Shown here: piece after piece, positions 1-64,000 of the stretch
How positions within the stretch are numbered: position 1 is the first letter of the stretch
Layout of the letters: every line of letters begins with the position of its first letter
From: an uncultured Candidatus Saccharibacteria bacterium
Lineage (GTDB): Bacteria; Patescibacteriota; Saccharimonadia; Saccharimonadales; UBA10212
NCBI GenBank assembly: GCA_964448095.1
Contig: CAYUUT010000004.1
Coordinates: 14,289-78,288, forward strand
DNA length: 64,000 nt
Direction: 5' to 3'
Made by a program: the position numbers and the translations under genes
Notes under the pieces: generated by a model
The model's database searches: none
What the model was told of the DNA's origin: nothing
Seen by the model: the letters and a program-made list of their open reading frames with translations, nothing else

Positions 1-58
1 ACACCGGCCAGTTCGAAAATGACTCAACCAATCCCTGTCTGCTCATTCAATCTGCCGT

Positions 59-78
59 AGAGAGCGCTGGCGCTCTCT
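59..78. repeat. Perfect inverted repeat AGAGAGCGC-TG-GCGCTCTCT; possible terminator or operator upstream of the first CDS
   Basis: Read directly: 9-bp arms at 59-67 and 70-78 are exact reverse complements. It lies about 30 nt upstream of the GGAGGGG RBS of the 110..1405 CDS. No T-run follows. Confidence 0.4.
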
Positions 79-109
79 CCAACCCAAGTCTAGTAGCTTC
101 GGAGGGGCA

Positions 110-1405
110 ATGATCAAATCCCGCAGGTTTTTCAACCTTCTTCTAGTAGCATTGCTCACCTTTTTGGCTCTGCGCGCTAATGTCTTAGCGCAAGGTCTAA
201 GCCAGGATGACGTAAACAGCATTTATAACAACACTGTCTGGTACGACCCTTCCGGCGCAACAGATTGCTTTGGCGGTTCGTTAACGGGCGTAACTGCCGG
301 CGCTGGAGCGGCGGACGGCGCACAGTTTCCTAAGCTTGACCCCGCAGCTATGGCCAGTGCGATAAACGCCTGGGTCACCAAAGAGAATCCTCAAAGTACC
401 CTATCTGGCCTTGGTTCAACCATAGTTGCAGGCGCGAAGAATTCGAATGTAAGCCCGTTTTTAATCGTAGCCATAGCCGCAGAGGAGACCTCGGTAGCGG
501 ATCCTAATAGCTATAACGTAAAGTATGCCAACAATCCATTCAGCCGGGAAGCAGCGCCGGGCCAGCCTTTTTATCCCGGCGCAGGGGTTAATGCTGGTAC
601 CCATTGGTATAAATGGTCGAGCGTTAAAGCTAGCGTGGATTATACGGCTTCAGAAAATCAGAATGCCGAAGGTGGTGGTGATATAGCCGCTTATATCCGC
701 AACGTATACAGTGGCCAGCTGGATGCCGGTGACTTACTGGCTTTATTTGAAAAATACGCGCCTGTTGGCGACGGTAACGACCCCGGCGCCTATGCCGCAA
801 AGGTTACGACCTGGATTAACGATATGGTGACCCTGGCAAACGGGCAACCGGTTAATTCAGGGACTTTGCAAATTACTACGCCTGCTGCTTGTTCGGGCGG
901 TATCAGTTCGGGCAGTATAATCCAGACAGCCATTGGCCTGTCTTGGCCTAGTGGCGATCACGGACCTTTAGAATCTGATGCTACCCCTGCGTATCAGACT
1001 GCTTTATCACAGTATAATGGTTCAACAGACGATCCCAGTGACTGCGGCGGCTTTGTTGCCACGGTTATGCACGCCAGCGGAGCGGATACCAGTTACGTGG
1101 GCGTTTATGTGCCAAATCAATATAACTACGTCTCTGGTACTGCAGCCGCTAAGTATCAGGTTACCAAAGCTATAACCGACACCTCGCAGTTACAGCCCGG
1201 AGATATACTTATGTTTATAAACTCCGATAATCCGGCCGATAGCCACACTTTTATTTATGTTGGCCAGCAGGCTGGTTTTGACGGCGATGGAGCTGGGGCA
1301 TCTCTTGGAGGGCACGTCCCCCAAGCAGTTTCAGCTGCGGCCTCATTTGCATATAATGGCAGAGCGGCCAGCGGGGACTATATGGCCGTAAGGTTAATAC
1401 AGTGA
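110..1405 (+). CDS. Secreted cell-wall hydrolase-like protein; C-terminal NlpC/P60/CHAP-like Cys-His peptidase region, possible lysozyme-like central region
   Basis: N-terminal signal peptide (MIKSRRFFNLLLVALLTFLALRANVLAQG). C-terminal DCGGFVATVMH ... GDILMF ... SHTFIYVG ... GGH resembles the papain-like NlpC/P60 Cys...His arrangement. LIVAIAAEETS resembles an SLT/lysozyme-like catalytic Glu region. Strong RBS GGAGGGG lies upstream. Confidence 0.55.
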   Translation: MIKSRRFFNLLLVALLTFLALRANVLAQGLSQDDVNSIYNNTVWYDPSGATDCFGGSLTGVTAGAGAADGAQFPKLDPAAMASAINAWVTKENPQSTLSGLGSTIVAGAKNSNVSPFLIVAIAAEETSVADPNSYNVKYANNPFSREAAPGQPFYPGAGVNAGTHWYKWSSVKASVDYTASENQNAEGGGDIAAYIRNVYSGQLDAGDLLALFEKYAPVGDGNDPGAYAAKVTTWINDMVTLANGQPVNSGTLQITTPAACSGGISSGSIIQTAIGLSWPSGDHGPLESDATPAYQTALSQYNGSTDDPSDCGGFVATVMHASGADTSYVGVYVPNQYNYVSGTAAAKYQVTKAITDTSQLQPGDILMFINSDNPADSHTFIYVGQQAGFDGDGAGASLGGHVPQAVSAAASFAYNGRAASGDYMAVRLIQ

Positions 1406-2019
1406 TACGACAAGTTAAGTTATTGCTTATATTTCTGGTTTTGATTATTTGCGTAGCGGGCATCTCAGCCCTTCTATTTTTAGACAATAGCAACACCTCA
1501 GGGAATGCCAAACTTGACATTCTTGTCGCTCCATCGGGCTCGCAGCTGAAACTCGACGGCAAGAATATAAAGTCTGGCATTAGATCAGTTGCTGCTGGAG
1601 AACACACTGTCAGTGTGTCTAAGGGCGGCTTCGCTGGCCAGGAAGAAAAAATTGAAGCAATTAAGGATCAGTCCGTGTTTGTGGGGATAATACTTAAGTC
1701 TAACTCTCCACAGACTGCCAATTGGTATAAGTCAAACGACATCAACCTTGTGCAGTCCATCAATAATCAGCTATATGATCAAAGCTCTAAGAAGGTTGTC
1801 AAAAGTAATCCGCTCGCGACCAAGTTGCCCTACATTGGCCCCGGGTTAAACTACCGAATTGACTACGGTGCCTCTACAAGTGGCTCAAAAACCAACCAAG
1901 TTGGCATATACATACGCTACCGAACCGATCAGGATAAACAGGCCGCTTTGGATTGGATCAAAAGCCAGGGCGTTGACCCTAGCTCCCTGGATATCGTCTA
2001 TTTACAAGGCAATTTTTAG
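1402..2019 (+). CDS. Membrane-anchored protein with PEGA-like beta-sandwich domain, function unknown
   Basis: N-terminal TM helix (LLLIFLVLIICVAGISALLF). GEHTVSVSKGGFAGQEEKIEA resembles a PEGA motif. GTG start overlaps the upstream stop (GTGA). Confidence 0.5.
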   Translation: MIRQVKLLLIFLVLIICVAGISALLFLDNSNTSGNAKLDILVAPSGSQLKLDGKNIKSGIRSVAAGEHTVSVSKGGFAGQEEKIEAIKDQSVFVGIILKSNSPQTANWYKSNDINLVQSINNQLYDQSSKKVVKSNPLATKLPYIGPGLNYRIDYGASTSGSKTNQVGIYIRYRTDQDKQAALDWIKSQGVDPSSLDIVYLQGNF

Positions 2020-2020
2020 T

Positions 2021-3079
2021 CTAGCTAAGAGGAATGAGGGTGTGGTGCCCCGAAAAATACTGAAGAGCCGTATCGGCATCCGTGGTTGTTATGATTGTCT
2101 GTTGGTTTTGCAGGTGATCAACCAGCGCATGACGACGGTGACCATCTAATTCCGAGAATACGTCGTCCAGCAGCAAAATTGGCTTCTGACCGCGGGCTCT
2201 CTCGATTAATCCCAGCTCAAAAATTTTAAGCGCCAACATCAGACTGCGAGTTTCGCCGCGTGAAGCGGCTTGGTTGACCAACCTTTTATTAATATAAAAA
2301 CTGATGTCCTCGCGGTGCGGGCCGTAAGCAGTAAAGCCGCGCTCAAAATCTAGCGCAGAACTGCTTTCCAGCTTTGACAGCAGTTTAGTGGAGTAATTAT
2401 CGGCAGGGAAGTGGCTGCTATAGTCCAGGCGGACACTGGTCCGAGCCTTGGCTATTTGGTTGTAGGTCCGGCTAAGTTGTTTATTGGTTTGGTCTATCAG
2501 TTCTTGCCGAGCCTGGACAATCTTGCCGCCCAGTTCGCTGAGGCGCAAATTCCAGGCAAAAAGCTGGCTCATCGCCCTGGCGGGGTCGTGCTTTAGCAAG
2601 GCATTGCGCTGAGCCAGAGCCCGTCGATACTGACTAGCTAAGCTTTTGAACTCTGGGCGGCTCCGCCCTAGCAGATCGTCGATATATTCGCGGCGTTGTT
2701 CTGGTCCCCGAGTAATTAACTGTAGGTGATTCGGCTCAAAAAAGACCAGCGGGATCGATCGCCCTAGGCTCAGGCGCTTAAATTTTTTGGCTTCAATCAT
2801 GAAGCTTTTATCGGTCGTTTCTTCCTGCTGCTGTTCAATTTTTACTGTCCGGTTTTGGTTACCAAAAAATCCATCAAGCCGAGCCCATGGTTGGCCAAAG
2901 CGTATTAGCTCCTGGTCTTTGGCTCTAAAAGAGCCGCCCCTAGCTAGTACCAATACGGCCTCCAGCAAGTTGGTTTTACCGCTGGCGTTTGGCCCGACAA
3001 CAATATTGACGCCCGGCTCGAATTCAAAAGACTCATCTTTATAAGAGCGGAAGTTTTGCAGACGTATATTATCTATCAC
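2021..3079 (-). CDS. recF: DNA replication and repair protein RecF
   Basis: N-terminus MIDNIRLQNFRSYKD...VVGPNASGKTNLLEAV (Walker A) and C-terminal LLLDDVFSELD (Walker B/signature) are typical RecF. Synteny with dnaA-dnaN. GTG start. Confidence 0.93.
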   Translation of the reverse strand: MIDNIRLQNFRSYKDESFEFEPGVNIVVGPNASGKTNLLEAVLVLARGGSFRAKDQELIRFGQPWARLDGFFGNQNRTVKIEQQQEETTDKSFMIEAKKFKRLSLGRSIPLVFFEPNHLQLITRGPEQRREYIDDLLGRSRPEFKSLASQYRRALAQRNALLKHDPARAMSQLFAWNLRLSELGGKIVQARQELIDQTNKQLSRTYNQIAKARTSVRLDYSSHFPADNYSTKLLSKLESSSALDFERGFTAYGPHREDISFYINKRLVNQAASRGETRSLMLALKIFELGLIERARGQKPILLLDDVFSELDGHRRHALVDHLQNQQTIITTTDADTALQYFSGHHTLIPLS

Positions 3080-3144
3080 ACTAGTAGGTTATAGGAAGAA
3101 TATCCAGCCTCAAAGCATTTTTGACTAATTGAAAATACTAGTGC

Positions 3145-3173
3145 TTGCATTTTTACAAGTTTTATAGTATTAT
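3145..3173 (+). promoter_or_regulatory. Candidate sigma70-type promoter (TTGCAT-17 nt-TATTAT) reading into the high-GC gene
   Basis: -35 TTGCAT at 3145-3150, 17-nt spacer, -10 TATTAT at 3168-3173. It sits in a 23% GC stretch (14/60 hand count of line 3121-3180) that abuts the GC-rich segment. Confidence 0.4.
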
Positions 3174-3242
3174 ATAGTCATCCATTGGTGCCTCCTCGGG
3201 GGTCACCCCTGGAAGTACCCCCTTCGATACAGGCGGTGAATC

Positions 3243-3728
3243 GTGAAGAATTCGACCATCTCTGCCCTGGTCGCCCTAGTAGCTGCCGCGTGTGTCCTCG
3301 CGACCACCGGCGGCGTCGCTCAGGCGGCACCCAAGGCCACCCCGTGGCCTTGGCAGATCCAGGCAACCTTCGCTGCACCACCGGCCGTCACGGCCGGAAA
3401 GACCGTGCCCTTCAAGGTCACGGCGACCAACACCGGGAAGGTGTCGGTCGACATCGACATCCTCATCCCCATCGGGGTCACAGTCACCAACGCCAACGCG
3501 TTGGGGATAAAGCCAGACCCCCAGGGCGCTTCGGTGGTGTCCTTCCGCTCTGTCCGTCCGCGCAAGAGCGTCAGCATCACGCTGAAGATCATCATCCCGG
3601 CCGACGCCACAGCGAACCCCGTCTGGTGCTACGACAGCGGGATTCGCTACGGCTACCTCACTGGTGCCTTCGGCGGCTGGAAGGTCGCTTCCATCGACGG
3701 CAACGTCTGCCCAGCAGTGCTGCGGTAG
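3243..3728 (+). CDS. Secreted DUF11/CARDB-like beta-sandwich protein encoded on a high-GC foreign segment
   Basis: GTG start. Signal peptide MKNSTISALVALVAAACVLATTGGVAQA|AP. GKTVPFKVTATNTGKVSVDIDILIPIGVTVTNANA resembles the DUF11 'conserved repeat domain' pattern. Third codon positions are almost all G/C in this frame. A GC-rich terminator follows. Hand-counted GC is 45/60 (3301-3360) and 38/60 (3481-3540), against about 30/60 in neighbouring dnaN. Confidence 0.7.
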   Translation: MKNSTISALVALVAAACVLATTGGVAQAAPKATPWPWQIQATFAAPPAVTAGKTVPFKVTATNTGKVSVDIDILIPIGVTVTNANALGIKPDPQGASVVSFRSVRPRKSVSITLKIIIPADATANPVWCYDSGIRYGYLTGAFGGWKVASIDGNVCPAVLR

Positions 3729-3754
3729 ACGAGAGAGGAAGGAGGTACGAACAC

Positions 3755-3793
3755 GGGCCCGACGACAGCGTCGTCGGGCCCGCTCTCTTTTTA
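3755..3793 (+). terminator. Rho-independent terminator (12-bp GC stem plus T-run)
   Basis: GGGCCCGACGAC (3755-3766), loop AGC, GTCGTCGGGCCC (3770-3781), followed by CTCTCTTTTTAT. It lies 27 nt after the stop of 3243..3728. Confidence 0.8.
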
Positions 3794-3801
3794 TCTTAGA
3801 A

Positions 3802-4893
3802 TTAGCTGCGCAACGGCATAACCAGGTGCAGGTATTCCGGCTCGCTGGCGCTACGGATAATGCACGGCTCCAGCTTGCCGTTAAAACAAAATTCTACTTC
3901 TTCCGAGCTGAAAGCCCCCAAGGCATCTATAAGATAGCGTGAATTAAGGGTGACCTCCCCGCCGCCGGCAACAACTGCAGGGGCAGTTGCGGTATTTTCG
4001 CCCAGCTGCGAAGCCACGGCATTAATGCTGACCTGCTTGGCGGCTTTATCCACTTTAACGGTGATGCTGCCGGCGCTCTCCCGGGCAAACAGACTGGAAA
4101 CCTTAGTGATGTTTATGAAGTCAGCGCGCTTTAGGCTGGCGGTAGTAGTGAACTTGGTGGGGATTAATTTGCGGTAATCCGGGTAGTTGCCTTCGATCAG
4201 CCGGGCTACTAGCGTCACATCACCAGCCTGGAAGAGCACTTGCTGGTCATCATGTGTGACCAGCACTTCTTTGTCAGTATCGTTAATTATCCGCAGCAAG
4301 TCATTAGCGGCGCTGGCCGGCAACAAAAAGTTAACTGGTGATTTACTTTTACCCAGCTTATACTCCGCCAGGCGGTAGCTATCCGTGGCCGCGGCAATAA
4401 CCTGGCTGCCATTGCTATGGAAATACACTCCAGTTAAAACTGGCCGCGAGTCGTCGTTGCTGGCAGAGAACACCACTTCGGATAGTGCTTTTTTAAAGTC
4501 CGCTGCCGCCAGTCTCCAGGTTGTGCCGCCGGTAATAGCCGGCATCACCGGGAATTCCTCGGCGCTCATACCGTTGATGGTTGACTGGTATTGGTCGGTG
4601 GTGATATTGAGTTTATTGTCGTTCAGCTCTAGTTTTAAAACACTGTCAGGCAAGCTACCAACGAAGTCCTGCATCAGCCTGGCCGGCACGGTAATTGAGC
4701 CTTCTTGTTCTATCTTAGAGCCAACAAAATGAGTTATCGCTATATCTAGGTTGGTAGCGGCGATACTAAGGCGATTATTGTCGGTTTTAAGCAGTACATT
4801 GGATAAAATTGGCAGGGTATTGCGGCTATTGGCGACTCTTGCAACTGTGCTTAAAGCTTTGGATAAGTTTTCCTGCGTAACTTGGAGTTTCAT
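3802..4893 (-). CDS. dnaN: DNA polymerase III subunit beta (sliding clamp)
   Basis: MKLQVTQENLSKALSTVARVANSRNTLPILSNVLL... is a typical DnaN N-terminus. About 363 aa, three-domain length, immediately downstream of dnaA. Confidence 0.95.
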   Translation of the reverse strand: MKLQVTQENLSKALSTVARVANSRNTLPILSNVLLKTDNNRLSIAATNLDIAITHFVGSKIEQEGSITVPARLMQDFVGSLPDSVLKLELNDNKLNITTDQYQSTINGMSAEEFPVMPAITGGTTWRLAAADFKKALSEVVFSASNDDSRPVLTGVYFHSNGSQVIAAATDSYRLAEYKLGKSKSPVNFLLPASAANDLLRIINDTDKEVLVTHDDQQVLFQAGDVTLVARLIEGNYPDYRKLIPTKFTTTASLKRADFINITKVSSLFARESAGSITVKVDKAAKQVSINAVASQLGENTATAPAVVAGGGEVTLNSRYLIDALGAFSSEEVEFCFNGKLEPCIIRSASEPEYLHLVMPLRS

Positions 4894-5156
4894 AAAATAA
4901 ATTCCTTTATGAATTAATTAGTTTATTAGTATTAATAGGGCCTGTGGTTAATGGGTATAAGATACTAGCCAACAACTTAAAAAGGGTCACTACAGGCTGT
5001 GGAGCCAAAACACTAAGCCGGTTAAAAGCTGTGGGGGAAATGCTTATAAAAAATACTTGACTTGTTAAGTATTTTTGGCCGGTTGCCATTTCCGAGTATA
5101 ACTTGCGGATTAACCCCAAACTATTCGCAACAAGGTCCACAGTTTCTGCACAAGTT
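4894..5156. other. dnaA-dnaN intergenic region with DnaA-box-like motifs and an AT-rich stretch (possible second oriC module / DUE)
   Basis: TGTGGTTAA at 4943-4951 (reverse complement TTAACCACA, 1 mismatch to TTATCCACA). TGTGGAG and TGTGGGGGAAA around 4999-5040. GGTCCACAG around 5135. Very AT-rich run 4894-4940 (ataaaataaattcctttatgaattaattagtttattagtattaat). Confidence 0.45.
5047..5076. repeat. Copy of the recurrent AT-rich palindrome (AAAAAAATACTTGAC-TT-GTTAAGTATTTTT)
   Basis: The core TACTTGACTTGTTAAGTA at 5054-5071 is the exact reverse complement of the copy at 12857-12874. Flanked by an A-run and a T-run. Confidence 0.8.
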
Positions 5157-6575
5157 TTAGGCATATATCCGCTCCCGTAGCTCAAGGACATTTTGTTTGA
5201 TAGGGCCGTCATAGTTAATCTCTCTCTCGATTTTGTCGACCGAGTGGATGGCGGTGGTGTGGTCTTTGCGGCCGAGTTCACGGGCAATTTTGGGGAAGCT
5301 CAAATGTAACTCCGAGCGCAGCATATACATCGCGACTTGGCGCGGGACAACAATATCTTTGTCGCGTTTGGGGCCGAGGATATCTTCCATAGAAATCTGG
5401 AAATGCTTGGCTGTGCGCTCAATGATCTGGTGGGCGTTGATGTGTTTGGGGCGGTTTTTGCTGCCTTCAAAGATGGCCGTCACAATCTGGATATCGGGTT
5501 GTACACCGCGCATTTCGCAGTAAGCCAGGACTTGGTTAAGGGCGCCTTCTAGCTCGCGGATATTGTTTTGCACGTGGCTGGCCAGAAACTCGACCACAGC
5601 AGGCGGCAGGTCAATTTCCTGAGAGCCGGCTTTCATTTGCAAAATTGCGCAACGAGTCTCGAAGTCGGGGGTTTGCATATCGATATTCATACCCATAGCA
5701 AAGCGGGAACGCAGCCGCTCTTCCAGGGTCGGGATGTCTTTGGGCGGCTTGTCGGAGCTCATAATAACCTGTTTATTGGCCTGGTGAAGGGCATTGAAAG
5801 TATGGAAGAACTCTTCCTGGACTCGTTCCTTGCCGGCCAAAAATTGCACGTCATCAACGATTAGTACATCGGCGCTGCGATAAAAACTGGCAAAATCCGA
5901 AGTATTTTTCTTAAAACGCAGAGCATCCACGAATTCCTGGACGAACTGTTCGGTTGAAGCGTAGATAATATTGGCCGACGGCTTAGAGGCCAGCACACTG
6001 TTACCCACAGCCTGTATTAGATGGGTTTTGCCAATTCCAACACCACCATAGATAAACAAAGGGTTATATTTTTTCCCGGGCTTGGCGGCAACGGCTTGGC
6101 AGGCGGCATAGGCTAGCTCGTTGCTGGACCCAACCACAAAATTATCAAAGGTATAGCGTTCATTAAGCCCTTGGCGGTAGGAGTGGGTGACATTAGCAAT
6201 GGTTTTTTTGGCCGGGCCGCCAATGGGCATTTGCCGTTCGGGGGCTTTTATGCCATTTGGCGCGCCCAGGACATCACTGTCGCTGGGGCGGAGCTGTGGT
6301 GAGACAGCGGTGTGGATCTTGTATTCAATTTGGTTGGGTTTGACGCCATTTTTGGCCAGAATTTCTAATAGTAGGTCGTTAAACTTCCGTTCCAGCTGGT
6401 TCTTAACAAAAATGTTGGGCACGCCAACTACAACGATGCCATCCTTATAACGAATTAGCTGGGTGTTTTTAAACCACGTGACATAATTACCGCGCGAAAC
6501 GCTCAGCTCAATTTCGCCCAAAACTGCTTGCCACAAAACCCCATCTTGCATATTTTTTGTCGTTGATCCCCGCAT
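5157..6575 (-). CDS. dnaA: Chromosomal replication initiator protein DnaA
   Basis: AAA+ motifs (LFIYGGVGIGKTHL, LIVDDVQFL) and the C-terminal DnaA-box-binding helix (RQVAMYMLRSELHLSFPKIARELGRKDHTTAIHSVDKI). The true start could be Met9 (6551). Confidence 0.95.
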   Translation of the reverse strand: MRGSTTKNMQDGVLWQAVLGEIELSVSRGNYVTWFKNTQLIRYKDGIVVVGVPNIFVKNQLERKFNDLLLEILAKNGVKPNQIEYKIHTAVSPQLRPSDSDVLGAPNGIKAPERQMPIGGPAKKTIANVTHSYRQGLNERYTFDNFVVGSSNELAYAACQAVAAKPGKKYNPLFIYGGVGIGKTHLIQAVGNSVLASKPSANIIYASTEQFVQEFVDALRFKKNTSDFASFYRSADVLIVDDVQFLAGKERVQEEFFHTFNALHQANKQVIMSSDKPPKDIPTLEERLRSRFAMGMNIDMQTPDFETRCAILQMKAGSQEIDLPPAVVEFLASHVQNNIRELEGALNQVLAYCEMRGVQPDIQIVTAIFEGSKNRPKHINAHQIIERTAKHFQISMEDILGPKRDKDIVVPRQVAMYMLRSELHLSFPKIARELGRKDHTTAIHSVDKIEREINYDGPIKQNVLELRERIYA

Positions 6576-6792
6576 TTAAGTTGTCTCAGTACCCTTACTA
6601 TAGAGAATGCCGAAGGGCTTTTCCACAGTTTCGACAAAAAACACTACAGTCCGGGGGCAAAAACGGCCGTAGAGAGAAAACTTGTACACAGCGACATTAC
6701 TAATCTGTTAATGTGTGGAAAAAAGTTGGCGATAAGTGGAAAACCTGCTAATATTTGTGGGTTAATATTGTGAATTTCACTCAAATTGAATT
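6576..6792. other. Candidate oriC: DnaA-box cluster between divergent dnaA and rpmH
   Basis: TTTTCCACA at 6619-6627. TTGTACACA at 6682-6690. TGTGGAAAA at 6714-6722 (reverse complement TTTTCCACA). AGTGGAAAA at 6735-6743. TGTGGGTTA at 6756-6764. Canonical position between dnaA and rpmH. Confidence 0.65.
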
Positions 6793-6930
6793 ATGCCTAA
6801 ACGAACTTACCAACCCAAAAAAGCTAAACGTGCCCGCCGGCACGGTTTTATAAAACGCATGAGCAGCCGGGCCGGGCAAAAGGTCCTAAAAAGCCGCCGC
6901 GACAAAGGCCGCACCAAGCTCTCAGCCTAG
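6793..6930 (+). CDS. rpmH: 50S ribosomal protein L34
   Basis: Not in the ORF track (45 aa). Hand translation gives [45 protein letters not shown], a canonical L34. Lies directly upstream of rnpA. Confidence 0.93.
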
Positions 6931-6969
6931 GCGATAGCTTAATTCGGCCAATTCTCTTATCCTATTAAG

Positions 6970-7338
6970 GTGATTAGCAGCACTCATCGGTTCCATGGCC
7001 ATAAGGGCCTGCGCTATGTTTATCAGAACGGCCAGACTGTCCGTAATGCGGATTTCGCCATTAAATTCTTGCCCAACCCGCACCGCCGGGAGTACCGTCT
7101 GGCGGTTGTAGTTAGCCGGAAGGTGGAAAAGTCGGCCGTGGCCCGCAATCGGCTGCGCCGGCGCTTATACGAAGCCGTACGGGTGGTACAAGACGATATC
7201 AGCGAGCCTTACGACATGGTGCTGACGGTTTTTAGCAAAGAGCTATCGGCCGAACCGGCGGTCTCGCTGAATAATCAGGTTCATAAGCAGCTGCGAGCAG
7301 CCGGGATTTTAGCAAAGCAGCCAAGATCTAAGGGGTAA
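6970..7338 (+). CDS. rnpA: Ribonuclease P protein component
   Basis: Basic protein with an RNR-like motif (ARNRLRRRLYEAVR). rpmH-rnpA-yidC synteny. GTG start. Confidence 0.85.
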   Translation: MISSTHRFHGHKGLRYVYQNGQTVRNADFAIKFLPNPHRREYRLAVVVSRKVEKSAVARNRLRRRLYEAVRVVQDDISEPYDMVLTVFSKELSAEPAVSLNNQVHKQLRAAGILAKQPRSKG

Positions 7339-7384
7339 ATCCCGGTTCCCATGGTATAGTAAGTCCCAGAAAGATTGATTTTTG

Positions 7385-8317
7385 ATGTTTGCGAATATTT
7401 TTACGACTGTAATTATCCAACCAATTTTTAACCTATTGGTGCTGATTTACGCGCTGATCCCCGGCCATAATTTCGGTCTGGCTATTATTATCTTTACCGT
7501 CATTGTCCGGCTTGTGATGTGGCCGCTGGTCAAAAAACAAATCCGCCAAGCCAAAGCCATGCGCGAGCTGCAACCAGAGATCAAAAAAATCAAGCTTGCG
7601 GCCAAGGGTGACCGCCAGAAAGAATCGGCCATGACCATGGAGCTCTACCGTGAGCAAGGGGTTAACCCGATGGCCTCACTGGGCATTGTCATAGTGCAGC
7701 TGCCAATACTGCTGGGCCTATATATAAGTGTCCGCAAAATTGTCGCTAACCCGCACGAAATTATTACTTTCTCTTATCCTTTTGTACAAAACCTATCATG
7801 GGTTAAGCAGTTATCGGCCAATATTCATCTGTTTGACGACTCATTATTCGGAATTATAAACCTGGGGCGCAAGGCCCTGGGGCCAGATGGGCTGTATTTG
7901 CCGGCGATGCTACTGGTGGGTGCCAGCGCCATAGCGCAGTTTTTCCAGGCTCGCCAGTTAATGCCCCAGAGCAAAGACGCTCGTGGTCTACGCACCATTC
8001 TTAAGGATGCCAGCGGCGGTAAATCGGCTGATCAGGCTGAGGTCAACGCCGCGGTTGGCCGGGGAACTCAGTATTTAATTCCGGCATTTGTTTTTATATT
8101 CGGCATCGGCTTTCCCGCAGCCTTGCCGCTATACTGGCTGGTCAGCAGCCTGGCGGCTTATGGCCAGCAAGCTCGTATTCTGAACGAAGACGTCCAAGCG
8201 GCTGACGCCAGCGTCAAGGTCATCACCAGCAAAAGCGAAACCAAGGAGCCCAACAAACCAAAACCAGCTATCGGCCCTAAGCGCCCCAGCAAAAAAGCTA
8301 AACGGAGGCGAAGATGA
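7385..8317 (+). CDS. yidC: Membrane protein insertase YidC (short, monoderm-type)
   Basis: IIQPIFNLLVLIY...GLAIIIFTVIVRLVMWPLVKKQIRQAKAMRELQPEIKKIK is the conserved YidC/Oxa1 core. Basic C-terminal tail. ATG at 7385 is preferred over TTG at 7382. Confidence 0.9.
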   Translation: MFANIFTTVIIQPIFNLLVLIYALIPGHNFGLAIIIFTVIVRLVMWPLVKKQIRQAKAMRELQPEIKKIKLAAKGDRQKESAMTMELYREQGVNPMASLGIVIVQLPILLGLYISVRKIVANPHEIITFSYPFVQNLSWVKQLSANIHLFDDSLFGIINLGRKALGPDGLYLPAMLLVGASAIAQFFQARQLMPQSKDARGLRTILKDASGGKSADQAEVNAAVGRGTQYLIPAFVFIFGIGFPAALPLYWLVSSLAAYGQQARILNEDVQAADASVKVITSKSETKEPNKPKPAIGPKRPSKKAKRRRR

Positions 8318-8796
8318 ACGATAATTTAGAAGAAGCCATTTTGTACGCCAAAAAATATTTGGAAGACCTGCTGTCTTTCTTTGGGCTCAACACCGATATT
8401 CATGCCACCACCGAAGACGGTGAAGTCATTGAACTGGACATTCCCTCAACCCACCTCAACGGCTTTCTAATTGGTCAGCACGGAGACACGGTGCGCTCTT
8501 TTCAGTATCTTATAAGCTCTGCTCTCAAAGGCCAGAACTTCAGCCACACGCGGGTGAATGTAGACGTGGCAGAGTATAAAAAACAGCGGGCAGACCGCTT
8601 GGCCAAGCAGGCCGAGGACTGGTTTAAAGAGGTCCAAAGCAGCGGTGAGCCCAAGGAGCTGGCCCCAATGAACCCGGCCGACAGAAGGGTAGTGCACAAA
8701 GCAGCCTCCGACTTTGGCCTAGAGACCGAATCTGTGGGCGAAGGCCGGGAGCGGCATGTTGTGTTAAAACCAGCGGCTGACACCAAAGAGGAATAA
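8314..8796 (+). CDS. Jag/KhpB-type RNA-binding protein (KH + R3H domains)
   Basis: C-terminal R3H-like PMNPADRRVVHKAASDFGLETESVGEGRERHVVLKP. Position after yidC as in many bacteria. Start overlaps the yidC stop (ATGA). Confidence 0.8.
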   Translation: MNDNLEEAILYAKKYLEDLLSFFGLNTDIHATTEDGEVIELDIPSTHLNGFLIGQHGDTVRSFQYLISSALKGQNFSHTRVNVDVAEYKKQRADRLAKQAEDWFKEVQSSGEPKELAPMNPADRRVVHKAASDFGLETESVGEGRERHVVLKPAADTKEE

Positions 8797-8812
8797 ATCC
8801 TTAAGCCGATAC

Positions 8813-11419
8813 CTAGTTGTTGTTTTGGTATTGGCGCGTTAAGTAAGCACCGTAAGCCTGATCAGTGATACAGCGTTGCAGGGTCTGGCAAGAGCCGATG
8901 TCGAATTTGGTGTAAGTCGCAAAAATTAATTCTTTTTGGGTTAAATCGTCGCCAGAAACATTGGGCGGCCGCTCGTGAATTGGATAGCCTATATAAAACT
9001 CAAGGGGGACCAAAACTTTATCCTCATACTGCTGTAGCTCGTATTGCTGGTAAGCTTGAGTAGCGTAACGGCCGACAGTCATGTGGTCGCTGTGATCCGC
9101 GTACTTTTGGCCGGGGAAGCTGGACTGGGTTCTTATTTCAGCCGGCTGGTAGGCGTGCATCAGGGTCGTTAAAGCGGCAGTCAGCTGGTCTGAGCTATAA
9201 ACCGACTGGCTATCAACTGACTGGATTTGTGGTATGGCGACTGACTGGAGTTTGGCCAGGCTCTCAAAGTTTGAGGATTTAAAGCCCTGACCCTTGAGGT
9301 TACCATCGGGCAGGTGCATGAAAATTAAAGATACGTTATTGTTGCCCCGCGGGTTGGCGATGGTTATAAACTCCTGGGTGGTTAGCTTTACAACTCTCTC
9401 AACCCATATATCGCTGATTCCCAGCATCTCGGCGTAAGCTGCCTCGGAACCTTGCTCGCGGGACAACCAATAGAACTTGTCGTTGCCGGCGTCACCAGCC
9501 GTTACATAAACCGTTCTGATACAGTGCCCAGCTTTAATGTCATGCAGAGTATCGGGGTTCATAAATAGTAAGTCGTCATCTTCGTGGGCGACTATATTCA
9601 TAACAGTGGGCACAGAGCAATAGGTGTGCGGCAGCTGGTCGAGTGTGATCGGCAAGACCGTGCTTAACGGAGCGGAGGCGGTAACCGGCGAGCTTTTATG
9701 AATGCCGTGGGCGTAGAACAAAAGCAGTTCTTTGGGTTTGGTCAGGCTGCCAGCAATCAAGGTGCTGGCGTTTGGCCGCCCATAGCTATTAATAATCTGA
9801 TTTAGGGTGCAGTTCGGGTAATCCGTTTGGCTACCGTCTAGAGTCAGAAGGTAGGCAAAGCCCTGTTTAGCCAGGTTCGGTTGCCAGGTGGTACTAGTCA
9901 AGCTCCCCCTTAGCTGGGTGCAGCTAGTCAGAGGGGCGACGTTAAGACCGCCGCCGCTGGTCAACTTGATAGGCAGGACGCGCCAATAATCGCCTACCAG
10001 GACGCTAACCTGGTGGTGTTTCAGGGCTTGGGATACCAGAGAGTTGCGCTCATTCGCAGGAGCTAGAGCAGCATTGTCATTATTGTAGGCTCGCACAACC
10101 GTTGGCAGAGCCAGCAATATCGCCACGACTATCACTGTGCCGACTATTGGCGCGAACTCCGGCCGCCACTGTCGCTTGGCTGAATAGCTCGCCATAGATA
10201 TAAAGAGTGCGAATAGGGCTATGGTCAGATAGCGGGCGTCGCCGGCATAGTTATGGCTGCTTATGATAAAGAGCCCTAGTCCAGCCAAGCTGGCCCAAAT
10301 CAACATGATAGATAGCCGGGAAGAGCTATCCAATTCGGTTTCGCTATTTTTGTTGTGGGCTAAACTTATGACTAATAGGCGCCAAGCAGCAAATATACCA
10401 ACAACTAAAATTACAAAATTGACCATAAAAGCTAGGCCGCTAACACCTATCAAACTATGTAGAGCGTCGTGCGGGATATCGCGTAAGACGGTTGTGCTAA
10501 AGGCCGGATTAGATCCAAAGTTAGTTAATAGTCCCAAAAGCCCGTAGATGCCGCCGAGCACAACATCATGTAGGCTGTGCACTAAACCATAGGGGCTAGC
10601 CACCGCTGAAATATGGGTGATGCCGGACCAGTTGAGCCACCATAGCACCGCTAAGCTACCAAGCCCAGCTATCAAACCGCCTACCAGCCATCGAACTGTC
10701 AGGCTGACTAAGTTCCAGCCGCTGGATAGGGCATAAACCACTAGAGCCAAAAGCGCTCCGCCGACTCCCAAGAATAGAAAGAGCCTGTCGCTAGCTACTA
10801 GCAAACCCATCAATATCACGGCTAGCCAAAAGCCCGGGCTGCGGAGTCGCGGCGAACGGGCAAACAAAAAAACGGCAGCGATAAATAGTACGTATTCCAA
10901 ATTGCGTGCGGCGATCATGGCCATGTTTACTGGCAATAGCGCGCCGGCGTGGGGCTGGGTTGGCACTAGCAGCAGAACTGACGCCAAGCCTAAACATAGA
11001 GTCCCAAAAGCCAGAGGCCGTCTCTCAATCCGGTAAAGGATGAGAGCTAAGACAGCTACTGTTATAAGAACAGTCGCCACAGTAAAAGCAACGAAAGTCT
11101 CGGTCGATGGCCCAAAAACTCTTAACAGAGCGAACAAAGGCCACTTGAGTAGGAGACTATGGGGACCGGGGAATATAGCGCTACTCAAACTGGACGGCGT
11201 CTTAAATAAGTAGGCGTTAACCAGCTGGTCAGCGTTAGAGGACTGAATCCTAGCGCTTAGGATACTCCAGAAAATCGTGGTTGCTAAAAGCACGCCCAAG
11301 GAAAAGATCAAGTAGGCTTGGGCAAAGCTCGGGGCGTTCGCAATCCCCACAAACTGCTTGAATCTTTTGCCCGCAAGGTGTCTGTTAAGCCAAGAACGTA
11401 ATCCTGAATTTTTATCCAT
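8813..11419 (-). CDS. Large polytopic membrane protein fused to a C-terminal PIG-L/LmbE-family de-N-acetylase domain
   Basis: The N-terminal ~440 aa hold many predicted TM helices. The C-terminal region carries PIG-L signatures VAHEDDDLLFMNPD (AHPDD-like) and YADHSDHMTVG (HxDH-like). Co-directional with the GtrA and GT2 genes. Confidence 0.65.
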   Translation of the reverse strand: MDKNSGLRSWLNRHLAGKRFKQFVGIANAPSFAQAYLIFSLGVLLATTIFWSILSARIQSSNADQLVNAYLFKTPSSLSSAIFPGPHSLLLKWPLFALLRVFGPSTETFVAFTVATVLITVAVLALILYRIERRPLAFGTLCLGLASVLLLVPTQPHAGALLPVNMAMIAARNLEYVLFIAAVFLFARSPRLRSPGFWLAVILMGLLVASDRLFLFLGVGGALLALVVYALSSGWNLVSLTVRWLVGGLIAGLGSLAVLWWLNWSGITHISAVASPYGLVHSLHDVVLGGIYGLLGLLTNFGSNPAFSTTVLRDIPHDALHSLIGVSGLAFMVNFVILVVGIFAAWRLLVISLAHNKNSETELDSSSRLSIMLIWASLAGLGLFIISSHNYAGDARYLTIALFALFISMASYSAKRQWRPEFAPIVGTVIVVAILLALPTVVRAYNNDNAALAPANERNSLVSQALKHHQVSVLVGDYWRVLPIKLTSGGGLNVAPLTSCTQLRGSLTSTTWQPNLAKQGFAYLLTLDGSQTDYPNCTLNQIINSYGRPNASTLIAGSLTKPKELLLFYAHGIHKSSPVTASAPLSTVLPITLDQLPHTYCSVPTVMNIVAHEDDDLLFMNPDTLHDIKAGHCIRTVYVTAGDAGNDKFYWLSREQGSEAAYAEMLGISDIWVERVVKLTTQEFITIANPRGNNNVSLIFMHLPDGNLKGQGFKSSNFESLAKLQSVAIPQIQSVDSQSVYSSDQLTAALTTLMHAYQPAEIRTQSSFPGQKYADHSDHMTVGRYATQAYQQYELQQYEDKVLVPLEFYIGYPIHERPPNVSGDDLTQKELIFATYTKFDIGSCQTLQRCITDQAYGAYLTRQYQNNN

Positions 11420-11443
11420 TTTTTTGTATTTAAGGGGTCGTCA

Positions 11444-11860
11444 TCAGTATACAGGGTTGTCATCTGATTTGAAAATGCGGGTTTTGTATAGATAAAAGTT
11501 CCATATGGTGGTGATGGCCAGCGCTAAGGTTCGGGTAGCGACTGCCGGGATAGTTCCCGCCAATAATTTAGTTACCAGCAAAGTAAAGCCAAAGTTAAAG
11601 AGCACCAGTAGTGAAAAGGCCATAATTTGCGGTAAAAGTACCTTGTGATGCAGCCGTTTATCGCCAAAAGTCACCAGCTTCTGCAAACCAAAAGACACAA
11701 TCAAACCAATCCAGAAACTAAGGCCTACAGCCAGCACCGCGCTGGCTCCAAGTTGTTGGGCTACGACAATGATTACCAGCTCCAATAGATAAACACTGCC
11801 GCCGATAACCAGATATCGTCCGCCCGGCCGCTTCAAGAAACTTTTAAGCTGATCCTTCAT
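11444..11860 (-). CDS. GtrA-family small membrane protein (putative polyprenyl-P-sugar flippase component)
   Basis: 138 aa with 4 TM helices. The N-terminal RYLVIGGSVYLLELVIIVV and C-terminal WNFYLYKTRIFK patterns are typical of GtrA. Confidence 0.75.
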   Translation of the reverse strand: MKDQLKSFLKRPGGRYLVIGGSVYLLELVIIVVAQQLGASAVLAVGLSFWIGLIVSFGLQKLVTFGDKRLHHKVLLPQIMAFSLLVLFNFGFTLLVTKLLAGTIPAVATRTLALAITTIWNFYLYKTRIFKSDDNPVY

Positions 11861-12818
11861 TGAGATTTGCCGACCCTTCCTTGTCTATTATATACAGCGG
11901 TCGGTTTTGGGTCTCGGTATGGATATGCGATAAATAAAGTCCGATTATGCCTTGCGAGACCAACAATACGCCTACCAAAAACAGCAGCAGAACCACTATG
12001 TAGGCGCTACCGGTCGCATTAATATTCAAAGGGTCGCCTAGCAGAGCATCTACCACCATTACCAGGCCGATAAGGGTCGAAAGCGGCAGTATAATCACCC
12101 CCAGGTAAGCGCTGATATAAAGCGGCGATTTGCTCATCGAAACCATGCTATCGACAAAAAGTTTCATAAGCTTTTTATAGGAGTAGCCAGCGCTACTGCC
12201 CAGGCGGGGGTTGGCTTTAAACTTTATGTACTCTCGTCGATAGCCCAGCCAATCTATTAAGCCGCGAGTGATGCGGCTGCGTTCAGTCATTCGCACGAAC
12301 TCCTGTTGAACCGAGCGGTCAATTAAACGGTAATCACTGGAACCGGGAATCATCTTAATACCAATAAGTCGGTTATAGGTCTTATAGAAAATTTTCGAGC
12401 CGTAGTGTTTTACTAGACCTTCGTGCTGGTTTGACTGCCGGACGCCAATTACCACTTTGGCTCCAGCTTGCCAGCGCTCGACGAATTTCGGTATAAGTTC
12501 TGGCGGATGCTGGCCGTCGGCATCGATGGTGATTATGGCATCGCCAGCGGCGGCGTGCAGACCAGCGGTGGTGGCAATTTCTTTGCCGAAATTGCGGCTT
12601 AGGCTAAGAACACGCACCCTAGAATAATCCTTGGCAAGGACTCTAAGTTTAGCCAGAGAATCATCAGTGCTGCCATCATTAACATAGACTATTTCAAAAT
12701 TATTGATGTGGGCGGGTTTGATGGAATCCAATAGGGAAGCGTGGAAGCCAGCAATGCCGGCTCCTTCGTTATAGACCGGGACCACCACCGATAGCAAATA
12801 GTCTTGAGACTTAGTCAT
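11844..12818 (-). CDS. GT2 polyprenyl-phosphate glycosyltransferase (GtrB/ArnC/DPM1-like)
   Basis: LSVVVPVYNEGAGI...VNDGSTDDS...TIDADGQHPPE motifs plus two C-terminal TM helices, the classic architecture of lipid-phosphate sugar synthases. Confidence 0.85.
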   Translation of the reverse strand: MTKSQDYLLSVVVPVYNEGAGIAGFHASLLDSIKPAHINNFEIVYVNDGSTDDSLAKLRVLAKDYSRVRVLSLSRNFGKEIATTAGLHAAAGDAIITIDADGQHPPELIPKFVERWQAGAKVVIGVRQSNQHEGLVKHYGSKIFYKTYNRLIGIKMIPGSSDYRLIDRSVQQEFVRMTERSRITRGLIDWLGYRREYIKFKANPRLGSSAGYSYKKLMKLFVDSMVSMSKSPLYISAYLGVIILPLSTLIGLVMVVDALLGDPLNINATGSAYIVVLLLFLVGVLLVSQGIIGLYLSHIHTETQNRPLYIIDKEGSANLNEGSA

Positions 12819-12851
12819 TACCTGTGCTTAAGTATAACAAAAACAGCGGTG

Positions 12852-12878
12852 AAAAATACTTAACAAGTCAAGTATTTT
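12852..12878. repeat. Copy of the recurrent AT-rich palindrome (AAAAATACTTAAC-AA-GTCAAGTATTTT)
   Basis: Core at 12857-12874. The stop codon of the 12868..13965 minus-strand CDS (TCA at 12868-12870) lies inside the motif. Confidence 0.8.
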
Positions 12879-13965
12879 CGGACGAGGCTTTTTTGTAAAC
12901 CTCTAAAGTCTGTTCAGCCATTCGCCGCCAGGAATATTTGGCGGCTTGTTTTTTGCCGGCATTTATCAGCTTTTGCCGCAGCTTGTCGTCATCTAATAGC
13001 TGGCTTATTTTGTCAGCCATGTCAGCGATGTCTAAAGGATCAAAATAATGCGCGGCTTGGCCGTAGATTTCCGGCAAGCACGTGGCGTCGCTGCTCAGTA
13101 CCGGCGCGCTGTGTGCCATAGCCTCCAAACCGGGCAAGCCAAAGCCCTCAGACAAACTAGGAAAAACATAGGCCTGGCAGTTTTCGTACAGCCAGCGCAA
13201 CTGGGATTCGCTGACAAAACCGGCGAATATCACTCCGGCAATTTTTTTCTTAGCGACTTTACGATCCAGCCGTTGGTATAGAAGATCTTTTCGGCCGGCT
13301 AGTACCAGCTTAAGTTCCGGCTGGTCTTTCTGTATTAACTGGAAGGCTTCAACTAGCCGCCATAAATTTTTGTGCGCCTGAGCGCGGCCAACGTACATAA
13401 TAAACTTCTTGTCAGCCAGTTCTTTAATTTCTTTAGCCGGCTCAGTAATCCTATCGGCAGCCTCATGGGTAACGACAATCTTGGCCGGGTCAATCCTGAC
13501 ATATTGTGCGACATCCATTTTTACGTATTCACTTGGTGTAATGACATATGCGGACTTGTGCGCCACTCGTTTAATGACCCGTTTATAGACCATTTGCTTA
13601 AATCCGAAGACCAGTCGGTTCTTGGCCGGATTTCTAAAGCGGGCTGTGGTCAAATCGTGAATTGTCGTGATGCTCGATCCAAAATACAAAATCGGCTGCT
13701 GGGTCATGCCAAAGTGCACCAGATTATTTTTGATGCTGTAAAGCTTCCATACAAAGCTGTACTGTTCGGCAAAACTAAACTCCTGGATATCGCAGCGAAC
13801 GATCTTAAAATCAGGCGCGATGTTCTTAAAAAAATCCAGACGGTGCCGTTTAGCCAGAATTACAAATTCGTCCTTGGACTTAAGTGCGTGAAGGTTTTCT
13901 ACCAGCTTATCGATATAGCGGCCAGTGCTGGTTCCCGACTCGCGAGCATCAATAATAATCCTCAT
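12868..13965 (-). CDS. Glycosyltransferase family 4 (GT-B fold)
   Basis: C-terminal GT1/GT4 signature (VFPSLSEGFGLPGLEAMAHSAPVLSS). 365 aa. Confidence 0.85.
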   Translation of the reverse strand: MRIIIDARESGTSTGRYIDKLVENLHALKSKDEFVILAKRHRLDFFKNIAPDFKIVRCDIQEFSFAEQYSFVWKLYSIKNNLVHFGMTQQPILYFGSSITTIHDLTTARFRNPAKNRLVFGFKQMVYKRVIKRVAHKSAYVITPSEYVKMDVAQYVRIDPAKIVVTHEAADRITEPAKEIKELADKKFIMYVGRAQAHKNLWRLVEAFQLIQKDQPELKLVLAGRKDLLYQRLDRKVAKKKIAGVIFAGFVSESQLRWLYENCQAYVFPSLSEGFGLPGLEAMAHSAPVLSSDATCLPEIYGQAAHYFDPLDIADMADKISQLLDDDKLRQKLINAGKKQAAKYSWRRMAEQTLEVYKKASSENT

Positions 13966-15113
13966 TTTTTACTATCCAAAATACCTCTAAAGCTACGCAT
14001 AACTTCATCAGCTACGTCATCCCAACTAAAGTTTTTCAGTTGAGCTACAGATTTTTCTATAAGCTGAGCTTGAAGAGACTCATTAGTTATCACGTCTTTT
14101 ATGGCCGATGCTATGGAAGCCGGATCGTCCTTATTGAAGTATAGGGCTGCTCCGCCGGCTACTTCGTGGAAAACCGGGATATCACTTACCGCTACGGGGA
14201 CAGCGTAGCTCATCGCCTCAAGAATCGGCATGCCGAATCCTTCGTAATGGGAAGGCACGACAAGCAGTGAGGCATTTTGGTATAAGAATAATCTCGTCGA
14301 CTCATCGACATAACCGGTTACTACTATGTTCTCACCTGATTCCTGGAGTTGCTTAATTTCGGCCATGGGCTCTTCTGTCTCCCACCCCATCCCGCCAGCT
14401 AAGACTAAACCGTAGTCTTTTTTTAGCGATCCGGGTAATAGGGCATAAGCTCTAGCCAGACCCAGGTAATTCTTGCGTGGCTCCAAGGTGCTGATAAATA
14501 GTAGATATTTTTTGGGTAGAACCAGGTTCTTTGGTGGCGGAGTCTTTTCTTTAGCGGTCGCTTCGGGTGGTATTGGCGTTATGAGAAACTTTTTAGAATC
14601 TGTTGCGTAGTGTTTCTGGATAGATTTTTTGGTACTTTCAGAAATTGTTATCACTAAATCAGCTTTCTTTACTGATGGCGGGACAAATCTTTTCAAAAAA
14701 TTCCGGTTAGGCTTTTGTAAGTACTCTGGAAAGTCTTCAAAACAAAGGTCGTGTATTGCTATCACTTTTTTGGCGGGCTGCAATACCGGCAGGCACACGT
14801 AATTAGGGAACAACACAATATCTCCCTTTGATTTGACTAGTAAGTCAAACGGCAACTGCAAACCTACGCGTCGTAATATCGACAAGACCTTTCCGGGCAG
14901 CAGACGGGACGATTTATAGCGGATATTTGGGTGAGTTGGCAGCTGTGGGTGCTTGCGACCGAGAAAATTAAAATAGTGACCAACTAGCTTAATATCGTCA
15001 GGAAAATTTCGAGCGAGGGCGTCTATAAGCCGATAGGTATAGTAGCCAACGCCAGATTTTTGGCCATTGACCATTGGCCCAGCGTCAAATAAAACTGTAA
15101 TTGGCTTATCCAT
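13962..15113 (-). CDS. Glycosyltransferase family 4 (GT-B fold)
   Basis: VVPSHYEGFGMPILEAMSYAVPVAVSD signature. Overlaps its neighbours by 4-8 nt, which suggests an operon. Confidence 0.85.
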   Translation of the reverse strand: MDKPITVLFDAGPMVNGQKSGVGYYTYRLIDALARNFPDDIKLVGHYFNFLGRKHPQLPTHPNIRYKSSRLLPGKVLSILRRVGLQLPFDLLVKSKGDIVLFPNYVCLPVLQPAKKVIAIHDLCFEDFPEYLQKPNRNFLKRFVPPSVKKADLVITISESTKKSIQKHYATDSKKFLITPIPPEATAKEKTPPPKNLVLPKKYLLFISTLEPRKNYLGLARAYALLPGSLKKDYGLVLAGGMGWETEEPMAEIKQLQESGENIVVTGYVDESTRLFLYQNASLLVVPSHYEGFGMPILEAMSYAVPVAVSDIPVFHEVAGGAALYFNKDDPASIASAIKDVITNESLQAQLIEKSVAQLKNFSWDDVADEVMRSFRGILDSKK

Positions 15114-16263
15114 ATAGCGGTATGTACTTCTCTTTAACTATTTTTTCAAAAACATAGCCATCTTCATAGGTTTTGCGAGCCGCTTTTCCATACTGCTGAC
15201 GCAGCTTTTTGTCAGCCACTAATTTTGCCATGGCCATAGTAAGAGCATCTGTGTCACGGGGTGGGATTAATAGCCCGTTCTTGCCGTCCCTCACAATCTC
15301 CGGGTTTCCTCCAACACGGCAGGCAATAATAGGCTTCCCAAGCATGGCTGCTTCTATGAGGGAAATGCTAAAACCCTCCAGGTAGCTAGAGTGTACAAAG
15401 ATGTCGGCTTTGGCGACTTGTTCTAGGACATTTTCCGGAAAGCCTTTGAATGAGATACCATCCTGCCCACTGGCAAGTTCTTCAAATTTTTTTTGCTCCG
15501 GTCCTTCACCGAAGAGCCATAGCTCGGTCTTAGGATGTTTCAGCGCCACGGTCTTAAAGGCCTCAATCAGTTCACCAATGCCCTTGGCGGTTACCAATCG
15601 TGAAGTGGCAGCAAAAACGATTTTGTCGGTATCGTGCTCTTTGCCCAAAAGTTCCGGCCTGTCGGAAATCCCGTTATGAATGACCAAATAGCGTCTTCCC
15701 AGCCGAGTGCCGAGGGCAGCTTCAATCAGCTTCTTATCGTTTTGGCTTGTCAGGATTATAGCGCTGGCCATCCGGCTGGCCCATCTTACCAGCTTGCCTA
15801 CGGGGTTTTTATACCAAACGCTAGTATTCTGGTAAACGTATTTCAAGTCCGCATGATCCGACCACACTACTTTAGCGCCCAGTAATTTACCGGCGACGGT
15901 AGCCGCGATAAAATCATCTTTGCTCTGCGGGTGTACCACCTTGGGCCGCAACCGTAGGAACAAACTTAAATACCAGAGAATCAGTAGAAGCTGCCAAATA
16001 AAATAAATAGGGGTTAGAAGTACTCTGGGTCCGCTCCAATTCTGCCGTGACCACCACCAACCTCTTACGACTTTTATGCCCTTGGTGGAGGCATAATCCA
16101 GTAGTTTAGGCGAACGGGAAACAATAACCGGAGCATAGCCATTTTTTGATAGGATGTCTGCCAAATTCACTGGCACTCTCTCGCCGCCGCCAAAATCATA
16201 ACGGTGGGCGTTTCTAATGATAACGATTCGTTTCAGCTGCCCGTCAGTTACGCCTTTTTTCAT
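15106..16263 (-). CDS. Glycosyltransferase family 4 (GT-B fold)
   Basis: VHSSYLEGFSISLIEAAMLGKPIIACRVGGNPEIV signature. First gene of the minus-strand operon. Confidence 0.85.
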   Translation of the reverse strand: MKKGVTDGQLKRIVIIRNAHRYDFGGGERVPVNLADILSKNGYAPVIVSRSPKLLDYASTKGIKVVRGWWWSRQNWSGPRVLLTPIYFIWQLLLILWYLSLFLRLRPKVVHPQSKDDFIAATVAGKLLGAKVVWSDHADLKYVYQNTSVWYKNPVGKLVRWASRMASAIILTSQNDKKLIEAALGTRLGRRYLVIHNGISDRPELLGKEHDTDKIVFAATSRLVTAKGIGELIEAFKTVALKHPKTELWLFGEGPEQKKFEELASGQDGISFKGFPENVLEQVAKADIFVHSSYLEGFSISLIEAAMLGKPIIACRVGGNPEIVRDGKNGLLIPPRDTDALTMAMAKLVADKKLRQQYGKAARKTYEDGYVFEKIVKEKYIPLYG

Positions 16264-16280
16264 TAAACCCAGTTTAACCT

Positions 16281-16309
16281 ATACTATCTACCCTGTGAAA
16301 AGATATAAT
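16281..16309 (+). promoter_or_regulatory. Candidate promoter for the wzm operon (TATAAT at 16304-16309), implying a near-leaderless transcript
   Basis: A perfect -10 hexamer sits only 8 nt upstream of the ATG at 16318. The -35 is weak. The 54-bp divergent intergenic region (16264-16317) separates two long glycan operons. Confidence 0.3.
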
Positions 16310-16317
16310 TGTAGGGA

Positions 16318-17115
16318 ATGCGTTATTTGACTAAAGAGAACCGCGCCTTGCTGGCGGAGTTGGTGAGAACGGACTTCAAGCTAAGGTACCAGGGGTCGGT
16401 GTTAGGCTATGCCTGGTCATTGCTCAGACCCCTACTGCTATTCGTTATTCTATATGTGGTTTTCGTCAAGTTCTTAAAGCTAGGCACCGGGGTGCCGCAC
16501 TACCCGGTATACCTGTTGCTGGGCATCGTAGTCTGGAATTTTTTTAACGAAATGACCGGCCAAAGCCTGAGCTCCATCGTTAACAGGGGTGATTTAATTC
16601 GTAAAATTCGAATCCCACGCTGGATAATCGTAGTTAGCAGCAGCATCTCAGCGCTTATTAACATATTCCTTAACCTGATAGTTGTGTCGATTTTTCTTTT
16701 TGTTAACCACGTAGATCTTTTAAGGACTTCACTTTGGTTGCCGCTCATACTACTCGAAGTTTATTTATTCGCGCTTGGCATATCTTTATTTTTATCGGCG
16801 GCCTTCGTTAAATACCGGGACGTAAATTATATCTGGGAAGTAATTATACAGGCCGGCTTTTACCTAACTCCAATAATCTACCCCATATCAAAAATAACCA
16901 ACCTGACCTTGCAGAAATTCATTATGCTCAACCCGATGGCGCAGGCCATGCAAGATGCCCGCTATGCCGTAGTCACTCATCAAACCACAACAATATATCA
17001 AGTATTCAACGGTGGATGGTACAAATTTATCCCTTTTATTATTGTCATTATTGTCTTCATAGGCGGTCTCACATACTTCCGCAAGGAATCTAAATACTTC
17101 GCGGAGAATATATAG
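16318..17115 (+). CDS. wzm: ABC-2 type polysaccharide exporter permease (Wzm/TagG-like)
   Basis: 265 aa with 6 TM helices. The N-terminal ELVRTDFKLRYQGSVLGYAWSLLRPLL motif is typical of ABC-2 permeases. Adjacent to the ATPase. Confidence 0.85.
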   Translation: MRYLTKENRALLAELVRTDFKLRYQGSVLGYAWSLLRPLLLFVILYVVFVKFLKLGTGVPHYPVYLLLGIVVWNFFNEMTGQSLSSIVNRGDLIRKIRIPRWIIVVSSSISALINIFLNLIVVSIFLFVNHVDLLRTSLWLPLILLEVYLFALGISLFLSAAFVKYRDVNYIWEVIIQAGFYLTPIIYPISKITNLTLQKFIMLNPMAQAMQDARYAVVTHQTTTIYQVFNGGWYKFIPFIIVIIVFIGGLTYFRKESKYFAENI

Positions 17116-18348
17116 ATGGACGACATCGCAATTAAAGTTGATAACGTCAGCAAACTGTTTAAGTTGCCGCACGAAAAGACCACATCTCTCAAATCAGCCT
17201 TCATCCACTTCTATCGCCGGGGAAAAACTTACGAGATGCAACAAGCTCTGAAGGATGTGTCATTCGAGGTCAAGAAGGGTGAGTTCTTTGGGATTATCGG
17301 GCGTAATGGCAGTGGCAAAAGCACAATGTTGAAACTTCTTGCCGGCATATATGTGCCCACCGAGGGTAACGTACAAGTAAACGGGAAACTTACTCCGTTT
17401 ATTGAGCTTGGGGTAGGTTTTAACCCAGAGCTGACAGGGCGGGATAACGTATTTTTGAATGGCGCACTGCTTGGGTTCAACCGCAGAGAAATGCTGGAAA
17501 TGTATAACGACATAGTAGAATTTGCCGAAATAGAAAAATTTATGGACCAAAAGTTGAAGAATTATTCTTCTGGTATGCAAGTCCGCTTGGCATTCTCCAT
17601 CGCTATACGCGCCAAAAGCGACATACTACTGATTGACGAAGTGCTGGCTGTCGGCGATTCCAATTTTCAGAAGAAGTGCATAGGGGTATTCGAAGAACTG
17701 AAAAGAGCCGGTCGAACAATTATCTTCGTTTCCCATTCGATGGGTGACGTTAGGGAATTCTGTGACAGAGTAACAGTAATTGATGATGGCAAATCAGTCT
17801 TTACAGGCAACACCGAAAAAGGCGTTGATGTTTATAACAAACTCAATTTTGAAAGAGAGAGTATCAAAACAGAAGAAGAAAATAAAAAAATTAGAGTAGA
17901 TGAGCGATTGGGCAACGGCAAAGTACGGATATCAGAGTACAGACTGTTGAATAGTAAATCAAAAAAAACATCTTCAATCATGGCTGGTGAAGAATTCACA
18001 GTTAGGCTGAAGGTCACAGCTCACGAGAAAGTTAAAAACTGTGCAGTGGGCGTGATGTTCCGGAAAAATCCTCAAGAAAATTTATATGGTCTTAATAGTT
18101 ACTACTTGGGCAACCCAATCAAGGAGCTGAACCAGGGCGAGGCAGTAGAAATGACATTCAAAGATCGATTACCGCTGAACCCTGGGAAATACTACCTTTC
18201 CTTTGCCGCAGCGGGCATGAAAGGGGCGAGCTACGAAGACTTTGATAATTTGAATAACATCCTGACCATAAATGTATCCGGCTCTTCGGATTATTGGGGT
18301 ATTGTTCATTCAGAGCCAACCATTAAAGTAAGCAGAGTAAAGGGATAA
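17116..18348 (+). CDS. wzt: Polysaccharide ABC exporter ATP-binding protein with C-terminal carbohydrate-binding extension (Wzt/TagH-like)
   Basis: Walker A GRNGSGKST, signature YSSGMQVRLAF, Walker B ILLIDEVLAVGD. An extra ~160-aa beta-rich C-terminal domain (GNGKVRISEYRLLN...FTVRLKV...) sits where the Wzt_C domain is found. Confidence 0.85.
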   Translation: MDDIAIKVDNVSKLFKLPHEKTTSLKSAFIHFYRRGKTYEMQQALKDVSFEVKKGEFFGIIGRNGSGKSTMLKLLAGIYVPTEGNVQVNGKLTPFIELGVGFNPELTGRDNVFLNGALLGFNRREMLEMYNDIVEFAEIEKFMDQKLKNYSSGMQVRLAFSIAIRAKSDILLIDEVLAVGDSNFQKKCIGVFEELKRAGRTIIFVSHSMGDVREFCDRVTVIDDGKSVFTGNTEKGVDVYNKLNFERESIKTEEENKKIRVDERLGNGKVRISEYRLLNSKSKKTSSIMAGEEFTVRLKVTAHEKVKNCAVGVMFRKNPQENLYGLNSYYLGNPIKELNQGEAVEMTFKDRLPLNPGKYYLSFAAAGMKGASYEDFDNLNNILTINVSGSSDYWGIVHSEPTIKVSRVKG

Positions 18349-27448: not shown

Positions 27449-29482
27449 TTAGAGCGTTAAAGTTAGCTGGCGGGCTACCGAGTTATCTATCGACTTGGGG
27501 TAAGTAGTATCCCACGTGCCATTCCAGTGAGCAATATAAAATCTGTACGCTCCGGATGAACTAAAGGAGCGCGGCTCCGAATATGTTTTGGTGCCTGGTA
27601 CACCGCCACTGGCGGCAGGAATAGTAAAATCATTTTCAATTGGAAAATCTACATTATTTCCGCCAGGATCTCTACCAGCTACCACTAACGAACCTATGTC
27701 TATGGGGTTAGAGCCGACGTTGCGTACCGTCACAGTAGCGGTAACATTTTGTCCCTTTGCCGGGGATGACGGGCTTAAGCTTATACCAGAAGTTATTAGT
27801 GGGTTATCTAAGACCGGCCAGATTACTTGTCGAACTACGGCATTGCTAGCCGAGTCCGGGTAAGTAGTATCCCACGTGCCATTCCAGTGGGCTACATAAA
27901 AAGTGTAATTACCGGGCACTGTGAAGGTACGCGTCCACGTGAGGTTGGATGTTGTACCACCCGCTGGGATAGTCACGTCATTCTTTATAGGGAAGTCTAC
28001 ATTGTTCCCATTTGGGTCCCTAGCCGCGATGACGAGAGATCCAATATTAATGTTACTGGCGCTCAAGTTTTTGATAGAAAGATAGGCTGTAACCGGCTGG
28101 TTAATAGCGAAATTAGTCGGGCCAAGAATTAGCCCGGAAGTAATCAACGGGCTATCGTTGACAGTTAGAGTAGCTTGCCGGCTCAGACCACCGTTGATGT
28201 CATAGGGATAATAGGCGTTGGCCCAACCAAAAGCGGGATTGTATGAGCACATGGAAACAATTAGATTGCCTGGCACAGTAAGTTTTTTGGAATAACTTAC
28301 AGTGATGGTCCCATTGGCCGGGACAATAACATCGTTGGCAAAGCCAAAATCATACCATTGGCCGTTTAGCGTAGCGCAGACACCCAGGCTGCCTGCATCT
28401 ATGCTGTAGCTAGCGGTGTTTTTGACTTGATAACTAGCCGTCAGCGAATCATTTACGTAAGAACTTGAGCCTGATGGCGACAAGGATAAGCCCGAAGCTG
28501 ACTGTATGGAGCCGTTTATGGCGTATGTTGAGCCAAACCAGGTATTAAAGTACCACCAGAAGTTGCGATTGCCATAAGTCGCACAGGTATCTCCATCACT
28601 CACAGAACCCGGACCATTTGGCGAACCAGTAGGATTAGTATTACTTAGGACATCAGGATCAGGTTGATAAGGCGTGTAGTCATAAAGCGCTGCGGTAGCT
28701 GCATTTTGGATAAAGACCGTAGTACCGCTATTACACGGGTAGTATCCTATTGAATTATTTTGACCAGCGATAAAATTGAAGCCGCCAGGATTGGTTAAGT
28801 AGTTCCGGAGTTGCGCTGCAGCACTGTTAACCTGTACCGTGAATCCGGCATAGGCACTATGGCAACCAGTACCATCATCCGGACAGTCAAATCCCATAGC
28901 AGCCGCATACTCATTAGTCCATGGCCAATCGTCAGTTATAAGCCCCTGCTCCTTTTGAAGAGTTACCAGCAGCACCTGTGGGTTTATGTGATAAGCCAGT
29001 GCTGCGTAGTAGATAATTTCGCCGGGGGTGACCCCACCCGAAACTGTTGCGCCCTGAAGATTATTTTGGTGCGTGTTTGGGTTCTCGCGGTAATCCTTCA
29101 AGCAGACATAAGGTGTTGTAGCGATAGTCGTCCCGTTCCAGGTATCATATCGTTGGCCATAGATCGCACGAGTTGTAGTTACGTATGAGGCGCCGCTGAA
29201 GCTATCTTTTTCTACCTCACCAGAACTTGAGTTGTAATAATAAGATTTAGATAATGAGCCACTAGTGTCGCAGGTAGGGGCCTCAGCATTCAGGAAGTTA
29301 TTTATGTCTTGAACAGACATTGTTGAATTATCTGTAAAAACCGCATCATCTATGATATGGCCGGCTTGAAAATCGGCACCGGTCAGCGCATGAGTAGCCG
29401 GTTGGCGAAAAATTAAGATAGCCGCCAATGTAACGGCAGGGAGCATGAGCAGTATACTGATCTTACTTAATATCCTAGGCAT
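27449..29482 (-). CDS. Secreted 677-aa surface protein: N-terminal enzyme-like domain plus three tandem CARDB/Ig-like repeats
   Basis: Signal peptide/anchor MPRILSKISILLMLPAVTLAAILIF. The C-terminal ~120-aa units repeat (…NVTATVTVRNVGSNPIDIGSLVVAGRDPGGNNVDFPI…HWNGTWDTTYP…). The N-terminal region has INPQVLLVTLQKEQGLI, reminiscent of glycoside-hydrolase-like domains (weak). Confidence 0.6.
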   Translation of the reverse strand: MPRILSKISILLMLPAVTLAAILIFRQPATHALTGADFQAGHIIDDAVFTDNSTMSVQDINNFLNAEAPTCDTSGSLSKSYYYNSSSGEVEKDSFSGASYVTTTRAIYGQRYDTWNGTTIATTPYVCLKDYRENPNTHQNNLQGATVSGGVTPGEIIYYAALAYHINPQVLLVTLQKEQGLITDDWPWTNEYAAAMGFDCPDDGTGCHSAYAGFTVQVNSAAAQLRNYLTNPGGFNFIAGQNNSIGYYPCNSGTTVFIQNAATAALYDYTPYQPDPDVLSNTNPTGSPNGPGSVSDGDTCATYGNRNFWWYFNTWFGSTYAINGSIQSASGLSLSPSGSSSYVNDSLTASYQVKNTASYSIDAGSLGVCATLNGQWYDFGFANDVIVPANGTITVSYSKKLTVPGNLIVSMCSYNPAFGWANAYYPYDINGGLSRQATLTVNDSPLITSGLILGPTNFAINQPVTAYLSIKNLSASNINIGSLVIAARDPNGNNVDFPIKNDVTIPAGGTTSNLTWTRTFTVPGNYTFYVAHWNGTWDTTYPDSASNAVVRQVIWPVLDNPLITSGISLSPSSPAKGQNVTATVTVRNVGSNPIDIGSLVVAGRDPGGNNVDFPIENDFTIPAASGGVPGTKTYSEPRSFSSSGAYRFYIAHWNGTWDTTYPKSIDNSVARQLTLTL
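27498..27889. repeat. Intragenic tandem repeat (360-bp period) inside 27449..29482
   Basis: The 32-mer GGGTAAGTAGTATCCCACGTGCCATTCCAGTG occurs exactly at 27498-27529 and 27858-27889. It encodes HWNGTWDTTYP in both repeat units. Confidence 0.9.
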
Positions 29483-29492
29483 TGATTCGATT

Positions 29493-30068
29493 CTAATTAA
29501 GCGAAACCGGGTTCTTAGCCCAATTGCTACTTACAGTTTTACTGTTCGACGTCACAGTCACACTAACATTCCACTGGCCGTGGTTAGGAAATTGGCTCAG
29601 GGGCACGTTAAAAACGGGGCATACATAGCTATTGACCTGCAAGACTACGTCCTCGGATTGGCTAATCGTAGTCTGCCCAGCTTGGTACACGTTGAGAGTG
29701 CAGCTACCGGATGTGGCGCCGTTGATAAGTGTGGCTACCTGTAAGTCGGTAGAATCCGTGTTAGCTCGAGTTATTGATACGCTAAAGCTACCGGTGTCAG
29801 GGGGTGGTTGATAGTTTTCCAGCGTCGACGACGGGCTGCTAGAACCTTTCCGATCATTGTTAGCATTATTGTCGGCGGCGGGGGCGGCCGAATAATTATT
29901 TTTTGAGGTTGGACTCTTAGTTGAAGCTTGTGGTGGGCTGACTATCCCTTTGTTGGAGTTGCTGTGATGGTGCCAATAAACCAAGCCACCGATGATAATA
30001 ACTAACATAGCGCCAGAAATTAGAGCTGTTTTTTTAGTAATCCTGAATTTTTTTGACTTTTTGGCCAT
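29493..30068 (-). CDS. Membrane-anchored extracytoplasmic protein, unknown function
   Basis: Basic N-terminus followed by a TM helix (ALISGAMLVIIIGGLVYW), a Ser/Asn/Pro-rich linker, then a beta-rich domain with Cys pairs. Confidence 0.5.
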   Translation of the reverse strand: MAKKSKKFRITKKTALISGAMLVIIIGGLVYWHHHSNSNKGIVSPPQASTKSPTSKNNYSAAPAADNNANNDRKGSSSPSSTLENYQPPPDTGSFSVSITRANTDSTDLQVATLINGATSGSCTLNVYQAGQTTISQSEDVVLQVNSYVCPVFNVPLSQFPNHGQWNVSVTVTSNSKTVSSNWAKNPVSLN

Positions 30069-30180
30069 ATCTTTATTTTAACGCACGCTTAATAACTACC
30101 ACTCTAATCTGTTAAGAGGTCTATGTCAATCTGTAAAATCTACACCGGAACTACACCCTTAAAGTGGTAACATATTAATA

Positions 30181-31089
30181 ATGAGTCAGAACCAATCCAA
30201 GCCGCCGGTACGTAAGGCGGTGATCGCCGCCGCGGGCTTTGGCACGCGTTTTTTGCCGCAGACCAAGGCCATGCCCAAAGAGATGCTGCCGCTGGTCGAT
30301 AAACCGATTATCCAGTATATCGTGGAGGAGCTGGTGGCGGCTGGTATTGAAGATATTATTATCCAAGTTAGAAATACCAAGCGAGCCATAGAGGATCACT
30401 TTGATTTGCCCGCACAGGAGCTTATCGATAACCTGAAGGCCGGCGGGGAAAGTAAAAAACATCTGCTGGAGGAAATAGAATCTATACCCCGTATGGCAAA
30501 CTTTGTGTTTGTGCGCGCCAAAGCGCCTTATGGCAATGCCGCGCCTGTTTCTGATGCAGCCCACCTGCTAGGCGACGAACCATTTATCTACACCTTTGCC
30601 GATGATTTCATTCTGGCCGAGCCCAAAAGCCGATTCCAGCAAATGATTGAGCTATATAAGGAAAAAGGCGGCTCGGTTATTTCTTGCATTCAAGCAACCA
30701 AAGATAACCAGTATAAGCGCTATGGTTTTGTAGGCGGCAGTCCGACGGGCAATGGCTTATATAGCGTCACAAAAATTGTTGAGAAACCCGGCAAAGCGGC
30801 AGCCCCTTCGGATTTAGCGAGTGTTAGCAGTTATTTACTGGAGCCATCAATTCTTGAATACATTGAAAAAGCTCGCGGTAGTCTTGAGCCGGGTGGGGAG
30901 TTTTATATCCAGCCAGCTATGCAAGCTATGATGGATGATGGTCACGCTTTCTGGGGCATGCAAATTCAGAACGGGACCTATTATGATACGGGTGACAAGC
31001 TGGAGTACCTCAAAACCGTCGTGGATTTTGCCCTGATGCACGATGAGCTTAAGGATGATTTTAGAAAATTCTTGAAGGAGAAAGTCTGA
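30181..31089 (+). CDS. galU: UTP--glucose-1-phosphate uridylyltransferase
   Basis: AVIAAAGFGTRFLPQTKAMPKEMLPLVDKPIIQYIVEE is the canonical GalU N-terminus. Confidence 0.9.
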   Translation: MSQNQSKPPVRKAVIAAAGFGTRFLPQTKAMPKEMLPLVDKPIIQYIVEELVAAGIEDIIIQVRNTKRAIEDHFDLPAQELIDNLKAGGESKKHLLEEIESIPRMANFVFVRAKAPYGNAAPVSDAAHLLGDEPFIYTFADDFILAEPKSRFQQMIELYKEKGGSVISCIQATKDNQYKRYGFVGGSPTGNGLYSVTKIVEKPGKAAAPSDLASVSSYLLEPSILEYIEKARGSLEPGGEFYIQPAMQAMMDDGHAFWGMQIQNGTYYDTGDKLEYLKTVVDFALMHDELKDDFRKFLKEKV

Positions 31090-31647
31090 ATGGCGCTGAA
31101 TAAAAAATGGGGAGCTAAGATAGTAACCTTGGACGAATTCGCCAGCTTGCGGCCCAAACTCGGGAAAATTGTAGCCACTAGCGGCGGCTACGACCCTATA
31201 CATCCTGGTCATATCAGCTTAATAATTGAAAGTCGCAAATTTGGTAACACAGTAGTGGTTATAGTTAACAGCGATGATTTTTTAGTTGCAAAAAAGGGTA
31301 AGCCTTTTCAAAACTTGGCAACTCGCTGTTTGATTGTCAGCGGCATCAAGGAGGTTGACTATGTTGTGCCGGCAGTTACTGAAACTGACATGAGTGTCAA
31401 TGAGGCGCTAAAAGTAATTAAACCTCATGTTTATACAAAAGGCGGGGATACCGTCGATCCATCAACCATTCGTGAGTGGGAGGTGTGTAAGAAAAACGGC
31501 ACCAAAGTAGTGTTTGAAGTAGGCGAAGGCAAGGAATGGTCATCGAGTTGGTTCACTAAGGACTGGGATAAAACTATACATACACGAGCCATAAATAAAA
31601 CTAAGCACAAATTAAAAAATAAAGTTAATAAATACTTAACAAGTTAA
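31090..31647 (+). CDS. Cytidylyltransferase-like nucleotidyltransferase (RfaE domain II / TagD-like)
   Basis: The HxGH motif context SGGYDPIHPGHISLI and its ~185-aa size fit the family. The substrate cannot be assigned from sequence. Confidence 0.7.
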   Translation: MALNKKWGAKIVTLDEFASLRPKLGKIVATSGGYDPIHPGHISLIIESRKFGNTVVVIVNSDDFLVAKKGKPFQNLATRCLIVSGIKEVDYVVPAVTETDMSVNEALKVIKPHVYTKGGDTVDPSTIREWEVCKKNGTKVVFEVGEGKEWSSSWFTKDWDKTIHTRAINKTKHKLKNKVNKYLTS

Positions 31648-31653
31648 GTATTT
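31630..31653. repeat. Best copy of the recurrent palindrome: AAATACTTAAC-AA-GTTAAGTATTT
   Basis: 11-bp perfect arms. It contains the TAA stop (31645-31647) of the plus-strand CDS and abuts the stop (31652-31654) of the convergent minus-strand CDS. Confidence 0.85.
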
Positions 31654-33088
31654 AGCGGTCGAGCTCTTTGATGTTTACGTTGATTTTGTTGGAAGGATTC
31701 CAATCCAGTTCTGGATATGTCTTTAAGACTCTTAATATGTACTTCCGAAGTTTCTCGTAGCCAGCCTTGTCTTTGGACTCGAACTTGACAACTACATAAG
31801 GACCATTCTGGGAATAACGTACGACAAACATTGTGTCATCGGTCTCCAGCCGTAGTCCATCGCCAGCCCTTTCGTCATCAACCACCTCGGCGTTTTTAAA
31901 ATCTTCGCGAAGTTGTTTAGCGAGTCGCTCAACGAGACTTACTTTTTTATCATCTTCGCAGTAGACGTGGATTTGCGGACTGGATTCATATTGCGGCAGA
32001 GCGGCTACCATCTCTGACAATGACTGATTTGTACGGCTAAGCGCTTGGACAACGCGCATCGTAGAATAAGCACCGTCATCATGGTTGTAGAAGTCGGCTG
32101 AAAAAAAGAAGTGACCGGATAACTCACCGATGAATGCAGCCTTCACTTCTTGGTTTTTCTTCTTCAGGAATGAATGGCCAGTGCGCCACATAAACGGCTT
32201 ACCGCCATTAGCTTTTATAGTTTCTGGCACGACTTTTGAGCAAAGTAGGTTAAACATAATTATCGCGCCGGGGTGATCTCTTAATACATCAGTGGCAAAA
32301 AGGGCTACAAGTACGTCATTCCAAATTGGGTTGCCGTGTTCATCAACCATACCTACTCTGTCACCATCGGCGTCATAGGTAAAACCAACATCGGCTTGGC
32401 TGTCTCGGACTTCTTGACCCAGCCGCTCCATAATATGAATTTCCGTAGGGTCAGCCACACCCAAGGGAAAACCGGAATCGACTTTGGTATTGAATTCTAT
32501 AACTTCGCAGCCGGCTTTCCGCAGCAACTCAGGGATAATAATACCGGCAGTCGTATTGCTGGGATCGACGACAACTTTTAGTTTTCTGTCTAGATGCAGA
32601 CGTTCAAGCAGGTCAGAATAATAGGCTTGCAAAACGTCCTGTTTGGTAATCTTGCCGGTACTGGCGCCTTTCTTATAGTCTTCGCTCTCAACTAGTTTGC
32701 GAAGGTCTTGTATGCCTTCTGAAACTAGGGTCTCGGAATAATCATTGGCGAACTTAAAACCATTGAACTCCGGCGGATTGTGCGAGGCCGTCACGAAAAC
32801 GCCGCCAGGGATTTTTAAGTAATGTTGAGCCCAATAAAAAGTCCCGACCATCTGCATACCGATATCAATTACGTCTAAGCCAGCCCAGGCCAGGCCCTCC
32901 ATGATTTTCTGGGCATACATAGGGCTAGTCTCGCGGCAGTCATAGCCAACTACGGCTTTTGTTTGATCCTCGTGGGATAGAAGTGTTCCGTGAGCCCTGC
33001 CTAAGTGCAAAGCAAGCTCGGGGCTAAGATCTTTGCCGACCAGACCACGTAGATCATAGCCTCTAAATATACTTGGATTTACTTTCAT
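31652..33088 (-). CDS. Phosphomannomutase/phosphoglucomutase family (alpha-D-phosphohexomutase)
   Basis: Active-site loop VTASHNPPEFNGFKF, metal-binding FTYDADGDR and sugar-binding GELSGH. Confidence 0.88.
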   Translation of the reverse strand: MKVNPSIFRGYDLRGLVGKDLSPELALHLGRAHGTLLSHEDQTKAVVGYDCRETSPMYAQKIMEGLAWAGLDVIDIGMQMVGTFYWAQHYLKIPGGVFVTASHNPPEFNGFKFANDYSETLVSEGIQDLRKLVESEDYKKGASTGKITKQDVLQAYYSDLLERLHLDRKLKVVVDPSNTTAGIIIPELLRKAGCEVIEFNTKVDSGFPLGVADPTEIHIMERLGQEVRDSQADVGFTYDADGDRVGMVDEHGNPIWNDVLVALFATDVLRDHPGAIIMFNLLCSKVVPETIKANGGKPFMWRTGHSFLKKKNQEVKAAFIGELSGHFFFSADFYNHDDGAYSTMRVVQALSRTNQSLSEMVAALPQYESSPQIHVYCEDDKKVSLVERLAKQLREDFKNAEVVDDERAGDGLRLETDDTMFVVRYSQNGPYVVVKFESKDKAGYEKLRKYILRVLKTYPELDWNPSNKINVNIKELDR

Positions 33089-33092
33089 ATAA

Positions 33093-34919
33093 CTATTCTA
33101 CTGTAACTGATTTTGCTAGATTGCGCGGGCGGTCAACATTTTTGCCAAGCTCATCGGCTATGTAGTAGGCAAAGAACTGCATTACTATAGCCGTAAGCAG
33201 TGGCTGAGTTTGCTCTAAAGTCTTGGGAATGTAAATGACGTCATTGGTGAGTTTCTTAATTTCTTTATTGCCTTCGGTGGCGATAGCGACTATCGGGCCG
33301 CTGCGGGCTCTAATCTCTTCTATATTAGAGTAAGTCTTTTCTAGCATCGGGCCATCACAGGCGATAGCAAAAGTCGCGAATTTTTTATCAATCATAGCTA
33401 GTGGGCCATGCTTCATTTCGCCGGCGGCATAACCTTCGGCATGGATGTAGGAAATTTCCTTGAGCTTTAGAGCACCCTCTAACGCGCAGGGGAACTGGTA
33501 TTTTCTGCCAATGTAGAGGAAGTCGCGCTGGTTGGCGTATTTCTTGGCGATTTTTTTAATTTGCTCAGCCTGGGCCAAAACTTCTTCGGCCATTTGCGGC
33601 AGTTTGTCCAATTCCTCCAGTAAAGGTTTGAATAATCTGGTCGAACCATCACTCAAGTGTAAAGCGATGAGAGTGGCCACCGTAACTTGTGCGATAAAAG
33701 CTTTGGTGGAGGCTACTGCCTGCTCCGGCCCGGCGTGGCAATACACGCCCGCGTCGGTCATACGGGCAATGGTTGAGCCGACGGCGTTGACAATTCCCAA
33801 CCGCAACATCCCGTAGTCTTCAACTTTTTTGAGAGCGGCGATTGTATCAGCGGTTTCACCGGACTGGGAGATAGCTAGAATAGCCGTACTGCGCGAGAAC
33901 GGTTCCTTGCGATATTTGAATTCCGATGCCAGCTGAACCTCTACTGGTATTCCAGCAAGTTCTTCTATCAGATACTCAGCGACTAATCCGGCGTAATAAG
34001 ACGTGCCGCAAGCAACAATTACAATTCGCTCGATATACTTCAGTTGCTCGGTTACGGCTTCTAGCCCGCCCAACTTGACCATAGAATCTTTGGGCCTAAT
34101 TCTGCCCAGAGTTGCCGAGCGAATGGTTTGCGGCGCTTCAAAAATTTCCTTCAGCATAAAGTTAGGAAAGTCGCCTAGCTGGACTTGCTGCAAGTCAAAT
34201 TCCAAAGTCTCGGCACTGCGTTTTACGGTAACTGATTCCTTGAAGTTCTTTATTTTATAGCCACTACGTTTGACCACCACCATTTCATAATCGTCCAGGT
34301 AGACTACGTTTTTAGTGTGTTCCATCACAGCCGTAGGGTCGGAGGCGAGAATAAGCTCGTCTTTCCCAACGCCTAATATTAGAGGGCTTGATAGCCGGGC
34401 AGCAAAAATAGTATCAGGCGAAAGGGTACTTATAGCCGTAATGGCAAAAGCGCCGCGCAATTCCTGCAAAGTCTTTTCGAAAGCCTTCTCGAAGTCTTTA
34501 AGTTTTTTGTAATTGTAATCGATTAGCTGGGGGATGACTTCGGTATCAGTTTCGGATACGAACTTATAGCCAAAGCTTTCAAGCTTTGCCCGGATCTGAA
34601 CATAGTTTTCTATAATTCCGTTATGTACCACAAAAATGGTTTTGTCTTGATTGTAGTGGGGGTGGGCATTAGCAATTGTTGGTGCTCCGTGTGTCGCCCA
34701 GCGCGTATGCCCAATGGCCATGTGCGGACTTGAGCCGTCGGAACTAATTAATTGGTCCAGGGCTTCTACCCGGCCAACCTGTTTTATAACCTTGCCGCCA
34801 TTTTGGCTTAGAAAAGCTACACCGGCCGAATCGTATCCGCGGTACTCTAACGCTTTAAGGCCATCTACTACCGGGCCGAGGGCATCTTTTTTGCCTAAGT
34901 AGCCGACGATTCCGCACAT
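33093..34919 (-). CDS. glmS: Glutamine--fructose-6-phosphate aminotransferase
   Basis: N-terminal MCGIVGY (Ntn Cys), two SIS domains, C-terminal ...RPRNLAKSVTVE. 608 aa. Confidence 0.95.
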   Translation of the reverse strand: MCGIVGYLGKKDALGPVVDGLKALEYRGYDSAGVAFLSQNGGKVIKQVGRVEALDQLISSDGSSPHMAIGHTRWATHGAPTIANAHPHYNQDKTIFVVHNGIIENYVQIRAKLESFGYKFVSETDTEVIPQLIDYNYKKLKDFEKAFEKTLQELRGAFAITAISTLSPDTIFAARLSSPLILGVGKDELILASDPTAVMEHTKNVVYLDDYEMVVVKRSGYKIKNFKESVTVKRSAETLEFDLQQVQLGDFPNFMLKEIFEAPQTIRSATLGRIRPKDSMVKLGGLEAVTEQLKYIERIVIVACGTSYYAGLVAEYLIEELAGIPVEVQLASEFKYRKEPFSRSTAILAISQSGETADTIAALKKVEDYGMLRLGIVNAVGSTIARMTDAGVYCHAGPEQAVASTKAFIAQVTVATLIALHLSDGSTRLFKPLLEELDKLPQMAEEVLAQAEQIKKIAKKYANQRDFLYIGRKYQFPCALEGALKLKEISYIHAEGYAAGEMKHGPLAMIDKKFATFAIACDGPMLEKTYSNIEEIRARSGPIVAIATEGNKEIKKLTNDVIYIPKTLEQTQPLLTAIVMQFFAYYIADELGKNVDRPRNLAKSVTVE

Positions 34920-34930
34920 CTAAAACCTCC

Positions 34931-36019
34931 TCATTTAATGCCGACCTGCTCTATCTGCTTTTGAAACCTGAGTCTAAAATTACTGGCCGAAAATATTTGG
35001 GCCGACTTAGTGATGAGGCCTGAATTATAGCGGTTAGGATTGAATCTCCGTAGGGCTGCAACTAGGCTATCAACGGTTTGCTCGCTAAAGAATTCACCGG
35101 TTTTGTTAGGCTCGATGTAGTCTATGGCGCCGCCGGCTTTGTAGGCTATAACTGGCGTGCCAGCGGCGAGAGCTTCAACAGCCACAATTCCAAAATCATC
35201 CAGCCCCGGAAAAATAAAACCAAGCGAAGACTGAAAATAGTGAGCTACTTCTTCATCGTTTTTACCGCGCAGAAAAGTTACGGATTTGCCAGCCATTTTC
35301 TTGAGCTTATTATGGTCCGGGCCGCTGCCGATGACTATTAGCGGCAGCTCCAGCTTAGTACAGGCCGCAACAGCTAAATCTATGCGCTTATACGGTGTTT
35401 GCCGGCCAGCAGCCATAAAGCCATGACGAGGCTCATCATTGTGCCCAGCAAAGCGCTCAACATCAATCGGCGGGTGAATTACCGCGGAGTCACGACCATA
35501 ATATTTTTTGACCTGCTCTTTAATGTAGGTAGAATTGGAAATTATAAAATCTGGCCTCTGGGCTGCTTTATAATCCCAGCGCCGTAGCGGACCAACTAAA
35601 AGGCGTAAGCCAATACGCGCCAGCGGGTCAAAAAATCCAAAGCCGGGGCTTTTAAGATAATCATCGTACCGGCTCCAATAATAGTGTGTCGGCGCGTGGC
35701 AATAATTTATGTGGATTGTCGGCTTATTAACTTTGATGCCTTTGGCTTCCGCTCCCGAACTGCTGATAACCAGATCGTAATTATCAAAGTTCAGCTGGCT
35801 GAACCACCAAATTCGCAGAAAGGGCACGAATTTGCGCAGGGCCGGGAATGGCCATTTTTGCAAAAAGCCGGTGATAACTTTACCATCCAGCTGTTCACGC
35901 CACTCATCAGAGCAGTATGAAGTATAAATTGGTGCCTCCGGGTACATTTTATGCAGTTGTTCTACGACCCGCTCGGCGCCGCCCCCCACAAACCAGTCAT
36001 GAACGATTGCGACTTTCAA
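34931..36019 (-). CDS. Glycosyltransferase family 4 (GT-B fold)
   Basis: MKVAIVHDWFVGGGAERV N-terminus and DDFGIVAVEALAAGTPVIAYKAGG C-terminal signature. Confidence 0.85.
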   Translation of the reverse strand: MKVAIVHDWFVGGGAERVVEQLHKMYPEAPIYTSYCSDEWREQLDGKVITGFLQKWPFPALRKFVPFLRIWWFSQLNFDNYDLVISSSGAEAKGIKVNKPTIHINYCHAPTHYYWSRYDDYLKSPGFGFFDPLARIGLRLLVGPLRRWDYKAAQRPDFIISNSTYIKEQVKKYYGRDSAVIHPPIDVERFAGHNDEPRHGFMAAGRQTPYKRIDLAVAACTKLELPLIVIGSGPDHNKLKKMAGKSVTFLRGKNDEEVAHYFQSSLGFIFPGLDDFGIVAVEALAAGTPVIAYKAGGAIDYIEPNKTGEFFSEQTVDSLVAALRRFNPNRYNSGLITKSAQIFSASNFRLRFQKQIEQVGIK

Positions 36020-37459
36020 TTATCTCGCTCCACCACCGCGCAGAACCGCGCGGAAAGTTTTTATAATAATCATTACATCCATCCAAAAACTCCAGTTCTG
36101 GACATAATAAAGATCTAATTTACGCCGTTCTGGAACTGGGAGGTTTTTGCGACCAGAAATCTGTGCTAGTCCGGTTAGCCCGGACTTGACGCTCAATATT
36201 GCGTGGCGTTTGTTGGCTAGGTTGATTTCCTCTGGGATCAGCGCCCTTGGGCCTACCAAACTTAAGTCTCCTTTGAGGACATTGAATAACTGCGGCAACT
36301 CATCCAAAGTTGTCTTCCGCAAAAATCGACCAAAGGACGTGACCCGGGGATCGTCATCTAGAAAGTCTCCATTTTCGCGGTAAGCTTTAGCCAGCTCCGG
36401 TCGGCCCATCATGGCAAAGGCCTCTTCTGGCGTTGTGCCATCGTACTTTTTATATTGGCTGCGGAACTTGAAGACCCGGAATTTCTGATTAAAGCGAGTC
36501 AAGCGCGTTTGTCGGAAAAATACCGAGCCGCTGGCGAAGGGATTAATAATGGCAATTACGAACATAAAGGGAAGAGCAATAATCAGAAAGATTGCGCCAA
36601 AGACTAAGTCAAACAACCGTTTAGCAATTCGTCCCCAGCCAATTAGGGCTGTCTGGTGCACGGCGATTACAGGTATGGAGGAGCGGAATAATTCAACTGC
36701 AATATTACCCACGAACAATTCGCTGTTACCGGGGATAAAGCGGTAAGCAATATGATTAGCCTGAGCAAACTCCAAGATATAATTGTTTTCTTGGTTAGAA
36801 GAATAGAGCTCGGTCTGGACAATGCTGTGAATATCGTTAGTGTGCAGCTTGGCGACCGCTGCTTCAAACGTTGGAAATAACTTAAAATCGGCAAACCGGT
36901 CTTTGGCATGTTCTTTACTGGCTACAATGCCGACAATTCGATAACCGGAAATTCGCCAGTTGGCTAGTCCAGCTGTCAGCACATCGGCAATTTTAGTGTT
37001 GCCAATAATTAATAAGTTAGTGACGCCGATATCGTAACGGAAGAGTTCGCTACGGACAAGGCGAGCTAAATTGCGAAAAACCACTAAAAAAACAAACGCC
37101 AGGATAAAACCATAGACCGGCACCAGGCGCGCTGGGAAGATTATCCGGTTGGTGGCATAACCGTAGCTGACCACGAATAACAGGCCGACAAAAGAACCGA
37201 TAAATAACCTACCCGCCTCTGTGAAGCGTTTTTCGTAGATTGAACTGGTGTATAAACCAAGAACTGCGAAGGTTAAAATCCAAAACGGAAGTAGCAACAA
37301 GAATAAATCAAAATAAGTACTGGCGTGTACTGAATGGGCGATGGGACGGTGGTCGATGGAGACGCGCAGAATGTAAGCGCCGGAGAAAGCCGCCGCCAGC
37401 GCAAAAAAATCGCCCACCACCAGAAAAAAACTATATATTAGTGAGCTATTACTCTTCAT
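36020..37459 (-). CDS. Polyprenyl-phosphate hexose-1-phosphate transferase (WbaP/CpsE-like initiating enzyme)
   Basis: N-terminal TM bundle and central domain. The C-terminal bacterial sugar transferase domain has KRLFDLVFGAIFLIIALP, FRQTRL, KFRSQ and DELPQLFNVLKGDLSLVGPR. Confidence 0.88.
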   Translation of the reverse strand: MKSNSSLIYSFFLVVGDFFALAAAFSGAYILRVSIDHRPIAHSVHASTYFDLFLLLLPFWILTFAVLGLYTSSIYEKRFTEAGRLFIGSFVGLLFVVSYGYATNRIIFPARLVPVYGFILAFVFLVVFRNLARLVRSELFRYDIGVTNLLIIGNTKIADVLTAGLANWRISGYRIVGIVASKEHAKDRFADFKLFPTFEAAVAKLHTNDIHSIVQTELYSSNQENNYILEFAQANHIAYRFIPGNSELFVGNIAVELFRSSIPVIAVHQTALIGWGRIAKRLFDLVFGAIFLIIALPFMFVIAIINPFASGSVFFRQTRLTRFNQKFRVFKFRSQYKKYDGTTPEEAFAMMGRPELAKAYRENGDFLDDDPRVTSFGRFLRKTTLDELPQLFNVLKGDLSLVGPRALIPEEINLANKRHAILSVKSGLTGLAQISGRKNLPVPERRKLDLYYVQNWSFWMDVMIIIKTFRAVLRGGGAR

Positions 37460-37484
37460 ATCGCTATACTAGATTGTATCACTT

Positions 37485-38831
37485 ATGAACCCCGATAAGA
37501 CCGCCGCCAGAAAAGCCACCGCCCTATCCTGGATAATTATTTTGATACTGGCTTTACTACCATTTCACGCCTTTTTAACGGTCTGGCTATCTAGCTTGGT
37601 AGGACATTACACACTACTACGGCTCTGGAAAGAGATTCTATTAATTCCGGTCTTTACTGGTGTGGTCTATCTCTTAAGCGCGAGTCGATACTTAAGAAAG
37701 AAACTTTTTGACAGCTGGTTGACACGGATAATTCTTATTTATGCGCTACTGTTGCTGACTACCGGATTTATCGCGTTTTTTTATCATGACGTGACCGCTA
37801 AGGCCCTGGCCTACGGCGAACTAGCGGATTTGAGGTTCTTGTTCTTTTTCCTGGCAGTTTTGGTAATTTGCGCATTTTCGCCGCTGCTGCGACAAAAATG
37901 GCGAGCTTCGTTGTTGCTACCGGCAACTTTGGTAATTATCTTTGGACTATTGCAATACTGGGTGTTGCCTAATGATTTTTTGCGGCACTTTGGCTACGGA
38001 CACCACACAATTACAATCTACGAAACCATCAACAACAACATTAATAGTATTCGTATTGGTTCAACTCTGCGCGGTGCGAACCCGTTGGGCGCATACATGG
38101 TATTAGTAATTAGCGCGGCTGTTTCACTCCTAACGGCTAGTAGCAGGAAAAGACCCAGCCAGCTCTTATGGCTGCTTGGAGCCTTCTTGGTGTTGGTGTT
38201 CAGCTACTCGCGCAGCGCCTGGATAGGCGCTGCGCTTAGCGTAGCAATAATCCTCTGGATATCGTTAGAGTCTGCTCGCCTACGCCGATGGTTGCTCATA
38301 GCTGGCGGCACACTGGTTGTTTTTGCCTGTGCCGCCGGATTTGTGCTGCGCAACAACACAACCTTCCAATATGATACTTTGCACACTGACAGTCGAGCCT
38401 CAACTACAATGACTTCCAATCAGGGTCACGCAATAGCTTTTAGGAAAGGCATACACGACATTGTTCACCAACCTCTGGGCGGTGGTACGGGTACAGCCGG
38501 ACCAGCTTCGGTGTACAACAACCGGCCCGGCCGCGTCGCTGAAAATTATTTTCTACAGATTGGTCAGGAAGCCGGTGTTGTGGGCATGGGCTTATTCATT
38601 GCTATCAATATCATGGTCGGGCTTAAGCTTTGGCGCCAACGCCGCGAGCCGCTGGCTCTGGCGCTGTTTGCCAGCTTGATTGGTCTGAGCTTTGTAAATA
38701 TGCTCTCGCACGCCTGGACCGATGATACCCTGGCGTATATCTGGTGGGGCTTGGCTGGTATCAGCCTGTCTCCTGTTATACTGGACCATAAAGGTAATAA
38801 CAGTGCCAAAAAGATCAAAGCAACAGCGTAA
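37485..38831 (+). CDS. O-antigen ligase / Wzy_C-domain polytopic membrane protein
   Basis: More than 10 TM helices. The periplasmic-loop region YSRSAWIGAALSVAI is typical of the Wzy_C (PF04932) family. Confidence 0.75.
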   Translation: MNPDKTAARKATALSWIIILILALLPFHAFLTVWLSSLVGHYTLLRLWKEILLIPVFTGVVYLLSASRYLRKKLFDSWLTRIILIYALLLLTTGFIAFFYHDVTAKALAYGELADLRFLFFFLAVLVICAFSPLLRQKWRASLLLPATLVIIFGLLQYWVLPNDFLRHFGYGHHTITIYETINNNINSIRIGSTLRGANPLGAYMVLVISAAVSLLTASSRKRPSQLLWLLGAFLVLVFSYSRSAWIGAALSVAIILWISLESARLRRWLLIAGGTLVVFACAAGFVLRNNTTFQYDTLHTDSRASTTMTSNQGHAIAFRKGIHDIVHQPLGGGTGTAGPASVYNNRPGRVAENYFLQIGQEAGVVGMGLFIAINIMVGLKLWRQRREPLALALFASLIGLSFVNMLSHAWTDDTLAYIWWGLAGISLSPVILDHKGNNSAKKIKATA

Positions 38832-39294
38832 ACTAATCATCCAGTTTGTTGAATACATGGTCAGCGGCGGGGTTTATTTTTGGGTTGGCTATCTTCTGTT
38901 GGACTATCTCTACTACGCGCGGCACTGGAGCTTATGGTGGTCAACGATAATCAGTAATGTTATCGGCTGGGCGGTTAACTTTACACTGCAGCGCTTCTGG
39001 GTATTCAATAACAAAGCCCTCAAAGATCACCAAACGCAGGTTACCAGTCGATATATTCTCATAACCTTGGTTGATTTCCTGATGAGCTACGCTATCTTAT
39101 ACAGTTTAAGGAAGGTCGGTATCACTCCTGCTATTGGCCAGTTCATATCCTCGGCTTTCTTCACGTTTTGGAACTATCTGTGGTACCGTTTCTGGGTCTT
39201 CCCGGAGCACATGGCTAAGCATAAGGCTAGGGTCACGCCGGCGCGCATAGTTGCGCACCGTGCTCACGGCCACAGCGCATATCATATAGGTTAG
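38803..39294 (+). CDS. GtrA-family small membrane protein (third paralog)
   Basis: KLIIQFVEYMVSGGVYFWVGYLL...FWVFNNK...WNYLWYRFWVF. I prefer the GTG at 38803 to the ORF-track start at 38722, which would overlap the upstream gene by 110 nt. An ATG at 38857 is also possible. Confidence 0.65.
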   Translation: MPKRSKQQRKLIIQFVEYMVSGGVYFWVGYLLLDYLYYARHWSLWWSTIISNVIGWAVNFTLQRFWVFNNKALKDHQTQVTSRYILITLVDFLMSYAILYSLRKVGITPAIGQFISSAFFTFWNYLWYRFWVFPEHMAKHKARVTPARIVAHRAHGHSAYHIG

Positions 39295-39296
39295 CT

Positions 39297-39779
39297 ATGG
39301 AAGAAAAAACTCAGGCTATTCGCCCAACCAAAAAACAAAAGGAACTACTGACTTTCATCGAAGATTTTATTGCCGAACATGGCTATAGTCCCAGCTATCG
39401 TGAAATTATGCAGGGAACTGGCCACACATCTGTAGCTACGGTCAGCCTACATGTTAACAACTTGATTCGGCGGGGCCATTTGCGCAAGCGCGACCGTTCG
39501 GCCCGCTCGCTGGAAGTAGTAAAGCCGAGTCTGGCCGCCGATAAAAAAATCATTCCTAAGCAGCTGAAAACCTCGGAAGAAAAGTGGCTGGTCGAAAAGG
39601 TCGAACAGTTTTTTAAAGAGGCTGAAAACACACCGAAGGTAACCGAAAGGGAGCTCGACCGGCTATATGTTCTAATTGGTGCACTCAAAGTTTTGGGGCT
39701 GGACGGCGCCGCCCAAGCATTCATTGCCCGGCTAAGTAGCCTTAAGCAAAAGCTGGACGATACCGAATACGCAGTTTAG
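39297..39779 (+). CDS. LexA-N-terminal-like winged-helix DNA-binding protein lacking the S24 peptidase domain
   Basis: [55 protein letters not shown] matches the LexA DNA-binding domain pattern. The C-terminal 80 aa are helical and show no Ala-Gly site or Ser/Lys dyad motifs. Confidence 0.65.
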
Positions 39780-41296
39780 TGAATAGCAGTGGCTGCGCCG
39801 GGCGCGCCACCTTCGGATGCCGTGGGATGGGCGTCATGGCTGCTGCGCAGTGGCACCTCTTTTATGAACCAGCTGGCAAAGAAAGCGATTGAAACAACCA
39901 GACCAGAAATTAGGAAAACGTCACCGATAGCATTTGACAGAGCACTTTGAATTGCTGGCGTAACGTTGCTAGCGCTTAAGTTAGACAATTGGCTTGCCGT
40001 AACACGAGTGGCGGTGTGAGCTAACTGATGACTAAGCCGGTTGTTAAGGATGCAGCCCATAACTGCTACGCCAACTGTGGCGCCTATGCTTCTGAACATT
40101 TGCACCGATGCCGTGACAACGCCCAGCCTTGAATGGGGAAAGGCATTTTGAACTATCAGGTTGAAAATAGGCATGCCGAGACCCAAACCGGCACCAAGCA
40201 ATATCATGTGCCTGGTTAATTGCGCGCTTGTAGTGCTTACGCTGACGGTACTCAACCATAACAGACCGATGGTAATGGCTGCCGTACCGCCAATTGCCAA
40301 TTTTTTGTAGCGACCAGTGCGCGACACTAACTGACCGGCAAAAACGCTGACGAACACTAAGCTTAAAACTAGCGGCGTCAGAATCACACCGGAATTAGTT
40401 GCCGTGCGTCTCAATACGTCTTGTGCGAACAACGGTATATAGAGAATTGCCCCGAACATTGCAAAGCCAATCAGGAAAACGATTAGCATCGATAGGCTAA
40501 AGGTATGATTTTTGAAGAGATCAAGTGGCAGAATAGCGTCGTGCGGCCGGCGGTGTTCGACGATGCCGAACAATACCAACAAGATTACCGATAAGCAAAA
40601 GATGCCAACTACCTCGAACGAGCCCCAAGCGTACTGGTTGCCGCCCCAGACAAACCCCAAGAGTAAGCTGGTTAAGCCGCCAGCCAGCAGGCCGGCGCCC
40701 AGATAGTCGATGACCCTCCGGCCCTTGGCGGGAATGTGCGGCATGAAGCTGCTAATCATAAAGAAAGCCAGAATGCCTACGGGCACGTTTACGTAAAAAA
40801 TCCAACGCCAGCTGGCGTGGTCAGTCAGATAGCCGCCCAGCAACGGGCCAAGCACACTGGCCAGTCCGAATACAGCACCAATGATGCCTTGCCAACGCCC
40901 GCGTTCTTTGGGCGAGAACAAATCACCAATAACCGCGAAGGCACTGCTCATGAGCATACCGGCTCCCACACCCTGCAAAGCCCTGAATATAATAAGTTCG
41001 GCCATATTTTGCGATAAGCCGCTTAGCGCTGAGCCCAATACGAAAATAAAAATTGAAGTTAAAAATATTTTTTTACGGCCGTAAATGTCGGACAGCTTAC
41101 CAGCTATTGGCACGGCTATCGTAGAAGTTAGCAAATAGGCTGTAACAACCCAGCTAAGATCTCTCAGGCCATGTAGCTCGGATACAATTCGGGGCAGGGC
41201 GGTTGCGACTATGGTCTGATCCAATGCAGCCAGTAACATACCGCTCATGACAGCCAGCATAATAGTTATCTTTTGTCTGATGGGCAGGTCAATCAT
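39776..41296 (-). CDS. MFS transporter, DHA2 (EmrB/QacA-like, 14-TMS) drug:H+ antiporter family
   Basis: [13 protein letters not shown] and [13 protein letters not shown] motifs. 506 aa. Directly downstream of marR. Confidence 0.85.
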
Positions 41297-41734
41297 TTAT
41301 AAATCCTTACTTTTGTTTAGTGATACTACGAACATTTTTTGCGATAAACGCTTAAATTCTTCCAGCTCCTTAGCGCTGAGCGAATCAAGCGACGAACGAA
41401 TCCCAGCGTATTTATATTTATTTAGCTGATGCAAAACTTTTTTGCCGTTGGAACTAAGGCTAAGGCGGACTACTCGGCGGTCGTGCGCATCATTGCGGCG
41501 GCGCACCAAATCTTTATCTACCAAAGGCTCCAGCAACTGAGTAACGGCGCTCTTGCTAATACCCAGATAATCCGCGACGTCCTTGGGGTTGACCTGGTGG
41601 TGGTAGGAAATCATATAGAGCATGCCCAGTTGCGCATGCGACAGGCCGCTGGCTTTCCAGCCGGAATTAAATGCCGGCCGCTGACACTTGGCCAAATTCT
41701 CGACAATCTCTTGTATAAGTTCTGCTCTGCCCAT
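41297..41734 (-). CDS. MarR-family transcriptional regulator
   Basis: A winged-helix core (LSHAQLGMLYMI...DVADYLGISKSAVTQLLEPLVDKDLVRRRNDAHDRRVVRLSLSSNGKK). Confidence 0.88.
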   Translation of the reverse strand: MGRAELIQEIVENLAKCQRPAFNSGWKASGLSHAQLGMLYMISYHHQVNPKDVADYLGISKSAVTQLLEPLVDKDLVRRRNDAHDRRVVRLSLSSNGKKVLHQLNKYKYAGIRSSLDSLSAKELEEFKRLSQKMFVVSLNKSKDL

Positions 41735-41742
41735 AAATAATA

Positions 41743-41773
41743 GTTTAGCTACTTAAATATTAACTAACTAAAC
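41743..41773. promoter_or_regulatory. Imperfect 14-bp-arm palindrome, candidate MarR operator
   Basis: GTTTAGCTACTTAA-ATA-TTAACTAACTAAAC, with 12/14 arm positions complementary. Begins 9 nt upstream of the marR start codon. Confidence 0.45.
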
Positions 41774-41806
41774 CATTATTGTCAAGCTATGTATCCAGGA
41801 TGCCAA

Positions 41807-42052
41807 TTATTTGAAAACGAAGTAGGCAATAACTACTACTACGACCACTAACAGAACAATCAACCATTTCATGTTTTTGCCGCCTGATTTTGCATCTGCT
41901 GGCGCGGTAGCAGGTGCCGGCGGAGTTGGTGCAGCTGGGCTTGCGGCAGGGTCGGGGCTGGGCGCTGGAGCTGGATCAGGTGTTGGCGCAGCAGGGGCTG
42001 GTGTTTCGGTTGGCGGTGTTTGTGTTGGCGTTGGAGTTGTTTGGGGGTCCAT
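41807..42052 (-). CDS. Small Pro/Thr/Ala-rich protein with C-terminal TM anchor
   Basis: MDPQTTPTPTQTPPTETPAPAAP... low-complexity N-terminus, then KWLIVLLVVVVVVIAYFVF. The opposite-strand ORFs are Gly/Ala mirror artefacts. Confidence 0.45.
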   Translation of the reverse strand: MDPQTTPTPTQTPPTETPAPAAPTPDPAPAPSPDPAASPAAPTPPAPATAPADAKSGGKNMKWLIVLLVVVVVVIAYFVFK

Positions 42053-42109
42053 ACTTAATACCTTTTATCCTTACTTATGCGAATATTGTATCACGCTTGT
42101 GGTTGGTTT

Positions 42110-42961
42110 TTAGGCAAAATGGATAATCATCAGGCCGCCAGCCACTAAGCAGTAGATGGCAAAGGGTGTTAGGGTTTTGCTTTGGAAGTACTTAGTCAAA
42201 AAGCGTACCGAGAAGTATGCCGCCAGTCCGGCGGCTAAGCTGCCAACTAATACTTGGCCGCGAATGCCGTTACCGTTGGGGCCGAGTAAGTCCGGCAGCT
42301 TATAAATACCAGCGGCTAGAATTATTGGAGTAGCTAGTAAGAAAGAGAAGTTGGCGGCATCTTCGCGGCTTAAACCACGGACAAGGCCAGCGGTCATGGT
42401 AATGCCAGAGCGGCTAATACCGGCCAGTAGAGCCAGGACTTGGGCAACACCAATGACACCAGCCACATTATAGTCTAGTTTATCCAAAGACCGGCTGGCT
42501 TTGCGGTGCTCAGCTTTTCTTCGGAAATATTCACCAGTAAGCAGGATCAAACCATTAATAGTTAGAAATATTGCCGCCGACAGAGGTTTGGCAAACTGGG
42601 TGCGTAGCTTGTGCTCAAAGACTAACCCAACCAAGCCGGCAGGGATAGTCGCCACGACTAATAACCAAGCCAGTCTTTCGGTTGGGCCTTCAACCTTACG
42701 TCGATTAATTGACTCAAATAAGCCTTTGATAATCTTGGCCCAGGTTTTGCGGTAGAAAATAAGCAGCGCGATAGCCGTGGCACAGTGCAGGCCGACCACA
42801 AAGGCCAGATACGAAGACTCGCTGGCAGATTCGCTAGTGACGATATTATGCCAGCCCAGGAGTGCCGGCAGCAACACAGAATGTCCCAGGCTGGAAACCG
42901 GGAAAAGTTCGGTTACGCCCTGCAGCAGCCCGATTATTATCGCCTGGAAAAACGTAATCAT
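42110..42961 (-). CDS. uppP: Undecaprenyl-diphosphatase
   Basis: IIGLLQGVTELFPVSSLGH and SRSGITMTAGL motifs are canonical for UppP/BacA. Confidence 0.92.
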   Translation of the reverse strand: MITFFQAIIIGLLQGVTELFPVSSLGHSVLLPALLGWHNIVTSESASESSYLAFVVGLHCATAIALLIFYRKTWAKIIKGLFESINRRKVEGPTERLAWLLVVATIPAGLVGLVFEHKLRTQFAKPLSAAIFLTINGLILLTGEYFRRKAEHRKASRSLDKLDYNVAGVIGVAQVLALLAGISRSGITMTAGLVRGLSREDAANFSFLLATPIILAAGIYKLPDLLGPNGNGIRGQVLVGSLAAGLAAYFSVRFLTKYFQSKTLTPFAIYCLVAGGLMIIHFA

Positions 42962-43092
42962 CTACCCAGCAATTATAGCAGCCGAAAAGGCCAGTCAGCA
43001 GCAGCCGGTAAACACTGATGGGGGTGCTCCCGGACCTTTACAGTGATTAGGGTCACTGCTCCGAGCTGGCGGCGGGGTATAGCCTGTCAGGT

Positions 43093-43464
43093 ATGATAAA
43101 GGCAGTCCAAGACGGCAAGTACAGATTGATAGAGACGCGGCAAGCCAAAGTCCTGTTTTTGGATAAAACGGCGTACGTCTGGCTGGCAATTCCTGGAATT
43201 GGACAAATCCTAGAGCTTTCTCGTAGCCCACATAAGGCAGACCATATTCTGGCCCAAGGAAGTTACAGGATTTATGACGTTGAAGACGAGCCGCGCTTTT
43301 CAACCCACAAGCATCTGGAACTTTTCCTGGGCGAGGGGCAGTGGCAGGGTTATCTAATACTGAGCAGTTCGCCAGCAGGCTATAAAAGCCGTAGCCGAAT
43401 AGTCGCAACTACCGAGTCAATCGCTGGGCTTAGCCAATTAAAATCGCAAGCTACCAGAACTTAA
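43093..43464 (+). CDS. Hypothetical protein
   Basis: ATG-initiated 123-aa ORF with ordinary composition and no recognisable motif. A 137-aa ORF overlaps it on the opposite strand. Confidence 0.35.
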   Translation: MIKAVQDGKYRLIETRQAKVLFLDKTAYVWLAIPGIGQILELSRSPHKADHILAQGSYRIYDVEDEPRFSTHKHLELFLGEGQWQGYLILSSSPAGYKSRSRIVATTESIAGLSQLKSQATRT

Positions 43465-43501
43465 AAGAGGTAAAGTCAGCCATATCATCTATAATTAGGC
43501 T

Positions 43502-44158
43502 ATGGCAACACCTCCGCTAGTCGCCAAAAAGGTCGAGCAATTTTTTAGTGACTACCCCTTGAAGCAATTTGAAAAAGGCCAACTACTACTGTTAGCCGAC
43601 GAAAACCCAAAACATATTTTTTATCTTGTTAAAGGACTGGTTCGGGAATACGATATTTCCTATCGTGGCGAAGAGGTTGTAGTTAACGTCTTTAAACCGC
43701 TGGCATTTTTCCCGATGTCCTGGGCGGTCATTAAAATCCCCAACCGTTATTTTCTTGAGGCCGCCGAGGATGTTATTATCCGACTGGCGCCGCCGGAAGA
43801 AGTGCTGGAGTTTATAAAGCAGAATCCTGATGTCATGCTTGATCTTTTGAGCAGACTCTATAGCGGCGTTGACGGCTTGCGCCGGCGTATGGCCCATCTT
43901 ATGGGTGGCAGCGCCAAAAGCCGGTTACTTTTTGAGCTGATAGTCGAATGTCGCCGGTTCGGTAAGCCTAGCAAAGACGGCAGCTACCTGATAGATATGA
44001 ATGAAGCTGAAATTGGCGCCCGTGCTGGCCTAAGTCGCGAGACCGTCAGCCGTGAGATGAAGGAACTGAAAAAGGTCAACTTGTTGACGGTTAGTCGAAA
44101 AGGCGTACGGCTTAAAGATCTTGACAGACTAGAGAAAAGACTTGGCCCCGACCTCTAG
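43502..44158 (+). CDS. Crp/Fnr-family transcriptional regulator
   Basis: N-terminal cNMP-binding-like beta-roll and a C-terminal HTH (AEIGARAGLSRETVSREMKELKKVNLL). Confidence 0.82.
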   Translation: MATPPLVAKKVEQFFSDYPLKQFEKGQLLLLADENPKHIFYLVKGLVREYDISYRGEEVVVNVFKPLAFFPMSWAVIKIPNRYFLEAAEDVIIRLAPPEEVLEFIKQNPDVMLDLLSRLYSGVDGLRRRMAHLMGGSAKSRLLFELIVECRRFGKPSKDGSYLIDMNEAEIGARAGLSRETVSREMKELKKVNLLTVSRKGVRLKDLDRLEKRLGPDL

Positions 44159-44244
44159 CTGGTTTGGGACTTACAGAGTCACGTGAGTCTAGTCACTGAC
44201 TCAAACTGTCAGCAAGCATATAGTTCTGGGCGGAGGGTGCAACA

Positions 44245-45009
44245 ATGCAACGCTTAGAGACCATGCAGCAGATGCCAGGATTCACGTCCTTCCCTCGTTA
44301 TGCAGATTTGAATATCCTGGAGGCGATTCAGCTGGCTTTAGAAAAAACTCATCGTCTAAGACGTCCTATCACGTTCAGCACCCCTTATTTGTTACAGCGC
44401 CACATGGCACAGCTAAAGGCCGAGACTCATGAGGCTCACAAAGCCAAAGTCCGGCGGGTTAGGCGCGAACTACTAGAAGCAGGAGTCACCATGTATGGTT
44501 TGCTAAAGGCCGAGAGCCGCCATATATGTGACGTCCTTCATGACAACGAGCATATAGAAGCGGCGGTTTACGGGCAGCACCACTCCAGCTCGGTGATGCT
44601 CTTCGCTACCGATGATAGAATAATTTTCTTTGATAAAAAACCGACGGCAACTCTTCTTGATGAAGTCAGCTATGAAGTGGTTTCCGGGATTGAATTTGAT
44701 ATCCACCTCTTTACGGCGACCTTGGTTCTACATACTCCGGTTAAAAACTATGACATAAAGTTCGCTAACCTGCGCTGCGCCCAGAAATTTGCCCAACATA
44801 TCGAGAACAAACGACTAGAGAAAAAGGAAGAGGAGGAAGAAAAAATACATGCGGCAGAGACGATTGCCGAATACGATGCCAGAAAATTAAAAAACGATAC
44901 CGAACAAGCTACCGAACTACCCTTTGAGCTCAAAGAGGACATGGCCGGATATTATTGGCTGCCTGTGGACGAAGAAGAGAGAGACAAGCTCCAAAGCGTA
45001 GTCGAATAG
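44245..45009 (+). CDS. Hypothetical protein with bacterial PH-like (YokE-type) domain and acidic C-terminal tail
   Basis: VMLFATDDRIIFFDKKPTATLLDEVSYEVVSGIEFDIHLFTATLVLHT resembles bPH domain topology. The assignment is weak. Confidence 0.45.
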   Translation: MQRLETMQQMPGFTSFPRYADLNILEAIQLALEKTHRLRRPITFSTPYLLQRHMAQLKAETHEAHKAKVRRVRRELLEAGVTMYGLLKAESRHICDVLHDNEHIEAAVYGQHHSSSVMLFATDDRIIFFDKKPTATLLDEVSYEVVSGIEFDIHLFTATLVLHTPVKNYDIKFANLRCAQKFAQHIENKRLEKKEEEEEKIHAAETIAEYDARKLKNDTEQATELPFELKEDMAGYYWLPVDEEERDKLQSVVE

Positions 45010-45180
45010 AAAGCACGAACTCCGGGGAGAGACTAGAGCACATCTGGCAGCCGTGCTCGAAGCAATGCAATGAATCTCTGGAGAGGATACGAGTTATCAT
45101 CCGCCTGCGCAAACACTCGGTAATTGTCTATGGGGTCCCCGCAAAGTTTTACTTTGTGGGGAAAGGAGGAGCAATACAAG

Positions 45181-45226
45181 ACCCCGCCCGATTCGTGCCA
45201 TTTAGTTGCGCGAATCGAGGCGGGGT
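45181..45226 (-). terminator. Long bulged hairpin downstream of tRNA-Asn (possible terminator)
   Basis: ACCCCGCC+CGATTCG (45181-45195) pairs with CGAATCG+a+GGCGGGGT (45211-45226). A second hairpin is CCCCGCAAAG-TTTTA-CTTTGTGGGG at 45137-45161. Neither has a clear U-tract. Confidence 0.4.
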
Positions 45227-45243
45227 TGATATTAGTGACGACG

Positions 45244-45318
45244 TGGCTCCGGGGAGAGGATTCGAACCTCCGACCTGGGGATTAACAGTCCCTCGCTCTA
45301 CCGCTGAGCTACCCCGGA
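45244..45318 (-). tRNA. tRNA-Asn (anticodon GTT), CCA encoded
   Basis: The reverse complement folds by hand into a cloverleaf: TCCGGGG/TA/GCTC-AGCGGTA-GAGC/G/AGGGA-CTGTTAA-TCCCC/AGGTC/GGAGG-TTCGAAT-CCTCT/CCCCGGA/G/CCA. The anticodon loop is CT-GTT-AA. Confidence 0.93.
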
Positions 45319-45437
45319 ATAAATTATGAGGACAAACCTACGGTTTTTCCTCATCGCGCCTTGCAGCAAAGCTGCATTTGCCTGCGGCAAACCGGCGCTG
45401 CTCTTTTTCCCTTAGAAAAAAGTCTAAGAACAGATTG

Positions 45438-45467
45438 ATTATAGGTTACTCAAGGTGTGAACGTCAA
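45438..45467 (-). promoter_or_regulatory. Candidate strong promoter (TTGACG-18 nt-TATAAT) upstream of tRNA-Asn
   Basis: On the minus strand, TTGACG is the complement of 45462-45467 and TATAAT is the complement of 45438-45443. This predicts a ~110-nt leader before the tRNA. Confidence 0.5.
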
Positions 45468-45480
45468 ACATCTCGAGCAA

Positions 45481-46452
45481 TTAGTCTTCAACTGAACCGT
45501 AGACAATACGGTCATCATTCATGCTCGAAGCCGTCTCGGCCATCCTTCTCATCAATTTATCCATATCGTGCCTACTTTCAACCAGTCTGGGTTCAAAAAC
45601 TTCTGCCCGAACCTCACCCACCTTTACGACGCGCATTGGCACGCCGACAACTCGAGGAGTACGTTTCCTAATGGTATTTACTAAACCATCTTTGACTTTC
45701 GGGGCAATCCTAGTTTTTGAGTCGCCATTTGGTTTAGCGACCGTGTCGGTAGGCGCCCTATGCAAGACACCACCCCGCTTTAGAAAGCCAGATAAGCGGG
45801 GGGTTAAGGATCTTTCTATCTCGCCAATAATTTCTTCGTCCACGCCATGGCTTTCAGCACTTGGGCCCCTTGGCACGCCTATAATTACTACGCCAGAGGC
45901 ACGCAGCAATGACATTATGGGAGTAAGCCCTTCCGGAGTCTCTGTACCAAGCCGGGTCATGAGCATATTAGCCATTAAGCCGTTGCGGTAAGCGAATTCC
46001 TCGCGGTTAACAGCCGTAAAAAGGGCATTGTGGGTAATCGGCGAATCCAACACATTATCATAATGGCCAGTGGCCACCATGAAACTTTGGCCATTATCAT
46101 CCAGGGCATTTGCCATATCTACTATCCCTAGTTCGCAGAAACTATCAACCAAAGGTTGGTAGGCAGCCCCGACAACTAGTTCGCCATACTTTCTGGCGAC
46201 CCTCAAAGAAGGCGTTGCTTCAAGGTAAACATTGCCCAAGCACTGCTCTGGATAGCGGTCACGGTCGTACTCGATCGGAATCACAAGATTGTTAGTGTGA
46301 TTTTTAAGCCAGCCGCTAAAACCGGCATGTAATCTTTCTTCAGCGGCTAAAATCTCCGCAGGAGCCCATTCCGCTAATCCAACTCTGCTCACTTGATGAA
46401 TTCCATTTTCAATGTCATATGATATCAAAGAGTCAGTCTTTAGCCAATGCAA
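45481..46452 (-). CDS. Hypothetical protein (323 aa); faint resemblance to acyltransferase-type motifs
   Basis: Long ATG-initiated ORF with native composition. VATGHYDNVLDSPI and HRAPTDT loosely recall LPLAT motifs I and III, but the spacing is not canonical. Confidence 0.5.
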   Translation of the reverse strand: MHWLKTDSLISYDIENGIHQVSRVGLAEWAPAEILAAEERLHAGFSGWLKNHTNNLVIPIEYDRDRYPEQCLGNVYLEATPSLRVARKYGELVVGAAYQPLVDSFCELGIVDMANALDDNGQSFMVATGHYDNVLDSPITHNALFTAVNREEFAYRNGLMANMLMTRLGTETPEGLTPIMSLLRASGVVIIGVPRGPSAESHGVDEEIIGEIERSLTPRLSGFLKRGGVLHRAPTDTVAKPNGDSKTRIAPKVKDGLVNTIRKRTPRVVGVPMRVVKVGEVRAEVFEPRLVESRHDMDKLMRRMAETASSMNDDRIVYGSVED

Positions 46453-46469
46453 AAAGTACTACAAACAGG

Positions 46470-46660
46470 GTGGCCCAGTTTGTGCTAATATTAAAGTCCG
46501 TTAACAATTTGATTGCTGGAATCCGGTGTGAGTCCGGAACTGTGCCGCAACGGTAAGTCGCGAATGCGAACGAGTCCGATACAGCAAACACTAATAAGTG
46601 TCTCGCGCAAGACCAGGATTTATAGAATTTTATCCTTCTTGTAACGAGGCAAGGAGGATT
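46470..46660 (+). promoter_or_regulatory. Cobalamin (B12) riboswitch-like leader with SD-sequestering helix
   Basis: Core GGAATCCGGTGTGAGTCCGGAACTGTGCCGCAACGGTAAG (46518-46557) closely parallels the E. coli btuB leader GGGAATCCAGTGCGAATCTGGAGCTGACGCGCAGCGGTAAGG, recalled from memory. B12-box-like GAGTCCGATACAGC at 46572-46585. ATCCTTCTTG (46632-46641) can pair with CAAGGAGGAT (46650-46659), which contains the RBS. Confidence 0.7.
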
Positions 46661-46664
46661 TTTT

Positions 46665-47045
46665 ATGAGCCGAGTAGCTCTAACCAAAGTAAAAAAGTTA
46701 ATTATTACCAGCGTCGTTGTAATTACCGCAGCCGGCAGCATTACTGGCGCTGTGATTGCCAATTCGCCCAGCCACAAGGTAGGTACGACACTTAACGCCC
46801 AGCATCAAGTCACATATATTACTTATCGTGGTGAAAACGGCACGGACGCTCTAACGCTGCTAAAAAAGCATGCCCAGGTCCAGGTCAAACACTATTCCTT
46901 TGGCGACCTGGTCACGTCAATTAACGGCAGCACCGGCAACGGCCCCAAATACTGGACTTTTTACATTAACGGCAAAGAGGCTCAAGTTGGCGCGGGCTCA
47001 TATGTGACTAAAAATAGCGATACACTTTCATGGAAATTGCAGTAA
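46665..47045 (+). CDS. DUF4430-domain protein (transcobalamin-like fold; putative extracytoplasmic B12-binding protein)
   Basis: N-terminal TM/signal anchor. GTDALTLLKKHAQVQVKHYSFGDLVTSINGSTGNGPKYWTFYINGKEAQVGAGSYVTKNSDTLSWKL is the typical DUF4430 pattern. Strong RBS AAGGAGG. Confidence 0.75.
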   Translation: MSRVALTKVKKLIITSVVVITAAGSITGAVIANSPSHKVGTTLNAQHQVTYITYRGENGTDALTLLKKHAQVQVKHYSFGDLVTSINGSTGNGPKYWTFYINGKEAQVGAGSYVTKNSDTLSWKLQ

Positions 47046-47572
47046 TGAAAAAAATAAACACAAATATTTTAATCGCATTTGTACTTATAACCTTGGCCGT
47101 CACGCTTAGACTGCTGCCGCATCCGGCAAACTTTGCACCTGTCGCAGCGGTCGCCATTTTTGGCGGAGCCGTGCTGCCGCGCAGGCTAGCGGTGTGGACG
47201 CCGCTTCTGGCCATGGTCGTATCCGATATATTTATTGGTTTTTACAGCACGATTCTGGTCACCTGGGCGTGCTATGCATTGATAGCTTTGGCCAGTAGCT
47301 ATTGGCTAAGGAAACCGAATCTGGCCAAAGGCGCAGCCTTAATATTATCGGGCTCGTTATTCTTTTTTACGGTTACTAATTTCTCGGTCTGGCTATGGGG
47401 CGGTATGTACGCCCACACTTGGAGCGGGCTAGCAGAGTGCTACAATATGGCGCTGCCATTCTTCCGTAACACAGCTATGAGTGACCTGGTTTACACTGGG
47501 GCTTTGTTTGGATTGTATTCGTTAGCCGCTCGGCTAGCGTCCAAAACCGAAGCCAAAGTCTTTGTTAAATAA
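47045..47572 (+). CDS. Small 6-TM membrane protein, candidate vitamin (cobalamin) transporter / ECF-S-component-like
   Basis: TLRLLPHPANFAPVAAVAIFGG N-terminal motif. About 175 aa, highly hydrophobic. Start TAATG overlaps the DUF4430 stop. Co-transcribed behind the B12 riboswitch-like leader. Confidence 0.6.
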   Translation: MKKINTNILIAFVLITLAVTLRLLPHPANFAPVAAVAIFGGAVLPRRLAVWTPLLAMVVSDIFIGFYSTILVTWACYALIALASSYWLRKPNLAKGAALILSGSLFFFTVTNFSVWLWGGMYAHTWSGLAECYNMALPFFRNTAMSDLVYTGALFGLYSLAARLASKTEAKVFVK

Positions 47573-47573
47573 A

Positions 47574-47591
47574 TTCTTATCTTGTTAAGTA
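47574..47591. repeat. Degenerate copy of the recurrent palindrome (TTCTTATC-TT-GTTAAGTA)
   Basis: 2 mismatches to TACTTAACTTGTTAAGTA. It fills the 20-bp gap between the convergent stops at 47572 and 47593. Confidence 0.6.
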
Positions 47592-47592
47592 C

Positions 47593-49347
47593 CTAGGCTT
47601 TAGCACGTTTTAAACTCGTCAGGCTTTGAACAACGGTGTGGCCGAGTTTTTTGCGCCGGACTTTCCCTTGCTCTACGCCGTGATTTTTTTTGAGATATCT
47701 AATGTGTGCTTCCCGGGCGCGCTTAAAGTCGCTCTTGCGCAAGCCGGACTTACGCACGAAGGCGCTGACTTGCTCGCCGCCAATGAAATGCGGCAGAATC
47801 ACGTAGCTGGCGCCGTGGTCATAAAGTGTGCCAGCTTGTTTGGGCCCATCAGCTTGGGCAATGACTACCGCTTCGGAATGCTTTCGGTGCAAGAACTCCA
47901 GCAGCGCTAAGTCCGCCGGCATATCGGTGACGGTGGAAACAATTAGTTTGGCTTTAGCGACGTTAGCTTCTTCTAGCAGCTCGACGTCGGTGGCGTCGCC
48001 ATAGAGATGGTTAATTTTGCGCTGTTCTAACAGATCAACAATTTCCGGATCGTAATCTATGACCACGAAATTTTTCGTCAACTGCCGGAAGACTTTTACG
48101 AATTCGTGGCCGCCTTTTTGATAGCCAATCAGCACCATTTCATAATCGTGCGTGACGGCTGGTTCGCCATGCGTGTCTTTACGCTCAAAGATGCCTAGAT
48201 ATTTCTCCAGCCTGGAGTAGATACGGTCGCTGAAAATTATTAAATAGGACGAAGCGGCGATAGAAACTAGGGCAATAAAGATTATAGCGGTAACGGCGCT
48301 AGCATTAATCAAACCGCGCTTCTCGGCCAGCAGTACAACGACTATGGAAAATTCACTGACTTGCGCTAGAGCAACCGAGGTTTTAAAACTAGTGCGCTTG
48401 GTGTACCCTAGGTAGCCCATCAGCGCCATGGCCACTAGCGGTTTGACGACAATGGCAATAAATACTGCCACTAAAATTATGCTCAGCATCGAGCCGATGT
48501 GGTGCAAGTTGAGGTTGGCTCCCAGAGCGATAAAAAAGACGATAACAAAAAAGTCGCGCAGCGGGCGCAGGCGCGAGGAAATTTCCTGGGCATAGGGCTG
48601 GGTAGCCAGGAGGATGCCGGCTAGCAGCGCACCAATTTCGCTACTTAGGCCGATTTTCTGGAATAATGCGGCACTGCCCAAGCCCCAGGCAATAGCGAAC
48701 AAAAATAATAGCTCTTGGCCGTCGGAGATAAATTTGTGCATTCGTGGCAGCAGCCGGTCGCTAGCCCAGTACAGTAATATAGCGATGATCCCGCCCTTTA
48801 TAGCCAGCGCTATTGCCGAACCTAACGCCAGCGAACGGCTGCTGCCAGCCGAGGTAAAGACTACCAAAACGATAGCAATCATGTCTTGAACCAGCGATAT
48901 GCTGATAGCCAGCTTGCCATATAGCCGCGCCTGCTCGTGCTTATCGCTCAATATTTTAAGGATGATTATAGTACTGGAGACCGCCAGGCTAGCGCCTAAG
49001 AATGCTGCCGTGGTGCCGTTCAAGCCCATGTGTGTGCCGACTAGCCAACCCAAGGCGGTAATCACGCCAACCTGGGCCACACCGACAATCGTTGCCGTAC
49101 GGCCAACTTCTCTGAGGGCTTGCGGGTTTAACCCCAGCCCTATAATAAATAGCAGCAGGGCTATGCCCAGATCGGCAAACAAGGCTAAGGTATCAGGCGA
49201 CTTGGTGATATGAAAAACTGCCGGGCCAACGATGATGCCAGTAACGATATAACCAATGATTTGCGGCTGGCCAATCCAGCGCATTATAAAAGCCACGGCC
49301 GCGGCTACAACTATGATTAAACTCAAGCCACCAAAGACTGTATCCAT
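47593..49347 (-). CDS. Cation:proton antiporter (CPA2/Kef-type) with C-terminal RCK/TrkA-N domain
   Basis: N-terminal Na_H_exchanger-type TM domain (QPQIIGYIVTGIIVGP) and a C-terminal Rossmann-like VLIGYQKGGHEFVKVF region. Confidence 0.85.
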   Translation of the reverse strand: MDTVFGGLSLIIVVAAAVAFIMRWIGQPQIIGYIVTGIIVGPAVFHITKSPDTLALFADLGIALLLFIIGLGLNPQALREVGRTATIVGVAQVGVITALGWLVGTHMGLNGTTAAFLGASLAVSSTIIILKILSDKHEQARLYGKLAISISLVQDMIAIVLVVFTSAGSSRSLALGSAIALAIKGGIIAILLYWASDRLLPRMHKFISDGQELLFLFAIAWGLGSAALFQKIGLSSEIGALLAGILLATQPYAQEISSRLRPLRDFFVIVFFIALGANLNLHHIGSMLSIILVAVFIAIVVKPLVAMALMGYLGYTKRTSFKTSVALAQVSEFSIVVVLLAEKRGLINASAVTAIIFIALVSIAASSYLIIFSDRIYSRLEKYLGIFERKDTHGEPAVTHDYEMVLIGYQKGGHEFVKVFRQLTKNFVVIDYDPEIVDLLEQRKINHLYGDATDVELLEEANVAKAKLIVSTVTDMPADLALLEFLHRKHSEAVVIAQADGPKQAGTLYDHGASYVILPHFIGGEQVSAFVRKSGLRKSDFKRAREAHIRYLKKNHGVEQGKVRRKKLGHTVVQSLTSLKRAKA

Positions 49348-49350
49348 GGC

Positions 49351-50712
49351 TTAAAATAGCGACCAAATGGCCGCACCTCCGGCTACCACCATCAAACAGG
49401 CGATTAGCCAACCTAGATAAGTGGTTAAAGTTTTATTGACCCACTGACCCATAATCTTGTGGCTGCTGCTGATAATCACAATCAAAACAATTACTACCGG
49501 CGCCACAATGCCATTAGCTACGGCCGAATAAATTAAAGCTTTAATCGGGTCAATACCCAAAAAGTTGATTGCCAAACCGACCAACACCGAAAAGGCCAAC
49601 ACGCCATAGAAAGCATGGGCCTGTTTAAAATTGCGGTAAAGACCCTCACGCCACTTAAAACTTTCGGTAACGGCGTAACTACTACTGCCAGCCAGCACTG
49701 GTATGGCCAGCAGGCCTGTGCCGATGATGCCAATAGCAAATAGCCAAAAGGTTGCATTACCGGCAAACGGCCGTAGGGCTTCGGCGGCTTGAGCGGCGCT
49801 TTGGATATGGGTGATGCCTTTGGGAAAAAGCACCGCGCCGCAGGCGGCGATAATAAAGAACATCACTATATTGGAAAGCAGCATGCCGCTCCAGACGTCC
49901 AAGCGCATATTGTGGATATGCTCGGGGGTACATTCATGTTTTCGCAAAGCCAAAGTCGATTTACCATCCAAAATCTCCTCCTCTACCTCTTGGGAAGTCT
50001 GCCAAAAGAAAAGATATGGCGAGATTGTCGTACCCAGGATCGCGCAGATTAGCAACAGCTGGTCTTTGCTCCAAGTAATGGAGGGCGTAGCCGCCGCATG
50101 TAGTACGGTAGACCACGGCAAACGGGCCATAATTGCCGAAGCTACATAGGCTAGTAGTACCAGCGCCAACCATTTCAAGAAGCGTGCGTACTTGGCGTAG
50201 GGCAGAAAAATCTGCAATAATACGCAAATCACCGCGAAGGCGATTACCGCTACGCTAAAATTAACGCCGCCCCATAGCAGCTGCACGCCCTTAGCCATAG
50301 CGCCAAGGTCCGCGCCGATGTTAAAAGCATTGGCCGCGAACAGTAATACGGTGCATATATAAAGCACCCGCCGGGAAAAGTTAGTCCGAATATTGCCGGC
50401 CAAACCGCGACCGGTTGCCAGTCCAATCCGGGCGCACATTTCCTGAACGATGGCCATCAACGGGAAGGTAACGATGCTCAACCATAAAAGCTGAAATCCG
50501 TACTGTGCGCCGGCCTGCGAATAGGTGGCAATGCCGGAAGGGTCGTCGTCGGAGGCGCCGGTAGTTAACCCGGGGCCCAAGACGTTCCAGTACTGGCGTG
50601 ATTTCTTAACAGTCTCACTGTCCTGTACGGCCTTAGCGGCGCCCAGCAACGCAGTGTCAATTACCGCCATCTCATCAGCAGTTTGTTTCTTAAACGATTT
50701 TTTCTTTGGCAT
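49351..50712 (-). CDS. NRAMP-family divalent metal cation transporter
   Basis: GPGLTTGASDDDPSGIATYSQAGAQYGFQLLW matches the NRAMP TM1 signature region. 11-12 TM helices. Confidence 0.85.
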   Translation of the reverse strand: MPKKKSFKKQTADEMAVIDTALLGAAKAVQDSETVKKSRQYWNVLGPGLTTGASDDDPSGIATYSQAGAQYGFQLLWLSIVTFPLMAIVQEMCARIGLATGRGLAGNIRTNFSRRVLYICTVLLFAANAFNIGADLGAMAKGVQLLWGGVNFSVAVIAFAVICVLLQIFLPYAKYARFLKWLALVLLAYVASAIMARLPWSTVLHAAATPSITWSKDQLLLICAILGTTISPYLFFWQTSQEVEEEILDGKSTLALRKHECTPEHIHNMRLDVWSGMLLSNIVMFFIIAACGAVLFPKGITHIQSAAQAAEALRPFAGNATFWLFAIGIIGTGLLAIPVLAGSSSYAVTESFKWREGLYRNFKQAHAFYGVLAFSVLVGLAINFLGIDPIKALIYSAVANGIVAPVVIVLIVIISSSHKIMGQWVNKTLTTYLGWLIACLMVVAGGAAIWSLF

Positions 50713-50790
50713 AATCCATTGGACTCTTAGCCAATATGGTATAACTTGCCAGTTTTTAACACAACCGGTATAAAACCCTGACGGCGCGAA

Positions 50791-51465
50791 CTACTTGTTC
50801 TTGCTGGCGATTTCCTGATTTATGATCTGGTTGAACTTATCCACGCTTACGGTGCCGGTTTGCGGATCGATCAGCTGGGTGTTGTCCAGGACCTTGCCGT
50901 CCAGGAAGAAGGTCGGCGTGGCTTGTTCTTGGTTGGTTTTGGCAAAAGCCGCTAAATCGGCATTGATAGAATTATTGACCTGGCTACTGAGATAATCACT
51001 GTTGAACTTAGTAATATTCAGCCCAAGCTCTTGGGCGTAAGTCTGGAAAAAACTCAGCGGGTTGCTGGCGCTAGCCCACTGGGTCTGGTTATCGTAAAGC
51101 TTGTCGTGCATCTGCCAGAACTTGCCTTGCTGGCTAGCGGCTTCAGCCGCCCGGGCGCTAGAAAAAGCGTTGGGGTGCAGGCTAGTAAGCGGTAGATTGC
51201 GAAACTGGAAGAAGATGTCTTGGGAGTTATCGGCTGCCACCTGCTTAACTGCCAAGTAGAACTCTGCGCATATTGGACATTCATAATCGCCATATTCTAT
51301 CAAGGTAACTCCTTTGGAGCCCTGGCCCTCCACGTGGGCTGTTGGTTTAGCAGTATTGTTGCTGGCCGTGCTGTTGGAGTTTTTGGAAGAGTGCTGGCTG
51401 ATAATGAAAATACCGATAAAGATGATAACTAGAGCACCGAGAATGCTCAAAAAACGCTTGTCCAT
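50791..51465 (-). CDS. Membrane-anchored DsbA-family thiol:disulfide oxidoreductase
   Basis: CPICAEF (CxxC) within a thioredoxin fold. TM anchor FLSILGALVIIFIGIFII. I chose the internal start MDKRF (51465) because it is preceded by AGGAG and it removes the overlap with the divergent 51561 gene. Confidence 0.8.
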   Translation of the reverse strand: MDKRFLSILGALVIIFIGIFIISQHSSKNSNSTASNNTAKPTAHVEGQGSKGVTLIEYGDYECPICAEFYLAVKQVAADNSQDIFFQFRNLPLTSLHPNAFSSARAAEAASQQGKFWQMHDKLYDNQTQWASASNPLSFFQTYAQELGLNITKFNSDYLSSQVNNSINADLAAFAKTNQEQATPTFFLDGKVLDNTQLIDPQTGTVSVDKFNQIINQEIASKNK

Positions 51466-51560
51466 ACTACTCCTAAAATTTCCTGAATTATGTTCATATA
51501 TATGATAACACGCCGCCGAATCTTTGCGGGGCGTTCTGGTTTTAGAGTAAGATAAGAGGG

Positions 51561-52562
51561 ATGAAATTGTTATGGTTTGTAGTTTCGGCAATCTTGTTTC
51601 TGGTGGCAATTCTACTCAACAAGGCTTACCGGTCACTGTCCGCCGCAGAGCTGCGACGCCGGGCCCGCGGCGGCCACGATAAAAACGCCGCCGCGCTATA
51701 CAAAGCCGCAGCCTACGGCGAGAGTCTGGAATTGCTACTCTGGCTGGTTGGCTCGCTCAGCGCCGCCGCCTTGATTATTATGGCTGTCAATTTTGGTTGG
51801 TGGCTGGCGGCGCTGATAATTTTGGCGGCCGGTTTTTTTATTTTTATTCACTGGCCATTTCAGCCATCTAATGGCTGGCAGTGGCAGTCGGCCGCCTTGA
51901 TTGCACCGTTCGCCGCTAAAATTCTTTCTTGGTTACAGCCGGTTCTCGCAAGACTTGGTAGTGTGCTCAAAGACCACCGACCGCCGCATCGACATAGCGG
52001 CCTATATGAAAAAGAAGACTTGCTGGAGCTGCTTAAGATTCAAAACAAACAGCTGGATAACCGTTTTTCCGAAGCCGAGTTAGCGATTGTTTACGGAGCG
52101 TTAACTTTTGGCGACCGCTCAGTTGGGCAGCTAATGACCCCGCGGGCAAAACTCAGAATGGTTACTCCCGGCGACGCCATAGGCCCGCACCTTTTGGATG
52201 AACTCCACGCTTCCGGCCAGGCAGTTTTCTTGGTAGTCAAAGAAATCTCTCGCTCGGCGGCGCCGGATGTTGCCGGCGTTATTTATCTTAGTGATTTGGT
52301 AGACCACAGCGCCGCTGGCGGTAAGGTTCGTGAATTAATGCGCCCCAAGGTCCACTACGCCAATGAAACCCAAACTCTGCGCGAAGCCCTGGCGGCTTTT
52401 ATTAAGACTCACACTCATATGCTCGTTGTAGTGAATAGCTTCGAAGAAGTCGTAGGTACCTTAACCATCGAACAAATAGCCGAACAAATCCTGGGCTATA
52501 AAATCACCAGCGAGTTTGACCGCTATGACGACCTATCTTCAGTCGCCGGCCTGCAAAAATAA
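51561..52562 (+). CDS. CNNM/CorB-type membrane protein (DUF21 TM domain + CBS pair), lacking the CorC_HlyC C-terminal domain
   Basis: N-terminal DUF21 pattern (SAAELRRRARGGHDKNAAALYKAAAYGESLELLLW) and the CBS-pair entry motif VGQLMTPRAKLRMV. Confidence 0.75.
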   Translation: MKLLWFVVSAILFLVAILLNKAYRSLSAAELRRRARGGHDKNAAALYKAAAYGESLELLLWLVGSLSAAALIIMAVNFGWWLAALIILAAGFFIFIHWPFQPSNGWQWQSAALIAPFAAKILSWLQPVLARLGSVLKDHRPPHRHSGLYEKEDLLELLKIQNKQLDNRFSEAELAIVYGALTFGDRSVGQLMTPRAKLRMVTPGDAIGPHLLDELHASGQAVFLVVKEISRSAAPDVAGVIYLSDLVDHSAAGGKVRELMRPKVHYANETQTLREALAAFIKTHTHMLVVVNSFEEVVGTLTIEQIAEQILGYKITSEFDRYDDLSSVAGLQK

Positions 52563-52628
52563 TTCTACGCTTTGGGTTGCCGCTTAACCCGTGCACTCCT
52601 TAGCCCAAGGTGATAAAATAATCAGATA

Positions 52629-54023
52629 ATGGACAGAGTTTTGGCAATTGATGCTGACAAAAACATTGATAAGAAAGTCGCAGTTAAAGGCTGGGTGAAC
52701 GTCCGGCGCGATCACGGTAAGCTGATTTTCATCGACCTGCGCGACCGCAGCGGCTTGTTGCAGGTGGTTTTTTGGGGTGGTGGTGACGCCGAGCTATTCA
52801 AACAGGCCGAAGCCTTGCGCTCAGAGTTCGTAGTATCCATCGAAGGCACCGTTCAGAAACGCCAGGAAAATCAAATCAACCCGGATCTACCGACCGGGAC
52901 CGTGGAGCTGGCCGCAGAAAAGCTGGAGATACTAAACGAATCCCAAACTCCGCCATTCGAAGTCACGGATGATACGTCAGAGGTTGGGGAAGAAACTCGC
53001 CTTAAGTATCGCTACTTGGACTTAAGAAGCGAACGCATGCAAAAAAATATCCGTTTGCGCAGCGCATTCGTTCAGAACTGCCGCGAGTTCTTATTCAACA
53101 ACGACTTTGTGGAAATAGAAACTCCGCTATTAACCGAATCAACTCCCGAAGGTTCGCGCGACTTTGTGGTGCCGTCGCGCTTAAATCCCGGAAACTTTTA
53201 CGCCCTGCCGCAATCGCCGCAGCAGTACAAGCAACTGCTAATGATTGGCGGCTTTGAGCGTTATTTCCAAATTGCCCGCGCTGTGCGCGACGAAGACCTA
53301 CGCGCTGACCGCGGTTTTGAGCACAGCCAGGTCGATATCGAGATGTCTTTCGTGGAACAAGAAGACGTGATGAGTACCATCGAGCAAATGATGATTCAGG
53401 TCGTTGAAAAGCTTGGCTATAAGGTGAAAGAAAAGCCGTTTCCGCGCTTTACCTACGCCGAAGCCATGGACAAGTTCGGTGCCGATAAGTTCGACTTGCG
53501 CAGCGAAGAAGAAAAGAAAGACCCCAAATTGCTGGCCTACGCATGGGTTTACAAGTTTCCGTTCTTTGAAAAGACCGAAGCTGGTGACTGGACCTTTACC
53601 CACAATCCTTTTTCTATGCCGGTGCCCGAGCACGTCGAAAAACTACTTAAAAAAGAAGACATAGAAAATATTCTGACCACGCAGTACGACCTGGTTTGCA
53701 ATGGTTATGAATCCGGCGGCGGCTCGATTCGCGCCCATCAGCCAGAAATCTTGAAGGCGGTCTACGAAGTCATGGGCTTCAGCGAAAAAGATCTGGAAGA
53801 TCGCATCGGCCACATGCTTGAAGCTTTCAAATATGGTGTACCGCCGCATGGCGGCATTGCCCTGGGCATTGAGCGCAACTTAATGAATCTGACGGGGGAG
53901 TCCTATTTGCGCGAAGTTCAAGCTTTCCCAATGAGCGGCAAAGGCCAAACCGCCGTCATGAAAGCCCCCAAACCCCTAACCGACGCCCAGCTCAAAGAAC
54001 TTAGCCTCAAAATAATAAGCTGA
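52629..54023 (+). CDS. aspS: Aspartate--tRNA ligase, bacterial-type core but without the GAD insertion domain
   Basis: An OB-fold N-terminus ([26 protein letters not shown]). Class II motifs [39 protein letters not shown] and GGGSIR. Only 464 aa. Confidence 0.9.
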   Translation: [464 protein letters not shown]

Positions 54024-54024
54024 G

Positions 54025-54558
54025 ATGCGACCCAAAGTCTACATTTTTAGGGGAGCTCCTGCGAGTGGCAAAGGAACAATTGTGCCCGAATTTGCCAAAA
54101 AATTACCTAAGCCAGTGGCGTTGATTGAACAGGATAAGCTTCGCTGGGAGTTTCATCTCATCGGTCGTAAAATAGAAGAAGTCGACGACGAAGAACACCG
54201 TTTCGCCTTCGAAAATACACTGCTGATTTATGAGCAATATCTGAAGAGGCATAAGTACACCATCATTTTGGAAGGCTTATTTACCTGGGATGACAAAAAT
54301 GCCAGCCAGGGCAATGTCAGACAGTTGGCAGAATTAGCTATGCGCTACGATTTACCCTGGACTTCTATTGTTCTAGTCGCGGATAAGGAAGAGCTGCTCA
54401 AACGTAATTCAGCTCGGGAGTACGCGGTACCATCTGGTGAGTTCAACATGCTCTACGAAAAAATTTACACTATGATTGATCCATCAGAAATTGTAATTAA
54501 TTCCACCGGAAAAACTGCCGGGGAAACTCTTAAAGAACTCGACCTCAAGATTACTTAA
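54025..54558 (+). CDS. P-loop kinase-like protein (AAA_33/zeta-toxin-like fold), substrate unknown
   Basis: Walker A FRGAPASGKGT. 177 aa. Confidence 0.6.
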   Translation: MRPKVYIFRGAPASGKGTIVPEFAKKLPKPVALIEQDKLRWEFHLIGRKIEEVDDEEHRFAFENTLLIYEQYLKRHKYTIILEGLFTWDDKNASQGNVRQLAELAMRYDLPWTSIVLVADKEELLKRNSAREYAVPSGEFNMLYEKIYTMIDPSEIVINSTGKTAGETLKELDLKIT

Positions 54559-54569
54559 CAAGTTAAGTA
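54552..54569. repeat. Perfect-core copy of the recurrent palindrome (TACTTAAC-AA-GTTAAGTA)
   Basis: Identical 18-mer to 31633-31650. It contains the TAA stop (54556-54558) of the kinase-like CDS and is followed by TTTATT. Confidence 0.85.
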
Positions 54570-54588
54570 TTTATTCTGCGGTATCATA

Positions 54589-55347
54589 GTGCTAATGACT
54601 TGGCATCAGTTGCTGCCCTATGTAATATTTGTCGTTACGTTTATCGCTAGCGTTCTGTCTGGCATGGCGGGCGGGGGCGGGGGATTTATAATTACCCCTT
54701 TTTATATTGCCATTGGGTTAACTCCTCAGCAATCCATCGCAACCGGTAAGCTGGGCGCACTAGGGCTGGATGCCGGCGCCATCGCGGCTCTCCGAGGCAA
54801 AATCAAAGAATATAAAAACTTTACGTTCCTACTGATACTGATTGCTATCTTGGTAGGGTTTTTGTCTAGCTATTTTATTAGAAACATTAAAAACGAAAAT
54901 CTGCAGCTGGTAATGGGAATTATGAACTTGGCGATGATCCCGCTGATGTTTATCAAACACCGCGGGCTTAAAAGCCGCAAAGGCCATTACGTTTTTAGAA
55001 CGCTCGGTGTGCTGGTTATCGTGACTGTTTTGCTGCTGCAGGGTACTTTTAGCAGCGGCATCGGCTCGCTGGTAAATGTTTTCCTAATCCTTCTCTTTGG
55101 CTATTCGGCGCTGGAGGCCAACCTGATTAAACGGCAAACTTCCATAGCCTTGGATGTTGTGGTGCTGGCCGGCTTGCTGGGCAGCGGGCTCATAAATTAT
55201 AAATACGGCCTGATTGGCTTGGCTGGCGGTTTGTCCGGCGGTTATCTTGGTTCTAAGTTTGCACTGCATGAGGGTGAAAAATTTGCCCGCTACGCGTTGG
55301 TGGCCTTCATGCTGGTTTCCGGCATCTGGCTGGTGGCCGCTGCCTAA
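54589..55347 (+). CDS. TSUP (TauE/SafE) family membrane transporter
   Basis: 7-8 TM helices with the internal duplication and G-rich motifs (GMAGGGGGFIITP) typical of TauE/SafE. The start may be the ATG at 54595. Confidence 0.8.
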   Translation: MLMTWHQLLPYVIFVVTFIASVLSGMAGGGGGFIITPFYIAIGLTPQQSIATGKLGALGLDAGAIAALRGKIKEYKNFTFLLILIAILVGFLSSYFIRNIKNENLQLVMGIMNLAMIPLMFIKHRGLKSRKGHYVFRTLGVLVIVTVLLLQGTFSSGIGSLVNVFLILLFGYSALEANLIKRQTSIALDVVVLAGLLGSGLINYKYGLIGLAGGLSGGYLGSKFALHEGEKFARYALVAFMLVSGIWLVAAA

Positions 55348-55422
55348 ATCTACGACGCCCAGAACAGAGCTCGCAATAAATAGATGGTGGTGCTAATCTA
55401 AAATTATAAATAAGGAGGCAAT

Positions 55423-55716
55423 ATGACCAGCGTAATTATTTGGGGTTTTGTAGCCGGTGTACTGGCGGGAGGTGGTTTGCCACACTTTGTCAGCGGCATA
55501 ATGGGGAAGGCCTATCAGACTCCGTTTGGTAAGCCCAACTCTCCCGGTGTTAATGTGGTCTGGGGTTGGCTCAATTGGGTTGTAGCGGTGCTGGTATGGC
55601 ACATCGCGCCGATGCGCCTTCACCCGCGCGCCGCGTTCGTGGCTACTGCTCTAGGAGTACTACTGGTAGGCTTAATGCTAACTTACCGGGTCAAAGGTTC
55701 GCAGCACAGCAAATAG
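55423..55716 (+). CDS. Small three-TM membrane protein, unknown function
   Basis: 97 aa, hydrophobic, with a strong RBS AAGGAGG 7 nt upstream. Confidence 0.55.
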   Translation: MTSVIIWGFVAGVLAGGGLPHFVSGIMGKAYQTPFGKPNSPGVNVVWGWLNWVVAVLVWHIAPMRLHPRAAFVATALGVLLVGLMLTYRVKGSQHSK

Positions 55717-55731
55717 ACTTAAACGTGTCTG

Positions 55732-55773
55732 AATGCAACAACACAGCTACTTTAGTGGCTGTGTTGTTGCATT
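55732..55773. terminator. Very stable 19-bp hairpin between convergent genes (bidirectional terminator candidate, no U-tract)
   Basis: AATGCAACAACACAGCTAC - TTTA - GTGGCTGTGTTGTTGCATT, with 18 Watson-Crick pairs plus one G-U. Confidence 0.5.
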
Positions 55774-55783
55774 GCACTGATTA

Positions 55784-55954
55784 TCAGCCCCAATTAAAAG
55801 TTTGGCCGAGTAACCAGATCGAAAAACAGATTGCTATAAAAAACAATCCTAAGCCCACGGGCGAACCCCAGCTAAACCACGAGCCCCAGGAACGCCAGTG
55901 TTTCATGTGGTCCTCGTACCAGTGCTTTTGCTCTTCTGTTATTTCTTTTGCCAT
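55784..55954 (-). CDS. Unannotated small membrane protein (56 aa)
   Basis: Below the ORF-track cutoff. Hand translation gives MAKEITEEQKHWYEDHMKHWRSWGSWFSWGSPVGLGLFFIAICFSIWLLGQTFNWG, with one TM helix. It ends just before the hairpin. Confidence 0.4.
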   Translation of the reverse strand: MAKEITEEQKHWYEDHMKHWRSWGSWFSWGSPVGLGLFFIAICFSIWLLGQTFNWG

Positions 55955-56135
55955 AGAAAATCCTATCTTAAATTATTTGATGTAAGCAGACTTAACGACC
56001 ATAAGTTACTGCCCATCTGTGGTGGCATTTGTGTCCGGTTATGTTGTTCGCAAGATGGAGAGCGCATAACGCCAGCTGGACTGCCAAACTAATCCTATTT
56101 AACCATTTTTCTTACTTTAGCGATACAATTAACTC

Positions 56136-56507
56136 ATGAGCAAAAAGGTTATAACATCCGATCCGTCGCTCCCATTCTCAGAAATAGTAATTAGCAATGG
56201 ACTGGCTTATGTGTCCGGCCAGGTTTCAATTGATGATAAAGCCAACCTAATAGAAGGTGATATAGAAGCCCAAACAAAAGTTACATTGGACAATCTCAAA
56301 AGCGTCTTGGCTAAAGCCGGATTAAGTTTGGAAAACGTCATACGCACCGGATGTTATTTATTGAATCGCGAAGACCTGCCGGGTTTTGCCAAAGTCTATG
56401 CCGAATACTTTACGGCCGACAAGCCGGCCCGTTCCACTGTCTTTATCTCATCATTACCGATTGAAGGAACTATCGTTGAAATAGATGCGGTTGCCGTTAC
56501 GGAATAA
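56136..56507 (+). CDS. RidA/YjgF-family reactive-intermediate deaminase
   Basis: GLAYVSGQVSID... and PARSTVFISSLPIEGTIVEIDAVA are typical of the RidA family. 123 aa. Confidence 0.85.
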   Translation: MSKKVITSDPSLPFSEIVISNGLAYVSGQVSIDDKANLIEGDIEAQTKVTLDNLKSVLAKAGLSLENVIRTGCYLLNREDLPGFAKVYAEYFTADKPARSTVFISSLPIEGTIVEIDAVAVTE

Positions 56508-56533
56508 AAAATGAGGGTTTTGGGTTTCTAAAT

Positions 56534-57325
56534 ATGGAACGAGTTGCTATTAAAAACCGGCAGGGGCTCAAGCTTGTTATTCGAGTTGATGCACCTAAAA
56601 ACCCAAGCAATCTAGTTTTTATCGGTCATGGGCGCGGCGGATTTATGGCGCAAAAACATATCAAAGCTTTTGCCAAGGCTTTTCTGGAAAATAATTTTAG
56701 AGTAGTCCGGTTCGACTCGACGAACTCAATCGGCGAAAGTGAAGGCGACATGCTCAATCTCACCTACGATACGTATTTAGCCGACCTGGAGGACGTAATT
56801 AATTGGGCGCGAACCCAGCCGTGGTTCCAGCATCCGTTTAGCCTTTGTGGCCAAAGTATGGGTGCGCAAGCTGTCGCCTGGTACGCTGAGCAGCATCCGG
56901 AGGAAATAAAATACCTGGCTCCTATAGCACCAGTAGTAAATTTTGAGCTCTGGTCTAAAACCTGGCCGGCCGGATATCTTGAAAAATGGCAGGCCGACGG
57001 CTATGTGGCGGAAGCTAGCCAGTCTAAGCCCGGGGTTATTGGCAAAACTGGTTGGGGGTTGGCTGAAAGCCAAAAAAGATACGATTTATTGCCCTTGGCG
57101 CATGAGCTGACTATGCCAGTGTTTTTCATGGCTGGCGAATTCGATCAGCCATGCCCAGCCAAGAACCAGCAAGTTCTATTTGACGCCATTCCCAGTAAAA
57201 ATAAGAAATTCGTAAAAATTGCCGGCGCCGAGCACGGCTTTCGTAATAACCAAACCCAAACTTATGGCAAAGAATTGGAAGAAGCCAAAACTGCCCTTAG
57301 CGACTGGCTCAAAGCACGAGTATAA
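56534..57325 (+). CDS. Alpha/beta-fold hydrolase
   Basis: Nucleophile elbow CGQSMGA (GxSxG) and a C-terminal GAEHGF histidine region. Confidence 0.75.
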   Translation: MERVAIKNRQGLKLVIRVDAPKNPSNLVFIGHGRGGFMAQKHIKAFAKAFLENNFRVVRFDSTNSIGESEGDMLNLTYDTYLADLEDVINWARTQPWFQHPFSLCGQSMGAQAVAWYAEQHPEEIKYLAPIAPVVNFELWSKTWPAGYLEKWQADGYVAEASQSKPGVIGKTGWGLAESQKRYDLLPLAHELTMPVFFMAGEFDQPCPAKNQQVLFDAIPSKNKKFVKIAGAEHGFRNNQTQTYGKELEEAKTALSDWLKARV

Positions 57326-57333
57326 TTTAAGTT

Positions 57334-58119
57334 ATGGCCGAAGAGCCTGGCGGGGAACAAAACCCACCAGAAAATTTGCCGGAAGCTGCGCAGCCATCAA
57401 CTGCCGATTATGAGAAGTTTGCCCAGCCGGAAAAACCAATCCGCAATTGGACTAAGGTTTTTACGATTTTTATCGTCGTTTTGCTGCTGCTGGCAGCCAG
57501 TGCTGGTACCTACTGGTTCGTAAAGAATCATAAATCAGCCAAACCCCAACCGGCTGTAGCCACCCAGACCGCACCCGCCAAAATTAGTAATCCCACTAAA
57601 AGTTACACCTCGCCCAATCTATACTTAACTTTTAGTTACCCATCCAATTGGACAATTGTTGATACCGGCGGTGGTGTCATGACGGCTACTTCGCCGACTA
57701 CGCAGCTAAGAGATACTACCGGCCAAAACGTTAACGGCAAAATTACCATGACCATCCGCACTAGCGCTCAAACTTTGCCCGGCTTTACGGCCGGCAATGC
57801 CACGGCTGTAATTGCCTCGCAAAAAATCGCCTATACTCATCCGACCCAAACCCAGCGAGCTAATACTTATGTGAGTTTTCTGACTTATGCCAGCACTACA
57901 AAGCCCGATGGGTTGGACGCCATCTACATCAGCGCTGATAATGGCTACACCGTAGGCCAGGCCATCCCCCAAGCCGACTTAATACCTGTTAGCCCGATAA
58001 TTAGCCTGACCTTTAGTGATAAAAGCGGTAAAGCCACGACAATCAACGCCAGCAGTTGGAGTGACTCAAGCTTCTCAGCTCCGATATTGGCAATACTCGA
58101 ATCGTTCTCTATCACCTAA
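57334..58119 (+). CDS. Membrane-anchored extracytoplasmic protein, unknown function
   Basis: A TM helix (VFTIFIVVLLLLAASAGTYWF) followed by a Thr/Ser-rich beta domain. Confidence 0.5.
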   Translation: MAEEPGGEQNPPENLPEAAQPSTADYEKFAQPEKPIRNWTKVFTIFIVVLLLLAASAGTYWFVKNHKSAKPQPAVATQTAPAKISNPTKSYTSPNLYLTFSYPSNWTIVDTGGGVMTATSPTTQLRDTTGQNVNGKITMTIRTSAQTLPGFTAGNATAVIASQKIAYTHPTQTQRANTYVSFLTYASTTKPDGLDAIYISADNGYTVGQAIPQADLIPVSPIISLTFSDKSGKATTINASSWSDSSFSAPILAILESFSIT

Positions 58120-58166
58120 GTTGATTGGCAAAAACTGGGGCAGAGCTTATAGTTTATGTTTGTACT

Positions 58167-59864
58167 ATGCAAGATAAACCAGCAGCTTCAAGCGATGCTA
58201 TAAAACCGGTCAGCAGCAACGCGCAAGCGCCGCGGCCGGGACAAACAAAAATCCGATGGCGGCGCCTGCGCCAATTTAAAACTTGGTATGGTAGCCACAA
58301 AAAATGGTCCGTACCCCTAACGATTATTATCGTCTTTGCAGTTCTGGCAGCTGTGCCTTGGGCGCGCTACAACATCGCCGGTTTGTTTATCAAAAAGGAT
58401 TTTTCGGTTGAAGTCACCGATTCTACCGCCCAAACGCCGGTTAGCGGCGCGTTGGTCAGCATTGATGGCAGCAGCGCCACTACTAACGGCTCTGGCCGGG
58501 CGACACTCACCAAAGTCAAAGCTGGCAACCATAGTGTTAGGGTAAGCAAAAAATATTATCAAGCCAAGACAACAGAGCTGACAGTGCCGATACTTAGCAA
58601 AAAATCCGCCCCAACCGTATCGCTCGTAGCCACTGGTCGCCAAGTTAAAATCACGGTTACCAATCTAATCACCAAAAAGCCACTAGCTAATGTCGATATT
58701 GAAGTGGCTGATACCACAGCTAAAACTGACAACCAAGGCAACGTCCTATTAGTGCTGCCGGCGAGCGCCAGCAGCCAAAAGGCCACGCTAAGCCTAGACG
58801 GTTACAATGATGCCACAGATACTGTAGAGGTAAGCAACACCAGCATTAAGGAAAATAATTTCCAGCTAACTCCTGCTGGAAAAATCTACTATCTTAGTAA
58901 CAGCTCCGGTAGCTTGGATGTTATGAAAGCTAACCTAGACGGTAGCGGCTCCCAGGTTGCCATAGCTGGCACTGGCACCGAGCAGGCCGCGAATACTTCT
59001 TTGCTGGAATCGGCCGATGGTAAATACGTGGCGCTGGTAGCTAAGCGCAGCGCCAGCGATACCACACCGCAACTTTACGTGCTGTCTGCGATAGACGACA
59101 AGCTATTCCCGATAGACAACGGCGATGCTATCTTCCAGATGTACGACTGGGCTGGCGATAGCCTAATTTACACCGACCAGCGTCAGGACCTGCCAACCTG
59201 GCAACAGGGAGCCAGCAAAATCAAAGCCTACAACGCAGCGACCGGAACCACTACTACTTTGGATCAGGTGGTTGGTAGTGATGCCGCGACCAACTCAAAT
59301 GAATATTATGCGGAAGTCATGGTTACGGCCAACAGCGTAATCTATGGAAAAATCTGGCAAGGTAGTGGTGACTTTACTGCCAAGCAAAATAGTCTGCAAA
59401 CAGTTGGCGTGAATGGCCAGAACCACCAGGTTCTGGCCAACTACAATGTGGCCAACAATGTTTACTTCTCACAACATAGCCCGGATACGATTTACATCTG
59501 GCAGCATGCTGCGGACACAGGAGCGGACACTTATTCTCAATACAGTGCCGGCGGTAGCCTCAAAACTATCAGCATAAGTAATGACCAGTTCTACCAAGGC
59601 CAAAACAGTTACTTCTTTTCGCCGTCGCGCCAGCAAACTTTTTGGAGCGAAGCCCGCGATGGCAAGCAGACATTGCTGATTGGCGACCAAAGCGGCAATA
59701 GCCCCACGACCATAGCCTCGCTAAGCGATTACAGTGCCTATGGCTGGTTCGGCGATCAATACCTGCTTGTGAACAAGGATAACAGCGAACTGGATATCAT
59801 GAACTCTAAGGGTGGCACACCGATAAAAATCGGCAATTACCTAACTAGCAGCTTTGCTTACTAA
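58167..59864 (+). CDS. Membrane-anchored protein with two CarboxypepD_reg/PEGA-like domains and a TolB-like beta-propeller region
   Basis: A TM helix (VPLTIIIVFAVLAAV). VEVTDSTAQTPVSGALVSIDG...GNHSVRVSKKYY and ITVTNLITKKPLANVDIEVAD...TDNQGNVLLVLP. DGKYVALVAKRS-type PD40-like repeats. The ORF-track start (TTG at 58125) is also possible. Confidence 0.55.
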   Translation: MQDKPAASSDAIKPVSSNAQAPRPGQTKIRWRRLRQFKTWYGSHKKWSVPLTIIIVFAVLAAVPWARYNIAGLFIKKDFSVEVTDSTAQTPVSGALVSIDGSSATTNGSGRATLTKVKAGNHSVRVSKKYYQAKTTELTVPILSKKSAPTVSLVATGRQVKITVTNLITKKPLANVDIEVADTTAKTDNQGNVLLVLPASASSQKATLSLDGYNDATDTVEVSNTSIKENNFQLTPAGKIYYLSNSSGSLDVMKANLDGSGSQVAIAGTGTEQAANTSLLESADGKYVALVAKRSASDTTPQLYVLSAIDDKLFPIDNGDAIFQMYDWAGDSLIYTDQRQDLPTWQQGASKIKAYNAATGTTTTLDQVVGSDAATNSNEYYAEVMVTANSVIYGKIWQGSGDFTAKQNSLQTVGVNGQNHQVLANYNVANNVYFSQHSPDTIYIWQHAADTGADTYSQYSAGGSLKTISISNDQFYQGQNSYFFSPSRQQTFWSEARDGKQTLLIGDQSGNSPTTIASLSDYSAYGWFGDQYLLVNKDNSELDIMNSKGGTPIKIGNYLTSSFAY

Positions 59865-59883
59865 TAGTGTAAATTTATAAGAC

Positions 59884-60468
59884 ATGCGTTACCGGACAGA
59901 CCGGCTCGATGAGCACGTAATTGAGCTGCTGCAAAACGGCGGCGTTGGTTTTATGCCCAGCGATACGATTTATGGCTTGTCTTGCCGGGCCTTAGACGAG
60001 CAAGCCGTTGAGCGAATCTATGCCTTGAAGAAACGTGATTCCGAGAAACCCCTAATTGTTTTAATCGCTACAATTTCGCAGCTGGATGAACTAGGCATTA
60101 AAAGAGACCAGGCAAGCCTAGCTGAGCAATATTGGCCTGGAGGTCTAACTCTAGTTTGTGAAGCGCCGGGAGCGCCGGCCTATCTGCATAGAGGAACTCA
60201 GAGCTTAGCGGTACGTTTACCTGATAATAATGACCTGCGAGATTTTATGCTAAAAACCGGACCGTTAGTGAGCACTAGTGCCAATACCCAGGGAGACGCA
60301 ATCGCTAGTTCAATTAAAGACGCCGAAACTTATTTTGGGGAACAGCTGGATTTTTACGTAGACGCCGGCGATTTGTCGGAGCATAAACCGTCAACTCTGG
60401 TACGGGCGGTAAATGGTAAGCTGGAGGTAGTAAGAGAGGGAGCAGTTAAAGTCAAGGAGGATTTATGA
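59884..60468 (+). CDS. tsaC: L-threonylcarbamoyladenylate synthase (TsaC/YrdC family)
   Basis: GGVGFMPSDTIYGLSCRA, IYALKKRDSEKPLIVLI and STSANTQGD motifs. Confidence 0.85.
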   Translation: MRYRTDRLDEHVIELLQNGGVGFMPSDTIYGLSCRALDEQAVERIYALKKRDSEKPLIVLIATISQLDELGIKRDQASLAEQYWPGGLTLVCEAPGAPAYLHRGTQSLAVRLPDNNDLRDFMLKTGPLVSTSANTQGDAIASSIKDAETYFGEQLDFYVDAGDLSEHKPSTLVRAVNGKLEVVREGAVKVKEDL

Positions 60469-60788
60469 CGTTTAATGATTATCAGAAGAAAGCCATGACC
60501 ACAGCGATTGACGAGGGCAGTGAACTTGAACAAAGAGTCCTGGGTCTAGTCGGCGAAAGCGGAGAGATAGCCGACAAAGTCAAGAAGTGGTATCGCGACC
60601 AAGGTGGGGATTTGGCCAAATTGGATAAAAAAGACCTGGCGGCCGAGCTGGGCGACGTACTCTGGTATGTTGCAACTTTTGCCGATTTTCTGGGCTACAA
60701 TCTAGACACTATCGCTCAAGAAAATATCGCCAAATTGGCCAGGCGAAATCAACGCGGGAGACTAACAGGCAGCGGCGATAACAGATAA
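60465..60788 (+). CDS. MazG-like nucleotide pyrophosphohydrolase
   Basis: ExxE-type helices (LVGESGEIADKV... ELGDVLWYV). Confidence 0.8.
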   Translation: MTFNDYQKKAMTTAIDEGSELEQRVLGLVGESGEIADKVKKWYRDQGGDLAKLDKKDLAAELGDVLWYVATFADFLGYNLDTIAQENIAKLARRNQRGRLTGSGDNR

Positions 60789-60795
60789 AAATAAA

Positions 60796-60813
60796 TACTT
60801 AACGAGCTAAATT
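60796..60813. repeat. Degenerate copy of the recurrent palindrome (TACTTAAC-GA-GCTAAATT)
   Basis: The left arm is perfect and the right arm is eroded, giving 4 mismatches overall. Flanked by AAATAAA and TTTTTTATT, between the convergent stops at 60788 and 60816. Confidence 0.45.
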
Positions 60814-60815
60814 TT

Positions 60816-61463
60816 TTATTCGGAATGGCGGGTTAGTTTTTGCGGATTGTTGTCCAGGCTTTGCCATAAATACCAGCTGGCTACGGATTCGTACGGGTGC
60901 CAGCTATTCTTGTTGGCGATAGTGATAATTTGCTCTGGAGATGGCAATTCCTTGAGGCTGTACATGTTTTGGATAGACTTACGGATACCCAGATCGCCAA
61001 CCGGCAAGATATCCAAGCGGCCCAAGCCGAACATCATGAACATATGGGCGCTCCACTCACCAATGCCCTTAACAGCCGTTAGCTGCTCTGTCAGCTGTTC
61101 GTTGGGCATAGTTGATATGTGCTCCAGGTCCAGCCGCTTGTCCAGAATGTGCGCTGCCAGGTCCTTCATGTAGCCGATTTTGGGATAGCTTACGCCGCAA
61201 GCCCGGATTTTATCGGCGTCCATATTGATTAATTGCTGAGGGGTAGGCATTTTGCCGCCGAATAAATCTAAAACTCGCCGCCAAATAGTACCTCCGGCCT
61301 TAGTGCTGAGCTGCTGGCCAACAATGCTGCTAACCAGCTCACCGTAGTGGTCCGGGTGCGGTTTTATGCGGCACGGGCCGCTGTTTTTTATAACCGGTGC
61401 CAGTTTTTTATCATGGGCAGTCAGATATTTTTCGGCCTGGCGTAGTTTTGAATCGAAAGTCAC
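60816..61463 (-). CDS. DNA-3-methyladenine glycosylase II (AlkA-like, HhH-GPD superfamily)
   Basis: HhH motif LTAVKGIGEWSAHMFMMFGLGRLDILPVGDLGIRK with the catalytic Asp context. Confidence 0.82.
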   Translation of the reverse strand: MTFDSKLRQAEKYLTAHDKKLAPVIKNSGPCRIKPHPDHYGELVSSIVGQQLSTKAGGTIWRRVLDLFGGKMPTPQQLINMDADKIRACGVSYPKIGYMKDLAAHILDKRLDLEHISTMPNEQLTEQLTAVKGIGEWSAHMFMMFGLGRLDILPVGDLGIRKSIQNMYSLKELPSPEQIITIANKNSWHPYESVASWYLWQSLDNNPQKLTRHSE

Positions 61464-61491
61464 GCTATTATTAAAGCAGATAATAGCGCTT

Positions 61492-61878
61492 ATGAACTCA
61501 AGTAACCCACAACAACCACAAGCTCCACCAGTCCAACCGATTCACGATGTGGCGCCACCACCTACTAACTCGCTGGGCAATCCGGAAAACCTGGCTAACA
61601 TACCGGTGCATCAAGCTCCAGGCGAGCAACCGCCGACCAGCCAACCACCTGTGGCTCAAATGTCAGCGCAGACCCAAGCTCAATCAGCCCAGGCTCAGCC
61701 CCAGGCCGAAGATATAGACAAAGTTCTAAAGGACGTTAACAAAGACGTTAAAGCTGAAGATAAACCTAAAAAAGTCCAAAAGTCCTCCAGCAGGCCAATT
61801 TTGGCGATCACCATGGCAATAATTGTCGGGTTGGCGCTCTCCGCGGCCGCCTATTACGCCTACAGCTCGGCTAATTAA
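61492..61878 (+). CDS. Pro/Gln-rich low-complexity protein with C-terminal TM anchor
   Basis: MNSSNPQQPQAPPVQP... followed by ILAITMAIIVGLALSAAAYYAY. The ORF-track start (61366) would overlap the alkA-like gene by 98 nt, so I prefer the internal ATG at 61492. Confidence 0.5.
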   Translation: MNSSNPQQPQAPPVQPIHDVAPPPTNSLGNPENLANIPVHQAPGEQPPTSQPPVAQMSAQTQAQSAQAQPQAEDIDKVLKDVNKDVKAEDKPKKVQKSSSRPILAITMAIIVGLALSAAAYYAYSSAN

Positions 61879-62606
61879 ACTTCGAAGTCTAAAATCAAAG
61901 CCTTGTGGTCAGAGACTACTTCGTCAGAGGCGTAGAACTTTTTAACCTCGATAGCGTGATTGACAAAAATATAATCACAAACCTCGCTCTTGGTTGTCAG
62001 AGCTGTTCTGGTGGTCTTTAGATGATGCTCGACTGATAAATTACGCAGACGCTGGCTGATCAGTCCTATGGACTGGCTATGCGGCGCCAGGTTAAAATCA
62101 CCAGTTAAAATTATTGGACCCCTAAGATCATCTATGTAATCACCCAGTTGTTCCATCTGCCGCAGCGTTTCCGAATTACCATTTTTATGCTCGGCAATCC
62201 AGTAACCGTGGTGGGTCAGAACGTTTAAAGTTTTTCCATCGACTTTGATGACTGCGTGCACAAAATTGCGCATGTTGGCTATCTGCTGCTTATGGTGATT
62301 ATAATCTGGCTCATACTGCATGCTGATAAAAACCACTTCAGAATTTTGGATTGGCCAACGGCTAAGTATGGCGTTGCCATAGTGAGCTACGCTGGACATA
62401 TATTTGAACGAAAATGCTGGGCCGAAAGCTTTGTAGGACAACCCGGCAGCGGCTTGCATCAATTCTAAATTGAGAAACAGGCCAGAGCTTCGATCTAAAC
62501 TAATCCCTTCTTGCGTGCAAATTATGTCGGCTTGTTCCTGCTTAAAAAAGTCGGTAATTGCTCGTTCTAAGCGTCCATTCCAAGTATTTAATTGGATTAA
62601 TTTCAT
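61875..62606 (-). CDS. Endonuclease/exonuclease/phosphatase (EEP) family protein
   Basis: MKLIQLNTWNG...ADIICTQE N-terminal motif and C-terminal SDHKALILDF. The chosen ATG at 62606 overlaps the upstream stop (ATGA). Confidence 0.8.
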   Translation of the reverse strand: MKLIQLNTWNGRLERAITDFFKQEQADIICTQEGISLDRSSGLFLNLELMQAAAGLSYKAFGPAFSFKYMSSVAHYGNAILSRWPIQNSEVVFISMQYEPDYNHHKQQIANMRNFVHAVIKVDGKTLNVLTHHGYWIAEHKNGNSETLRQMEQLGDYIDDLRGPIILTGDFNLAPHSQSIGLISQRLRNLSVEHHLKTTRTALTTKSEVCDYIFVNHAIEVKKFYASDEVVSDHKALILDFEV

Positions 62607-63898
62607 AAGAGAAATTCCTTCCGTAGCCACTCGTCCAGGGAACCGCTGCCACCGGCGCTAAAAGCCAGTACCAAATCACCACTATCCAGATGCGATTTAA
62701 TTGCATTTTTAAGCTCAAGGGTTAACTCAAAAGGCTGTGCGTGGGCCTTTGTAGAATTACTTAACATGTTAAGTAATTTTGTAGGTGTTAAAAGTTCCAA
62801 ATCTTTATTTTCTCTAGCTAAATAGCTAGGTACTATATAGAGCATTTTCACCTTATCGAATAAAGTCGCTAATTCGTCCTTAATAAAGTGCTGGCGAGTG
62901 TTATGCAGGCCCTCATAAACCACCACTACATTGTCTCCGGCAACTTCATTGGCCAGCTGCAGTGCACCGCGGATTTTAGGTGGTGTATGGGCATAATCGC
63001 TGTAAAGATTAGGCGCGATTTGTTCAAAGCGCCGAGACAGACCAGGGAAAGAATTAAGCGTTTGGATTAACTCTGGCAAAGGTCTGCCAATAACTTCTTG
63101 CAGAGCATTGGCTACCAACCAGGCATCCAAACGGTTGACGTGACCTACAAGCTTCAGCTCGTGGTCTATCTGGGGGTCATTTTGGCCCAAAGACTTTAGC
63201 GCCTCAGAACTCTCCAGGCCTAACTTATCCTTATCTTCCTGCCACAGAAAAGTCTGGCGGCTCTGGCCGAGAAACTGCTTAAATGCATCATTGTATTCCT
63301 GCAGGGTGGGATAAATATCTGGATGGTCCCAATCCAGACCACTTATTAAGGACAAATAAGGCCGGAAAGCCAGGAAATTATGATCGTATTCGTCGGCCTC
63401 GTAAATGAAGTACTTACTCTCGGTATCAAAATTACCCATTTCGCCAAAACTAAGTTTAGCTCCGACCGAGTAACTCACCGGCAGCCCTAGTTGCTTGAAT
63501 AGCCACACCGCCATGGCTGTGGTGGTGGTTTTACCGTGCGTGCCCGCGATGGCAATTAGTTTCAGACTTTTATCTTCTATGAGCTGGTTAAGGAACTCAT
63601 CGCGCTTGCTGGTCTTGATGCCATTCTGGCGGCAAAACTCCAGTTCGGCATGGTTAGGGTCGGTTCTGGGCAAAGCTGAGCTGTAGACAAACCAGTCAAT
63701 TGGTTTAGCGGCGTGGATTTTGGCTATTTGTTCGGTTGTTTGACCGATAGTAATGTCGCTAATACCTTTTGATCGCAGATATTCAATATAACTACTGTCG
63801 ACGAGATCGGAGCCAGAAACGTCAAAGCCAGCCTGCTTGGCTATCAGTGCGAGCGGCCCTATGCCGGCTCCGCCAATTCCTGAAAAGAAAATATACAT
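62603..63898 (-). CDS. Mur ligase family protein, MurC/Mpl-like (UDP-N-acetylmuramate--L-alanine ligase-like)
   Basis: IFFSGIGGAGIGPLALIAKQAGFDVSGSD, P-loop AGTHGKTTTTAM, EADEYDHNFL and DWDHPD. At 431 aa it is somewhat shorter than a typical MurC. Confidence 0.8.
   Translation of the reverse strand: MYIFFSGIGGAGIGPLALIAKQAGFDVSGSDLVDSSYIEYLRSKGISDITIGQTTEQIAKIHAAKPIDWFVYSSALPRTDPNHAELEFCRQNGIKTSKRDEFLNQLIEDKSLKLIAIAGTHGKTTTTAMAVWLFKQLGLPVSYSVGAKLSFGEMGNFDTESKYFIYEADEYDHNFLAFRPYLSLISGLDWDHPDIYPTLQEYNDAFKQFLGQSRQTFLWQEDKDKLGLESSEALKSLGQNDPQIDHELKLVGHVNRLDAWLVANALQEVIGRPLPELIQTLNSFPGLSRRFEQIAPNLYSDYAHTPPKIRGALQLANEVAGDNVVVVYEGLHNTRQHFIKDELATLFDKVKMLYIVPSYLARENKDLELLTPTKLLNMLSNSTKAHAQPFELTLELKNAIKSHLDSGDLVLAFSAGGSGSLDEWLRKEFLL
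62755..62778. repeat. Intragenic perfect 24-bp palindrome AATTACTTAACA|TGTTAAGTAATT (variant of the recurrent motif)
   Basis: Exact self-complementarity read directly from the sequence. It lies inside the murC-like CDS and encodes ...LLNMLSN.... Confidence 0.85.
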
Positions 63899-64000
63899 GC
63901 TCCCAGTTTAACTATTTAGATGTTCCTCTGGCAATTGCTTAAAGCTGTCTATCATGGCAACATAAAACTGATAATGCATAAGCTTTGGACTACATGGAAA

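Follow-up and report, generated by a model that had tools for sequence, protein, structure and literature searches.

A GC-rich orphan gene between dnaN and recF in a Saccharibacteria population, and its probable horizontal origin

Gene content and composition of the locus

The window examined here, by which we mean the whole 64-kb stretch of DNA from an uncultured Candidatus Saccharibacteria bacterium, carries recF and dnaN close to its left end and, between them, a short GC-rich segment with one open reading frame (ORF) on the opposite strand. The features of the locus are as follows.

2021..3079, minus strand: recF, intact, 352 aa, GTG start
3080..3093, minus strand: native spacer motif TATAACCTACTAGT, kept just before the recF GTG
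3094..3177: AT-rich segment, 84 bp, GC 0.286
3145-3150 and 3168-3173: promoter-like hexamers TTGCAT and TATTAT, 17 nt apart, inside the 84-bp AT-rich segment and facing the ORF
3178-3782: GC core, 605 bp, GC 0.648
3178..3242, plus strand: GC-rich leader, 65 nt, GC 0.60
3243..3728, plus strand: foreign ORF, GTG start, 161 aa
3243..3326, plus strand: predicted Sec-type signal peptide, residues 1-28 (MK, core ISALVALVAAACVLA, then GGVAQA/AP, the slash marking the cleavage point)
3375..3614, plus strand: DUF11/CARDB-like beta-sandwich core, residues ~45-124
3754..3792, plus strand: intrinsic terminator of the ORF, stem 3754-3782, then the tail CTCTCTTTTT
3783..3801: AT-rich tail from the hairpin to the dnaN stop, 19 bp, GC 0.263
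3802..4893, minus strand: dnaN, intact, 363 aa, flanking host gene
5157..6575, minus strand: dnaA (from the ORF list)
Right of dnaA: rpmH (6793), rnpA, yidC and jag

The ORF is convergent to dnaN and divergent from recF, an arrangement for which coordinates and strands agree with the initial annotation of this DNA. The recF protein is 79% identical to that of the nearest relative, and the Pfam families SMC_N/AAA are found on an identical product. As had been supposed from the sequence, the genome is of Saccharibacteria type, the closest named dnaN homologues being those of Candidatus Saccharimonadales / Saccharibacteria. These are ultrasmall bacteria living on other bacteria, and streamlined genomes are typical of them. 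The host population is described as soil-type Saccharibacteria.

Together with dnaA, the genes on its right form the canonical gene order of an origin region. DnaA-box-like sites cluster around dnaA: such 9-mers are enriched in the window (26 observed versus 13.2 expected), and eight of them lie at 4046-6722. GC skew does not locate the origin, its signal being too weak and the window beginning too close to dnaA. A position near the origin is plausible, and gene order would make the proposed highest-dosage position of the insert on the chromosome plausible as well.

The compositional anomaly is sharp. GC content is 0.637 at 3178-3800 against 0.477 for the whole window, and the core, at +0.171 over the window, is the top GC outlier of the 64 kb. 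In a sliding-window scan the best 486-bp window reaches 0.658, the next-highest peak in the 64 kb being 0.558, which bears out the initial description of a high-GC segment between dnaN and recF. The AT-rich spacer on the recF side (3080-3177) has a GC content of 0.286. Within the ORF (GC 0.65), GC1/GC2/GC3 are 0.57/0.54/0.83. Compared with the 62 other window ORFs of at least 120 aa each (mean GC3 0.519, SD 0.048, maximum 0.639), its GC3 of 0.833 corresponds to z = 6.5, so that the coherent frame with G/C third positions reported at 3243..3728 is recovered in numbers. Its codons almost all end in C or G: ATC stands at 85% against 32% in host genes and GTC at 65% against 29%, and GTT, CTT, TTA, AGT and TCA are absent. 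With a codon score built on host RSCU the ORF overlaps some native genes, whereas GC3 sets it apart. The order GC3 > GC1 > GC2, combined with the preference for C/G-ending codons, fits a real coding frame that comes from a genome rich in GC. By composition the segment therefore deviates clearly from its recipient, in overall GC (+0.17) as in GC3.

Predicted product and expression signals

The N-terminus of the ORF product displays the n, h and c regions of a signal peptidase I (SPase I) substrate, with small residues at -3 and -1. The hydrophobic core spans 15-20 residues, with a Kyte-Doolittle peak of 2.9 at residues 10-20, and is followed by an AXA motif; no twin-arginine motif or canonical lipobox occurs in the N-terminus. 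At the sequence level this agrees with the signal peptide ending in AQA before AP that had been noticed earlier. The predicted mature protein has 133 aa, a mass of 13.9 kDa, a pI of 9.8 and two cysteines (C129, C156).

A DUF11/CARDB-like motif had also been proposed, and here the resemblance stands while the Pfam cut-off is missed. All Pfam matches, which concern residues 45-124, are sub-threshold: NPCBM_assoc has an E value of 0.0015, DUF11 of 0.0084 and DUF7507 of 0.026. DUF11 (PF01345) scores 16.9 bits over residues 45-119, below its gathering threshold of 24.6, and NPCBM_assoc / NEW3 (PF10633) scores 19.1 bits over residues 96-124 only, below its threshold of 24.4. On the other side, the ORF aligns at 35% identity to three DUF11 repeats of a large protein (P0002, see below), and its core motif, G-x-x-V-x-F-x-V-T-x-x-N-x-G ... 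I-P-x-G ... S-x-S-I-x-L, is in register with three DUF11 fragments (P0129-P0131), with invariant columns at N63, G65, V67, P76, G78 and I112.

The structure model is weak. AF2 run on the single sequence gave an unusable model (pLDDT 48.5); with a 5-sequence alignment the core reached pLDDT 56-80 with 5-6 beta strands, at a mean of 54, and the C-terminal 40 residues were unmodelled. Foldseek found no match in the PDB at E <= 1e-3. The weak ones, with TM <= 0.40, are generic Ig/FnIII-type sandwiches, namely GH3 C-terminal domains, macroglobulin MG domains, TRAP subunits and a fibrillar-adhesin domain. A sequence search of the PDB had as its best match a Dr-family fimbrial adhesin, which is not significant (E 0.06).

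Orphan at full length, the product resembles a stand-alone, secreted beta-sandwich protein of DUF11-like type. With the DUF11, CARDB-like and NEW3 cell-surface domains it shares the core motif at residues ~45-124, and its weak model is all-beta. It is distinguished from DUF11 (PF01345) and NEW3 (PF10633) in remaining below every Pfam cut-off and in being a single domain of 133 aa instead of a repeat in a large protein. Moreover, unlike DUF11 proteins, it has a unique C-terminal extension of 40 residues that contains the two cysteines, no anchor motif and no full-length homologue.

The ORF is followed, 26 nt after its stop codon, by a GC-rich stem-loop and a T-run that make an intrinsic terminator: a perfect 13-bp stem, 11 of its pairs being G-C, closed by a 3-nt loop (dG -33.4 kcal/mol, z -5.0). 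The GC-stem terminator first seen by eye is therefore present, although not as the 12-bp element at 3755-3793 then given, since the stem measures 13 bp at 3754-3782. On the dnaN transcript the same hairpin has -32.6 kcal/mol and no U-tract after it.

On the other side of the ORF, the hexamers TTGCAT and TATTAT had been taken for an AT-rich, host-style promoter. The hexamers are there, but the first matches the -35 consensus at 3/6 positions, and a sigma-70 scan that requires at least 4/6 in each hexamer and a spacing of 16-18 nt reports no site; promoter rules in Saccharibacteria are not established. Nor does the DNA around them correspond to an ancestral host spacer, as the comparison with relatives indicates (next section). 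In the leader, AGGCGG, which weakly resembles a Shine-Dalgarno sequence, lies 7 nt ahead of the GTG; no significant RNA structure is present (z -0.25). On the minus strand, the left edge of the core reads GAGGAGG (3197-3191), 5 nt, then ATG (3185-3183) GAT GAC, and continues into AT-rich sequence (to 3177). To judge from its sequence, this may be the stub of a divergent neighbour gene of the donor, beginning ATGGATGAC, of which a ribosome-binding site and the initial codons would be left where the fragment was cut.

Both the ORF and recF are presumed to have their promoters in the 84-bp AT-rich segment. The hairpin and the 486 nt of antisense ORF probably reduce read-through from dnaN to recF. 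With these two elements lying between the genes, recF is most likely reliant on its own start signals, the presumed sources of these being the AT-rich segment and the TATAACCT motif that was kept.

Junctions, empty sites and other cargo between dnaN and recF

An identical protein is encoded in five further assemblies, three from ENA and one each from Logan and JGI, and in every one of them its gene lies between recF and dnaN. Their contigs span both junctions at 99.9-100% identity. The source data are those of SRR8465028, ERZ27245394/399/403 and JGI 3300028800. The five come from at least three pipelines, and all six assemblies may share overlapping read sets. One of them (L003) differs from the window by 2 SNPs, both in recF. 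An apparent variant of the protein (P0123) turned out to be the same protein with its GTG start written as V, on a contig 100% identical to the window. All copies of the ORF are identical and intact, and variation for dN/dS is absent. Among the contigs carrying the identical protein, the ORF was not seen in any other genomic context. It is therefore very likely that we are dealing with a real insertion, as the initial annotation supposed, and not with an assembly chimera.

A search for flanking direct or inverted repeats or a target-site duplication gave chance-level matches only, and no integrase, transposase, recombinase or tRNA target is found at the insert, in line with the earlier remark that flanking direct repeats and a recombinase are missing.

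The orthologous site is empty in the nearest relatives, whose dnaN genes are 83-89% identical to that of the window (L005-L009, L013 and L093). Identity of dnaN and length of the dnaN-recF spacer are given for each.

L005: dnaN identity 89%, spacer 24 bp
L006, L007 and L093: dnaN identity 87%, spacer 24 bp
L008 and L009: dnaN identity 83%, spacer 38 bp
L013: dnaN identity 83%, spacer 32 bp

These short spacers agree with the view that the segment is foreign and lineage-specific. The empty site can be given with single-base precision; the junction of L005 reads TAG-CGCGCCAAGCTATAACCTAGTAAA-GTG. The motif retained next to recF in the window matches the recF-proximal half of the 24-bp spacers in L005 (CTATAACCTAGTAAA) and L006. 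After the dnaN stop, the relatives have TAG followed by CGCGCCAAGC or CGCTTGAACC, whereas the window has TAA followed by TTCTAAGATAAAAAGAGAG. Relative to these empty sites the novel block extends over 3094-3801, that is 708 bp instead of the ~620 bp originally estimated, and it includes the 84-bp AT-rich segment. Like that segment, the 19-bp AT-rich tail is new with respect to the empty sites. No other copy of the 84-bp segment was found in the window or in the relatives. We also considered that it could represent an ancestral spacer and rejected this, its homology to the longer native spacers being restricted to a recF-proximal motif of ~12 nt.

To place this case among others, the dnaN-recF spacing was measured at 160 loci from GTDB species representatives and JGI metagenomes, which after de-duplication left 133 unique junctions.

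Spacer <= 50 bp: 92/133 junctions
Spacer 51-150 bp: 19/133 junctions, some with a hairpin after dnaN
Insert of ~400-500 bp with a PF05635 gene (23S_rRNA_IVP, four-helix-bundle) on the same strand: 19/133 junctions
Other cargo: 3/133 junctions
In the last class, L040/L126/L127: PIN + PhdYefM toxin-antitoxin pair on the opposite strand, spacer 722 bp
L152: membrane protein and a 485-aa secreted alpha/beta-hydrolase-like protein
L153: 565-aa membrane protein

The insertion had been presented as splitting a conserved dnaN-recF pair. The pair is indeed tight in most relatives, but its interruption is not exceptional, as other genes lie at 22/133 junctions. In related lineages, other small genes have come to lie in this slot independently. 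Their cargo is never GC-deviant, the largest excess over the locus being +0.044 against the +0.171 of the core here; among the surveyed junctions, GC-deviant cargo is unique to this population.

The PF05635 gene of other Saccharimonadales offers a parallel: it occupies the identical slot as a single small gene and is patchily distributed (19/133). It shares, however, the strand of dnaN and recF, has a GC content of 0.36-0.47, host-like or lower, and belongs to a large known family of cytoplasmic helical proteins, whereas the present ORF is on the opposite strand, GC-deviant, predicted to be secreted and orphan.

Possible origins of the insert

In searches covering ~15 billion proteins, nothing but the ORF product itself and remote DUF11 repeats was matched. 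A word-indexed search of 5.8 billion proteins recovered the ORF protein alone. HMMER, run exhaustively on 1.84 billion representatives, yielded in addition one marginal match (E 9e-4) in P0002, a giant adhesin of 3274 aa that combines SprB repeats and DUF11 domains with a T9SS sorting signal. A profile search that included the DUF11 repeats yielded five proteins in total, which besides the ORF are short DUF11-type fragments; the only named one is from Saprospiraceae. The two remote matches that can be placed, the SprB/T9SS-type giant adhesin and the Saprospiraceae protein, are both Bacteroidota-type. No match to the ORF occurs in 50,697 phage records, 72,556 plasmids or IMG/VR contigs, and none of the families of PHROGs, PADLOC or NCBIfam matches its protein. 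A scan of metagenome DNA found no copy of the ORF, a weak negative given that the known positive JGI contig was also missed.

The actinobacterial affinity suggested by the initial annotation finds no support in these searches: no actinobacterial match appeared at any threshold used in the word-indexed, HMMER and profile searches. More generally, no phylogenetic affinity to a donor clade was found, the ORF having no homologue beyond itself, and we infer transfer from composition and phyletic absence only. Given the relation of GC3 to genomic GC, a GC3 of 0.83 corresponds to a genome of roughly 63-67% GC, which suggests a donor in this range. Such a GC content fits many Actinobacteria but also many Proteobacteria, Deinococcota, Gemmatimonadota, Myxococcota and others; high GC3 alone cannot tell Actinobacteria from other soil phyla.

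We consider it probable that one Candidatus Saccharimonadales population recently acquired the insert by horizontal transfer, in a lineage-specific event that brought in a gene for a secreted beta-sandwich protein via illegitimate recombination. According to this proposal, the 708-bp block would have replaced ~10 bp of an ancestral 24-bp dnaN-recF spacer, and its 605-bp core would derive from an unsampled bacterium with a genomic GC of ~63-67%. The core would amount to a complete small gene made of a short leader, an ORF of 161 codons and a strong intrinsic terminator. Its product would be exported by Sec, cleaved after AQA to give a basic 13.9-kDa single-domain beta-sandwich with a DUF11-like core; a C-terminal disulfide is probable in the mature protein, which would most likely serve as a cell-surface binding module. 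The 84-bp AT-rich segment, which would have arrived or arisen with the insert, is the probable place of transcription initiation, and recF would most likely depend on start signals of its own there. Entry probably took place by ComEC-dependent natural transformation followed by illegitimate recombination, at a junction that tolerates such cargo. Composition, anatomy, empty sites, recurrence across assemblies, orphan status and repeated use of the slot are observed; in this scheme the donor GC, secretion, fold, function, promoter use, consequence for recF and uptake route are what we infer from the data above. The absence of repeats, integrase and transposase fits uptake followed by illegitimate recombination at a permissive intergenic site. 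Natural transformation of Saccharibacteria is known to be ComEC-dependent (PMC10633639).

Other readings of the insert start from the same observations. One is that the epibiont took the gene from its own actinobacterial host, itself high in GC, and uses the product as an adhesin directed at it. Natural competence has been described in Saccharibacteria, whose cultivated members grow on Actinobacteria (PMC10633639), a GC3 of 0.83 is compatible with many Actinobacteria, and the predicted secreted product resembles adhesin domains. However, Actinobacteria are heavily sampled, and neither an actinobacterial nor any other homologue emerged from the ~15 billion proteins; the only placeable remote similarities are to DUF11 repeats of Bacteroidota type, and the GC content is common to many soil phyla. 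Furthermore, few hosts are known for environmental Saccharimonadales, and Jaffe et al. remark that evidence for transfer is lacking in host-epibiont pairs profiled by experiment (PMC8406219). The idea is attractive, but what speaks for it at present comes down to GC content, and we hold it to be rather unlikely. Its wider form, in which host DNA taken up by natural competence was kept as a secreted host-binding module and the dnaN-recF junction next to the origin is a preferred slot in Saccharimonadia for the landing and expression of captured or accessory genes, appears doubtful to us. We give about the same low weight to the view that the insertion is real but inert, the ORF being an unexpressed remnant awaiting deletion. 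Long frames are common in GC-rich DNA, and a second open frame of 204 aa in the same segment illustrates how easily they arise; the ORF is also an orphan, its identical copies offer no variation to show selection, and no consensus promoter precedes it. Against this stand the textbook GC3 periodicity, an N-terminal signal peptide, a domain motif in register and a terminator of its own just past the stop, as well as the streamlining of Saccharibacteria genomes and the intact state of the gene in every copy.

Delivery by a phage, a plasmid or another mobile element, as a moron or as cargo left after excision, is an improbable route. The AT-rich flanks of the GC core match neither donor-like nor empty-site sequence and could be the trace of a vehicle, and the PIN/Phd pair that fills the same slot in other lineages is cargo of a mobile type. 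On the other hand, the insert has no integrase, transposase, att-like or inverted repeats, and the phage, plasmid, IMG/VR, PHROGs and PADLOC comparisons were all negative. As for an artefact, a high-GC fragment misjoined into a Saccharibacteria contig by chimeric assembly or contamination would account for the sharp compositional break, for the lack of a homologue elsewhere and for the metagenomic setting. It is nonetheless extremely improbable: the two junctions recur in MEGAHIT-style ENA, Logan and JGI assemblies, one of them with its own recF SNPs, the segment sits between two intact syntenic genes and not at a contig end, no repeats at its edges could mislead an assembler, and the ORF never appears in another context.

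The horizontal acquisition that we favour would be a process of a known kind, with a single orphan gene as its cargo. In CPR/Patescibacteria, 84 transfer events of 518-5,730 bp were detected in 43 MAGs (PMC10031880), and mammalian Saccharibacteria acquired an arginine deiminase system (PMC8764695). The present insert has in common with these cases a sub-kb to kb piece of foreign DNA in the reduced genome of an epibiont, often coding for a hypothetical protein. Those CPR events were recognized by identity to a partner genome or by phylogeny, whereas here there is no partner and composition and empty sites are used, and the dnaN-recF position is specific to the present case (compare PMC10031880 and PMC8764695). 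With classical genomic islands and islets the insert shares deviant composition and absence from close relatives, but it lacks a tRNA target, integrase, flanking direct repeats and mobility genes and consists of a single gene.

The locus offers unusually clean, un-ameliorated foreign DNA fixed in a streamlined and naturally competent epibiont, in the form of one complete gene for a predicted exported protein. If the donor could be located in the same samples, an uncultivated soil Saccharibacterium would be linked directly to a partner, a link otherwise hard to get; and if host capture proved true, the insert would be a molecular record of host identity for such a bacterium. The recurrent occupation of the dnaN-recF junction in the class, in ~17% of lineages, is helpful for annotation, and genetic work may profit from the junction as a place where insertions are tolerated.

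Genes between dnaN and recF

A PF05635 gene (23S rRNA-intervening-sequence or four-helix-bundle) lies between dnaN and recF at 19 of the 133 unique Saccharimonadia junctions, with a patchy distribution among clades. It encodes a product of 114-144 aa on the same strand as dnaN and recF. Besides L014 (L-numbers designate the dnaN-recF loci compared with the window), it is carried by L010/L011, L015, L020, L026, L062, L064, L071, L075, L076, L081, L084, L096, L104, L107 and others, while in L031 a frameshift appears to split it. Different cargo, a PIN-domain toxin paired with a PhdYefM antitoxin, occupies the junction in L040, L126 and L127. The corresponding spacer is 722 bp, the same length as that of the window, which is a coincidence.

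Cargo in the dnaN-recF junction, by locus
L014, 5093-5498, dnaN/recF strand: PF05635 gene
L040, 3839-4560, opposite strand: PIN-domain toxin and PhdYefM antitoxin pair
L152, 3593-5860: 142-aa membrane-anchored protein and 485-aa signal-peptide protein
L153, 3593-5640: 565-aa membrane protein

The last two loci belong to more distant relatives and hold about 2 kb of cargo; the 485-aa protein of L152 displays a GHSMGG motif of the lipase/esterase type. Because of these two cases, the presence of exported proteins at this junction is not restricted to the window.

Within the window, another frame spans the whole GC-rich segment as a 204-aa 'shadow' ORF (3185-3799, + strand). It is Arg/Pro-rich, with the high GC falling on the first codon position, and is an artefact of GC-rich DNA. 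Gene finders based on length could mis-call it as the gene.

Signals and coding potential around dnaN and recF

Relatives share a conserved TATAAC(C/T)T-like motif that precedes the start codon of recF by 6-9 nt and does not resemble a Shine-Dalgarno sequence. It could be the -10 element of a near-leaderless recF transcript. In relatives with spacers of 118-126 bp, a hairpin is found directly 3' of dnaN, for instance AAGGAACCCCTTCGCGGTTCCTT; therefore, dnaN and recF are probably transcriptionally separate in some lineages, even when no gene is inserted.

Window 3080-3093, and equivalent position in L005, L006, L008, L098, L099 and L103: TATAAC(C/T)T-like motif
L098, L099/L100 and L103, first ~45 nt past the dnaN stop codon: hairpin
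Window 4907-5164, - strand: small ORF of 85 aa between dnaA and dnaN, overlapping the dnaA end

This small ORF has no Pfam match, and ORFs of 79-83 aa are called at the same position in relatives (L005, L006, L010). Should it prove real, the gap between dnaA and dnaN would be coding and the origin would more likely lie between dnaA and rpmH (6576-6792).

Contig labels and surrounding DNA

Two contigs with a Saccharibacteria-type dnaN-recF locus bear other names, 'Candidatus Binatia bacterium' for L022 (DATKKU010000027.1) and 'Nevskiaceae bacterium' for L081 (DATLCF010000001.1, 562 kb). Their dnaN are respectively 78% and 66% identical to that of the window. For both MAG contigs, mis-binning or mislabelling is the probable explanation.

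In the window, recF is adjoined by an NlpC/P60-like gene (110-1405) and a weakly PEGA-like 205-aa gene (1402-2019). L012 covers the stretch that ends just to the left of window position 1, and there a T4SS-like cluster and an 891-aa protein lie directly upstream of these two genes.

L012, 1-6871: T4SS-like cluster (TrbL_3, PrgI, TraC-like, VirB4/TraG-type ATPase) plus a protein of 891 aa
Window 46518-46582, + strand: partial cobalamin riboswitch match, upstream of ORF 46665..47045

The riboswitch match (model positions 47-167; 32.1 bits against a gathering score of 31.5) is unexpected for a reduced Saccharibacteria genome.

Follow-up and report, generated by a model that had tools for sequence, protein, structure and literature searches.

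The 64-kb stretch of DNA analyzed here, referred to as the window, is a segment of a compact bacterial chromosome (~48% GC) that carries rnpA-yidC-jag, dnaA-dnaN-recF and many genes for envelope glycosyltransferases. An AT-rich palindrome, TACTTAAC-NN-GTTAAGTA, recurs in it, with 7 copies in 64 kb against 0.04 expected. Each copy consists of two 8-bp arms and a 2-nt gap, which places the arm centres 10 bp apart. The consensus is TACTT(A/G)AC-NN-GTTAAGTA with A/T flanks, and the extended palindrome reads (A/T)TACTT(A/G)AC-NN-GTTAAGTA(T/A). A pattern search with TACTTAACAAGTTAAGTA at up to 3 mismatches returned 11 strand-matches at six loci, where dinucleotide shuffles lead one to expect 0.04. 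Scanning for the two 8-nt arms alone returned 7 sites at ≤3 mismatches versus 0.4 in mononucleotide shuffles, at 5054, 12857, 31633, 47574, 54552, 60796, and 62758, and at 4-5 mismatches the counts fell to chance level. The original prediction, made from the sequence alone, had placed seven copies at these same positions and had called their chance recurrence negligible, and the scans and shuffles bear out both statements. It had also pointed to a right half-site at 1410-1420, which is indeed there, but lone half-sites are about as frequent as expected by chance and this one was not counted.

Three of the copies fill gaps between convergent genes, one fewer than had been predicted. The copy at 31633-31650 (motif span 31629..31654) is an exact TACTTAACAAGTTAAGTA with AA at its centre, and the palindrome continues for 4 bp on each side. 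It fills a 4-nt gap between a cytidylyltransferase-like gene on the plus strand (31090-31647), whose TAA stop it contains, and a phosphoglucomutase gene on the minus strand (31652-33088). The RNA would form a hairpin of -9 kcal/mol, and an orthologous copy is kept at the PGM 3′ end in locus L041 (PGM 77% identical). The copy at 47574-47591 fills a 20-nt gap between a DUF6580 gene (47030-47572, plus strand) and a Na+/H+ exchanger gene (47593-49347, minus strand); it carries 2 uncompensated mismatches and has lost the hairpin fold, and in the equivalent gap of L014 both arms are present but 75 nt apart. The third copy (60796-60813) occupies a 27-nt gap between MazG (60465-60788, plus strand) and an HhH-GPD glycosylase (60816-61463, minus strand). 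It has 3 mismatches and no hairpin fold; at the orthologous position L026 carries an exact copy, and L049 and L097 carry none. The two mismatches at 47574 and the degeneracy at 60796 had both been noted correctly.

The copy at 54552-54569 is again an exact TACTTAACAAGTTAAGTA with AA at its centre, so the claim of identical perfect cores at 31633 and 54552 is accurate. It contains the TAA stop of an AAA_33 gene (54025-54558, plus strand) and lies just 5′ of a TauE-family gene, with a -10-like TATCAT 12 nt further on (54582-54587) and a likely ATG 25 nt on (54595). Judged by this predicted layout its position is operator-like, and an orthologous exact copy is found upstream of TauE in L049. The copy at 12857-12874 has 1 arm mismatch, reads TACTTGACTTGTTAAGTA on the minus strand, and folds as RNA at -12.2 kcal/mol. 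It contains the TGA stop of a glycosyltransferase gene (12868-13965, minus strand), and the ATG of the next glycosyltransferase (12818) follows 38 nt downstream, with a -10-like TATACT at 12831-12836. As had been stated, it is the exact reverse complement of the copy at 5054-5071 (TACTTGACTTGTTAAGTA, 1 arm mismatch). The latter sits between an A5 and a T6 run in the 263-bp dnaA-dnaN spacer, 86 nt past the dnaA stop and ~160 nt before dnaN, and no copy was found in the orthologous spacer of L092 (DnaA 78% identical). The same spacer is rich in DnaA-box-like 9-mers. The remaining copy (62758-62775) has exact arms and an AT centre and lies in frame within a Mur-ligase gene (62603-63898, minus strand), 155 nt before its stop, where it encodes LLNMLS. 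It is exact at the orthologous codons of L122 and L125 and is lost (LLKLLS) in L049. Orthologous sites therefore show both conservation and turnover, with those at PGM, TauE and Mur being kept and those at MazG and dnaA-dnaN being variable. The protein ends that had been read from the three stop-containing copies are correct, namely YLTS* (gene end 31647), IT* (54558), and NT followed by TGA (minus-strand gene, 12868). The 62758 copy, being inside the Mur-ligase ORF, does not lie downstream of a stop.

When a species-representative genome collection was scanned for TACTTAACWWGTTAAGTA, the 18-mer was found in more than 118 stretches, and ~100 of these, among the matches listed, were MAGs of Candidatus Saccharibacteria, Saccharimonadales or Patescibacteria; a viral collection gave 7 matches. 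Among the matches listed, the 18-mer is nearly exclusive to genomes of Candidatus Saccharibacteria. The GC content of these hosts ranges from 36 to 59% (among the matches listed), and the ValRS proteins with the motif in equivalent codons share just 38-44% identity with each other, so the word is old and has been kept at the DNA level. In total, 59-64 of 123 exact copies among the matches listed occur in frame inside long ORFs, always in the sole stop-free reading frame, where they encode (I/L)LN(K/M/L)LS(I/N). These in-ORF copies occupy orthologous positions in RecX (20 loci), ValRS (7) and FolD (5), among the matches listed, and likewise in ApbE, a class-V aminotransferase, a TsaB-like protein, GatB, Dus, SHMT, and Mur ligase. 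Non-coding exact copies, in turn, were found at convergent vs. divergent junctions in a ratio of 13 vs. 2 (among the matches listed), and most abut or contain a stop codon. A bias to gene 3′ ends is thus seen among the non-coding copies, but about half of the listed exact copies are inside ORFs. In the papers searched, we found neither the motif sequence nor anything relevant on palindromes, terminators or uptake sequences of Saccharibacteria.

So many near-identical palindromes at gene 3′ ends call to mind the REP and BIME elements, imperfect palindromes that likewise lie at the 3′ ends of genes and between convergent ones. The rare split versions, with inserts of 26 or 75 nt, and the rare overlapping tandem versions would also fit a palindrome that is spread by a transposase or copied by a templated process. 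REPs, however, are strictly extragenic, specific to a species or genus, about 35 nt in length and mobilized by RAYT transposases, whereas the present element also occurs within genes and is conserved class-wide. Moreover, nothing is conserved past about ±4 bp of the copies, and the in-frame copies at orthologous codons, in ValRS lineages as divergent as those above and in genomes of such different GC content, are difficult to reconcile with a mobile origin, which we regard as scarcely credible. The idea that the two halves are terminal repeats of a small element was rejected, since the 2-nt gap dominates (134 cases).

A lead to the function of the palindrome came from clustering the genes that adjoin non-coding copies. 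In three Saccharibacteria loci, a motif copy lies 25-44 nt upstream of a MarR-family gene, and two loci fetched for other copies (L033 and L080) contain the same MarR gene, each with a 1-mismatch copy upstream. We then assembled an unbiased set of 80 metagenome loci fetched by MarR protein similarity alone, 75 of which had enough upstream sequence. The motif was present upstream of the MarR homologue in 61 of the 75 at ≤3 mismatches, where it ends 5-56 nt before the start codon, and in 73 at ≤5 mismatches. Of 65 distinct sequences, 57 have a G at position 6, making the left arm TTGAC, and 51 have a TAnnnT whose first base is at +9 or +10 relative to the motif. This TTGACn, 17-18 nt, TAnnnT arrangement indicates that the palindrome covers the -35 element and the spacer of the regulator's own promoter, and five more loci obtained by exact protein look-ups (L208-L212) have an identical layout. 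In nearly every homologue locus, then, the palindrome sits on the regulator's own promoter, with the left arm as the -35 element, the right arm in the spacer and the TAnnnT -10 element 9-10 nt further on. Such a layout, as predicted from sequence, is the standard one for a MarR autorepressor operator.

The product of this gene scores above the cut-off for the Pfam families MarR and MarR_2, matches solved MarR structures by sequence, and has a conserved recognition helix, Q(T/S)EA(S/N)(I/V)SRQ; every named homologue of it belongs to Saccharibacteria. In most cases the gene is located 3′ of rsmA; it is often followed by an MFS transporter gene in the same orientation, and in one case (L203) is directly followed by a TauE gene. 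A Bacteroidetes MarR gene that is unrelated also has two copies of the same 18-mer upstream. The 64-kb window itself lacks the cognate MarR gene. In a related MAG, CAZVAN01, it is present together with its operator (L080), and the DnaA of that MAG (L092) is 78% identical to the window's. That the gene was seen in this relative and not in the window's own genome counts against the operator interpretation. A MarR-MFS operon within the window (41297-41734 and 39776-41296) was considered as the cognate locus and rejected because it has no significant BLASTP similarity to the L080 MarR; the gene at 41297-41734 is an unrelated paralogue whose own upstream palindrome is different.

Near-copies at ≤3 mismatches contain 1 compensated pair, 18 G-T pairs and 48 mismatched pairs; since they decay without compensation, the sequence itself and not only its pairing is read. 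MarR proteins bind palindromes as dimers via helix α4 and the wing and repress their own genes (PMC6401476), and the two arms of the present palindrome are one helical turn apart. We conclude, with a probability of about 0.65, that the AT-rich palindrome is the predicted DNA operator of a Saccharibacteria MarR-family repressor and that the window copies are extra sites for it. Of the alternatives raised by the original prediction, a site for a dimeric DNA-binding protein is thus the one that the evidence favors, and it can be specified as the putative operator of a winged-helix regulator of this family. The regulator would be a MarR-family winged-helix repressor of roughly 130-155 aa, conserved in Candidatus Saccharibacteria, with AATACTTAACAAGTTAAGTATT as its predicted target, and a dimer bound to the promoter palindrome would switch off transcription of its own gene. 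The same protein would then also bind the seven window copies, most of which are better sites in that they are fully symmetric.

At same-strand junctions a copy abuts the upstream stop, and at 12857 and 54552 the 45 nt that come next contain a -10-like hexamer and the ATG of the following gene. The association of these two copies with stop codons is explained by the compactness of the genome. Initiation cannot be what is controlled at 31633, 47574, and 60796, since these copies fill convergent gaps of 4-27 nt, nor at copies within coding sequence. At both kinds of site, the bound protein together with a hairpin in the transcript may act as a boundary or roadblock to elongating polymerase, which is the weakest step of the proposed mechanism. 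Perfect copies at gene ends and inside housekeeping genes are unusual for MarR, which normally has few sites, and the occurrence of sites in convergent gaps and within ValRS, RecX, FolD, GatB and others without obvious regulatory logic counts against the operator interpretation. There is also no general enrichment of -10 elements adjoining dispersed copies. The possibility that dispersed copies are promoters with the MarR geometry was rejected, as they show no TAnnnT peak at +9 or +10.

The alternative with most in its favor is that the element acts primarily as an RNA hairpin at transcript 3′ ends, either as a lineage-specific bidirectional terminator or as a 3′-end stabilizer, with the likeness to a MarR operator being secondary. 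The folding energy of intact copies is -7.5 to -12 kcal/mol (z-scores down to -3.5), and three convergent gaps of the window hold nothing else. The 13 vs. 2 ratio also fits, because convergent and divergent junctions alternate along a chromosome and should be equally frequent, as does the stop codon that most copies abut or contain. Additional support comes from the flanks. In dispersed copies, position ±1 is paired in 77-81% of cases vs. 47-60% expected, as either A..T or T..A, and this is visible in the encoded proteins as I..I (27) and L..N (21) vs. I..N (10) and L..I (1). In intergenic copies the covariation reaches ±4, and the extensions are up to 10 bp long. No such flank covariation was found at the MarR promoter copies, so some constraint at the level of a hairpin (RNA or single-stranded DNA) acts on transcribed dispersed copies, besides sequence recognition. 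This covariation would not be expected of a dimer that reads its half-sites independently, and in this respect it speaks against the MarR interpretation. Two other causes were considered. A genome-specific preference of the protein was rejected, since the A..T and T..A forms both occur within single genomes, and template-switch mutation as the sole cause is weakened by the lack of covariation at promoter copies.

Nevertheless, several observations argue against the hairpin as the primary function. In-frame copies within long ORFs, at orthologous positions, make up about half of the exact copies listed. Except for two pairs, the stem consists of A-U, and the 8-nt flanks hold on average 3.6 A upstream vs. 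3.7 T downstream, so there is no U-tract beyond the symmetric flank. Mismatches in the core are uncompensated, the two degenerate window copies no longer fold, and eight invariant stem pairs with a variable loop would be unusual for the evolution of an RNA hairpin. A canonical GC-rich terminator does exist in the window, at 3754-3782. The earlier view was right in that the element is no classical GC-rich terminator: the copies lack a GC-rich stem with a U-tract, they occur inside genes, and it is only their flanks, not their cores, that show compensatory change. At gathering thresholds, Rfam models detected only tRNA and a borderline cobalamin riboswitch in the window, and none at the copies. 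In sum, a bidirectional terminator, as originally suggested, is unlikely to be the main role of the element, but the flank covariation leaves room for a secondary role as a hairpin alongside the predicted binding of the MarR protein.

The number and spacing of copies are relevant to two further explanations. The window has 1 copy per 9 kb, compared with 1 per 26 kb at genome loci anchored on the motif and ~1 per 14-68 kb at the unbiased, MarR-anchored loci (one every 14 kb if 3 mismatches are allowed, one every 61 kb if no more than 1 is). MarR-bearing contigs hold 34 dispersed copies at ≤3 mismatches in 489 kb, which supports the link between these copies and the regulator. In many MarR-bearing loci, however, 20 kb of sequence contain no second copy, indicating that dispersal is uneven among lineages. 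Known DNA uptake sequences occur about once per kb. The suggestion that the motif is such a sequence, comparable to those of Neisseriaceae and Pasteurellaceae and built up by biased uptake and recombination, has some appeal in that Saccharibacteria are naturally transformable via ComEC (PMC10633639). In addition, the motif, like DUS and USS, is a short clade-specific word (among the matches listed) that occurs within coding DNA if the encoded peptide can be tolerated and, as hairpin-forming pairs, at gene ends. Yet uptake sequences are 10-70 fold denser, their single units are not dyad symmetric, and they have no fixed promoter position, whereas the most conserved copy of the present motif is fixed in a promoter, 17-18 nt from the -10 element. 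Among the papers searched, none pairs Saccharibacteria with an uptake sequence. In the 2023 Cell paper on transformation (PMC10633639), the main text does not contain the word "motif" and the supplementary sequences do not contain the palindrome. In view of the low density and the promoter-bound copy, we consider an uptake signal highly improbable.

Alternatively, the palindrome could be the site of a different protein that organizes the chromosome, along the lines of parS/ParB, Noc or SlyA-like nucleoid proteins, with the MarR promoter as one of its targets. A dyad of 18-22 bp, an estimated tens of sites per genome in both coding and non-coding DNA, and a window that adjoins dnaA and is 3-5 fold denser than other loci would all suit such a protein. 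Canonical parS occurs in the window only at chance level, which fits as well. Conversely, the motif has no similarity to TGTTNCACGTGAAACA, the genes that host internal copies are dispersed housekeeping genes, exact copies span at least 270 kb of one 776-kb contig, and density within the window does not fall with distance from dnaA. The fixed geometry at the promoter of the MarR gene points to the MarR protein itself, and we consider a separate organizing protein very unlikely. Apparent clustering at the origin, as deduced from contig block positions, was rejected as evidence because these positions may reflect data storage.

Of the systems with which the putative operator can be compared, SlyA/RovA is among the closest. 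In both cases, an AT-rich dyad is read by a MarR-family dimer (predicted, in the present case) and one copy is found a short way 5′ of the gene for the regulator itself. For slyA, the distance to the consensus TTAGCAAGCTAA is 22 bp (PMC5797941), and this consensus matches the motif centre cTTAACAAGTTAAg, or the central 12 nt TTAACAAGTTAA, at 10 of 12 positions. SlyA and RovA also bind many sites besides their own promoter (PMC6401476). On the other hand, the Saccharibacteria protein is distant (17-25 bits against the SlyA NCBIfam model, vs. a cut-off of 120), its site has a greater length (18-22 bp) and shows much stricter conservation, and its extra copies are at stops, in convergent gaps and in core genes instead of in the AT-rich promoters of acquired genes. 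The classical MarR/marO system shares the palindrome over the regulator's -35 element and spacer, and an MFS transporter often follows in the Saccharibacteria loci. The E. coli marO sites presumably read TACTTGCC-NG-GGCAA, which is close to TACTTGAC here; a short-word literature search for marO and HucR sites returned primer noise only. Classical MarR regulators have one or two operators at a single locus, unlike the 7 copies per 64 kb found here away from the regulator gene.

Precedents also exist for repressor sites beyond promoters. Intragenic roadblock operators, such as that of PurR in purB and the CcpA and CodY sites within ORFs, act on elongating polymerase. They resemble the copies described here in being located in coding sequence or at gene ends, and a mechanism of this kind might apply to the non-promoter copies. 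Those sites are single and gene-specific, whereas the same perfect site recurs here in many unrelated housekeeping genes, and the roadblock is putative. A bolder proposal is that one branch of the Saccharibacteria has recruited the MarR repressor to set boundaries throughout the genome, its perfect sites serving as bidirectional stops, or as conditional attenuators, that combine a protein roadblock with a hairpin. The genome may be too compact for ordinary terminators, and sites at stops, between convergent genes and within the reading frames of ValRS, RecX, FolD, GatB and Mur ligase would on this proposal have been kept across deep divergence. We offer it tentatively, as conceivable and well short of probable.

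Almost nothing is known about gene regulation in Patescibacteria, which have very few transcription factors. The present analysis supplies a regulator and its predicted operator across many Saccharibacteria lineages, a pair that is of an ordinary kind but new for the phylum, along with a candidate regulon that comprises, besides the gene for the regulator, an MFS pump and a TauE-family exporter in organisms that are now transformable (PMC10633639). What is unusual is the set of perfectly conserved extra sites within housekeeping genes and between them. The in-frame copies, with their coupled I..I and L..N residues, show a DNA-level constraint that shapes protein sequence. If the non-promoter copies are indeed protein-dependent transcription boundaries, they would represent a new way in which a minimal genome punctuates its transcription.

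Further elements of the window were identified beside the recurrent palindrome. The gap separating a 161-aa ORF from the end of dnaN contains, at 3754-3782, a GC-rich hairpin of 13 bp, perfectly paired and with a T-rich tail after it. This element is a canonical intrinsic terminator, and ordinary terminators are therefore used by the organism. A borderline and partial match to the cobalamin riboswitch was found on the plus strand at 46518-46582 (32.1 bits vs. a gathering score of 31.5), covering positions 47-167 of the 189 in the model, with ORFs at 46665-47045 and 47030-47572 (DUF6580) downstream.

The surroundings of dnaA were analyzed for DnaA-box-like 9-mers, defined by two or fewer mismatches to TTATCCACA. 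Five were present in the 263-bp dnaA-dnaN spacer (4894-5156) and six in the 394 bp upstream of dnaA (6576-6969). Since both flanks are enriched relative to the whole-window rate of 3.3 per kb, the distribution suggests a two-part origin around dnaA. The palindrome copy at 5054 falls within the spacer cluster, and an 85-aa ORF was called by the gene caller across it (L126 11412-11669).

Several variant arrangements of the palindrome were observed among the fetched loci. In split palindromes, the arms lie 75 nt apart (with an inner hairpin) or 26 nt apart, as opposed to the usual 2 nt (L014 7706-7796; L010 2216-2257 and 3260-3301; L034 7173-7214), and the L014 example occupies the gap orthologous to that of the window's 47574 copy. 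In a single RecX gene (L054 1427-1708), two exact copies spaced by 93 nt and a degenerate third are located at equivalent positions of the repeated three-helix domains. Overlapping tandem palindromes (TACTTAACTTGTTACTTAACAAGTTAAGTA) occur at L050 6347-6376 and L087 2262-2291, on two contigs of one MAG.

The motif is also present under the labels of other phyla. Four contigs of DATIIZ01 (L026, L032, L041, and L069), a MAG labelled Candidatus Babeliales SMAG_U15678, all contain it, and the window's PGM, MazG, and HhH-GPD share 59-77% identity with proteins encoded on L026 and L041; this MAG probably represents a Saccharibacteria bin that is mislabelled or contaminated. The Saccharibacteria-type RecX site was likewise found in L115 (Verrucomicrobiia) and L116 (Dormiibacterota).

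Around the Saccharibacteria MarR-family regulator preceded by the palindrome, gene order is conserved as PGK, TIM, an unknown gene, UvrD/PcrA, a DUF348-G5 protein, RsmA, an optional NUDIX gene, and MarR (L208 1-10432; L210 and L211 2108-10387). The window has its own minus-strand MarR-MFS operon (MarR, 41297-41734; MFS, 39776-41296), with an imperfect palindrome that differs from the motif, GGTTTAGTTAGTTAATATTTAAGTAGCTAAACT, in its upstream region (41745-41775), immediately 5′ of the start codon. By BLASTP, its MarR showed no significant similarity to the cognate-type regulator of L080 (best E = 3.1). In three Bacteroidetes genomes (Cyclobacteriaceae, Fulvivirga, and Saprospiraceae), the same palindrome occurs twice, ~30 bp apart (L017 3130-3178; L057 3536-3583; L077 3055-3104). 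A MarR-family gene lies directly downstream in L017 and L057 (in the latter, a cysteine-synthase-like gene comes next), and a homologous MarR gene lies ~1 kb away in L077. Because these Bacteroidetes MarR proteins are unrelated to that of Saccharibacteria, the pattern suggests that the same operator word was adopted independently in the two groups.
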